DNA from: Octopus vulgaris
Taxonomy: Eukaryota
NCBI GenBank assembly: GCA_951406725.2
Contig: OX597819.1
Span: 8,308,001-8,372,000 of the forward strand
Direction of reading: 5' to 3'
DNA: 64,000 nucleotides
Every line of letters begins with the position of its first letter. Positions within the stretch are counted from its first letter, which is position 1. The translations under genes and the position numbers were made by a program. This document shows, in pieces, positions 1-64,000 of this stretch. The notes under the pieces are model-generated. The model saw nothing but the letters and a program-made list of their open reading frames with translations. It had not been told where the DNA came from and did not search any database.

Positions 1-326
1 TCACTACGCTAACTCTCCAATTCGCTTACTCCCCAGTATGTACGAAAATACATCTGCATGAATTCAATTCGCTTTCTTCTGAAACATGATGTTTGTATAC
101 ATATGAATATACATAGGTGCTTGCTGTCAGTTTGGATATGTGTTTATACACACACACACACGCTCACACACACAAGCACACTCTCAAATGCACGCATATA
201 CATGTATATAATATGCCTGGACGTAAGTGCTTATTCACTAATGTGTTTGTCTGTTTTAGTATATATGTATATACATGCAAACATACCTACGTAGATACAT
301 ACACAAACACATTATACATACATACA

Positions 327-360
<34 letters not shown>

Positions 361-1128
361 CGTTTATATAACTATATATATATATATATACATACACATA
401 ATATATTATATATATATGTGTACATATTTATATATATATATATATATATGCATATGCATGAATACATATATGTATATATGAGAGTATCTGTACTATTATT
501 CTAATGTATGAGAATATATAAACATATAAATATAATATCTTTTGTTTGTATAAATATACAAGTGTATGAATATGAACATGTATATGCGTCTGTGCGTGTT
601 AAATTCCTATTATCAAGTCAAAACCATCCTGAGAGTGGCATATTACAGCTTTTTTTTTATAGCATTTCCCCATATTTTACGAATTATTTTTGTTCTTTTT
701 TTTTTAGTCTAAACCCAAATGTCTTTTGTCGGTAGGTCTGGCAGCTGTCAAACGAATTCGATCCTAGAAATAATACAATTTTCTGTGAAATTACATCAGT
801 GCTTGTCACTTAATTCTGACAATAATAAACTCTCCATGATTCTATAGTGTACAAGCCACATTAGAAAAACGGAGAAGAAAAAAAAAGCACTACTAAAATA
901 GATCCACATTGGTATGTTGTTTTTTCCCCTTCTCCTTTATCCTTCGAACAGGATGGGATTATGTTTTTTATCAGTTTTCTTATTGCATTCGTTGAACATG
1001 ACGAAAAAAATATTTTTGCTTCTTCGCGTGTGTAAATTGTATGTATGTATGTATGTGCGTATGTATGTAGATAGACTGATATATATATTATGCATACATA
1101 CATATCTATATCAATCTATCTCTCTCTT

Positions 1129-1246
<118 letters not shown>

Positions 1247-2379
1247 TACATTCTTATACATACATGTATTTATATAAGTATACATATATAATCTCGTCTC
1301 TCTACTTGTACATACGTACGAACGTGTGCGTATGTGTCTCTGTGTAAGTGCATCCATCTTCGTGTTCTTTTGATGCTTATAAATTGTTGATTTAATATTG
1401 TCTAGAAACATTTGTTTGCAGCTTAATACGTAAATCTGTCCGGTAAATTCTTATAAGTTAGATTTATGTAAGGTTAACCGGTTTTGTCACCACCACCAGC
1501 AAAACCACCAACACCACCATCACCACTATCTTCCTTATCATCATCATCATCATCATCATAGCTCATTCATATTTTGCATCTCCCTTAATGCCGCTTTATA
1601 CAAGAATAGTTTGTATAAATAGTATATGGATAATATATTTTTTTATGGCCTAACCATAGGTTGTGAGTTCAATACCACTATAAGTGTGTTATTGTTGTTG
1701 CCATTGTTGTAGCTGCTTACTCCCCATATCGTCTCTGATTGAGTAAATATTTAATCAAAAGCACTCATACCATGACTATTGTATCTTTGTTGTAATGTAT
1801 TAGGTACCCTACACTACACTATCCAACTACGGCGTAGTTTCAAGGAGATTTGGCTAATATTTTTGTTAGGTCAAATGATCACCTAAAGTTTCCCTCGCTG
1901 GCTTTTGAAAGTTTATAGCTCTGCACAAATGAATCTACCCAGATGCCGAGAGTAATTATCAAATAATATGGAATGAATTTTTGTATAAACATAATATTTG
2001 GTATACTAGACTGAAGATTATTGTACTTAAAGATTTTCATAACTTGGACATTCCGATAAAAGTAAGTAAGCAAACAATCAACTCCATATCAACTGTGAAA
2101 CAGACAAGAAATATGCTGAGGGTAAGGAAGCAGATGGGAAGGGCCAGTGGACTGCGGCTCGGTTTTATGCAGGACAAGTTTTCTCCGGACTGGGGGATCG
2201 CACATATTACAGACACATTAACATGCATAATACAAAGTTTATTAACAATAAAATATCAGGATGCATGAGAGGTGAATATATTTATTTATCCACTTGACAT
2301 CCTTAGGATTATGGCCGAGATAACCACACAATTTTCTGAATCCATATATTATACTACTAATTTAATCATTACATATATA

Positions 2380-2768
2380 TCTTTTTTTTCACTCCGTCGG
2401 TTACGACGATGAGGGTTCCGGTTGATCCGAATCAACGGAACAGCCTGCTCGTGAAATTAACGTGTAAGTGGCTGAGCACTCCACAGACATGTGTACCCTT
2501 AACGTAGTTCTCGGGGATATTCAGCGTGACACAGAGAGTGACAAGGCCGGCCCTTTGAAATACGGGCACAACAGAAACAGGAAGTAAGAGTGAGAGAAAG
2601 TTGTGGTAAAAGAGTACAGCAGGGATCACCACCATCCCTGCCGGAGCCTCGTGGAACTTTAAGGTGTTTTCGCTCAATAAACACTCAAAACGTCCGGTCT
2701 GGGAATCGAAACCGCGATCCTATGACCGCGAGTCCGCTGCCCTAACCACTGGGCCATTCCGCCTCCAC
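2380..2768 (-). mobile_element. tRNA-derived SINE, family A, long-tail form (resembles Octopus OR-type SINEs)
   Basis: Reverse strand begins GTGGAGGCGGAATGGCCCAGTGGTTAGGG (A box) ... GGTTTCGATTCCC (B box). Near-identical copies at 14.6, 58.4 and 59.6 kb. TSD CATTACATATATA at 2367-2379 and 2769-2781. Confidence 0.9.
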
Positions 2769-3884
2769 CATTACATATATAATACAGATATAATGCAAAA
2801 GCATACTGCGAACTGTGATGGTCGGTAAAGTGGAAATAAGATTTTAGAATTTATTCCTTCTGCGCGGTCTAAACGATTCACGGTCTGGTGGTTGGGACCT
2901 GTACAATATTCTCTCACTTCAGGTACATCTCAGGTACTATGGATTGGCAGATTAATGGGACTGGTCAACGAAATGTTTTGTGATATTTGTTCTAGCGATT
3001 TGTGTTCTAATTTCTTGAAAAACCACCTGGGTGGCCTGGGCTGGATGGGGGTAGGGGGGATCAGATTATTGTTTGAGGAAAAATTTGCACCTCCCTAATC
3101 TCGGTCTCAGAAACCCCCCCCCCCAATAAAATAAACAATCATAAGCGTTGCCCTTCCTTCCTGAGCTAAGCGGTAAAATAACTTCATGTGTTGCGCCTGG
3201 TGAATGATAAAAAAAATTGTTTTGATAAAAAACCTGCTCACAGAAGTAGAACTATAAACATCCTAGTATTGGAGAAACGTTTATCAATTATTGAGGGTAT
3301 ACATATTCCACGTACAACGACAGTATCTAGATTTGATCTTCTACAGAATCTACAAACCGTATTTGTCATATTCCAGCAAATTAGGGAACAGCACTTACGT
3401 TTGCTTGAAGAGTAGATTCTGGGAGACCTATAAGAGGCATATTACTTCCAGTGTAGATGAATGTAATTCCACAATTCAACAATATGATATTTCTAACTGA
3501 AAACTTCTTTAACTAAAGGAGGTAAGGACGTTTCAGTATGCATATCACGAATACAATAAAATCAAATCGATCAATACGTTTACAAGGAGTCCTGGGAGTA
3601 TATAAACATCAAAGATAAAGATCTGTTGAAACAAAGACTCAAACGTTGTTGTGAGGATCAACAAACATCAGTTGTTGCAAATATCTGTAAGAAAGTTGCT
3701 ACTAAGACTGTAGCAAAACATACACCCTTGTTCGCAATCCTAAGTTTTTCTTTATAAACACATCTCTAAAACTGGTGACGTTTTCGCTAAGAGAAGGTCC
3801 CGCACCTTCAAAATCTCGCCAGTTTGTGGTGCAGTGAAGATATGGAAAACATTAGAAATATTTTTCATTTGAGTCTCCTGCAGC

Positions 3885-3932
<48 letters not shown>

Positions 3933-4679
3933 TATACACACACATTGTTTGCGTGTAAATAAAATTCATCGTGCGTCGGTTTCGACGATTATTATTCCAG
4001 TTGTTTGATCAGCTGAATGATCTAATCCGGGACTATAGTGTAAGTGGTTGAGTACTCTACAAGCACATGTACTCTCAATACAATCATTTAGCTAGAAACA
4101 GCTTGACACTATGAGAAAGAAGGCGTTTTGAGTATCAAACACAATCCATTCGTTCGGTTTCCACGCACTTTCTACCGACTCAATTTTGCTCTTAAAAGCG
4201 TTTTACCGTCTCTGATTTCATTCCTGTATCCACAAGCATGGACTCTCCAACATATGCACATACACACACTATCTGTGTGTAAATTTGTGTATAGCAATAT
4301 GTATGGTATAGATGCATGTTTGAATGTATTTATTTGTTTATACATTAATACGCAAACACACACACATGCACATGCAGATGCACATGCGCACACACTATGT
4401 GCAATTGTGTGTAAATGGGTATGCATGATATGTGTGTGCGTATGTGCAAGAAATACTCCGTCTAATGAGATATAAATATCATTTGATATACTCTACATTT
4501 AAATAAGAGCTAAAAATTTCTTCTCATTAAGGCACGTGGTTAGGTAGGTTTTAAAATTGTGCCTTGTGTTTCCATGCATTCTGCATGCTGGTACATGAGA
4601 AAGAGAAGGCTGATGCAAAACATGGAATGTAAACGGAAAAGAACAGGAAAAAAAGAAAAAATATTAAAGTTACGTTCCC

Positions 4680-6215
4680 TTCGACCGCGATCTTCTAGGT
4701 CCCTACATTAAATACACTGATTTTAAGTTCCTATCTACGATATTACCAGGACGATGGGTTGAGAATATCTCATGGCAGTGATGATCATGCTCTAGATGAA
4801 TTTAGGAAAAACCTAATTTATACCTTTAGTCAATTATGCTCCAAAACCACTGTCGACACTAGTCTGTCAAGGTCCATTTTTTAGTTGTTTCCCTAGACTT
4901 AAACTCCCGCTCTTATAAACCCTACAATAAACTCATTTATATACACAAACAGTGTTAATGTGTGGTTGAAACATCTCACAATTTTAAATCGAAGGATTTC
5001 AACACACTACTTAATCCCAGGTCTTGTCACCGCACTCCCTCCCCATCGTACTACTGATGGCTAATATCAGTAATACGATATCTAAATTCTCCTCTTCAAA
5101 AGAAATATTTGATAAAGCAGCCCCTTCTATGATAATGGTTTAGTTAATAACGGCTTCAAAAATAAGATATATTAGAACATTTCAATTAAAATTACGAAAC
5201 TTAAAAATAGACCTTGCGATATATGGTCTGCCCCCCGCCCTTTCTCTCTAGATATTAAAACTAACGCAAGCAAGAAATTCCTGGCTCTTTTAGATAAGCA
5301 CTTTTCAGTAAACCATAAATACGGGGAGATTTTTAATAGACGTACGATAAAACTATCATACAGCTGCTATTTCAGTATGAAAGACATTATGACTCGTAAG
5401 CCTACTGACGGGCTTATGTGTAATAACTCTCGAGACCCCGAAGTTTGCTCACTTGCCTACGCGTGTAAGATAAACTCTGTCGTCTATGAGGTAGAAGTCA
5501 CAGCAACGCTTCAAGATGACGTAACTGAAAAGAAAAATTATATCAGTTTATACGAAATTACATCAGCTTATATGAAAGCAATTTTAAAAGACGTTATGGA
5601 AGGCAACCACTAGTCTTCTTCCTGGCACATCGACAAAATTAAACCCACCATGCTGGTTATCCATATATGGGGTTTGAAGATCAACTGCACACCACATACA
5701 ATCAAGCTTTTTATATACAGAAATTCCACTGCACCATTTACTTCTAGTTCTGAAATTTTCAGTAAATGCAAGGCGCAGGAGTGGCTGTGTGGTAAGTAGC
5801 TTGCTAACCAACCACATGGTTCCGGGTTCAGTCCCACTGCGTGGCATCGTGGGCAAGTGTCTTCTGCTATAGCCCTGGGCCGACCAATGCCTTGTGAGTG
5901 GATTTGGTAGACGGAAACTGAAAGAAGCCTGTCGTATATATGTAAATATATATATAAGTGTGAGTGTATATGTTTGTGTGTCTGTGTTTGTCCCCCTAGC
6001 ATTGCTTGACAACCGATGCTGGTGTGTTTACGTCCCCGTCACTTAGCGGTTCGGCAAAAGAGACCGATAGAATAAGTACTGGGCTTACAAAGAATAAGTT
6101 CCGAGGTCGGTTTGCTCGATTAAAGGCGGTGCTCCAGCATGGCCGCAGTCAAATGACTGAAACAAGTAAAAGAGTAAATGCAAGTATATAAACAACTTTC
6201 AGCGAACTTTCTTTC
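4680..6215 (+). mobile_element. Decayed Penelope-like retroelement (RT C-terminal half + GIY-YIG endonuclease), interrupted by a SINE
   Basis: Frameshifted translation gives YYQDDGL (RT YxDD), HFLVVSLDLNSRSYKPY, ISKFSSSKEIFDKAAP, KFLALLDKHFSVNHKY..IFNRRTIKLSYSC, the Cys-rich linker CNNSRDPEVC...VVYEVEVT...NYIS and the terminal EIFSKCK. All are typical of PLE ORFs. Confidence 0.8.
5773..6172 (+). mobile_element. tRNA-derived SINE, family B (GGCGCAGGAGTGGCTGTGTGG head, internal microsatellite, AGTAAAAG tail)
   Basis: Full copy with A/B-box-like head. TSD AGTAAATGCAAG at 5761-5772 and 6173-6184. Inserted in the PLE 3' end. Confidence 0.9.
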
Positions 6216-6693
6216 CGTTTCTATTCATTTTTTTGTCTTCCTATTCCACTTTTCGCATCAACCATCTCTTTTTTTTTCCTCGTAGTTTTTCATGTACTTG
6301 CGTCCGGATTTTCAAATAGAACATGCGTTCAGACCCTGGAGATCGTTTGGAGACAAAAGAGCATGTTATAAACACTTTTAATGACCAGAAACTATTAACA
6401 GCTCTTATTTTTAATACATTGTACATTAAATTATATATATGCATATGCATAAGTACATACAGTTACGTGCACACACTCTAACACAAACAAACAAGTACGT
6501 AATTATTCCAGCAGTGATTTCGTAGTTTCACCGTCTTGGAGCTTATTCAGCCAATCTGAACCGGCAAGTTGAGCCGTCCTTACCGCACATCAAAATTCAA
6601 TCAGTTCTTCTTTTTGAAACGTCAAAAATCAGTAACGAGGTATTATTTGCTAAAATATAATATAAATAAAATTATGCAAGATACCGATATATA

Positions 6694-7282
<589 letters not shown>

Positions 7283-7317
7283 ATGTATGTATGTATGTAT
7301 GTATGTATATATATGCG

Positions 7318-7472
7318 GGCTGTGTAGTAGGAAGCTTACTTCCCAACACTATTGCTCCGGGTTCAGTCCCACTGCGTGGCACTTCGGGCAGGTGTCGTCT
7401 ACTATAGCCTCGGGCCAATCAGAGCCTCGTGAGAGGATTTGGTAGACTGAAACAGAAAGGAGACCGCCGTAT
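7318..7472 (+). mobile_element. SINE family B, diverged 5' half
   Basis: Homology to 5773-5935 (CCGGGTTCAGTCCCACTGCGTGGCAC...). Confidence 0.8.
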
Positions 7473-7504
<32 letters not shown>

Positions 7505-8079
7505 TTTTTAATAATTAAGGGTACTAACAAGCAGTACCGACATGCTGAATATAGCAGTCAAATTTTTACTTCAACACAAAGGTGAAAGCGGGTAAATAAA
7601 TATAAATTCTAAAACCCTGTACTAATGAGGAAAATAATCGAAAATTGAAAAGGCCAGACATACCCGTATCACCGTGATTTCGAACTTTGAGAAAAACTCT
7701 TACTGACCCCAGAGTTATAGAAATTATTCATCTCACCAATGTTCACCATAACCGTTTTTAATGCCGCAACAAATTAAATAAGGTGATCGAAACGAATAAA
7801 AATTATTTAAATATATATGAGGATCAGTGGCTTAGCATGCGCAAAAAGCCCATAACGGTAAAAATAATTTGCAATTAATAATTAAGGGCACTAGCAAGCA
7901 GTACCGCCATGCTAAATATTGCAGTCAAAATGACCAAACTACAAATTTTCACTAAACCACAAAAGTGAAAGCGCGCAAATGAATTTGTTAATTCCCTTAA
8001 TTATTAATTGCTAATGTTTTTACCGTTATGGGATTTTTACGCACGCTGAGCCACTGATATCATAAACAGTAATATTCCC

Positions 8080-8080
<1 letters not shown>
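7505..8080. repeat. (TA)n-embedded element with internal direct and inverted duplications
   Basis: 7507-7605 directly repeats ~7875-7985. 7824-7888 is inverted at ~7993-8060. Confidence 0.75.
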
Positions 8081-8172
<92 letters not shown>

Positions 8173-8374
8173 GTTGATTCGCTAGCTTCTGCACGCATTT
8201 TTTTCTCTCCTTGTTTCTTTCCGTGTTTCTTTTCTGTGTATCTTTCTGCTGAAGAGCGTTGGCTCGAAACGTAAAAGACTTGTTTTATTTATATTCCTGA
8301 GCGCCATACTAATACAATTGTTTGTTTGTATTCCACCTGCCTTCGTCTTTTGTTTATTTTCATAAAGCTTGCCG

Positions 8375-8375
<1 letters not shown>
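8173..8375 (+). mobile_element. (TA)n-embedded short element with hammerhead-like fold at 8241-8278
   Basis: TCTTT-CTGCTGA-A-GAGC(GTTG)GCTC-GAAA-C-GTA-AAAGA. Related copy at ~61050-61212. Confidence 0.65.
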
Positions 8376-8464
<89 letters not shown>

Positions 8465-8496
8465 ATATATATATGTATATATATATATATGTATTA

Positions 8497-8631
<135 letters not shown>

Positions 8632-8709
8632 CATATATATCTATATCTATCTATCTATCTATATATATATATATATATATGTATGTATACATGTATGTCT
8701 GTATGTATG

Positions 8710-8781
<72 letters not shown>

Positions 8782-8844
8782 GTACATATATATATATTTA
8801 TATTTACACACACGCACACACTTATATGTGCATATATATATATA

Positions 8845-9080
8845 GTTATGTGTGTGCGTCTAAGTCTGTGTTTGTCCCTCCCACCATCGATTCACAACAG
8901 ATGCTGGTGTGTTGATGTCCTCGTAACTTCGTCGTTTAGCGGAAGCGACCGCTAGAATAAGTACTAAGCTGACAAAGTATAAGTCCTGGGGTCGATTACT
9001 TTGACTAAAACCATTTAAGGCGGTGATCCAACTTGGCTGCAGTCAAATGAATGAGACGTGTAAAAGAATAAAAGAGTAAA
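8845..9080 (+). mobile_element. SINE family B, diverged 3' half
   Basis: GATGCTGGTGTGTT...AGAATAAGTACT...GGGGTCGAT...GCAGTCAAATGA...TAAAAGAGTAAA. Confidence 0.75.
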
Positions 9081-9116
9081 TGAATAAAAGAATATGTGTG
9101 TTTGTGTACGCGCGCC

Positions 9117-9265
<149 letters not shown>

Positions 9266-9282
9266 TTATATATATATAAACA

Positions 9283-9325
<43 letters not shown>

Positions 9326-9372
9326 TTATATATATATATATATATATATATACACTTATATATATATATATA

Positions 9373-9406
<34 letters not shown>

Positions 9407-10145
9407 TTATATATAGATGTACATATGTAACTTATACGTGACATGTAAATGCATACATATGCATCATGTAATCGTGCATCACACAAAAATTAAATACTCA
9501 GGCATAAGTACCACGCATACGTTTATACATAACCCGAACATTCATACATAGATACATGCATACATGTATGCACGAATAAATGTGAACATACATAATACAT
9601 TCATGCATTCATATCCATGTGTGTGGCTAGGTATGTAAATTTGTAGGCATGTCCTACAACAGCATTGTAATAGAGAAGAACAAGAACAAGTATATGAAGA
9701 AGAAGATAATTAAATAAAGTGAGAAAGAAAAAAAAATATATATATAACTGAATGAAGAAAGATAAAAAGAAGGCGAGAAAAGCAAAGAAGGAAATTAGAT
9801 TAGCCAACAAGTTTGCAAATGTTTGGAGACGTCAAAACGATTTCGATGACGCATATTGATTGTAACAGGAGGTAAAATAGATTGTTGTATTTTCTGGCAA
9901 TTTCTAACCTTTGCGACATTCAACTCTACGAGACAATTATACCGAGATGGCCGCACATCGATTGATATATCAAGAACTTGACAAGATGAAGATAACTGCC
10001 AGGCAGATATAACAAACGTACCGTTTCCATTTTCCACCAGTCCTCTGTCAGAAATCTTCATTGCTTCTATCATAACTCATTTGGCGAAGATTCTTTGAAC
10101 AGTCACTTGCTATCAGTTACTCTTGATATATAAAACCGAGCATTC

Positions 10146-10241
<96 letters not shown>

Positions 10242-10326
10242 TTAAGCGTCAAACATATGTGTGTGTATATGTACCCAGTATACACAAGCTGAACTATATA
10301 TGAACAAGTACATAGCTAGGTAAATG

Positions 10327-10407
<81 letters not shown>

Positions 10408-10493
10408 GTAGGTAGATAGATTGAGTGGTGTTTTCCCTTTTTCCTTATCCTCGAATCAGTTATATTGCACTTTGTATTAGATTATCTTAAGTC

Positions 10494-10603
<110 letters not shown>

Positions 10604-10661
10604 TTATCTATCTATCCATCCATCTAGCTATCTATCTTTTTAATACGTGTTTTCATGCAAC

Positions 10662-10697
<36 letters not shown>

Positions 10698-10712
10698 CTA
10701 TATATATATAGG

Positions 10713-10800
10713 AAAATATTGAACGCTTCACGAATTTGCGTATCATCCTTGCGCAGGGGTCATGCTAATCTTCTATCTCTCTCTCTCTCTCTCTCTGTAT
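10713..10800 (-). pseudogene. U6 snRNA pseudogene (3' ~65 nt)
   Basis: Reverse strand AGAAGATTAGCATGACCCCTGCGCAAGGATGATACGCAAATTCGTGAAGCGTTCAATATTTT matches canonical U6 with 3 substitutions. The 5' stem-loop and promoter are absent. Confidence 0.93.
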
Positions 10801-10825
10801 ATATATATATATATATATGCATATA

Positions 10826-12285
10826 TGGGTACAGGACGCCACCAACAGTAAACAACATGAAATATGAAAAGAAATGAGTCAGATACCCGAAAACAACGAG
10901 ACAAAAAGAAATGGAAAACAGAACAAGTAACACAAAGAACGACCCTTCATCAGTTGTCGGTTGTCTATCTACTCCTCATTTCGAGCATTCAATGAGAATA
11001 TGAGTCTTCGAAGACAGTTGCTCCCATAAATACCAAAATAAAATTTTGGATTTATGAAGGCTCAAAGTTGAGAACAAAAACAGGACAGTAGAGACATGCA
11101 AGGAAACCTAACGGAAACAAACATGGAAGGTCTTAGACCAGAACGAGGGTAAAATAGTGAACGCTGGAGAAATATTTTCTTAGAAAAGAGAAAAATGAGA
11201 AGAGAGAGATAAAATACGTCCATTCCTTAGGACGTCCTGGACACCCTTCTATTTGCCGACGATATCAAACTGGTCGCTCCTCGCGGTAATATAGAGGATC
11301 TTCGTCGATACCTCCACCAAATTTGGAAGTGGTCTAACGATTGGGACCTGTGTCTGAACGTGTCAAAGTGCTGTCATCTGCCTGTCGGCTCTACTCCTGC
11401 AACTCAACTTGATTTCGAGCCGGGTCGTCTGCTGCTGGAGAGGACCGATCAGGTAAAGGACCTGGGTATCTTGGTGGATTCCTCCTTTTCGCCTTCGGCC
11501 CAGTGCGTCCGTGCTGCCAACAAAGCACGCGGAATTCTGTTCTTGATTCGACGGTCATTCGGAATGCTCACAGCAGCCATATTCCTACCACTCTATGTCA
11601 CGCTGGTGAGACCCATATTGGAGTATGGGATTCAAGCCTCTTCTCCTTATCTCCTCAAAGACATACAGCATCTCGAAAGAGTCCAGAAGCTGGCTACCCG
11701 CATGGTTCATGGTCTCAAAAATTTGTCCTACGAAGAAAGGCTGAGGACGCTCGACCTTTATTCTCTTGAAAAACGCCGTCGCCGTGGTGATTTCATTCTC
11801 GCCCACAACATCATAAGCGGAAAGTGTAACCTCTCGAAAGAGCTGTTCTTCACTCCTGCTCCAGAGCGTCGGCTGCGGGGTCATTCCGAAAAGCTCTACC
11901 TGCGACGATTTCATCTCAATCGAAGGAGAGGAGCTTTCTCCGTCCAGGTTGCGGATCCGTGGAACAAGCTGCCAGACGAGATGGTAAAGATGCCGACGAC
12001 CGCTTTGTTCAAAGCCTCCCTGGACCTCAAGTGGCCTGAACTCTTTACATGAACACCACCCTGTACTTAACTCCATGTCCCTCTACATGGCCTTGCTATT
12101 TGCTTTTGAGCCAAATTAACTAACTAACTAACTAACTTAAGAAAGATGGTCACGTGAAGAAAAAGAAAGTTGGACAGTGGTCCCGTGTAAGCAACGAGAG
12201 TGATAAAAAGAGAAAGAGGGAGAGAGAGACAGATAGCAAACGGTGAAGGGGGAAAATGAATTTGAGAAAGAGGGGGAAAACAGTA
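10826..12285 (-). mobile_element. (TA)n-embedded dispersed repeat (same family as 60878-61040), split by a CR1 insertion
   Basis: Reverse complement TTGAATGCTCGAAATGAGGAGTAGATAGACAACCGACAACTGATGAAGGGTCGTTC matches 60880-60935. Host sequence resumes after the LINE tail at ~12138. Confidence 0.6.
11225..12137 (+). mobile_element. 5'-truncated CR1-type LINE (RT C-terminus) with (TAAC)n tail
   Basis: LLFADDIKL, then open frame 11360-12052 with LYVTLVRPILEYG, LERVQKLATRMV, YEERLRTLDLYSLEKRRRRGD, WNKLP. TAACTAAC tail at 12117-12137. Confidence 0.92.
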
Positions 12286-12492
12286 TATATATAGATATAT
12301 ATATATAAAGATGTAAATTGATAAATGGATAGATATATAGATAGACATACATACGTACGTATATGGTTTTTCTTTTCTCTCCGTCTACTTAACCTTACAT
12401 AGACTAATCAGTTATTTTATATCTTGAATTAGATTTATCTTAATTCATCTATCTATCTATATATCTATCTGTCTGCCTGTCTGTCTGTCTGC

Positions 12493-12561
<69 letters not shown>

Positions 12562-12584
12562 CATCTATCCATCCATCTATCTAC

Positions 12585-12665
<81 letters not shown>

Positions 12666-12789
12666 CATCTATCTGTCTGTCTGTCTCTCTATTTGCGATC
12701 GATCGATCTATCTATCTGTATACTTAGATACTTAGTTAATAGCACCACCTTGAAAAGACTTTCAATGATGATTCATAATACAGTCATTC

Positions 12790-13670
12790 CAGTAAAGAGT
12801 CATTGTTTGCAGACATATAGATGAGTGTCGGTGGTTTATCTAGAATTTGTTGGAGATATTCATCCAGGAACCGTGTGAATGCTACGAGATTGTTTTCTTC
12901 TCCCATATGTCTTCGTACTATGTAGAAAAGAGCAGCGCCAGTTAAGATGAAATCGTTCTATCTTAATGTTGTGTTGTGACACGAGCTTGATTTTTATAGA
13001 GGGCGGATAGTACGAGGACCAAGACTTAGATGAATTTTAAAGTTTATGTAAAATTCATTTGGGCAATATTGGTGGAATATTTTCCGCGAAATACAAATGA
13101 TATAACGCAGACGGCGGTGTAGGAGGGAATAAGGTTTGATTGTCTCGACGCAGTCCTAACAATCAAAATCTGTATTATTGTCTATTTTTTTATTTTTTTG
13201 TAATTGATCTCTGGAGAGGGTGCCTCAATTTTTATATTTTGTTTCGTGTAAGGAAACTACAGCGTCTCCGCCTCCGCACAAGGAAAGCGAAGGCGGAGAA
13301 GAGAAGGATAAGAGGATATAGCAGCATTTCCTGCGGACCATGTTAGCTTTCCTGTTGATGTTGGCAGTCCAGCTTAAGTTGTTGACAGTTAGAAGCGGTG
13401 ATGATGCCTCTTTTCCGAAGTGAATTAATTCAAATTTATTCCCGTTTACTTGCATATTGTGTTTTTCCGTCCATCGGATAACAGCGAGTAGATCCAATTG
13501 GAGATTAATCCAGTCTCTTGACCTGTTGATGACCTTTAGAAGCTTAAAGTCATCCGTGAAAATTCTAATGAAGTCATCAAGTCAACGATGTCATTGACGT
13601 AAATAAAGAAAAGAACTGGGCCCAATACAGTACCTTACGGGACTCCACTGATGACTCTTGCTAAGGCTCT
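12790..13670 (-). mobile_element. Decayed CR1/L2-group LINE 3' portion
   Basis: Minus-strand SGVP*GTVLGPVLFFIYVND, FTDDFKLLK, WTEKHNMQVNGNKF and terminal [28 protein letters not shown]. Confidence 0.75.
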
Positions 13671-13739
13671 CTTTAGCATATATCGAGAAAAGAATTTGAA
13701 GGAATTTTAGAAACAAACACCAAACAAAGTCTACCTCCA

Positions 13740-13915
13740 CAAACCAAGAAGTTTAAGATCCTTGCATACCAATTAAATTGCTTATAGAACAATGACCACC
13801 TTGGGAGAAACATATATCTCTTCCTAGAAATGATTTCAACTCAATAGAGACAAAGCAAATTCATCCCAGTCCGAAGAGGCTTGGCTGGCCGAAACTTCAA
13901 AGTCACCATCAATAA
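13740..13915 (+). mobile_element. Possible PLE 3' remnant with hammerhead-like motif (13869-13906)
   Basis: FKILA...LNRDK-like GIY-YIG tail, then GT-CCGAAGA-GGC(TTGGCTG)GCC-GAAA-CTT(CA)AA-GTC-AC. Confidence 0.45.
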
Positions 13916-14039
13916 CTTTCTTGTATAAGAATAATAATTCTGTACTCTACGAAAGTATTGAGTAACTCATCACATTAATGTAGAATTGTGTTTATTATAA
14001 CAGAACAGAAAGGACATCAGTGTCTGGAACCTAGTGTTG

Positions 14040-14560
14040 CCAATTGATTTTCAACAGCTTTCTCAGGAAGTTTAAGTGGAATGGTTTCGCTTTTGATGTG
14101 GTGTACGTAAACCGTCCAAGTCCCGCAGGCATACAGAAACGTAAGCAGTATGTTAGTACATCTTCAGCTTTGTGGCCAGCCTCCCCCCCCCAACAGTTTC
14201 ACGTAGCAGTCCGAATACTGAACTTCCCTTGGTGATGCGTTTGTCGACATCATCGTCAGTGTTCACAGATTTAAAGAATGTACTGCCAATGTATGTGAAC
14301 TTATGAACAACCTTCAGGGTTTCCTCTTTGACAGTGATAGTTGCTTCCAGAAACGGCTTCTGCGAGGCAGTTTGGTGCATGACCTCAGTTTCCTGAGTAC
14401 TGATTGGGAGGCCGTGGAAAAGCAGTTCATGCTCTGCTGCATCTGGGTATATGTGAAAGCGTTTAGTGCGTTGTCGTCTGCGAAGAGGTCAACGGACACT
14501 GAGTTCTCTTCCATCTTGGTCTTGGCTTGTAGTCATCACAAGAGTAAAACGTTGAACGAT
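14040..14560 (-). mobile_element. RTE-clade LINE RT fragment
   Basis: DLFADDNAL...MQQSMNCFSTAS, then LKVVHKFTYIGST...DDDVDKRITKGSSVFGLLR...LATKLKMY. Confidence 0.85.
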
Positions 14561-14599
14561 AGGAATGTCTAAGTTGAATGAATATGTGCTTCAACTGAA

Positions 14600-14974
14600 T
14601 CGTCGGTTACGACGACGAAGGTTCCAGTTGATTCGAATCAACGGAACAGCCTGCTCGTGAAATTAACGTGTAAGTGGCTGAGCACTCCACATACACGTGC
14701 ACCCTTAACGTAGTTCTCGGGGATATTCAGCGTGACACAGAGAGTGACAAGGCCGGCCCCTTGAAATACAGGTACAACAGAAACAGGAAGAGAGAGTGAG
14801 AGAAAGTTGTGGTGAAAGAGTACAGCAGGGATCACCACCATCCCCTGTCGGAGCCTCGTGGAGTTTAGGCTATTTTCGCTCAATAAACACTCACAACGCC
14901 CGGTCTGGGAATCGAAACCGCGATCCTATGACCGCGAGTCCGCTGCCCTAACCACTGGGCCATTGCGCCTCCAC
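14600..14974 (-). mobile_element. SINE family A, long-tail form
   Basis: Near-identical to 2380-2768. Confidence 0.9.
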
Positions 14975-15283
14975 AAATGCGTATAAATTCTACACGTAAA
15001 AGCATCAGAACACTTATCCAGCAGAAACACCAGGCGGATTTGAATTTACTGAGAATAATACTGTAATAAACAAATTTTGAAGAAGAATATTTCTCCAGTC
15101 TTCTTTATGATGTCTTCGTTATATACTCTGTATGCTGTATGAAACAAATAAAGTGATCTGAGGATTTACCGTGTAAGTATACGCATGCGCAAATATTTGG
15201 TTGTACATGTTAGCTGTGTTTATTAGATGCGTGTATATTAGTTGCATGAGTATGTGTGTGTGTGTGTATGTGTGTGTGTGTGT

Positions 15284-15322
<39 letters not shown>

Positions 15323-15476
15323 CACGAATACGCGTGCATTAATGCTTGCTGCATTGGTGTGTAAGCACATATGAGTTTACGATGCATGTATGGATGTGTG
15401 TGCGTATGGATCATTAATGAACGTACGTATTTGTATGTGAACGTCTGACTGTGCGTGTGTATGTACACACTCACAT

Positions 15477-15755
<279 letters not shown>

Positions 15756-15759
<4 letters not shown>

Positions 15760-15981
15760 GCTGGCAGAAACGTTAGCACGCCGGGCGAAATGCGAATCCG
15801 TATTTCGTCTGCCGTTACGTTCTGAGTTCAAATTCCGCCGAGGTTGACTTTGCCTTTCATCCTTTCAGGATCGATAAATTAAGTACCAGTTACGCACTGG
15901 GGTCGATGGAATCGACTTAATCGCTTTGTATGTCCTTGTTTGTCCCCTCTATGTTTAGCCCCTTGTGTTTAGTAAAGAAAT
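15756..15981 (+). mobile_element. SINE family C (GGCGGCGAGCTGGCAGAA head; Meta-like domain GCCTTTCATCCTTTCGGGGTCGATAAA)
   Basis: B-box-like GAGTTCAAATTCC. Copies at 21.1, 47.3, 51.0 and 60.5 kb. Confidence 0.88.
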
Positions 15982-16004
15982 ATATACATAAAGAGAGAGA
16001 GAGC

Positions 16005-16056
<52 letters not shown>

Positions 16057-16299
16057 TATGCTTTAGGTAATTATGTTTGTGAGCATGACAAATGTATGCT
16101 AGTGTGGGGGTTTGGCTTTGGCTGATGTTTGATGATGTGAAGAGGAGAAAAGAAGAGAGGAAAAACATACGTACATAGATGATCATGAAGGGTGTGTACG
16201 AACGTATGAGTGCGGCCCAGCGTTTATGGAGGTGAACGTAAGGGATTACAGAGGACGCATAAGATTGGGAAGTCGGCCTGTGATATGGCGATTGGACCA

Positions 16300-16700
16300 C
16301 TTCCAAGACATCTGAGGACGGGCAAGCACTACTCCTACAGAAATCCCAAGGAGGACACTATGTCCATCCACAGAAGCTCGAAGTATCTCCGTCTTTTAGT
16401 TAGAAACCTAGTTTAAAGAGTTAGCAGAAAAACATCCAAGCTTTCAGCCGACAGGCTGTTCATCACCGAAACCCATCACACGCGACAATGAGGCATTGGC
16501 AAGGAGCAGATCTTCAGAGAGTTAGCATTTATAAGTATACCTAACCCCCACCTCTGCACCCGAAGTGAACCAGATTGCGAAAGATAATCTGGTTCAAACC
16601 CATCCCATTTAACTTAGAGATTTCCACCAACGTAGCTAGGAGCTTCCTGTCGTTGATTAGGAAGCATTTCACGAGGGACCACAAGTACTATAAACTTTTC
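16300..16700 (+). mobile_element. Decayed Penelope-like RT/linker fragment
   Basis: LRTGKHYSYRNPKEDTMSIHRSS, DNEALARS, RKIIWFKPIPFNLEISTNVARSFLSLIRKHF.RDHKYYKLF. Homologous to the 5.0-5.4 kb PLE region. Confidence 0.75.
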
Positions 16701-16929
16701 AAACATTATTTACATTCGACGGATATTTGTCCTCATCTTGTTTGTTGGTTAACACAACGTTTCGGCTAATATACCCTCTTGGGGAAATTTCACATTTTTT
16801 TTTAATGTTATTATTATTATTGTTGTTGTTGTTGTTTTTCAGGTCACTGCTTGGAATCGAACTCACGCTCTACTACGCCATATGCCCGAGGGCAATTATG
16901 GAATGAATTTTAGAGCTTATAAATCTAAT

Positions 16930-17235
16930 GTGGAGGCGCAATGGCCTAGTGGTTAGGGCAGCGGACTCGCGGTCGCAGAATCGCGGTTTCGATTCCCAGA
17001 CCGGGCGTTTTGAGTGTTTATTGAGCGAAAACACCTAAAAAGCTCCACGAGGCTCCGGCAGGGGGTGGTGATCCCTGCTGTACTCTTTCACCACTCTTTC
17101 TCCCACTCTTTCTTCTGTTGGCCTGCTCGCTTAGCCAGCGGGGTGGCGTCATTCGAAGGCTAAAACAATGCGAACACATTGTGACCAGCGATGTCTAACA
17201 ACATCTGATGGTCTGGTCGTTCACGTGATCACGTG
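16930..17235 (+). mobile_element. SINE family A, alternative-tail form
   Basis: Same tRNA head and body as family A, different 3' part (GGCCTGCTCGCTTAGCCAGC...CACGTG). TSD ATAAATCTAAT at 16919-16929 and 17236-17246. Confidence 0.88.
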
Positions 17236-17371
17236 ATAAATCTAATATTTTCCTATCCTTCCTTAATACCAGTTCCAATATGCTATTCATATTTGCACTC
17301 GGTCTGCTTAGGAGGTTGTGTCTTAGCATATATACTGCTTCTTTTAGTTTTCGTATTTTCTAGTTGTGTTC

Positions 17372-17429
<58 letters not shown>

Positions 17430-17432
<3 letters not shown>

Positions 17433-17786
17433 GGATGAATGAATTATCCTTTGTTTACCGTTAACATGGAAAATTCAATAAACAGTTACCAGGGTAGCAA
17501 AATTCACGCAAATGACAAGGATGAAGCGACCTATTCAAAGGTAGAATCTCCTGGTTAATGTGCAGTAATTTGTATAGTATAAGTAAATAAATGGAGTTGA
17601 ACGCAGATGCTATTCAAATTATTTTACTTTCGACATATGTTTCGAAGACAACATTGGTTTTATTCCTGATGAGAAGATTGCATTTTACACCGCATATTCC
17701 TTTAGAATAAAACCAATGTTGTCTTCGAAACATATGTCGAAAGTAAAAGAGTTTGAATAGCATCTGCGTTCAACTCCAATTATTTA

Positions 17787-17789
<3 letters not shown>
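17430..17789 (+). mobile_element. (TA)n-embedded element with fold-back arms and canonical-core hammerhead (17663-17741)
   Basis: Arms ~17580-17665 / 17706-17789. TTC-CTGATGA-GAAGA...TCTTC-GAAA-CATAT-GTC-GAA. Confidence 0.7.
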
Positions 17790-17831
<42 letters not shown>

Positions 17832-17869
17832 GCGTGTGTGTGTGTGTGTGTGTGTGCGTGTGACCGCGT

Positions 17870-18082
17870 GTGTATCGTTGGCGTATTTTCCCTCCAATTT
17901 TTTTTCTGCTGCCTTCCCTTCTTGGATCTTTCCTTTTTCTATGTTTCTGACAAAGAGCTCCAATCGAAACGTTGAATCCTCCTTCTTTCTTTCCTTTCCT
18001 GAGCGTCCAATAACACTGTACTTGTTCCACGTCCTCGCGTTATTGTGTGTTTTCTCTTTATGTTTTCATGTTTGGATTAACT
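17870..18082 (+). mobile_element. (TA)n-associated short element with degenerate hammerhead (17941-17977); sister copy 44345-44533
   Basis: TGTTT-CTGACAA-AGAGCTCCAATC-GAAAC-GTT-GAAT. Shared flanks ...TTGTTCCACGTCCTCGCGTT...TTTGGATTAAC(TA)n. Confidence 0.6.
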
Positions 18083-18095
18083 ATATATACGTATA

Positions 18096-18301
18096 TAGAG
18101 ATGCAGCACGGACTTTGTCAGTGAACAGGTCGCGGATTTTAGCGACGAAAATATTTTGACAAATTAAACTTAAATTTTGAAGTGAATCGAACGGCTTTTG
18201 TGTGTTTCTTAAATGGCTTATAAACACCTTCCACGCTGCAATTGTTTTCGTTTCAGCACACGATCTCAGATCAAATTACTTGCTATGCGAGTACATCTCC
18301 G

Positions 18302-18303
<2 letters not shown>
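18096..18303 (+). mobile_element. (TA)n-embedded ~205-bp element with G3:C8 hammerhead (18114-18163)
   Basis: TTTGTCA-GTGAACA-G-GTCGC(GGATTTTA)GCGAC-GAAA-ATA-TTT-TGACAAA. Copies at 19803-19978 (-) and 52553-52695 (partial). Confidence 0.7.
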
Positions 18304-18360
<57 letters not shown>

Positions 18361-18538
18361 TGTATCTATGTATGTGTGTACGTGTATGTATATATATATA
18401 TATATGTATATGCATGCAAGTATGTACGCACGTATGTATGTATGTATGTATGTATGTGTGTGTGTATGTGTATGTGTGTGAGTGTGTGTGTGTGTGTGTG
18501 TGTGTACGTGTGTATATATATATAAGTATCTGTATATG

Positions 18539-18571
<33 letters not shown>

Positions 18572-18583
18572 GCATATATATAC

Positions 18584-18631
<48 letters not shown>

Positions 18632-19256
18632 TTATATTTGTCCCCTCCACTGCTTAAGAAATGGTGTTCATTCTTTCGTCCTTGGAACGTATCTGATCAG
18701 CAAAAAAGGTATTAGGGGCAATTTGTTCAACTAAAACCTTCAAGGTGGAGCCTCGCTATGGCTGTCGTTTACTGACTGAAACGATTAAAGGTAGAAGGTA
18801 GAATACCTGTATATCAGTGAGCTACATTAAGCGATATGTCTTTCCATTTATCTTATTGTAAAGGATCATTTCAGGGAGATTTTGCAACTATTTTTAGCAG
18901 CTCAGGTGATTCTCAATCTTTTTGACTTTGTGGCATACAAGAGATCAAACAAACAATTAACGGTGTACTTCATATGAAAAATCGGAAGATTAGTAGCAAA
19001 CTTCACACAGAAAGCTTATAAAGCAAACAGTGTTTTGAAGTTGAAAGTCTAAGCAAAAAATAGCGCTTACCTTGTTTCTTTACAACATGATAATTACAAA
19101 AAAATTAAATATTAAATTATTTTGTATTTAGAAATGTCTTTTATACCACGAAATATAGAGTAGATATTGATGAAATTCGATTTTAATTTTCATAGTTTCT
19201 ATAACACGCAATATGAGTTGCATATGTATGTATATATATGTGTGTGCGTGCGTAAC

Positions 19257-19305
<49 letters not shown>

Positions 19306-19324
19306 GCGTATATATATATATGTG

Positions 19325-19370
<46 letters not shown>

Positions 19371-19398
19371 AGTGAGTGTATATATATATACATATATA

Positions 19399-19450
<52 letters not shown>

Positions 19451-19452
19451 CA

Positions 19453-19490
<38 letters not shown>

Positions 19491-19746
19491 TAAAAACATT
19501 TCTTTGTGAAAATATCTTCTAAACCACTTATTACGTTAAAGGAGAAATAAAATGAAATTAAAACATCACAACAGTGAGGTAAGCATTTCATTCTTTAGCT
19601 AAAGTTCGTTTTCCTCCAGCCCCTTACTTTCCCACGTTCATTCGCTGTGGTTTCACAGTTTTGTGTTTTAAAACTTACTCATTAGCATCACAGTAAAAAG
19701 TAACGTCTGCTGAAACTTATACATGGATATGATATAATATGATATA

Positions 19747-19802
<56 letters not shown>

Positions 19803-19804
<2 letters not shown>

Positions 19805-19976
19805 CAATGACTTGATCTGAGATCGTGTGCTGAAACGAAAACAATTGCAGCGTGGAAGGTGTTTATAAGCCATTTAAGAAACACACAAAAGCCGTTCGAT
19901 TCACTCCAACATTTAAGTTTAATTTGTCAAAATATTTTCGTCGCTAAAATCCGCGACCTGTTCACTGACAAAGTCC

Positions 19977-19978
<2 letters not shown>
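19803..19978 (-). mobile_element. Second copy of the G3:C8 hammerhead element
   Basis: Reverse complement of 18108-18285. Ribozyme segment 19923-19972 is identical. Flanked by (TA)n. Confidence 0.75.
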
Positions 19979-20010
<32 letters not shown>

Positions 20011-20013
<3 letters not shown>

Positions 20014-20476
20014 AGTAGCTGTGTGGTAAGTAGCTTGTTTACGAACCACATGGTTCCGGGTTCAGTCCCGAGTAACATATTCCACTCACAAACAGAAGGC
20101 GCACTTGTCAATGCTTACGAAACGAACATCGAATCCTACAAGCATGCGTTCTCTGTCGGTTATACCCATGGAAAGACACATAACACCTACAGACTCATTC
20201 ATACAGATCCATTAAAACACAGAAACACAAACAGTTGTACAAGTGTGTAATTGTTTATGTCTTTGTGTGTCTGTGAGTGAGTATGCATATATGAGTGTAT
20301 AAACGTGCTTGAGTGCGCTTGTAATTATACTTTTCTGTAATCAATACTAATAAAAAACGCACACGTAAACATAAAATACAAACACTTGCAGACAAGCACA
20401 TGCATGTGTGTTTGTGCGTGTGTGTTTGTGTTTGTGTGCATGTGTGTGTGTGTGTGTGTGTGTATGTGTGTGTGCA

Positions 20477-20508
<32 letters not shown>

Positions 20509-20790
20509 TGTGTATGTGTGTGTGTGTTTGTGTGTACGAGTAAGTGAACAAACGAAATAAAAAAGCACTCAATACATTTAGCAGGAGTTACTTATATTAT
20601 TTATTATTGACAACCGATGCTGGTGTGTTTACGTCCCCGTCACTTAGCGGTTCGGCAAAGGAGACCGATAGAATAAGTACTGGGCTTACAAAGAATAAGT
20701 CCCGGGGTCGATTTGCTTGACTAAAGGCGGTGCTCCAGCATGGCCGCAATCAAATGACTGAAACAAGTAAAAGAGTAAAAGAGAAAAGAG
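20011..20790 (+). mobile_element. SINE family B pieces (5' head 20011-20070, 3' half 20607-20790)
   Basis: Homology to 5773-6172. The middle is replaced by unrelated and microsatellite sequence. Confidence 0.75.
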
Positions 20791-21088
20791 TTTGATTCGG
20801 ACCTAATCGCCTAAAAGTTCCGCACGCTTCTTACAGAAACTGAAGTCGTTCAGGTTCGGTTTACCGAATGAAAAGGCATGGGAAGTCCAAGATTGTCACT
20901 GGAAACTGGGCTGCTAATGGCCGAGACGCGTCACTTGGTGTTGTTAGAAGTGAGATCGGTATTCCCGTGACATCAGAAGCATTGAAAAGGGGAATTTCTC
21001 AAACTCTGTGGCTAGACAGAAAGCTGGTGATACCTTGACGTTTGTCCAGTGTTTGAAAGGGACTTGGAAGTCGAGAGAAATATGGCCG

Positions 21089-21380
21089 GGGGCGAGCTGG
21101 CAGAAACGTTTGCACGCCGGACGAAATGTGTAGCCATATTTCGTCTGCCGTTACTTTCTGAGTTCAAATTCCGCCGAGGCCGATTTTGCCTTTCATCCTT
21201 TCGGGGCCGATAAAATAAGTACCAGTTACGCATTGGACTCGATATAATCGACTTAATCCGTTTGTCTGTCCTTGTTTGTCCCCTCGGTGTTTAGCCCTTG
21301 TGGGTTGTAAAGAAATAGGTATTTCGTCTGCCGTTTCGTTCTTAGTCCAAATTCCGCCGACTTTGCCTTTCATCCTTTCT
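21089..21380 (+). mobile_element. SINE family C plus partial tandem re-copy (21319-21380)
   Basis: Homology to 60520-60750. GTATTTCGTCTGCCGTT...CTTTCATCCTTTC is repeated after the tail. Confidence 0.85.
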
Positions 21381-21410
21381 ACAGCTGCGCACACGCTCAT
21401 CCTGTACACA

Positions 21411-21746
<336 letters not shown>

Positions 21747-22076
21747 GTTAAACTTAAAAATGGTCTATGACTATTTAATTTTTTCCTACTAGGCCGCTGG
21801 TGGCAAAAGAATTCTACAAAATTTTTTTTTGCCACCCTATATTGATTAATAAATATATATATATATATATATATTGTATAGAGGGCATTATTACTTTGTC
21901 CCTCTTAGTGTGAGGCATTTATGTGTAATAATGCCCTCTATACAATATAGATATAATTAATTTGTTCAAAAGAAAAAAATTATTTTCGAATTCTTTTCTT
22001 TTATGAGGTTTTCACGCTAACTACCCGATAATTTCTTAAGATCCCTTATTAAGAGGTTATCCTTAATTGTTAAACT

Positions 22077-22135
<59 letters not shown>

Positions 22136-22140
22136 GTATA

Positions 22141-22174
<34 letters not shown>

Positions 22175-22311
22175 CATATACATATATAGAGAGTGAGAGA
22201 GAAAGAAAGAGAGATAGACAGACGGATAGATAGATAGATATATATATATATAATCACACACACATATATCGTATGTAAATGGCAATAGTTTTCTTCTCAC
22301 CGAACATATGG

Positions 22312-22343
<32 letters not shown>

Positions 22344-22368
22344 ATGTATGTATATATATGTATGTATG

Positions 22369-22428
<60 letters not shown>

Positions 22429-22743
22429 CACACACAAACGCACATATATACATATATGAGTATATATATATATATATATGTGCGTGTGTGTGTGTGTATA
22501 AACGACCAAATCTCAGTGCAACGCCTATTTAGACTCACCCAGCCAAGGAACGTTTGTCATACTCGCACGCATAAATACGAAAGATATGTCTCTATAAATA
22601 CACACACACCTACACACCTGATGAAAGCACACGCAGGTTATACGATATTCCAGACAAACACGCACACATTCATACTCTTTACTCTTTTACTCTCTATATA
22701 TATATATGTATATATGTATGTAATGTATGTATGTATGTATATA

Positions 22744-22807
<64 letters not shown>

Positions 22808-23279
22808 TGCATAAGTATACATACAAACATATATGAAATGTATATTTTTGTGAGCGTGTATGTAAGCATGTATCTGTTCAGAGAAACAGCAATACCCATC
22901 TATATTAAACTTCCAATGACTCATCTAGTCATATACACAGTCACATGCATTCGCGTATAATCACTTATGCGCAAGAAATATCATACGTTTATTATATGTA
23001 GCTTTATAAATTGCTGTTTGTATAAATTGCCATACTTATATTAATATGTATTCTTATACATACACACACACATAGGAACACGTACACACACACACACACA
23101 CACACACATATACGAGCATACACACACGCACAAATTTATATATGCTGCATGTGTGAACGTGTGTATATCTGTGTGCGTGTCTCTGCCTGTGTCTACGCGA
23201 GTGTTTGTATAAGTGCACTTCTTCACTTCCTTCTTCTCCTTCTCTTTCACCTCCACCTCTACCACCTTTTCCTCCTTTT

Positions 23280-23287
23280 CTTCTTCC

Positions 23288-23318
<31 letters not shown>

Positions 23319-23384
23319 CTTCTTCTTCTTCTTCTTCTTCTTCTTCTTCTCCTCCTCCTCCTCCTCCTCCTCCTCCTCCTCCTT

Positions 23385-23455
<71 letters not shown>

Positions 23456-23512
23456 CATTATTATTATCATCATCATCATTATTATTATTATTATTGTTGT
23501 TATTATTATTAT
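23280..23512. repeat. Compound trinucleotide microsatellite (CTT)(CCT)(TAT)(CAT)
   Basis: Directly visible. Confidence 0.95.
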
Positions 23513-24996
23513 TCTTTTCATTATACACACACACACGCACACACACACAGGCGCACACACTCACACACACACATATATATACACATGGGGTGTGTATACA
23601 TATATGCATAATCATAAATACAATACTTGTATGTACAAAGAATGTGTTTTGTGCACGAGTGTTTTGTATGTTTGTGTGTGCGCATGTGTGTGCGCATGTG
23701 TGTACGTATCGTTTTGGGCGCATTATGTTTATTTGAAAGCATGAGATAAAAAGAAGAAAAAAACAAGCTATAATAACTAACGGTCAGATCAAAAGCGAGA
23801 TTTTAAAGATGTTAAAAGAGTGATAGTCAATTATGAGAGACAAAAAGCTGACAGTAGGTCTCACATCTATTTCTCAATCGGAAGACAATCTAAGGAGACA
23901 CATCTGTCAAATTTCAGAATAGAGCAAACACTTTTTCAAACAAAATTGGCATCAATGATTTTTACCAGCTGCATAGATCTTATACCATATCTATCTTTGA
24001 TGGTGTGATATATATATATATATGCAACACGCACTTCCACGTAGACCTCCGTATATAGATGTAGGCAATATTCACTAAAGATTAACTCGAAGAAATCCCC
24101 TTCAGCTCAGGCAAATAAACATGGCTACTACCGTCTGTGGAGAACTGAAACAGTCTTACCCAGCACAGCAGCTCCTGTAAGGCCATCATCGAAACCTTAA
24201 ACGACATCCCAATGCATTCACAATCCGCAGCCCCCGCCCCTGTTACAAACTATTTTCCCCTTATTGAAAAAAAGGTGCCTGCCAAACTTTGGTGGCTCTC
24301 CCTTCTCCATTTTCAAATCTTGATAGTTATGCTAAAAGTACTTTCTCGAAAAATGCCACCCCTTTCACTGCTCGCATTTTATCGAATTTCATACGGCACA
24401 TTAAATGAAGATTTTTAAAGCTATCTGTTTCCTTTGTATCGGTGTCACTACCTCGCATACGTACATATTACGTGTGAAAGTACCTCTTGTAAACCGACTA
24501 AATTATCGGTTCTGGCAATTTTCCTTCCTCTACTCTAAAATAATGCCCTGTAGGGCTAGTCCATAACCTTATGATGTCCTCGTTTTATACTCAAACACAC
24601 ACGCATACACGCATAAACACAAACACGCACATTAAATCCATTCAAAACTTGTAAAATTTTCTATGCTGAGATTGAGATCCTCGGGACTTCATAGCAAATT
24701 TCTTCGCCACAGGTGCAATCCCATGGCCTATTTATGACCGAGGGGGGGTCTTTACCCTTACCCTAGGTCATGTCATGACTGAAACAAGGAAAAAACAAAT
24801 TCAGGTGCAGGCATATACTCACATACACTTATACTGACATATTTCTTCAAATATACAAATATACAAATATTTACATACAGGTATATGCACTCATGCCCAT
24901 GCACAAACACATACGAACTCAAACACTTTCACACACACAGACATTCATACCTACATACTCATACACACACGCACATATATACATATATGCATACAT

Positions 24997-25027
<31 letters not shown>

Positions 25028-25044
25028 CATATATACATACATAC

Positions 25045-25084
<40 letters not shown>

Positions 25085-25085
<1 letters not shown>

Positions 25086-25830
25086 AATGAGGATAAAATT
25101 TCTTTCGAAAAAAAATATTCTTTTCGAAAAAAATTTCATCAATGGCCAGCATATCAAAAAATATCTTTAAAGGTTAAATTTATAAACAATTCATAAATGA
25201 GGGCAAAGGAAAAAAATTTCCAATGCCAAATATGCCGAAAAATTGAACATATTGTCCATTAACCATATAATTTTTTCACAAAACGCACGCTACTCGAAGA
25301 AAGGCCGACAGAAATTTGTAAAAATTCCATTATTACCATATCGGACCGATTTCAGGGTTAGCTTATAACTGCCCTCCCTTCGTCAGTGATACATGTGGCA
25401 GAAGAAATAAATGAGATACTTACTCATACCCATGGAAGAAGCAAACACTAAGTCATGAGCACAATTAAGTACCCCAAATACATCCAAAATAGAAATACTC
25501 CAGCCCATTCAAGACACGTGCGATTTGAAATGAAGGCTCTCACAGAGTGAGATAGTCCGGAAGTGAACGCTTAAATTTATATCTAATGGGTATGAGTAAG
25601 TATCTCATTTATTTCTTCTGCCACATGTATCACTGACGAAGAGAGAGAGCTCTTAGTAGCTAACTCTGAAATCGGTCCGATATGGTAATAATGGAATTTT
25701 TTACAAATTTCTGTCGGCCTTTCTTCGAGTAGCGTGCGCTTTGTGAAGAAATTATATGGTTAATGGACAATATGTCCAATTTTTCGGCATATTTGGCATT
25801 GGAAATTTTTTCCTTTGCCCTCATTTGTGA

Positions 25831-25835
<5 letters not shown>
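25085..25835. mobile_element. (TA)n-embedded element with ~245-bp inverted arms, each carrying a hammerhead
   Basis: Arms ~25187-25432 / 25586-25835 with a ~155-bp spacer. Hammerheads at 25338-25392 (-) and 25627-25683 (+): CTGACGA-AGAG..CTCT-GAAA-TCG-GTC. Confidence 0.8.
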
Positions 25836-25908
<73 letters not shown>

Positions 25909-26230
25909 CTGAAAGAGAGCGCAACTAATTTCCTGTCTATCTATCCCTGATATATATTGCACACACATATTCTCACCACCTAATACACTCACGAATACGA
26001 ACAAATGCACATTCAAACCAAGATACATGCCCTCAAATACACATACGCATATATACGTATTCACATATTCACACACACACACACGCTCACACTCATATAT
26101 ACACAGACATGACAGAATTAAATAGACACGCAATAAAACATCGTTTTATCTTTATTCTAACTTGAAAAGGTTTATATTTTTTATTAATTGACATTTTTAT
26201 GTTTCAGGTTCTATATGTGACTGTTTCGTC

Positions 26231-27199
26231 ATACCACGCACAAAAGAAGCCTTGAAACTGTCCGAATTTCAAAGAGGTTGTATTGTGGGCCAATCCGAAG
26301 CTGGACTAAGTCACCGTAAAAGTGCAGACCTTGGGATCCCGTTTTCTACAGTTAAAAGAGTGATTGTGCAATTCACAAGAGAGGGGAAGGAATCCCTATC
26401 ACCTAACCCAGGTCAACTAGGACCCTCTGACAAGACCCTTCTCTTTGTTAAGAGAAGTGTTGTGGTTAATCCTAGTTGCAAGGTCTCTAACATAGCAGAA
26501 CAAATTTATTTCAGTCCCAGAACGGCTGTCAGGTGTCTCCACAAACATGGCTACTATGGCAGAGCAGCAAGAAGGAAGCCATTTCTACCAGCGGATATCA
26601 AGTAGAGAAAACATTGGGCCAGTGAGATGGTAGGGACGCCATAGTATTTTGGACACTGTCATATTCTCTGATGAGTCCAGAGAATATTTTCTGATAGTGG
26701 TCGAGTGTGGATCTGGTGGCTGTGAGATCAAAAATTTGACGTGAAAAGATTTCAGCTAACAATGAAACAAGGCAGTTATTTTGTAATTATCTGGGGAACA
26801 ATTTGGAGCAATAGTCGAGCAGAGCTGGTAGAGCGTGAGGAAAGTATGATCTCAGACAAATACGTGTCCATTTATCAGAAAGGACCCATTCAATCTTCTC
26901 CAGTGGAGAAATGATTAAAGAACACGGCTAAAAGACCTAAGATTAGTTGGAAGAGAATGGCATTTAAAAGCGTCCATGACCAAGCAAGTCACCAGATATG
27001 GACCCTATTGAACACCTCTGGGGCATAATGGGCAGGATACTTCGTAAAAAGAACAAGAAAGCATCTTCAAAGCCAAATCTTTTGAGATAACTGCATGAAA
27101 GCAAGAAATTCTTCAATATAGTATTCTTTGTCTGATCAGTAGCATGCCTAATAGGGTCCTTGCATTGAAAAATGCAAAGGGAATGTCTACTAAATGTTA
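26231..27199 (+). pseudogene. Tc1 DDE transposase pseudogene
   Basis: PRTKE..LSEFQRGCIVG (HTH), ARRKPFL, IFSDES, P.KSPDMDPIEHLWG, SSMPNRVLALKNAKGMSTKC. Multiple stops and frameshifts. Confidence 0.88.
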
Positions 27200-27202
27200 G
27201 AT

Positions 27203-27419
27203 ACTCTTTACTCTTTTACTCTTTTACTTGCTTCAGTCACTTGACTGCGGCCATGCTGGAGCACTGCCTTTAGTCGAGCAAATCGACCCCGGGACTTGTT
27301 CTTTGTAAGCCCAGTACTTATTCTATCGATCTCTTTTGCCGAACCGCTAAGTGACGGGGACGTAAACACACCAGCATCGGTTGTCAAGCAATGCTAGGGG
27401 GACAGACACAGACACACAA

Positions 27420-27486
<67 letters not shown>

Positions 27487-27545
27487 TACGACAGGCTTCT
27501 TTCAGTTTCCGTCTACCAAATCCACTCACAAGGCATTGGTCGGCC
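27203..27545 (-). mobile_element. 5'-truncated SINE family B nested inside the Tc1
   Basis: Reverse complement of 5878-6172 with an (AGTAAAAG)n tail. Confidence 0.88.
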
Positions 27546-28807
27546 TTCATATTGCGATAACTAATAAATGATTTTAATGTATAATCCAGATTTAAGTAAA
27601 TATTAACGATTAAAAGTTTGTCTATTTATTTCTGTCATGTCTGTGTATATATGTGTATGTATGTATCTCTGTGTGTGTGTGTGTGTATGTGTGTGTGTGT
27701 GTATGTGTGTGTATGTATGTGTGTGTATGTGTGTGTGTATGTGTGTGTGTGTGTGTATTAATTGAAGAAGAGAGAGTCTATTTTCATGTCTGTCTATCTC
27801 TGATATATGTTGCTCACACGCACCCTCACCTCTCAATACACTCACAAATACGAACAAATTCACATTCCAACCAAGGTACATATACACAAATACATATAGA
27901 CATATATACACACACTCATACACAAATATAGACGGAAAATGGGAAAAGAAGGAAAAGAAGGACGTAGAGATAGAAAGAGACAGAGGGACATGAGTCAAGA
28001 GAATTGTTGAAAGTTTCTTAACAGAATACAACGAATTGGCTGAATATTCACAAAGTTGATTTATAACTAGTTTAGAAACCTCTGACTTTCTTCATTCACA
28101 TCTTGAGCAAGCCTGTACACAGCTGTCGACCTGGTAGATGTAATAGCCAAATTTTCTCAAATTCCATAATACAGTTTTAACAAATGATTCGTTAAATAAT
28201 GTGGTCCAGAGTTCTCTACACATAGAAAATGGCGAGATGGTCACGGCTGTATGTCCTCGATCATAGATGTGTTGGATTAAAGCTGATCTGGAACTATTCA
28301 ACAACAACAACAATCACATCTTCTACATGGTCATTTTGCTTCTTAGAAATGACCAACAAATTTACCTCACATTAGGTACGCCTGTCTTTAAAAGGGCAAT
28401 GACACACTGTCAATGTAGTCCTAAATACGCAATGCTTGCAAGAAGAATAAAAAAAACTACGGGTTGATCATAGCTAGCATTTCCTTCTTTGCTGATCTGG
28501 ACCTGAAATACAACTGAGTGCTATTTTCGTGTTGTCATTGTTTTGTTGACGGTTAGATCAGATCGAACGGAAATAAGATTAAAAGACATTCTACTCCTAA
28601 CCATTCCTTACATATTGATGTAAGTGCCTCGTGTACCCTTATCAGACGGGTAGTGATGATGGGTATACTGGGCTTCGTATATTTTACCCCAGTGTAACTT
28701 TGATGGCATGCACTGCTCTCTCACTAAATGATGCTGCTGCTGATGATGATGATAGTAATAATAATAATAATGATAATAACAACAACAACAACAACAACAA
28801 CAATAAC

Positions 28808-28889
<82 letters not shown>

Positions 28890-28892
<3 letters not shown>

Positions 28893-29428
28893 GCCCTGAT
28901 GCAGTACCAGGCAGTGGCTCTCGTTTGAAAGTGTTATCATGTAAATTGTTTTGTCTTGGTATATAAAAGATAGGCTACAGCAAATATTCTGCTCAATACC
29001 ACAGATTTGCTTGTCAGTTGTTTGACCATAACCAGTTGAGCATGTCCCTTAGTGGCTGACGATATGTGCATCTCAGATCATGAGCAGAAGTAGTAGGGGA
29101 GCATCATAGCCATGTGCTGAGAGGGATTCTTTGGGGTTTGAATAATTCACCTTTGGAAACATGGGTGTTTCGTTCAACATCCTTAAACAACCTTATTCAG
29201 GGACCTTTTGAGCGGGATGGGCTATTCGACCTGAAAAAAATTGTAACTGGGACCCACCTGCAAGGTCATGCGGTGTTTATCTTGATAGGAGATCACCATG
29301 TCGCGCACATATGGTTGTGATGCATGTACCTGGTGTACCCTTATCAGATGGGTAGTCATGATGGGTATACTGGGCTTCGTATATTTTACCCCAGTGTCAC
29401 TTCGATGGCGTGCACTGCTCTCTCACTC
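28890..29428 (+). mobile_element. ~540-bp non-coding dispersed repeat embedded in (TAA)n (3' fragment also at 28620-28727)
   Basis: Homologous over its length to the reverse complement of 39008-39560. Ends CACTGCTCTCTCACTC-AATAAT. Confidence 0.85.
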
Positions 29429-29479
29429 AATAATATAATAATAATGGTGGTTGTGCACCTTAAAATTCACGAACCCTTA

Positions 29480-32400
29480 TCATGAGTGCTGAAATGTCAA
29501 ATAAAAATAGAAACGAGAACGGCGTGAATGAGGCTGGAACATCCTATGAAGGTCTCTAGTGCGGCGGGTGCCCCACGGGTGAGCAGTGTGGGCCCAGTCG
29601 TCATCAAGCAACTGCCAAAATGATGGTGGACAAGAGAAATAAATGTGGTTGTAATGGAGTGATACTTTCTGGGCAATCCGAGAAAAGATAATGAAGTACC
29701 TGATAGGAGATATAGGAAAAGAATGCACAAGGTATGGAGCGACAGAGGTCTATTTGAATTAAGTGAGCAAAATCTGTGTGGCCAAGCTAGAGCCATCAGA
29801 AAGAAAGATTGGTTATCTCCAGCTAAACTAGATAACATTAAGAGATAGGTGCTTAGGGATAGTAAAACCAGCGGTGAACGGAAGGATGAGGAAGCAGATG
29901 CAGACAGTGAAACTATGGCAGTATAGTTAAAGGGAAAAAAAGAGCATAAGGCTGAGATTGTTGATCAGGAAAGAGATGAGAGAACTGAGGAACAGATACC
30001 CATTTTAAATGAAATCATTGATATTTGGACCTCTGGTGAACAGAGCTTTCACACGGGGTTTAATAAAGTAGACAGAAAAAAACTGAATGAATGGAGCAGG
30101 AAGATAGATGATATCACTGGTGATATCAGGGCTGACAACATCACAGACACCAACAATCTGATAAATGCAATCTCGATCATTATGTCCTGGAAGTTAGGAT
30201 TGAAAGCCAAAGGTAAATGTCAACATAACCTGAAGGAACCATGGTGGCAAAGGAGAATAACGCAGTCTATTAACGAGACCAGAAAACATTAATATTCTAG
30301 AACGGTAAGAAAAGATAAAGGAAGTACAGCGACAGAGATACGTTGAGCTACAGAGGAAGAAAGGGAATCAATGTTGTTATTGGGGAATTAAAACAGACGT
30401 TGAAAGTTAAACTTAGGAGATATGAACAGAGAATTGAGCAGTACAGATTAAACAGACTTTTCGAACAAAATCAGAAACGAGGCTGTCAGGAACTGGATGG
30501 GAAAGAAAAAGGTGAAAAGGCCGTGTTGAATGCTGAAGAAAGCAAAAGTATTTGGTCAAACATGGTCACAGGAGAAACAGCACGAAACTGAAGCAGAGTG
30601 GTTAAAGACACTCAAAGTGGGGAGTGGAGAGTATCAGCAGGAGGATTTGAGAATAACCGAAGAGATGATTGGAGATCAGTGCAGGGAAATTCCTAACTGG
30701 AAAGCGCCTGGCCCAGATGTGGTTCAGGGCTTTAGGCTTAAAAACTTGACAGCTCTGCACAGGAGAACTGCAACACAGATGGACGAAATACTGAGTAGTA
30801 ACATCTAAGTACCGACCTGGATGACAAAAGGAAGAACGGTACAATGCCAGAAGGACCCAAGTAAAAGTAATACTGTTGGAAATTTCCAACCAATATCTTG
30901 TTTGCTACTGATGTGGAAACTGGTGACGGGCATCATATCAGACAGCATCTTTAAGTACCTAGATGCGAACGACCTACTATCAGTGGAACAAAAAAGGGTG
31001 TAGATGTAAGAGCAGAGGAACGAAGGACCAATTACTAATCGATAAGACTTTCCTGGCTGACTGCAAGAAGAAACACACAAATTTGGCGATGGCATAGGTG
31101 GACTACAGGAGACCACATGACATTGTAAGCCTTAAACTGCTTACAAGAAATAAACCGGAGAACACGTAAATTAATGACAATGAACAAGGAACTACACCCT
31201 AAGAGGGATGTGTGAAGATTGTATGTAAAGAGTAAAGGAAGAGGACGGGAATTGGTGTGTTGTGAAGGTTGTGTAGGGGAAGAGGAGAAAAGCCGGACTT
31301 AGTATGTCAAGGGGAGTAAGGAAGAAATGATTAAAGCAGTGAAAATGCCGGGAACCTTAAAAGTGAACGAAGCCGTAGATCCGATTCAACACAGTTTAAG
31401 AAAGACCGGAGAGAGCAGATGAAGAAAATTTGGCAGGACAAGAAAATGCACAGTGAGTTCTTGAAGAATAAAGATGAGGTTGATTGGAATAGAACCTCGC
31501 AATGGATGCAGAAAGGTGACTTAAAGGGCCCACTGAAAACAAGCTCTCAGAACAAATTACTCCAAATATCACATTGATAAAAGCACTGACTCTCAGAACA
31601 AAATACTCCAAATATCACATTGATAAAAGCACTGACTCTCAGAACAAATTACTCCAAATATCACATTGATAAAAGCACTGACTCTCAGAACAAAATACTC
31701 CAAATATCACATTGATAAAAGCACTGACTCTCAGAACAAAATACTCCAAATATCACATTGATAAAAGCACTGACTCTCAGAACAAATTACTCCAAATATC
31801 ACATTGATAAAAGCTGACTCTCAGAACAAAATACTCCAAATATCATTGATAAAAGCATGACAGCAAATACTCCAAATAATATAAAAGCACTGACTCTCAG
31901 AACAAATTACTCCAAATATCACATTGATAAAATGCACTGACTCTCAGAACAAATTACTCCAAATATCACATTGATAAAAGCACTGGACTGTCAGAACAAA
32001 TACTCCAAATATCACTCTGACTCTCAGAACAAATTACCCAAATATCACAGAAGGCAGAAAGTACTGAAGCCATATTGTATCACATTGATGAATCAGAACA
32101 AAATACTCCAAATATCACATTGATAAAAAATCGCACATCGACTCTCAGAACAAATTACTCCAAATATCACAAAGGAGACACCACAATGTGGCGAATACAA
32201 AGGAAACCTCAGATATGTTCACTGGCTGATTTGCACCATTACCAAGGTGGGCATGGAGAATGTAATAGTGATACTGGTGGTAATTGTAGCATTAGGAGCA
32301 GTTTCAAGGTCTTTGAAAAGCATATTAAGAATATTGGAGCTACCGTCAGGCTCCAGAAGACTGCATTGTTGGGTACAGCTCGCACGCCAGGGAGAGTATT

Positions 32401-32501
32401 ATCTCTTTGAGTCACAAGAGAAGGCACTACTTGAAACCTTTGGTGATTTGCTATTTCTTGCTTTTAAGTAAATAATTAAGAACTATCTGAGAGTCTTTCA
32501 G

Positions 32502-32550
<49 letters not shown>
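29480..32550 (+). mobile_element. Decayed R4/Dong-type (RLE) non-LTR retrotransposon, RT core deleted, (AAC)n tail
   Basis: [125 protein letters not shown]. Confidence 0.85.
31545..32170 (+). repeat. 46-bp minisatellite derived from Dong coding sequence
   Basis: Unit CTCTCAGAACAAA(T/A)TACTCCAAATATCACATTGATAAAAGCACTGA, about 13 copies, degenerating 3'. Confidence 0.92.
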
Positions 32551-32551
<1 letters not shown>

Positions 32552-34385
32552 GAAGAGAATTAATGAACCCAAATCTTTTAGCCAGGGTCTCTAACAAATT
32601 TACACCTTCGTAAATACTGTAAGGCTTAACTATTACTACGTCTATTCTACGATCGGCAAAATTTACTTACATACCAGTCCAAAAGGCTTCCAAACAGTAT
32701 CCGCTTATTAACTTTTGTATGCCGAAAATATTAATGTTTATAACTTAAAGATGATGTTTGTTTTACTGCAAGAGCAATTATATTTTAATAATATAAGTTC
32801 GTTTTAAACATTATATATGTTTACCCCCAATGGAATGTACAGTGTAGTGTTTTAATACAGCACTACAAAAATTTAGTTCAATCTATACACAACCTAACTC
32901 GAAAATCCTGAGTGGTTCTCCGAGCAATGAAACCCAAAGTGATTTGCACCATTACCAAGGTAACGAAATGGGATTAAAATAATTAGAACATATCATAAGA
33001 TATCAAAACTATCTATTGCTGGGCATTCCATCGGCCTTCCACCAAAATTCCCTAAATTCCAGTCTACATGGTAAACCATCTAAGGGGTTGACTTCTGAGA
33101 TCCGTGAAGAGACTGGGTTACCGCTCGCACCCATGGGAAGCAGAGCATCCAATCGAATGGGAATGGTAGTGATTTAGCTGGCAGGAGAGAGTGAAGTTCG
33201 TGGGGTGGAGTGGCAATGAGTAAATAAGAATATACAAAATTATACTCATATGCTCCTGATAAGGAAGAATTGATTTGAAATTGTTCCAATCAGTGAACAC
33301 ATGCACTGAGTCATTTACTACCAAGAAAATCTACATGGACAAATTGTTTTTTGGTAGTAATGCCAGAAGTGATCACAATTTTGCCAGAAACACGGTTCAC
33401 TAGTAAATTTTCTGATGCAAACTAGGGCTTTGTGCGAAGAAATGGTATCACAATACTTCAACGACGTTGTTTAATCATGGAATACTGAAGACGTTCACAT
33501 TGGCAGTTTAGCTGTGGTACAAAGGCCATTATTAACGGAAAATGTGCCAATAATTGTTCCAAAAAAGCATTTTTTTTGTCATTTTCCGTTGACAAATAGT
33601 TTATTACATCACAAGAGAACTCATAACACTCCTTGTATATTGCCGTATTTTTTTTTTACATCGAAAACATTAAAATTGGCAACGTAGATTAGAAGCAAAT
33701 CTAAATATTTCCCGAAAATTACCTCAAAATTGTGCGGCCCGACCTCGTTTTCGAGGTTATTTTTGTAGTAAAAAAGTGTTATGCAACAAATATACTTCAT
33801 TTGGTAGCCGAAGATTACTGAATCTTTTGATAAGGTACATACGCACCACACACAGATACACACAAATTCTGCTTTTTGTATTTATAGTTATATTGTCAAA
33901 TTACAAACTGGTATTTTCATTTATATATGAGACATTTAATTTCCTGTGCAATATTATTTAATGTTCTGTGTACCCAGTATTCTTAGTTCGAATTCCACTG
34001 AAATCGAGTATGATTTTCATCCTTGCGGATGTCAAGTACTCGAGTCGAGTTCTGAGTTCTCTCTCTCTCTCACTCTCTCTTTCTCACTCTCACTCTCTCT
34101 CTCTCCCTCCTGTATCTGTGGCTCAAAAACTGGGCCTTTGAATCCTCTGACTCAATTTCAGAGTTGCATTAAGTGTGCATGTCACTGACCAAAACTCAAA
34201 CGCTTTGAGTGTAGAAATTCAGTTAGCGCGAAAACAAAATTTATACCACTGAAACCAGCGAAGAAACACAGCCATATTTAATATATATATTTGTGTATGC
34301 GTATGTGTGTGTGCGCGTGCCCGTATGTGTGCCTGTGTATGCGTATGTATGTATATGTGTGTGTATGTGTGTGTATGTGTGTGTA

Positions 34386-34431
<46 letters not shown>

Positions 34432-35260
34432 TAATGGCGTCTGCGTGCGTGCGTACACACGTGTGCGTGTATGTGTGTTAGCATCTGTGTTTATGTATAA
34501 AACTTGTATGCGGCTGATAGAATGTAATAACGATGACTAAGACACTTGGTTTGCATTTATCAATTAGACTGAAATTTATTAAATTTCTAACTGTTTCTTC
34601 CCTTTGCAATTTGTTATTTATTCAAGCTGTCTTTATCTTCAACTAGAAGAGTTTCTCTCGCCTTATCTTTATCTTCTTTTGTGTTTTGGCTATGTTTTAC
34701 TCATTAAAATGTTGGCATTGCGGGCAAGTCTTAATCATAAACACCATAGGACGCAATTGTTTTAATTGTCCACTTGTCTTATTTGTTACGAAATATCTAA
34801 ATATCATATCTTCGAATTTTAGATGCGGAGAAAAGGCAAAAAGCACAGACGCGCTCTCGCATACACATAGAGAGAGACATACAGATACATACATAGTACT
34901 GGTAGAAGAGCATATAGTACTTACATACACATCCACACACACAAACACACACCGACACATACACACCGTGCGCTCACAAAGACAATTATCCAAACAGAAA
35001 CACAAACACATACACACATGCACGCCACGAACACGCATACAGGCATGAAACAGTTATAAACATACAGTACACATACACATGCACACACACCTTCCCACAC
35101 ACGCATGCACACACGCGCGAGCGCGAACGTATAAACACAAACACATATAGGTGTAGGTATATAACCACAGACACAAATATACAATGGCACAGTATCAAAT
35201 ATATTCAAAGATTCACAGACGCACATCCAACCATATACAAAAAGAAACATATATACATAT

Positions 35261-35634
35261 AGGCGCAGGAGTGGCTGTGTGGTAAGTAGCTTGCTAATCA
35301 ACCAAATGGTTCCGGGTTCAGTCCCACTGCGTGGCATCTTGGGCAAGTGTCTTCTGCTATAACCTCGGGCCGACCAATGCCTTGTGAGTGGATTTGGTAG
35401 ACGGAAACTGAAAGAAGCCTGTCGTATATATGTATATATATATATATATATAAGTGTGAGTGTATATGTTTGTGTGTCTGTGTTTGTCCCCCTAGCATTG
35501 CTTGACAACCGATGCAAAAGAGATCGATAGAATAAGTACTAGGCTTACAAAGAATAAGTCCCGGGGGCGATTTGCTCGACTAAAGGCGGTGCTCCAGCAT
35601 GGCCGCAGTCAAATGACTGAAACAAGTAAAAGAG
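35261..35634 (+). mobile_element. SINE family B (small internal deletion)
   Basis: Near-identical to 5773-6172. Confidence 0.9.
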
Positions 35635-36326
35635 TATGTGTGTGTGTATACATACATACATATATATGTGTATATATATAGATACACACACACACACATA
35701 TACAGAAGCATGTATGCAAACACATGAGGACATGTACATTCAGGCACATGTAAGGACATATTTAGTCATACAGACACATACAAATATGCACGCACACACA
35801 CACACATGCACACGCGCGCGCGCACACACACACATGCACACGCGCGCGCGCACACACACAACACAGATAAATGCAACAATAATTAGCAAGAGCAGCAGGA
35901 ACAATAATTAACAACAAACAGGAACAATATAAACAATATGAACAAACATTCGGCCCACTTACAATAAACGCCAAATGAAATGTTGGAAGAGCCTATTAAT
36001 ATATTTTTCTGTCGTTATCCCAGCTTGGACGAGAGCAAATAGATAATAAATATATATAAAAAAAACAGAAATATTTACAAAAATGTAACAGAACAAATAC
36101 AAATATGAATGTGATTTGATTAAAAGTTTCACGGAAAAAGAAGAGAAAGGGAAGACGAAGATAAAGGAATGAGAGAAACGTGTGAGAAAGCGAAAAGAAT
36201 AACGAATGAATGGAAGTGAGACAGAGGGAGAGAGAAAGAGAAAGGAAGAGAGAATGATAGACGGAGAAAGAGATACATAGATAGACAGACAGAGATACAG
36301 ACCGACAGTCAAACAAACAGACAGAC

Positions 36327-36409
<83 letters not shown>

Positions 36410-36616
36410 CGGGGAGAGAGAGGGGCCGAGAAAGAAAGAATGAGAGATAGATAGATAGACAGACAGATAGATAGATAGATATGTTTCTTTATTAGCCACA
36501 CAGGGCTGCACACAGATAGAACAAATTACAAGGTAGAGCTTTTCTTTTGAAGGTTTAAAAAATAAAAAATAAAATAAAATAAAAAAGGGGGGTCGATCAA
36601 AAGGGATCGTAAAGAC

Positions 36617-36900
<284 letters not shown>

Positions 36901-37658
36901 AGAAGAGAGCGAGCAAGTGAGAGAGAGAGAGAGGGAGAGAGGGAGGAAGGTAGAGAGAGGGAGTGAACATCGTGATAAGAGGAAGGGTGAGAGAAGAAAA
37001 AAAGGAAATTGACAGAACGGAACTCGTATCATTGTTGATAATCCTAATGAATATTGTGATAATGATGACATTGCTATCTGATAGTGGAGGTGACCGAGGT
37101 GGTAGTAGTATTAGTGGGTAGAGGCAATGGTGCTGGTAGTGGTGGTAGTGATGGTGGTCTGTACAGTGATGACGGCTATAAAATAATGACGAGAGCAACA
37201 ACGATGATTATAATGGCGGTGATGATATCCGTTATTGGCCACAAGTGCTCAAGATGTTGAAAACAGTACAAAGGACGAAATATAGGAAAAATAGACAAAC
37301 CAACAAATATCAACAACCGCCATAGAATAGCGCAAAACATAACAAATGAGAACGATGTTATTATTATTATTTCTATTATTTTTATTTTTGTTTATTTATT
37401 TATTTATTTATTTTTATTTACTATTTATCTTCTAGTTCTGGCAATTGTGTTTGTTAATAAGAGAGGAGCAACGGCTATTTGTTTCTAGAATCCCACCGCA
37501 TGCAATGACGTTTAAAATCCATGAGGTTCATATTGTGCGCTAATGATGGAAGCGAATTTCTGAGAAAGCGACAAATGGGTTTGCTGTTCGCCAACCATCA
37601 AATAAATAATTAAATAAATAAATAATAATACTGATGATGATGATGATGGCTGTTGTTG

Positions 37659-37738
<80 letters not shown>

Positions 37739-38079
37739 ACAACAACAACAACAACAGTAACAACAGTAACAATATCAACAACAACAACAACAACAACAAC
37801 AATAATAATAATAATAATAATAATCCCCCAACAAATTACAATTTAAACAGCTTATTCTCCTCTGGAGCCGAAATGAGATTCTGATATTTTCAGAGACAGT
37901 TTTATTTTATATTTTAGATATATTTTTATTAATATAATATTTGATTATAATATATTGCATTTGTTTGAATGCAGTGGCTGTTGTTGGTTTAGTTATTGTT
38001 CTAATAAATAAAAACATCTAATAAGAGATAAAAATAAATTATTATTGCTATCATCATCATCATCATCATCATCATCATC

Positions 38080-39000
38080 GCCAGTCGGGCAACGCAGACG
38101 GTGGAAGTTTCACCATGGAGTTCCATAGGGGACTAGCGGCGGGCAAGAGTGACGACGTCCTCGGGGAAACTCTGGACGTCGGGAGGGATCAATTAAACAG
38201 TCTTTTCCGGAGGACTTTCGGGCCAGGGCCTATGGATGACTTCCAGAATTCCCTGGCCTGGCAATGCTACCGGAGTGCTCTGCCGGTTCGAGATAAGCTC
38301 TACAGACACGGAAGTGCTGTCAGCCGGACACACCTGTACGAGGTGTGCGCAGGGCGACGAAACTATCCTGCACGCACTCGTCCAGTGTCCGTGTATTACT
38401 GACTTGTAGATCTTTGTCGAACAGCCGTTATCAAATGTCGGACGGATCTGGTTATCAGCCGAGTCCATCGTGAAGATCGCCCCGCCGCCTTCCTTTGGCT
38501 AGGAAGGAAAGATAGTTTTCCTCTGTCTGGTGGCTTTAGCGAAGCAGGTAGTGTGGTGGACGAGACTGAAAGGACTGAAAACAGATAATTTTTTCTTCAG
38601 CCAAGCCCTCATCGACTTTTCAAGTTCCACTTGGAAAGTAAAATGAGAATAGAAAGGGAAGTTCTGCTCCTCAATAAATTTGTTGAAAGGTGGGCGCGTG
38701 TGGCGAGGATGGCCCATGTGAATGGGCCTAATCTGAACTTTCGTTTGTCAATCGGAGGAGTTGCGAAGGAGAGAGGCGCCTGATGAGGTACAACTGGCGG
38801 TTGGGATAATAAGAAATGTAGTGCTCCTCGGTTGTCCAGGTGAGTAACTTCCCGCTTTTGGAGAAGTTGATTGCTTAATCGTATTGTTAATTGTCATTGT
38901 TATTTTATTGTTTACTCGAATTTTGTGTTAAACCCCACATGTCCCCAGTTTTGTATTGTCCCTATTCGTTTTGTGTTCGGTCCTTGTGACCAATAAAGAA
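38080..39000 (+). mobile_element. 5'-truncated Tx1/L1-clade LINE (ORF2 C-terminus with CCHC finger, 3' UTR)
   Basis: SLAWQCYRSALPVRDKLYRHG followed, after a frameshift, by C.RCAQGDETILHALVQCP. T-rich UTR ending AATAAAGAAA. Confidence 0.8.
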
Positions 39001-39007
39001 AGGATTA

Positions 39008-39560
39008 TTGAGTGAGAGAACAGTGCATACCATCAAAGTGACACTGGGGTAAAATATACAAAGCCCAGTATACCCATCATGACTACCCGTCTGATAAGGA
39101 TACACTAGGCACATGCATCACAACCATATGTGCGCGACATGGTGATCTCTTATCAAGATAAACAGCGCATGGACCTTCCACGTGGGGCCCAGTTAGAATT
39201 TTCTTCTGGTCGAGTAGCCCATCCCGCTGAAAAGATACCTGAATAAGGATTGTTTAAGGATGTTGAACGAAACACGCTTGTTTCCAGAGGTGAATTATTC
39301 AAACCCCCAAGAATCCCTCTCAACACATGGCTATGATGCTCCCCCACTACTTCTGCTCATGATCATTGATGCACATATCGTCAGCCACTAAGTGACGTGC
39401 TCAACTGGTTATGGTCAAACAACTGACAAGCTAATCTGTAGTATTGAGCAGAATATTTGTTGTAACCCATGTTTTATACGAAGACCAAACAATGTACATG
39501 ATAACACTAGCAATCAGTTAAAATCAGAAGCCATGAGAACCACTGCCTGGTACTGCATCA
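39008..39560 (-). mobile_element. Second copy of the (TAA)n-embedded ~550-bp repeat
   Basis: Reverse complement of 28897-29428. Bounded by (TTA)n. Confidence 0.85.
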
Positions 39561-39566
39561 TTATTG

Positions 39567-39663
<97 letters not shown>

Positions 39664-39859
39664 ACTTGGCAGAATCATTAACACGCCAGGCGAAATACTT
39701 AGCGTTGTTTTGTCTGTCGCTGCATTCTGTGTCCAAATTCGGCCGAAGTCGACTTTGCCTTTCATTCTTTCGGGGTTTTCAAATTAAGTTCCAGCTAAGT
39801 ACTGGAGTCGATGTAATCGACTATCTCCTCCCCACAAGTTCCAGGCCTTGTTCCCACAG

Positions 39860-39903
39860 GATTATTATCACTGTTGTAATTATTATTATCATTATCATTG
39901 TTG

Positions 39904-39940
<37 letters not shown>

Positions 39941-39963
39941 CATTATTATTATTATTATTATTA

Positions 39964-40000
<37 letters not shown>

Positions 40001-40005
40001 CATAA

Positions 40006-40057
<52 letters not shown>

Positions 40058-40080
40058 CATCATCATCATCATCATCATCA

Positions 40081-40144
<64 letters not shown>

Positions 40145-40176
40145 CATCATTATTTTTATTATCATTATTATTATTA

Positions 40177-40231
<55 letters not shown>

Positions 40232-40235
40232 CATT
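39860..40235. repeat. (TTA)n/(TCA)n microsatellite
   Basis: Directly visible. Confidence 0.95.
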
Positions 40236-40870
40236 TCATTTACGCATTGTGCTGTAAAATGTAAGCTTAGCTGTCCCTAACAATACTGTTTTCTGGAGCT
40301 GCACTAAACTAGTTTTTTTTTCCTATTTTCTCTATCTGAGGAGGGTGCTAAAAAGTTGAAGTGGAAAGAATGACCCAAAGGACCTGTAGTCATTGGATAC
40401 GGCTCTTTCCTTTAACATAGCTTCGGTATAACATCTGATAGAGAAAAATCGTCAATGAAAATGGCAACAAAAATAACAATAACAACAACAACATCAACAA
40501 AAAAAAATAATGTAAATGAAAGAAAGTGTTACTCATGTAGTTAGTGAGTGTAGTATGCTACTACAGAAAGAATACACGAAGAGACTTGATAACATAGGGA
40601 ATAAAATAAAGGAATTCTCGAACACAGGATGACTCTGAAAACAGCTTAGAAAATCGGGTGAAAAGCTTTTAGAAGACCAGCAAGTAAGCCACTACAAAGG
40701 ATGGAATCCTGTAACTTCCGTCCCACTTTGGGGCTTGGAGTGTACTTTTTTCCGTCTCCTAATAGGTACTTACCTGACTTTCTAAGGTGTCTTCACAGCC
40801 ATCCTGCATTCTAAAATTCCTTTATTTTCAGTAGAATACATACATACATCCACATACACACACACACTCA

Positions 40871-40956
<86 letters not shown>

Positions 40957-41000
40957 TACACTCACATATATATGTGCTTTTGTGTGTATGTATGTATGTA

Positions 41001-41063
<63 letters not shown>

Positions 41064-41064
<1 letters not shown>

Positions 41065-41166
41065 CTTTATTTAAAAGCAGCAGAAATTTAACAATTTACT
41101 CGGAGTTTTACGTTCCCGTTCGTCGGACAGTTTCCACCTTGTTTCACATTTATGTATTTACACCGG
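41064..41166 (-). mobile_element. (TA)n-embedded element with degenerate hammerhead; sister of 52461-52545
   Basis: Reverse strand CTGT-CCGACGA-ACG(GGAA)CGT-AAAA-CTCCGA-GTA. Confidence 0.6.
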
Positions 41167-41206
41167 TATATATATATATATATATATTTTAAAATTATAA
41201 GTATAA

Positions 41207-44148
41207 TTCACAGAAACGCATCTTGAACCCGATATAGGTGATGCAGAAATACACATGCCGCAATATGCAGTCATACGCACAGATAGAAAAGGGAGGAGCC
41301 ATGGTGGAGTTGCAATGTACATCCGAGATGACCTCACGCCCCAGGTCCTGCTGTCATATTCAAACTCAGTATGTGAAACTCAAATTGTACACATAAGACA
41401 ACTGAATATCGTCATATGCACTACATATCGCCCACCAGACGCCCCAAAACACTCAGGCATGTTTGAAGACTGCTTAACAAAAATAGGAGAAGTCCTCACC
41501 AACCTTGAACAGCACAACAGTGTATTCTTCATGGGTGACTTTAACCTCCCCAATGTGGAATGGCCTGGGGGGCAGATGCTCCCAGGGATGACACACCATC
41601 AGCAGGCACAGGTGGAGTCCCTGCTCCATCTCACAAATACCTCTTTCATGGAGCAAATAGTTCTGCAACCAACAAGGGCAGATAATATACTGGATCTCTG
41701 CTTCACAAACAATATGGATATTATCCATAATGTTAATATGATGCCGACAATGATCTCGGATCACAACATAATAGAGCTGTCTATGTATGGAACAAAAGCC
41801 CCCGCAGACACACAGCCTATACGAAGCACCTACCATCTCTCCAACTTAAACTTTCATAAAGCCAACTGGAAGTCGATTGAGAAAGAGATCCTCAAACAGG
41901 ATTGGCCTGAATGTCTCTCCACACCGGACATAAACATGAAACACAAACACTTCATGTCCATAATACAAGCCATATGTGACAAATATGTCCCAATGTGCAG
42001 GGCCAGCACACACAAGAACAAAAACAGGGTCCCTAGAGAAAGGAGGATTCTTATGAGACGACGGACAAGGATTGCAAACCGCCTGAGCAAGCACACCAAA
42101 AGTGGTGAGAAGTCTCGACTCGAAAGAATGCTAATGGAAACTGAGAAAAGTCTACATCAGTCCCATGAAAAGGAGAGAGCAGATAAAGAAGCTTGGGTAA
42201 TAGAAAATATAAAATCAAACCCTAAAGCTTTCTTTAAGTTTGCCAAAGAGACAGCCACAGTGCACCAGAGAATAGGACCTCTCTTCCAAAAAGATGGCTC
42301 TCTCACAGGAAATCCCACGAGGATAAGTGAAATACTGAACGAACAGTTCCAAAGTGTGTTCACTACACCTCTAGGACACAGGCAAGTAAACAACCCAGAA
42401 GAATTCTTTGCCACTTTACCAGCGGCCAAAGAGACAAAAATTGAGTACATCAACATCGAAGATGATATCACACTAGCCATTGATGAGATTGACACAAACC
42501 CAGCTGCTGGACCTGATGGATTCCCAGCGATCCTTCTCAAATCGTGCAAACGAGCCCTTGCAAAACCGCTACAGCTTCTTTTTCAGAGCTTTCTTGCAAG
42601 TGGTAAGCTCCCAGTCAAACTGAAAGAGGGGGTAATATGCCCTATCCATAAGGGAGGTAGCAGAGCAGATGCTAAAAATTATAGGCCTATCTCTCTGACC
42701 TCACACATCAGCAAAGTCATGGAACGAATAGTCCGTAAGAAACTAATCATGTTCCTTGAAGAAAATGACTTACTGTCTGACACCCAGCATGGATTTCGAC
42801 CAGGTAGAGGCTGCCTAACACAGCTCCTGCAACACTATGACTGGGTGTTGAAACAGCTACTAAATGGCTCAAATGTGGATGTAATATATCTTGACTTTGC
42901 AAAAGCCTTTGATAAAGTCGACCATGGTATGATCTGTCACAAACTGCGTGGTCTCGGCATAGGCGGGAAACTTGGAGAGTGGCTGCACAACTTCCTAAAA
43001 GACAGAAAACAGGCAGTTGTGAGCAATGGAGCCACCTCCAGGGAAACGCAAATAACAAGCGGTGTCCCACAGGGCACTGTCTTGGGGCCACTGATGTTCA
43101 TAGTGGCCCTTTCAGACATGCCTTCAGTTGCTACGATGACCACCCTTGCTAGCTATGCAGATGACACAAAAGTCTCCCACGCAATACAAAACCCTGAAAA
43201 TATTGCGCATCTGCAACATGAGCTGGACACAATATACAGGTGGGCTGAGGACAACAACATGCAGTTTAATGCAGGTAAGTTCCAGGCCCTGCGCTACTGG
43301 CACACAAAGGTAAATGACGTGAAGACTGGATACACTGGTCCAGGAAGAATTGCAATCCCTGAGTCAAAATCAGTGCGTGACCTGGGCATTGACATGAGCA
43401 ATGATGCATCTTTCCAAATGCATATTGCTAATCTGGTGATAAAATGCAGACGGCTAGCTGGATGGATTCTCCGAACTTTCAGAACAAGAGAGAAGGAGAC
43501 ACTGATGGTCCTATGGAAAACATTTGTCCTCAGCCGCTTGGACTACTGCTCCCAACTTTGGTCACCACACAATATAAAACAAACAGCAGAACTCGAAGCA
43601 ACTCAGAGAAGCTACACAAAGAAAATCGTCTCAATGCAAAATGTCAGCTACTGGGAAAGACTGAAGGTATTAAACCTCTTCTCCCTGGAGCGGAGGCGGG
43701 AGAGATATGCAGTGATATGCATCTGGAAAATCCTGGAGGGTCTTGTCCCAAACTTTGGCATTCAAAGTTACTCCAACCGCAGAACGGGGCGCCGCTGCGT
43801 GGTGCCAAGGATTCCAACATCACCATCAAAATACAGGTCCAGATACTGCAACAGCTTGGGTTTCAGAGGACCACAGCTCTTTAACATCCTCCCTAAATGC
43901 CTGAGAGACTTACATGGTGTGGATGTGGGTTTCTTTAAAACTAAACTGGATCTCTTCTTGTTGGGAGTCCCAGATGAACCTACCTCACGACAGGAGACAC
44001 GGATGCGGGCAGCAGTATCGAAATCCCTTGTTGATCAAGTGCCACGTATCAGAGGTGGATTCACAAACTAGTGTAGCTCATTCAGCAGTGGTGCCCCAGC
44101 ATGGCCGCGGCCTTCGGGCTAAAACATTTTTAAGGATTTAAGGATTTA
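41207..44148 (+). mobile_element. CR1/L2-group LINE, 5'-truncated, (TTTAAGGA)n tail
   Basis: Begins in frame at FTETHL (APE motif) after a stop. Short 3' UTR and TTTAAGGATTTAAGGATTTA tail. Confidence 0.93.
41255..44071 (+). CDS. LINE ORF2: apurinic-type endonuclease + reverse transcriptase (938 aa, lacks extreme N-terminus)
   Basis: GGVAMY, YRPP, MGDFNLP, LDLCFTN, SDHN (APE). GPDG, NYRPISLTS, QHGFR, LDFAKAFDKVDH, GVPQGTVLGP, YADD (RT). No internal stops. Confidence 0.93.
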   Translation: MPQYAVIRTDRKGRSHGGVAMYIRDDLTPQVLLSYSNSVCETQIVHIRQLNIVICTTYRPPDAPKHSGMFEDCLTKIGEVLTNLEQHNSVFFMGDFNLPNVEWPGGQMLPGMTHHQQAQVESLLHLTNTSFMEQIVLQPTRADNILDLCFTNNMDIIHNVNMMPTMISDHNIIELSMYGTKAPADTQPIRSTYHLSNLNFHKANWKSIEKEILKQDWPECLSTPDINMKHKHFMSIIQAICDKYVPMCRASTHKNKNRVPRERRILMRRRTRIANRLSKHTKSGEKSRLERMLMETEKSLHQSHEKERADKEAWVIENIKSNPKAFFKFAKETATVHQRIGPLFQKDGSLTGNPTRISEILNEQFQSVFTTPLGHRQVNNPEEFFATLPAAKETKIEYINIEDDITLAIDEIDTNPAAGPDGFPAILLKSCKRALAKPLQLLFQSFLASGKLPVKLKEGVICPIHKGGSRADAKNYRPISLTSHISKVMERIVRKKLIMFLEENDLLSDTQHGFRPGRGCLTQLLQHYDWVLKQLLNGSNVDVIYLDFAKAFDKVDHGMICHKLRGLGIGGKLGEWLHNFLKDRKQAVVSNGATSRETQITSGVPQGTVLGPLMFIVALSDMPSVATMTTLASYADDTKVSHAIQNPENIAHLQHELDTIYRWAEDNNMQFNAGKFQALRYWHTKVNDVKTGYTGPGRIAIPESKSVRDLGIDMSNDASFQMHIANLVIKCRRLAGWILRTFRTREKETLMVLWKTFVLSRLDYCSQLWSPHNIKQTAELEATQRSYTKKIVSMQNVSYWERLKVLNLFSLERRRERYAVICIWKILEGLVPNFGIQSYSNRRTGRRCVVPRIPTSPSKYRSRYCNSLGFRGPQLFNILPKCLRDLHGVDVGFFKTKLDLFLLGVPDEPTSRQETRMRAAVSKSLVDQVPRIRGGFTN

Positions 44149-44528
44149 GTATATGAAAGATTGAAAGAATTTTAAAATAAACATACAAATTTCCGCACGA
44201 ATACACGTAGTCTATGCCCTAGCGACGTAGCTTCAACCGTGTTCTTTCTGATGTGAATTTGCTACCCAGGTATCGGTTATCTTTCGAATTATCCTTAATA
44301 AGATAATTCATTCAATTACTCAAATATATATATATTTCAAAATGTGACCTCGTATGTACCGTTAGCGATTTTTTCCCTCTATCTTCCCTTCTCTGGATCT
44401 TTCCTTCTCCTAGGTTTCCGACGAAACGTTAAACCCTCCTTCTTCCCTTCTTTCCTGAGCGTCCAATAATACTATATTTGTTCCACGTCCTCGCGTTGTT
44501 GTGTTTTTTTGTGTTTTCTTGTTTGGAT

Positions 44529-44580
<52 letters not shown>

Positions 44581-44584
<4 letters not shown>

Positions 44585-44872
44585 CGTGACCGACCAGGCT
44601 ATAAGATGTTAGTACACATCGCTGGTCACAATGCGCTTCGCATTGTTTTAGCCTTCAAATGACGCCACCCTGCTGGCTAAGCGAGCAGGCCAACAGAAAA
44701 AAGAGCGATAGGAAGTTGTGGCGAAAGAGTACAGCAGGGATCGCCACCACTCCCTGCCGGAGCCTCGTGGAGCTTCAGGTGTTTTCGCTCAATAAACACT
44801 CACAGCGCCTGGTCTGGAAATCGATACCTCGATTCTACGACCGCAAGTCAGCTGCCCTAACCATTGGGCCTC

Positions 44873-44876
<4 letters not shown>
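44581..44876 (-). mobile_element. SINE family A, alternative-tail form (diverged head)
   Basis: Reverse complement of 16930-17235. Confidence 0.85.
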
Positions 44877-44926
<50 letters not shown>

Positions 44927-45139
44927 TATGTGTGTGCGTAAAATTTATACGTTTAGCCAGATTACTAGACAGATAGCTGGAATATTATAGGCTATGCTTA
45001 CATATATGTTTCGATTTGTATTTGTAAAAATCCATACAGACACAATACTTTCCCCCAGCCAAGCCATAATGCATGTTTATGTGTTTGCTATTATATAATA
45101 TTCAAAACAATATCCAGTTGTATTATTGTAAGGTCTCTA

Positions 45140-45640
<501 letters not shown>

Positions 45641-46115
45641 CACACAATACGGTTGTCATTAACATTATTACTCTCATTGCCGCTGTTGTTATATGATTGT
45701 CAGAAATGTGATGTTTTCACATATATAAATACTCCACATCTATTATTAATATGATTATGCAAGCTGTCAACAATGTTTTGGCCCTTATTTATCTATATAT
45801 TTTGACACTGCAAAACTAAATCCTTTAGCTTTACTTGTCTCTTTTACTGTTCTTTTTCCATTTTTTTTTTATTTCTCTAATGTCATCTGTATATGCTCAA
45901 AGATGTGATTGTTCACTATGTGAATAGGTAGTTTCTTTCTTATCAACTAATACTATCACTTTCTCTTTCTATTTTTTCCTACATCAAGCAGCCATCCAAC
46001 CATCTCTCTCTCCACATTCCTTTCTCTTGCTCTCTCTATATATACATACATACATACATACGTACATACATACATAGACACAAAAATATTTATATTATAT
46101 ATACATATATATATA

Positions 46116-46173
<58 letters not shown>

Positions 46174-46697
46174 CTTATATACATACATACACACACATAC
46201 ACACACTGATATATATGTACAATCATCTCTTTCGCTCTCAGATCAATCGATCTATGCCTCTATCCATTCATCATGTGTTCATCCAACCCCACAACCCCCT
46301 TCTCTATCTGTCTCTTCCTCCTCCTCCTTCTCCTCCTTCTCCTCCTTCCTCATTCTCTTGCTCTCTATCTCTCTCTTTCTCCCCCTCTATATTAAGTAAT
46401 GTGGTTAATGCCTATCAAATCCATATTTTGTTTGTTATAATTGAAGGCAATGTCTTTGTTTCATTCACTTCCCCTTCTGTTCCATCACCGCCACCAACTC
46501 TCCCACGCTCCCAAGCCAAACATTTTATAAATGCATCTGTGTGCATTTATATGCAACTCCATGCGCATGCGGATTATTTTACTTGATAAACATATTTGTT
46601 TGTTTGTTTTTTTTCCTCCATTACTTCCTGCAGTCAAATTATTTTTTTCCGGTTGCGTTTTAAGTTCATCAATATATGTGCATATGTCTGTGAGAGG

Positions 46698-46730
<33 letters not shown>

Positions 46731-47278
46731 AGAGAGAGTGAGAATGACTGGACCCCCCCACACACACAAATGCATACCCCGATCATACCCCCCCCCATTT
46801 ATATATGTATAAATATGTATATATATGTATATATACACGTACACATATGCATATATTGTATATATATGCGTGTATTCAAGTGTATATATCATGATGCGGC
46901 TCTACAATACTATTATACATATACTGACTCACTGCAGGAGCATCTACGTAGTCACTCGACCTGGTCGTATTAGTAGCCAAATCTATCTCAAATCATACAG
47001 GAAGGATAAAAACTGGATAATCTAATGCTAAGCACTGTGTTATCAGCTGGAAAGCTTTCTTGTATATTATTTGTCTGTTTATTGAGAATCAAGCCAGAGT
47101 GAAACAACAGTATACACACAAGTGCTGCTGAATTTCTCAGATGCACTGAGACAGTGGATATAAGCGTTGAGTAAGTATCAAATGTAGTAGTGGATCTGGT
47201 GGACATGTGTTCGTCCCTAGGGTTAGTCAAGCTATATACACTCAGGTATATACACTCAGGTATATACACTCAGGTAAA

Positions 47279-47508
47279 GGCGGCGAGCCGGCAGAACCGT
47301 TAGCACGCCGGGCGAAATGCGTAGCCGTATTTCGACTGCCGTTACATTCTGAGTCCAAATTCCGCCGAGGTCGACTTTGCCTTTCATCCTTTCGGGGTCG
47401 ATAAATTAAGTACCAGTTAAGCACTGGGATCGATGTAATCGTCTTGATCCGTTTGTCTGTCCTTGTTTGTCCCCTCTATGTTTAGCCCCTTGTGGGTAGT
47501 AAAGAAAC
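47279..47508 (+). mobile_element. SINE family C
   Basis: Full copy. TATATACACTCAGGT flanks both sides. Confidence 0.9.
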
Positions 47509-49497
47509 ATATATACACTCAGGTTGAAGCCTAACAAGCACGCAGTATCATGGGTAGCAAATAAATAACAAGGTAAATAATATCTTTGATGTATATAGTG
47601 GAAAGAGAGAGATCTACTTCTTTAGATTACAATAGAGGATTCGGTTTCGAACTTCTCGAGCATTACCGTATACGACTTGAAAAGGTTAGCGGATACAACG
47701 GCCGAAACATGGCAGCTATGACTACTTGAAAGAGTACAAGACACATGTAACAGTAAACACACACATACATTTTTATTATCAACAAAAAATGCGCAAAAAT
47801 TATGCCCACAGTGTCTTTTAATGGGCATTGTATTTACAGCTATGTGGTTCCGTAAAGATATTCATAATCATATATCCATGTCTGAGACCATAGGTTTCCC
47901 ATAACATCTTAAAGTAAGATTTATAGTCAAACTTTTCAAACTATTCTTATAAGGAAGCATAGAGCAAATTCATTTCTTTTCAAACTACACATCATGGTTA
48001 TAATCATATTAAGTTTAAGGCATTGTTTAAGGTAGAACAATCACTAGAGTCTCCTTTCAACAACCACAAAATATAGTACTCGGACAACCAAGTAGAATGC
48101 TTCTCGGGCAGCCATTTAACGTGCTATTCTAGTGACTAAGAAGAGTTCTCATGGAGTTATTTTGTGGAAAACTTTGGTGGTATTCTGCGCTATAAAAGAA
48201 AACCAATTGAACTGAGTGACGTATAAGAAATATAACATGGAAAGGTTTAGCCATAGTAAAGGTCTATTGAGTTGGTCCATGTGAAATCTATAACCTAGGA
48301 GAGAATTGGGAAGTGAGGGAAATATCTCTTCAGTATATCTAAGTTTGGTGGTATATAGATAGTTTATACAATGATATTGCATAAAGCGGAGGCTGATAAA
48401 ACTAAGAATAATAACAATGACTGTAAAATGATTAATATTACAATATGCTTGGATACTAGCTTAGAAAAAAGAAATATAAATAAAATAAATAATGTTGTAA
48501 AAGAAATTATGACTTGTTTTATTGTATAGTTGTATAACTGATTGCAGCATAATGACGCTAGTGGTATGAAAAATCTGATATAAATCTTCAAAGATAAATT
48601 TTCATAACGGATAAAGAATTTTGATAGCGATCCTATAGACGTAAGTAACCTTGATACAAATATGCATAGAAAATATATTACAATCATCGCCTAATATTCA
48701 TGTTGCACTATGTCTACAAAAACTGATATATTTTTATACGAAAAAAGTTTATACGGCATGGTGCCAAGTCAATAGTGGTGAAAAGTGGGACACTGTTAAT
48801 AATGGTGCCAAGTGGAACACTTTTAGCGGTGGTACCAAAATGAGCACTTTTTTGTTAGTTTACAGATAAGATTCCTTTGTCTATAAAGTGAGTTGACGAG
48901 GTATACCAATGTTCGTATACATCATTGGTTGAAGACTTCGTGTTTGTTTTACATATGTAAACACATTCTCCAGTTATGTTTTGCCAAAGGAAATACAGCC
49001 ATATAAAGCGAAGGGACATCCGCCCAAAACAAAATCTTCTACTACTTTGTAAAAGTTGTTTAGAATGAGTGACGAGGCTTACTGAAACTCTTAATGTCAT
49101 AGCCACGAGGATTATGGCAGCAGTGAAGTGTTTCAAACTAACAGGTAATCGGTTAGTATAATGATAACTTTATCGATTCAGCTGTGATTTTCATGTGCAA
49201 ACGTCGAAGAATTTGGAAATTCTCTTGAAATGGGTTAAGATGGTCATTTTACAAACTCGTGTTTCTGGGGTCTTGGACAAGTGTCTTGTATCTTCTGCTG
49301 TTGCTTTGGGTTGCTCAATGTCGTGGGAAATAAATTCAGTACACGGAAACTGTGTAGAAGCCAATCGTATGTGCATTTGTATAATTGTGTGAGAGAGAGA
49401 TAGAGAAAGAGAGAGAGCGATACAGAGAGAGAGAGAGAGAGAGAGAGAGCAAGCGATACAGAGTTAGAGAGAAAGAGAGAGAGTGATACAGAGATAG

Positions 49498-49539
<42 letters not shown>

Positions 49540-49773
49540 CGAATTTATGTGAAGTCGTTCGAGGGTGCTGCTGATAAAATGTAACCTAATACGAATGGTG
49601 AAATGCAAGAACAAAGCCTGTAAAATAATGGATGAACTCGGTTGAGTCAACAGCTATTCAATACAGTTTATAATCTCATTTATACGCACATTTACATGTA
49701 AATGCATTGTGGAGAAATGTACACTTATCTGAGATCAGCAGTAGTTGCAGTCTCTGGCCATGTTGCTTGTTAA

Positions 49774-49927
<154 letters not shown>

Positions 49928-49938
49928 CATCATTAATA

Positions 49939-50335
49939 GGCGCAGGAGTGGCTGTGTGGTAAGTAGCTTGTTTACCAACCACATGGTTCCGGGTTCAGTC
50001 CCACTGCGTGGCACCTTGGGCAAGTGTCTTCTACTATAGCCTCGGGCCAACCAAAGCCTTGTGAGTGGATTTGGTAGACGGAAACTGAAAGAAGCCCGTC
50101 GTATATATGTATATATGTGTATGTGCGTATATGTTTGTGTGTCTGTGTTTGTCCCCCTAGCATTGCTTAACAACCGATGCTGGTGTGTTTATGTCCCCGT
50201 TACTTAGGGGTTCGGCAAAAGACACCGATAGAATAAGTACTGGGCTTACAAAGAATAAGTCCCGGGGTCGATTTGCTCGACTAAAGGCGGTGCTCCAGCA
50301 TGGCCGCAGTCACAATGACTGAAACAAGTAAAAAA
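49939..50335 (+). mobile_element. SINE family B
   Basis: Full copy within a (TTA)n tract. Confidence 0.9.
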
Positions 50336-50978
50336 CAAAAAAAAAATTATTATTATTATTATTATTATTATTATTTGTTTTTTACAAGTTTAACAGTCTC
50401 AAGCGAGACGGTGAGCGAGACGAGTGTCGCTCAAACATTTTAAATATTTCGAAATTTGATATGTTGCAACATTTTGCACCTCTTTCTGTCAAGCGTTAGT
50501 CAAGACTCAAACTTCAGAATCACAGACATACACTGAACCTTTCGTTGCAGCGATCGAGATATCATGTGCGTCTGTAGTAATGAAATAGAACAGGTATTTC
50601 CAAAGTTTCCTAATTTGTGAGGGCACGTGGAACATGTGTTATTGGCGAGAGCAGTCTCGATTTGATATAGCCCGCGCTGCCGGTGTCTGTGTCTAAGAAG
50701 TAAAAGTTTTCATCTTGCAATATTATGTCTTCGCAGTTGTGAAAGATCGTGATACGAAAATACTACATTTCAGAGGAGAAAGGGGAAGGAAATACAGATA
50801 GGGGCCACGCTCAGTGGCGACTATGACTAGCTTTAGAACCATGTTTTTGAGTGTATGTCTGCAAAAGATATGCATATTCACCAACAAATAAGTGGAGTAA
50901 ACGAAACGAAACGAAGATCCTTGCTGTATTCAATCTATCCGAGTTGCACAGACAATACTAACACCATAGGAAATGCAG

Positions 50979-51205
50979 CAAGCTGGCAGAAACGTTAGCA
51001 CGCCGGGCGAAATACGCAGCCATATTTTGTCTGCCGTTACGTTCTGAGTTCAAATTCCGCCGAGGTCGACTTTGCCCTTCATCCTTTCAGGGTCGATAAA
51101 TTAATTACCAGTTACCTACTGGGGTCGATGTAATCGACTTAATCTGTTTGTCTGTCCTTGTTTGTCCCTTCTGCGTTTAGCCCCCTTGTGGGTAGTAAAG
51201 AAATT
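50979..51205 (+). mobile_element. SINE family C with 25-bp TSD
   Basis: AATACTAACACCATAGGAAATGCAG at 50954-50978 and 51206-51230. Confidence 0.92.
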
Positions 51206-51629
51206 AATACTAACACCATAGGAAATGCAGAGAACATATTTTATCATCGGAAATACAGTGAGTGAAACACGACCAGTGATTGGTCCGTTAAAAACTCCTA
51301 ACCAATGACGCTATGTTCACAAAAGGTGCAGTATATGTCACTCGTTACTTTATTCATTTCTGAAAATTTATCAAATTACTTTGGAATATGTTTTCACCTT
51401 CATAGTTTGAGAAAGGGCTAAATTATTGGTAGATAATTAGCATAATTTATACTCAAAGTTTTTATATGCCACGAGCCTCTAAGAAATGTCCAACATAGAA
51501 GATCAACTCTTGTAGAACTTTACTCCTTCTTTTGTGCCATATTATTCTGTTGCTAGTTATCTGCGAAAGCAACATAACAACTTAAACAATATTAGTTAGA
51601 AGATAGTTGCACACACACACTCGCACATG

Positions 51630-51718
<89 letters not shown>

Positions 51719-52124
51719 TAGCTTAATAGCTGCCCATCGGGTGGCTTTTAAGTTAGCTCCTGTGGCCCAACAATGACACTTCATGCATTGAGCACATTTA
51801 AAATTTTATTAAATATGAACAATATTTTTCAAGTAATGAATAATTTTCATCAAAACAATGATATAGTTTGTAGACTTGGAACTTATTGCAAAGCTGCATG
51901 ATAAACAACATATAATTTTATCAAATACATTTTATGATGGTTAGTACCGGTTTCAGTCTTTCCGGTTTTTTAAACTGAGAGTAAAACAAAGGTGGATAGT
52001 AATTAAGAAGAAAGTATGAAATTGGAGAAAAATTAAATGAAATGCTTTTCAGGTATTTCCATAGTCTTCAAATAAGTAGCATATTTTCCATTTTTCTGTC
52101 TATCTGTCTGTCTGTCTGTCTGTC

Positions 52125-52177
<53 letters not shown>

Positions 52178-52349
52178 TCCTTTGTGAAGGATCGGCAGGT
52201 GGTAGCGGATCTTATTTGAAGACTGGAAATATTTACAAAACATTTCATTAAATTTTTTTCTTACATGTATGTATGTATGTATGTATGTATGTATGTATGT
52301 ATGTATGTATGTATGTATGTATGTATGTATGTATGTATATCTATATCTA

Positions 52350-52450
<101 letters not shown>

Positions 52451-52460
52451 ATATATATAT

Positions 52461-52545
52461 ACTTTATTTAAAGCAGCAGAAAATTCAACAAAACCTGTTA
52501 CTCTGAGTTTCCCGTTGCCGTTCATCGGACAGTTTTTGCTAGAAT
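52461..52545 (-). mobile_element. (TA)n-abutting element with hammerhead fold (52494-52535)
   Basis: Reverse strand CTGT-CCGATGA-ACG(GCAA)CGG-GAAA-CTCAGA-GTA-ACAG. Confidence 0.65.
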
Positions 52546-52818
52546 AAAAAAATATTCACTTCAACATTTAAGTGAATCGAACGGCTTTTGTGTGTTTTTT
52601 AAATGGCTTACAAACACCTTCCACGCTGCAATTGTTTTCGTTCCAGCACACGATCTCAGATCAAATCACTTGCTATGCAAGTACATCTCCGTAACATTAA
52701 ATTAAATTATTAATTAATTTATTTATTTATTTAATAAACATCTAAATAAAGTCTTTTACTCAATAAGTAATTTATATTTATATTATTTTATTTAACATTT
52801 AAATTGTATTAAGTTTGA

Positions 52819-52902
<84 letters not shown>

Positions 52903-55900
52903 TTATTACTACTATTATTATTATTATTGTTGTTGTTGTTGTTAAAATATTAATTTATATATAATTTCTTGATAATTATTAGTTATGATATGCATATCTA
53001 TTTATTTATTATGCTTTATTATCATTTTCATAATGTGATTTAACGTATTACATATAATTTAATTTGAGAATTAGTTTTGTAAGACAATATATTATTTAAT
53101 AGGTAGGTGGTCTATTTATTACGTAATATTACATTTAAGTAAATTAGTTTGTGGGCATTTACATTGTCAAGCCGCTCTCCTAATGATTCAACTACGGTCT
53201 CTCTCCAATGCACATAATAGAAGAACAGTGATCGACTCTTCTGTCCATTAGGGTATTACTGAGAGTTTCGTCATCAGAGTGTGTGTGTTCGTCACACAGA
53301 CTAGTAGGACGATAGTTCTAAAAGATATGGGTAAGAACGATACGTTTAATATGTGAAACCTGTTTATATCACTATAGGGAGGATTGTTAAGCGCTTAATG
53401 TCTTAATCACGAAGCCATTATTGAGCTGGCTATCTGGTTCCCTGTCAACTTTGTCGCCTAAACGTTTTGTCTACTATGACCGACATCGAATTCTTTCTTT
53501 ATAATTTCTTCTTCAAACAGTTGCAGCCGAGTTACTTCTCTGAATGCTACATGAGTAATCTCTGTCCCTCTTTTGTTTTAGTTTTAGTAAATCCTCAAAT
53601 TCAACTTGTGTGTCTCTGACAACAACACATACGTAGAGTGTGTAATTTTTGTTCTCTATTACAATGCGGAAGTCCCCAAAATATACATATATACACACAT
53701 AATATATACAAGACCACATTAAGTGTTGAGAAACAATATTCAGATGTGTTACTTCTGTCAGCAATTATCCCCCATGCCTCTTTGTATTCTGTTCCTGGAT
53801 GAAGGTTTACCGCCCGAGACTCTTCAGAAGTGAAGAAAACACAACCCCATTCTTAGTACTCTGCTCTGTTTCTGTGAACTGTATGAAATTAATTACTTGA
53901 ACTCGCATTTATTAGTATTGTTTTCGCTCCCCAGGTTTTCAGTTTCTCTCACACAACCTCTCTTTGGCTGTCTTTTGTCATGGGGGAAATCAACTTTTTC
54001 AATGCATCCTCTCTCATCATCGACTGATGACAACCACATCAAGAACACCTTCGTTTTGCTCTACTCTCTGTTGAAGAGAATAAGATCCTGAAAAGTAATA
54101 TTTCTCACTGCCCGGTCCTTATAATCTCGTCTTTGGGTTAATTTCTTCGGATCTTAGATTCTTAATGATTAAACCTTTACTACCACCATTCTTTTGAAAA
54201 CCATATTTTATTGTAAATTTCTGCTGAGTCTGGATGTTTTAGAATTGATTTGTTTTCTAATAATAAAGAAGTTGTTCTTGATGTGCAACAATAGCAAGTT
54301 GGAGAAGCAATTCATAAAGAAAACAAAAAATACAAGTGAAATATCATAAAGAATTTATTCGTCTCAGTCAGCTATTAATTGCAAGTTTAATAAATACACT
54401 TACTACAAAAAAACCCACCACAAGTCTATGCAATGGATGGCGGAATAATAACGACTTTGCAGGCATTTACAATTAAAATCTCGTGAGCAGAGTATTGATT
54501 TTTATATGTATATGAGTGGCAAGTTGTGCATGTTTGTGTGTATAGTGTTGGTGTGTGTTTATGTGTGCATGTGTCAATCGATATTGATATTTGTATTATT
54601 TGTGTGCTTATGTGTACGTCTAATTATGGTAAGCTATTAATTTCTTACGTTGGCACAAGGCGAATTCTCATTAACAAAATCTATTATTGATTGAGGCAAT
54701 TTCAGTGTATTACTGGTATTTAAGTAAGTGAACCCTGTGTCATGAAACTAATAAGTTATGATTTCTGCTTAGAAAACAATAAGACAAAATTAAAATCTTT
54801 CTGGCTCTCAAACTATCTTCTGTGGTAGCTCAGCCTTTTTCGAAGTACATATATTGTCAATTAAATCTATTCCCAGTATGTTACTGGTATCTCATTGATT
54901 TCAGTATCATAAAATCAAAATCCAGGCTAGGTGAGATATGAGTTCAAAACTAGGATTAATGACATCCAAAATTGGTTTCTTTTTAAATAACAAGAAAAAA
55001 ATCTTAAAAAGCAATATACCTTTTAGGAAGAATATAAAATAATGTGATATTCAAAACAATTGGATGTTACACCGAATGTGAGAATAAAGTAATCTGAGTC
55101 GTAATTTTCACTCACCGGTAGCTTCTCGCTCCGATTCTTATCTGCTTGCTATATCTTTGTTTTATTATTTCTGCTTGCTATATCTTGTCATGTTAGATAT
55201 GTAATTGTGGTCAGAAAACTAACACGCAGTGCTAGTGACAGGATACGAACCACCGTTTCAATTTTTAGTTTGACTCGACCATCTGTGAATATAGTGAGCT
55301 CCATGTTCCCTTTAGGAGTTTGTCTAAGATCAGATTACCGGGACACAAACCTTCTAAAAACTATACACAAATAATTTGTCGATGTTATTAGCATAAAACT
55401 TAGTCAACGATGAAGGCGAACTCCAGCTGTCAGCTTATTTTCAGACATAGTATAACTAAGATTATATCATCTGATCTGGCCTCATTTTTTAAGACACTAT
55501 GATGTTTTTAGAATAAAATTTGACTGCTGTTCTCACCGGCCGAGCGATTACGAGATGCTATCTCGTTGTTTCGTATGCATAAACTAGATTAGACTCTTCT
55601 CACCTAATCCAAACTCATGGGAACCTCTAAAATCCGTTATATGAAACTCTCATCAACTTTACAGTTCTATCATCGTATACACTTGCACGGTTAAGTACGT
55701 ACATAAAGCTTTGTAAACTCAGCCTTTGACTACAGTAGATACGTTGATGTCTACACAACCTCTTGAGTACAATATCAGTGTCTCTCTCTTCATCCGATGT
55801 GTTTTAATAAACAAAATTTATATTACACCACAGAATGATAAAATGGAATCAAGTATATTCTGTTTCTGTGCACGTGAATATATTTTGAATATTAGTATAT

Positions 55901-56219
55901 AACATATTACAGTTAAACTGTGAGCACAAGAAATATAAGTTCTTCACATCTTTATAATGAAATGGGACTGAATGTTATTCATGCATCCCTCGAAGACCTT
56001 TGTATCAGATATCAAATATAATGATTTTGACTCCCCGAAAGTTTGCTTTTCTCAATTGAATGGTGATTGACAATGAAGAACTATTGTTTTTTCTCACTTT
56101 GGCATATTTTAGGATTGTCGGAGCAAATAAAAAAGGAGGTAAGAAAATGGACAAACTTTGATTCTCTACTCTTTTCTCTTATTCTACGGGATTTTCTCAC
56201 TGCAAATAAATAATGATTT

Positions 56220-56425
56220 CAAATTTTGGCACAATGTCAGCGACCTCGGGGGAAGAGGTAAGTCGATTTCATCGACCCCTGTACTTCACTAGTACTTATT
56301 TTATCGACCTCAAAAGAGTGAAAGGTGAAATCGACCTGTACAGAATTTCAAATTCAGAGCTAAAAGACGGACGAAATGCCGCTAAGCATTTTCCCGGCAT
56401 GCCTACGATTCTGCCAGCTCGTCGC
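56220..56425 (-). mobile_element. Old SINE family C-related copy
   Basis: AGTACTTATTTTATCGACC...GAAAGGTGAAATCGACC...GCCGCTAAGCATTT...GATTCTGCCAGCTCG. Confidence 0.65.
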
Positions 56426-57927
56426 TCTACTGTAAATAAATATTAAGAGATATACAGATGTTTTGACCACCTGGCTGATAAAGACTTGTGTGTGTTTGAT
56501 TTTATATCTATTTATGGACTTATGCTTGTCTTTTATTTTTTGTATCTGCATATAAACATGCATTTGTTTAGACAGTATATATACTGACTAAACAAATGGC
56601 TTATCTGATGGATAAACGGGAAATGATATCTGCAAATCTTGGAAAATATGCAATATCTGTTATGTAATCATGCAGTAATGATGATGTAATAGCAAAACAT
56701 ATTCTTAAGGAAAACAAAATAAAATTAAAGTAAAACTGATACTTGAATAACTCAGCATGTCATATCATGTCTGGAAAAAATGAGAGATATTGGTTTCGGT
56801 GGCAAGAAACTGTATTTGCACATAACAGACCAGAGAGAGTTGCCCAATCGATTTTATATAAACCAAAATATGCCGATATAAGTTGCCATTACAAAATGTC
56901 TGCGGTAGTAGTGTTTTGTTTACCATTTCTTAGTAACTTATTTGTTTTTCAGAACATCACCGTCTCAGCTAACTACGTCATATTGATAAGTTCGACTGAG
57001 ATTTTGCGTTTATCAGCTTGTCTAGCAGTGAGCCAAAGAAGAACCTGCTCATATTGACCTTTCTATAGAGAACAGCTTCACCGTGGATGACAAGCTTGGT
57101 TACCGTAGAAGCACTTCATTTCCTTGCTCTGTTGTCATGGGAGCCGTCAATAATAAAATATGATCAGCATCTGCAAGAAAATGTTGTTCAAGTTGCTGCA
57201 AGTTGATGTTATCATATACTTCTCTGATAATGACCTCTTCGAACTGAAACGCTTTCATCATATTGACTGAATTGTTGATTAGCTTCTCTATCGATGTTCG
57301 GACAATATCTCTTAACAGAAGATTTTAGAAAGGAGGAACTGAAACCATTTCTTTGAAGAGATCGCTTCCAATGTAAAAAGGAAATAGCAGATATTAGGAT
57401 TAAATGCTTAAATAAACTAGAAGGCCATATAATTGGATTAGAGTGATAAAAGAAATTCGTAGGAAACTTCGAACAATGTTAAAGAACAACAAACAGTTGA
57501 TAGCCAATAATATGATAAACGAATGTAATAAATCCAGCAGATGCCTCCTTTATTGGTTTTCTTTCTTCTGCCGAGGAAGCGCTAAAATCGAGTCAATAGG
57601 TTGGTGGTTCGTATAGTATCATCGGTATTGCGCCATAATTTTTTTAAAAATCTATCAGTTAACAACTGTTGGCTCAACCTAATCAACCATAACTGGATCA
57701 ATACTTTGGAAGGTGTGAACGCGAAAACTGACAATCTCTTGTGAGCTGCTCAATGACTTCCATGCTGACTCCAAACCAGTCTGGAAGTCTTTCATTGGGC
57801 ACTGAGAATAATATCCATTGTCAGGAAAATATGACAGGACATACTTGAATTCAATTTCCCTGCCTTATTCTTGAATGATATGTCTGAGAGCAACAACAAC
57901 AACAGCAGCAGCAGCAGCAGCAGTGGC

Positions 57928-57992
<65 letters not shown>

Positions 57993-58445
57993 CAGCAGCA
58001 GCAGCAGCAGGAGTAGTGGTTTCTTAAATTGGCATAATTTCAAACATTCGAAATGTAGATCAGTGATTGATCAGTAAATGAGATATATATATGGCTGGCA
58101 CTGCTCCGGCAGGGTGGAAGGCAAACTTAACACTGGTGATGTCTAGCATATTTCTATATGTCGTTCTACCAGGTTGACATGTTTTAGACCGTATAAGATG
58201 GAAATCTGGATAATAATTATGGCTCATAACATGAGAAGATCACGAATTTTTGAGGAGTTGATTTCGATTAAACAAAAATACCATTCAAGCGCAGAAGTCG
58301 ATGCTATCATGCAGTATTTGTCCATGGCTCTTTTTAGGGACTAGTAGACTAGTGGGAAGAAGTAGGGTTGTTATCCTTCGGCCGCAAATTTGGTCTTCTA
58401 TTCTTGCAAAAGATTGAGTTTTGTTGCTAATCTTAATACTTGACA

Positions 58446-58808
58446 TGTGGAGGCGCAATGGCCCAGTGGTTAGGGCAGCGGACTCGCGGTCGTAGGATCG
58501 CGGTTTCGATTCGTTGTGAGTGTTTATTGAGCGAAAACACCTAAAGCTCCACGAGGCTCCGGCAGGGGATGGTGGTGATCCCTGCTGTACTCTTTCACCA
58601 CAACTTTCTCTCACTCTTACTTCCTGTTTCTGTTGTACCTGTATTTCAAAGGGCCGGCCTTGTCACTCTCTGTGTCACGCTGAATATCCCCGAGATACAC
58701 GTGTCTGTGGAGTGCTCAGCCACTTACACGTTAATTTCACGAGCAGGCTGTTCCGTTGATCGGATCAACCGGAACCCTCATCGTCGTAACCGACGGAGTG
58801 CTTCCATC
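58446..58808 (+). mobile_element. SINE family A, long-tail form
   Basis: Two small deletions. Imperfect TSD AAT(A/G)CTTGACA at 58435-58445 and 58809-58819. Confidence 0.9.
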
Positions 58809-59620
58809 AATGCTTGACAAGTACATATTTCGTCAGCTCTAGAAGAATCAAAAACCAACTTGCCTAAGAGGGGTATTTGAACTAAAAACTTTAAGGGACG
58901 TAGCTAAATACTAAAACGCAGAGCTTTTCAATTGTTTGCCTTCGAGAAACACCTTTTAAAAATGAACTTATTCCTGACATAATAATGCAAAAGAAAACAA
59001 AAAAGTCATCTAAAGAAAGAATTCAATAGAATACATGAACTTGATATGAAGAATTCAATTCTTGACAGTTTGGCAGGATGTTCAATATTGAAACCTTTAT
59101 TTCGTTATCTATCCCTCTGTCATTTTCAAAACTTACCACTTTTCAGCAATTAAAAATCGCATCTCATTTCATCACTCACATGCTTAATTGTTTGTAAATT
59201 TATCAAACCTCGAGCTTAGATCTCAGCCTAATATTCAAAATAATTAATCAGACTTCTTGACTTAGTTTCCTGAGGCATAATAGAAATTATCGGCGACACT
59301 TAAGTGGAGCACACACAGTTTCGAAACTTCTACCCTACTATTTCTGTTGTTCATTGTTTTCTGTTGTAATAATAATTATTTCTAACATAGCAAAGCCTAG
59401 AATTTAGGATAGTGGAGTAGTCGATACCATCGACCCAGCACTTAAATAGAAATAATGAGGAGTAAATAACCGCAAGGTATTTGGTCCCTCCAAGTAGAAG
59501 ATGGCAAATTTTGAGGAAGAAAACAGTCATCTATATAAATGCTAGATTTTCACTTGACATGGCGGCGCAAGGGATAGGAATATATTCGACCGAGTGAAAG
59601 GTCCAACTAAACGCTTAGAT

Positions 59621-60015
59621 GGAAGCACTCCGTCGGTTACGACGACGAGGGTTCCGGTTGATCCGATCAACGGAACAGCCTGCTCGTGAAATTAACGTGT
59701 AAGTGGCTGAGCACTCCACAGACACGTGCACCCTTAAGGTAGTTCTCGGGGATATTCAGCGTGACACAGAGAGTGACAAGGCCGGCCCCTTGAAATACAG
59801 GTACAACAGAAACAGGAAGTAAGAGTGAGAGAAAGTTGTGGTGAAAGAGTACAGCAGGGATCTCCACCATCCCCTGCCGGAGCCTCGTGGAGCTTCTTTT
59901 TATTTTTTAGGTGTTTTCGCTCAATAAACACTCACAACGCCCTGTCTGGGAATCGAAACCGCGATCCTACGACCGCGTGTCCGCTGCCCTAACCACTGGG
60001 CCATTGCGCCTCCAC
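59621..60015 (-). mobile_element. SINE family A, long-tail form
   Basis: TSD AAACGCTTAGAT at 59609-59620 and 60016-60027. Confidence 0.92.
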
Positions 60016-60314
60016 AAACGCTTAGATATACGTAGTAACGCATGACATTTTGTCCAGTGCTTAACAATTCTGTTATTTAATAAATAATAATGACAGCCAT
60101 AACTAACTGTCTTTCATCAAAAGCAAAGTATCTGTAATTTTAACATTTATTTTTTGGTTAGTAAAGTATTATGATAAACTGGCGATAAAAATTGTGTTCC
60201 TGTATCATGGCAAGATGTCTTCTCTTCTACATTTGCGGCGAGTAAGTTATTGAAGAACCCTTTAACATTATTGTGACTATTGTAGAATAGCTCACTATCC
60301 AATCTCTTAGTATC

Positions 60315-60510
60315 TTTCATCTTTTATCATTTACCTGTTTCAGTCAATAGACTGCGGCCATGATGGCGTGCGGCATTAAAGAATTTTTAGTCGAACCTAT
60401 CGACTCCAACACTTGTTCTTTTGTTCAGCCTGATACTTATTTTATCGTTCCTTTTTCGAACCAGTTGGTTACGGGGACGTAAACACCAACACCAGTTGTC
60501 AAGCGGTGGT
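60315..60510 (-). mobile_element. Diverged SINE family B 3' half
   Basis: CTGTTTCAGTCA..GACTGCGGCCATG...GGGGACGTAAACACCAAC. Confidence 0.7.
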
Positions 60511-60519
60511 GGGAGACAA

Positions 60520-60750
60520 GGCGGCGAGCTGGCAGAAACGTTAGCACGCCGGGCGAAATGCGTAGCCGTATTTCGTCTGCCGTTACGTACTGAGTTCAAA
60601 TGCCGCCGAAGTCGACTTTGCCTTTCATCCTTTCGGGGTCGATAAATTAAGTACCAGTTACGCACTGGGGTCGATGTAATCGACTTAATCCGTTTGTCTG
60701 TCCTTGTTTGTTCCCTCTATGTTTAGCCCCTTGTGGGTAGTAAAGAAATA
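60520..60750 (+). mobile_element. SINE family C
   Basis: Full copy. Confidence 0.9.
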
Positions 60751-60784
60751 GGTAGAAGACAAACATAGGCACAAACACTGGCAA

Positions 60785-60877
<93 letters not shown>

Positions 60878-60880
<3 letters not shown>

Positions 60881-61212
60881 TGAATGCTCGAAATAAGGAG
60901 TAGATAGACAGCCGGCAGCAAATGAAAGGTCGTTCTCCGTGTTACTTTTCCATTTATCTCCCGTTAAATACGTTGTTTGCGTATTTAACTCGTTTGTTTT
61001 CGTACTTCATGTTGTTTACACAGTTGGTGATGTCCTCGCTAGTCACTACACATTCTTTATTTCTCTCCTTGTTTCTTTCTGTGTTCCTTTCTGTGGAAAA
61101 GCGTAGGCTTGAAACGTTAAACAGTTTTTTCACTTTCCGAGCGTTAAACTAATACATCTGTTTCTTGTCTACACCACCTGTCTTCGTCTTTTGTTTCTTT
61201 GTGAATTCTCCC
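60878..61212 (+). mobile_element. Two adjacent (TA)n-type elements (relatives of 10826-10995 and 8173-8375)
   Basis: Degenerate hammerhead CTGTGGAAAAGCGTAGGCTTGAAACGTTAAA at ~61090-61121. Confidence 0.6.
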
Positions 61213-61510
61213 TATATATATGCGTGTGTGTGTGTCTGTGTGTGTGTGTAGCTTCTTTCAGTTTCTGTCAACCAAGTCCATTCACAAGGCTTTGGTCGGC
61301 CCAAAGGTATAGAAGAAGTTACTTGCCCAAGGTGCCACACAGTGGGACTGAACCAGGAACCATGTGGATGGGAAGCAAGCGTCATGCCTGCGTTTATGAT
61401 ATCTAGAATTTGTCTACAAAAATTTCCTTCAAAGACCAATGGTGTTTCTACAAATGGGGCATTATTTATTTCTGACTGGGAAATATAGTACATTTATGCT
61501 AATCTCCATT

Positions 61511-61560
<50 letters not shown>

Positions 61561-62692
61561 TGTGTGTGCGTCTGTGTATGTCGGTGTGTGTTTTAGATAT
61601 ATGTATGTGCATGTGTTTGCATCACTGTGTTTCTGTATATGTAAGTGCGTCGTCTTAGACACATTATACTAAGTTCAAGATACAGCCTCCTTATGGAATA
61701 ACAAGAAACCATTAACATATAGAAATACAATCATGCGTGTAAAAGCACTCTTTCTCTCTCTCCCCCTCTCTCTCTCTCTCTCTCTAGCAACAAGTTCCTT
61801 CACCACATACCGAAAATTTAGAAATAGCAGCCAAAAGACCGTTAATTCTTTTCTACCCTATATCTGTAATGAGTATATACATCAACACACATACACACAG
61901 AAAGACAGAATTGCAACATTCAAAAGCTATAGATATCCTTAATTGATGTGTACATACACGAACATGCACACACACACACACGCACACATATATCATATCT
62001 ACCATCTCTCTCTCTCAATCTCTTTATGTATATATATATACTTACATACATATATACATATACGTGTTTGCGCGCGCGTGTTGCATCTATGACTTTTTTT
62101 ATAGACTGGGAGAGAGAAAGAAAGAGAGAGAATGAAAACAATGATTTTAACCACATACTTTCATAGAGACAATTAGCTTTCATTCAGTCTAAATAAAACA
62201 TTATAAAGCAAAGTGTTTCCACGTGCTGCCTCCGTGCTAAATAATCGCAAGAATGTGACCGCAGCCATCCAAATAATACTCACTCAGTACAACAGATAAC
62301 ACCGGCTTACAAACACTGTTGGTTCCCTTCATCCTGACCCCTAATTATGCGTGTGTTTTGCCTGACAAGGAAATTAAAGAGAGGGTGGCAACTCTTCAAA
62401 TCAGTGAACAAATGATGAATTCACTTTTATGAAAACTGTAAAGTGGCTGCGGGGTGGAAAAAAATATGGGTAGATGGAAGGATTAACTTGTGGCACTACG
62501 AAAACGCCAAATACGGATTGCAAAAGAAATAATAGCAATAGCAATAACAGCAACAGTAATAGTAACAGCTGCGTCAACCACAATAACAACAACAACAACA
62601 CAACTTAGCAATAAAAATAGATCTAGAAATAGCAGCAAATAGAGACTCTATAGTGGGAAGAAACTTTTATAACAAAACCAACAATAGGCTCT

Positions 62693-63245
62693 TTCTCCTC
62701 CTCCTCCTCCTCCTCCTCCTCCTTATCCACCACCACCACCACCAACACCACCACCACCACCACCACAAACACAACCAGAACCACCACCACCACCACCACA
62801 ACCAGAACCACCACCACCACCACAACCGGAACCACCACCACCAACCACCACCACCACCACCACCACAACCACAACCAGAACCACCACCACCACCACCACC
62901 ACCACAACCACCACAACCACCACCACCTCCTCCTCATCATCATCATCAGCCGTAGCAGCAACAGCAGCAGCAACAGCAGCAGCAACAACAGTAACAGCAG
63001 TAACACTTGTACTATGATTTTCGCCCCCACCACAACCACCACCTGCATTACCATGACTACCACCATTATCATCATCATCATTATCAAAAACAGTCTGAAG
63101 CCAGCAACAGCAACACAAACAATAACAAAAGCAGTTACAGGATTAAAATAAAACACAAATTACAAAACTAATTCCCGCAACTACGACGACGACGACGACG
63201 ACACTGACGACGACGCCGACGCCGACGCCGACGATGCTGATGGTA
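62693..63245. repeat. Compound trinucleotide low-complexity tract (CCT/CCA/CAT/CAG/GAC)
   Basis: Directly visible. Confidence 0.9.
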
Positions 63246-64000
63246 TCACGAAGATGAAGTAGGCATTTATACATGTAATGCTCACATGTGATACGGAAAT
63301 ATTCATATCAGTCATAGAAGTATATCATCATATTGTAATTATGGAAATTAAATACAACTCTATTATTGCGGTTGGGAAAGTAGTTTTGTGAAGGATCGCG
63401 ATGGATAGGGAGGAGGTGACAAGTGTTTTATGGCATAAACCAATGTTGGATAAGTCAAAAGTAATGTGTTTTATTTCTGCTTCCGTTCAGCAATTTATGA
63501 TTTATATTTTCTGCGAATTGTGAACTACTTTCTTCATATGTTTCATTTTGTCATCTTTCAGTTAATCTTATGTTTTTTTACTTTCGCTTACTCTCTTTCA
63601 TTAGTTTCACGGTTTCACGTCGCTATATCTTTTCCCTGTTTCCTAACATCTCTTCCATTTCGATATTATATGCGAATTTCCTAAATTCTCTCTTTGGTTT
63701 TCTTTACTTCTCTAAGTTTCTCTCGCAGTTTCTGTTTTTATCATTATCTATATCATTCACTCACACTCTATACATTTGCTGAGACACTATTCGCCAAACT
63801 CCCGCTTATTTACATATCACCCTATCTACTACTCTCTTGTAATACCTTTTGTCTCTCTTTCAGTCAATGCATTCTCTTTCGAACATGACAGAAAGCGAAA
63901 CATCGTGAAGAAACTTGACAGGTCATATATCGCTTTAAAAATTAAGGTAAAAGGCCCAAGTGTATATGATGTTTACCTATCTATAGTATGTCAAACTGTA

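What the first reader, a model, noticed from the sequence alone, without database searches (positions are those of the whole stretch)
25187..25835. Inverted arms whose hammerheads show compensatory stem II changes
Seen: the two ~245-bp arms are highly similar, but diverge in the ribozyme stem II/loop. One reads CTGACGA-AGGG...CCCT-GAAATCGGTC and the other CTGACGA-AGAG...CTCT-GAAATCGGTC, a paired G-C to A-U change with different loops while the core is unchanged. Inference: direct covariation evidence for the RNA structure. The arms probably come from two different template copies rather than a simple DNA fold-back.
Basis: partly seen in the sequence, partly recalled or inferred. Interest (0 to 1): 0.75.

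Follow-up and report, generated by a model that had tools for sequence, protein, structure and literature searches.

The report
Retrozyme arms with swapped hammerhead stem
This is one of more than 800 copies of a small repeat carrying a predicted self-cutting RNA, a new member of a known kind of mobile element; its two back-to-back halves match closely except for a short piece of the ribozyme that matches another subfamily and was likely copied from a second RNA during insertion.

Summary
Window 25084-25588 (-) is one whole ~499-bp unit of a hammerhead-bearing repeat. 25586-25834 (+) is an inverted, truncated unit. (TA)n flanks both ends, and the two ends lie about 100 nt apart in the unit: a Penelope-type insertion of a non-coding retrozyme (807 intact cores).

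The G-C/A-U pair is a subfamily marker: G-C 397, A-U 226, A.C 36, G.U 28. It records one event, not evidence special to this locus. A second compensatory pair, and more in an older sister family, support stem II.

The arms are not two wholly different templates. Outside stem II they are each other's nearest relatives (4 of 220 sites differ; rare alleles shared). The left arm carries five subfamily-B1 markers in an A background.

The same stem-II-only swap separates the arms of 3 of 43 other inverted pairs, against 0 of 104 for control marker pairs (p=0.024). Most likely the reverse transcriptase briefly switched to a second RNA at the ribozyme; later gene conversion is the main rival.

Cleavage and expression are untested, and the partner element is only a lead. 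Known kind, with a modest mechanistic clue.

The parts
25048..25083 (.). (TA)n target microsatellite, left; boundary ambiguous by a few bases
   Evidence: sequence; 128 of 166 inverted insertions have (TA)4 or more at both outer ends
25084..25588 (-). Left copy: one full ~499-bp unit plus about 6 nt, ending at the distal end site; A2-lineage background
25084..25185 (-). ~100-nt one-sided extension ('tail') between the two preferred 3' ends; holds a long hairpin (unit positions 447-495)
   Evidence: 130 of 166 inverted insertions have one end of each type; fold
25334..25400 (-). Predicted type I hammerhead of the left copy: stem I, CUGACGA (25386-25380), stem II, GAAA, palindromic stem III, predicted cut 3' of 25344
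   Evidence: cleavage not tested
25354..25379 (-). Stem II/loop II tract with five subfamily-B1 markers (25377, 25369, 25365, 25364, 25356) and one private change (25370); tract bounded by shared rare alleles at 25401 and 25318
25434..25585 (-).
   Evidence: present upstream of the arm in tandem arrays and single copies
25586..25588 (.). Head-to-head inversion junction with 3-nt ATG microhomology
   Evidence: 77 of 177 junctions show 1-6 nt overlap in the BLAST alignments
25586..25834 (+). Right copy: 5'-truncated unit (positions 154 to about 400) ending at the proximal end site; subfamily A2, closest to locus L002
25619..25687 (+). Predicted type I hammerhead of the right copy; stem II AGAG/CTCT with an AG insertion; predicted cut after 25677
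   Evidence: cleavage not tested
25835..25905 (.). (TA)n target microsatellite, right
   Evidence: sequence

Best explanation
The locus is a head-to-head insertion, in a (TA)n tract, of one full and one truncated unit of a ~500-bp non-coding repeat with a predicted hammerhead ribozyme; the two units share one lineage except for a short stem II tract in the left unit, which was likely copied from a second RNA when a borrowed Penelope-type reverse transcriptase briefly switched templates at the ribozyme. Shown: the unit structure, tandem arrays, two preferred 3' ends used one per arm, subfamilies, compensatory pairs and the mosaic left arm. Inferred: a PLE protein nicks both strands of (TA)n and primes two cDNAs from two internal sites about 100 nt apart on the same RNA or on sister RNAs from one source. 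The template is a circle or an uncut multimer, because the copies read through the cut site. The cDNAs join head to head at a microhomology. The palindromic stem III would pair two RNAs into a dimeric hammerhead and bring their stem II regions together, which would favour a short excursion onto the partner RNA. The G-C/A-U pair arose once, in the source lineage of subfamily A, and was likely kept by selection on the transposing RNA.
For: Element: tandem units of about 475-500 bp; 174 of 307 loci inverted, and 130 of 166 with one end of each type; 128 of 166 flanked by (TA)n on both sides; circular MFE -142.4 against -101.5 +/- 3.6 kcal/mol in 30 shuffles. Structure: 2 pairs change on both sides and 98.9% of cells pair in 10 representatives that I chose; core changes 14 observed against 32.6 expected in sibling units (these units were only partly free of ascertainment). 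Common origin of arms: sibling units differ 2.4/2.7/3.6% against 3.9/4.5/7.5% for random same-subfamily units; the window arms differ 1.8% outside stem II. Recurrent swap: both 210 and 231 (and all five A/B1 markers) differ in 3 of 43 arm pairs, against 0 of 82 for 379+388 and 0 of 22 for 129+141 (p=0.024). Unit table: non-A stem on A background 8, A stem on non-A background 0, concordant 118 and 129 (window and mismatch-selected loci left out). Patched units are not a clade (5.0% apart, against 4.7% to other A units), and L266, L303 and L193 share rare alleles with their unpatched sibling. The complete patches run from the older family (B1, 2.6%) into the younger (A, 2.0%), which fits the time of insertion. 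Literature: both-strand nicking, two internal initiation sites, a predicted dimer and unprocessed RNA as template in PAc (PMC11167929).
Against: Only 3 independent informative pairs besides the window, and p is modest. L193 was first picked by eye, though it also lies in both systematic lists; L224 came from a search with the left copy, which favours such mosaics. Stem II has the densest markers, so patches are easiest to see there. Short mosaics also occur elsewhere: 395/397 in L337, the complex unit in L119, and 304/313 in the window itself, where the right arm matches L002 and the left does not. Partial reverse patches (A loop on a B background, leaving 231 as C) exist in 5-6 units. There is no pile-up of 5' truncations at the cut site (7 starts at 240-248, a background level). 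The age gap between A and B1 is small against its spread (sd about 1.2%). Pair 2.1-1.1 is an A.C mismatch in 102 of 104 copies, and changes at paired stem II sites were not fewer than expected (45 against 36). No autonomous element with this unit as its terminal repeat was found.
Confidence: 0.5

Rival explanations
1. Both arms were copied from one A2 template, and the left stem II was overwritten later by short-tract ectopic gene conversion from a B1 genomic copy or cDNA, perhaps after a break at the long inverted repeat.
For: Hundreds of donors at 90-95% identity. Other short mosaics exist (L337, L119, window 304/313). Position 231 ends up as C in nearly all patches of both directions, which suggests heteroduplex repair. 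Short conversion among SINE subfamilies is recalled knowledge; one search gave no paper that I read on it.
Against: 0 of 118 units with a full A stem carry non-A alleles at both 379 and 388, although more donors and a shorter tract would favour that. There are 0 complete A stems on non-A backgrounds against 8 the other way. None of the 8 is a complete C-type stem (7 B1, 1 B2-like), although C is the older family.
Confidence: 0.33
2. Each arm was copied in full from a different RNA: an A2 unit and a pre-existing A2/B1 recombinant unit of the same source array.
For: The arms also differ at 304 and 313, where the right arm matches L002. Whole-arm discordance exists (L031, B1 against C). L338 joins a PLE arm to a retrozyme arm. 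L304 has a mosaic stem in both arms.
Against: No second A2-background unit with a B1 stem among 642 fragments. Patched units have different backgrounds, so each would need its own recombinant source. This only moves the swap one step back.
Confidence: 0.12
3. Assembly or polishing artefact, or independent point mutations.
For: The junction and the patch were not bridged by any listed contig in 4 other runs (inconclusive).
Against: Five linked markers match B1 exactly. The patch carries its own rare change (217A), as do the patches in L224 and L303. Point mutation at about 3% per site cannot give five matching changes.
Confidence: 0.05

Closest known systems
Non-LTR retrozymes of animals (Cervera and de la Pena 2020, PMC7229834; Li et al., bioRxiv 10.64898/2026.07.22.740005)
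   Same: Non-coding, highly self-paired unit with one type I hammerhead per unit; monomers, dimers and multimers; subfamilies with different ribozyme variants; stem III of one pair plus a palindromic tetraloop, as in axolotl HHR_Amex1, which cuts well only as a dimer.
   Different: Unit of 475-500 bp against the 150-450 bp described. Mostly dispersed head-to-head insertions rather than long arrays. Long stem II with a 2x2 internal loop. In the parts I read, no stem II exchange between arms or subfamilies is described, and the bioRxiv main text has no 'octopus' or 'mollusc'.
Minimal hammerheads of Penelope-like elements (Cervera and de la Pena 2014, PMC4209133)
   Same: Helix II of 7-8 bp, short helix I, an extra A between 9 and 10.1, G10.1-C11.1, palindromic helix III. 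[quoted passage not shown]
   Different: Here the extra A can pair with an extra U. Pair 2.1-1.1 is A.C. No linked RT-endonuclease ORF was found for this unit.
Penelope-like element insertion structure (PMC8557442, PMC3846280, PMC11167929)
   Same: Inverted 5'-truncated copy at the 5' end, partial tandems, a tail at one end only, microsatellite targets.
   Different: Tail of about 100 nt rather than 30-40 nt; element non-autonomous. The near-strict one-end-type-per-arm rule (130 of the 133 insertions with two typed ends) and the common ancestry of the arms are measured here.

Membership tests
Type I hammerhead ribozyme | Core CUGANGA, GAAA and NUH triplet in type I order | tested here: met
   both arms; 807 genomic matches, control 0
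Type I hammerhead ribozyme | Helices I and II flanking the core | tested here: met
   MFE fold; pair table; 2 double changes in stem II, none in stem I within the family
Type I hammerhead ribozyme | Watson-Crick pair 1.1-2.1 closing helix I | tested here: not met
   A.C in 102 of 104 units; G.U in the sister family. That natural variants tolerate this is recalled, not checked.
Type I hammerhead ribozyme | Match to an Rfam hammerhead model | tested here: not met
   none at gathering score or E<=10
Type I hammerhead ribozyme | Self-cleavage at the GUC site | not testable with these tools
   needs an in vitro assay
PLE-type minimal/dimeric hammerhead | Long helix II, extra A after position 9, G10.1-C11.1, palindromic helix III | tested here: met
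   (self-duplex of the stem III segment, 6 bp, -4.5 kcal/mol); features from PMC4209133
Non-LTR retrozyme | Tandem repeat with a type I hammerhead in each unit | tested here: met
   L003 has four tandem units with cores
Non-LTR retrozyme | Unit of 150-450 bp, non-coding, highly self-paired | tested here: inconclusive
   fold z about -11; the ORFs of 90 aa or more that overlap the locus run through the (TA)n tracts; unit is 475-500 bp, slightly above the stated range
Non-LTR retrozyme | No LTR, primer-binding site or polypurine tract | not tested
   no dedicated search run
Non-LTR retrozyme | Expressed as linear and circular RNA | not testable with these tools
   no RNA holder on record; contigs only
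Penelope-type insertion | Head-to-head inverted truncated copy, one-sided tail, microsatellite target | tested here: met
Autonomous Penelope-like element | RT plus GIY-YIG ORF between terminal repeats | tested here: not met
   no such ORF at the locus; no fetched locus showed this unit as the terminal repeat of a PLE

The most novel reading that the evidence does not exclude
Stem-II-only swaps are a genomic footprint of two different retrozyme RNAs paired through a dimeric hammerhead inside the Penelope retrotransposition complex. The reverse transcriptase crosses to the partner RNA at the ribozyme and back, so ribozyme modules are shuffled between subfamilies during insertion. That would be in vivo evidence that these minimal hammerheads dimerize between molecules, and would help explain why they vary so much within a genome.
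Probability: 0.28. Interest if true: 0.75.

Novelty: new member of a known kind. Interest (0 to 1): 0.45.

Why it matters
The element and its compensatory changes are ordinary for Penelope-associated hammerheads. Two by-products are useful. First, the family gives numbers on how inverted Penelope-type insertions form: each arm uses a different end site and both usually share a template lineage, which fits two-site priming on one RNA source. Second, the recurrent stem II swap makes an open question testable, namely whether minimal hammerheads pair between RNA molecules in vivo and whether that drives their fast diversification.

Tried and rejected
Rfam: no hammerhead match.

No RNA holder listed on record. 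Contigs of four runs only guessed to be RNA cover the unit in short pieces, and one joins the unit's end to its start, but contigs cannot separate a circle from a tandem or RNA from DNA. Not used as evidence.

Independent check of the junction and patch: no listed contig bridges them, inconclusive. High depth at 25400-25490 in run X16 suggested a larger family, but that segment has only 427 exact matches in the assembly. Rejected for this assembly, unexplained for the run.

A recombinant A/B1 master subfamily as the source of all patches: rejected, the patched units are not closer to each other. Reverse transcription stopping at the cut site: no excess of truncations there. Hairpin-templated (quasi-palindrome) correction as the cause of covariation: thought unlikely because the AG/AA internal loop persists in all subfamilies and in the sister family; this is inference.

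A family search for PLE proteins in the genome returned an error, accession not in the library. ORF scans and tblastn of the fetched loci were used instead and gave one lead (L338).

Literature searches listed no title or abstract start on stem II exchange in retrozymes or on this family. The library lacks most subscription papers, and supplements (for example of PMC4209133 and PMC8557442) were not read and may list this family. Earlier-findings look-ups by sequence and by words were empty.

Full report
Positions called 'unit positions' count along the left copy on the minus strand, with 1 = window 25586 and 499 = window 25088.

1. Observation. Both hammerhead-like motifs are present as described, on opposite strands. 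The arms align at 94% over about 250 nt. There are 11 substitutions in 246 sites, 7 of them in stem II and loop II, plus an AG insertion in the right arm's stem II. Predicted cuts follow 25677 (+) and 25344 (-). Rfam gave no hammerhead match. The MFE folds give stems I and II as drawn, but with weak z-scores.

2. What the element is. The arm has 2790 first-look candidates in the 2.8-Gb genome, and the intact core pattern has 807 exact matches with 0 in the control. Mapping fetched loci shows a unit of about 475-500 bp that occurs singly, in tandem and inverted. The window holds one complete unit on the minus strand (25084-25588) joined head to head, at a 3-nt ATG microhomology, to a unit covering positions 154 to about 400. 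The apparent spacer is the first 153 nt of the left unit. Among 307 distinct loci, 174 are inverted, 76 single and 57 tandem or other. These loci were chosen by several searches and are not a random sample. Of 166 inverted insertions with both ends in view, 130 have one arm ending near 400 and the other at the distal site near 500, 3 have two ends of the same type, and 33 have at least one other end. 128 of 166 have (TA)n on both sides. This matches the inverted truncated copy, one-sided tail and microsatellite bias described for Penelope-like elements (PMC8557442, passages; PMC3846280, passages), and the two internal initiation sites with both-strand nicking shown for PAc (PMC11167929, parts 1-2 of 4 read). 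The unit folds far better than shuffles as a circle (-142.4 against -101.5 +/- 3.6 kcal/mol, 30 shuffles), as described for retrozymes (PMC7229834, parts 2-3 of 6 read). 409 fragments span the predicted cut site, and only 7 begin at 240-248, a background level. So the template was likely circular or uncut.

3. The ribozyme. Stem I has 4 bp, a 4-nt bulge and 5 bp. Stem II has 4 bp, an AG/AA internal loop, 4 bp and a 6-nt loop. Stem III is one A-U pair around UCGG, and that segment is self-complementary (6-bp duplex, -4.5 kcal/mol). This fits the minimal, dimer-type hammerheads of PLEs (PMC4209133, parts 1-2 of 4 read). Pair 2.1-1.1 is A.C in 102 of 104 units, which would be expected to lower activity (inference). 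Cleavage is untested.

4. Covariation. Genome-wide counts for pair 210/231, within the 807: G-C 397, A-U 226, A.C 36, G.U 28; the remaining 120 have other stem changes. Phi is 0.80, but this reflects descent. A-U marks subfamily A; G-C marks B and C. Pair 216/225 changes C-G to U-A in subfamily C (65 and 32 of about 105 units in the sample not selected on stem II). If four changes fell at random on the 16 paired stem II positions, two complete pairs would arise with probability 0.015. On 10 representatives that I picked, 98.9% of cells pair, two pairs change on both sides, and slid controls pair 28-37%. That tool warns that relatedness inflates such scores, and the count of double-change pairs was not above shuffles (297 of 500). 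An older sister family, 64-70% identical over most of the unit (L373, L382), keeps the core and the AG/AA loop. Read by eye from the listed matches, it has A-U at 211/230 and 215/226 and, in some copies, C-G at 217/224. In 83 sibling units the core had 14 rare changes against 32.6 expected and stem I 33 against 48, but stem II pairs had 45 against 36. So the fold is supported by few but independent events, and the locus adds nothing beyond showing two subfamily alleles side by side.

5. One template or two. Outside stem II the two arms are each other's nearest neighbours among the 405 fragments then in hand, with 4 differences in 220 sites. They share alleles at 186, 269, 282, 288 and 366; of 357 other units, 273 share none, 75 one, 8 two and 1 three. 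The parts of the left unit that the right arm does not cover are A2-type, like L002, L006 and L012. Its stem II has all five B1 markers (210, 218, 222, 223, 231). The foreign tract therefore lies within 187-268. The arms also differ at 304 and 313, where only the right arm matches L002, so the mosaic may have more than one tract. In general, sibling units are closer than random units of the same subfamily (A 2.4 against 3.9%, 22 pairs; B 2.7 against 4.5%, 9 pairs; C 3.6 against 7.5%, 4 pairs). Only 1 of 105 inverted pairs with 60 or more shared sites differs along the whole arm (L031; the window and 53 mismatch-selected loci were left out).

6. The swap recurs. L193, L266 and L303 show the same five-marker difference between arms that otherwise share rare alleles. 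That is 3 of 43 pairs covering 210 and 231, against 0 of 82 for 379+388 and 0 of 22 for 129+141 (Fisher p=0.024). Per unit: 8 non-A stems on an A background, 0 full A stems on a non-A background, 118 and 129 concordant. Seven of the 8 are B1 and one is B2-like with extra changes; two of them (L051, L067) lack upstream markers. The patched units are not a clade. Results against a clean hotspot: L193 was first chosen by eye; L224 came from a search that favours mosaics; stem II has the densest markers; L337 has a 395/397 patch; L119 holds a complex mosaic; and 5-6 units carry a partial A loop on a B background while keeping C at 231. Position 231 is C after almost every patch in either direction, which I cannot explain.

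7. Mechanism. I favour a brief template switch onto a B1 RNA during reverse transcription (0.5). The complete patches are confined to the ribozyme where borders can be set, and run from the slightly older family into the younger (B1 2.6%, A 2.0%, C 4.4%). No comparable patches appear at 379/388, where DNA-level conversion from all B and C copies should be more frequent. A dimeric hammerhead would place two RNAs in register at this spot; that step is inference. Later gene conversion (0.33), two full templates from a recombinant source (0.12) and artefact (0.05) are the rivals. My confidence in the element's identity is about 0.9, and in the mosaic left arm about 0.9.

8. Partner. No locus showed this unit as the terminal repeat of a coding element. 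One locus, L338 (1 of 307), joins a 5'-truncated PLE on the minus strand directly, head to head, to a retrozyme arm, with (TA)n at both outer ends. Its reading frame has RT motifs, a C-X4-C-X2-C linker and a weak GIY-YIG match (E=0.0025, below the cut-off). The linker suggests the Neptune clade (PMC8557442 passage). That PLE has its own, different hammerhead-like motif and no DNA similarity to the unit. It is common near the fetched loci, so chance adjacency is not excluded. This is a lead.

9. Known or new. The element is a new member of the non-LTR retrozymes, that is, non-autonomous PLE derivatives (bioRxiv 10.64898/2026.07.22.740005, part 1 of 5 and passages read). Compensatory changes and opposite-strand motif pairs are already described (PMC4209133). 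I found no report of stem II exchange in nine searches (listings only, apart from the papers named), with supplements unread. Earlier notes on this genome concern other, rearranged hammerheads and do not bear on this plain type I motif. The host looks octopus-like from genome size and repeats; that is my guess, also voiced in those notes.

10. Verdict. Real, well explained and of a known kind; interest 0.45, carried by the stem II swap and the end-site statistics.

Noticed in passing
L338:6163-9034 (G000:C2 near 45.99 Mb): Composite insertion: a 5'-truncated Neptune-like PLE arm joined head to head, without TA, to a retrozyme arm, with (TA)n at both ends; candidate mobilizing partner and a case of two different RNAs in one insertion.
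   Followed up: partly
window 8171-8379 and 61069-61200: 3'-end remnants of the L338 PLE family. The core match at 8249-8269 lies in the first and looks like that family's minimal hammerhead.
   Followed up: partly
L373, L382; also L377, L381, L394, L398, L399; L378, L379, L385-L387, L402: An older sister family of this unit, and at least two further repeat families with type I hammerhead-like cores, the same palindromic stem III and different stem II.
   Followed up: partly
unit position 231 (window 25356 and 25665): After patches in either direction this site is almost always C; unexplained, possibly biased heteroduplex repair.
   Followed up: partly
window 25400-25490: Summed contig depth about ten times that of the ribozyme region in run X16, not matched by copy number in the assembly.
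   Followed up: partly
window 25596-25601 (+) and the matching site on the left copy: A GTAAGT splice-donor-like motif just upstream of the ribozyme; 5' truncations cluster at unit positions 144-161. Penelope terminal repeats hold an intron and a start site.
   Followed up: no
window 10712-10816 (-): U6 snRNA match (67 bits) whose 5' part is replaced by microsatellite; likely a truncated retrocopy.
   Followed up: no
window 26252-26950 (+): Broken reading frame that resembles a Tc1/mariner transposase (recalled resemblance); 25903-26056 is repeated at 27756-27909.
   Followed up: no
L341:867-2366 and L339:1217-1700: Other PLE fragments lie directly beyond the (TA)n that ends a retrozyme insertion, so several families share the same microsatellite targets.
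   Followed up: partly
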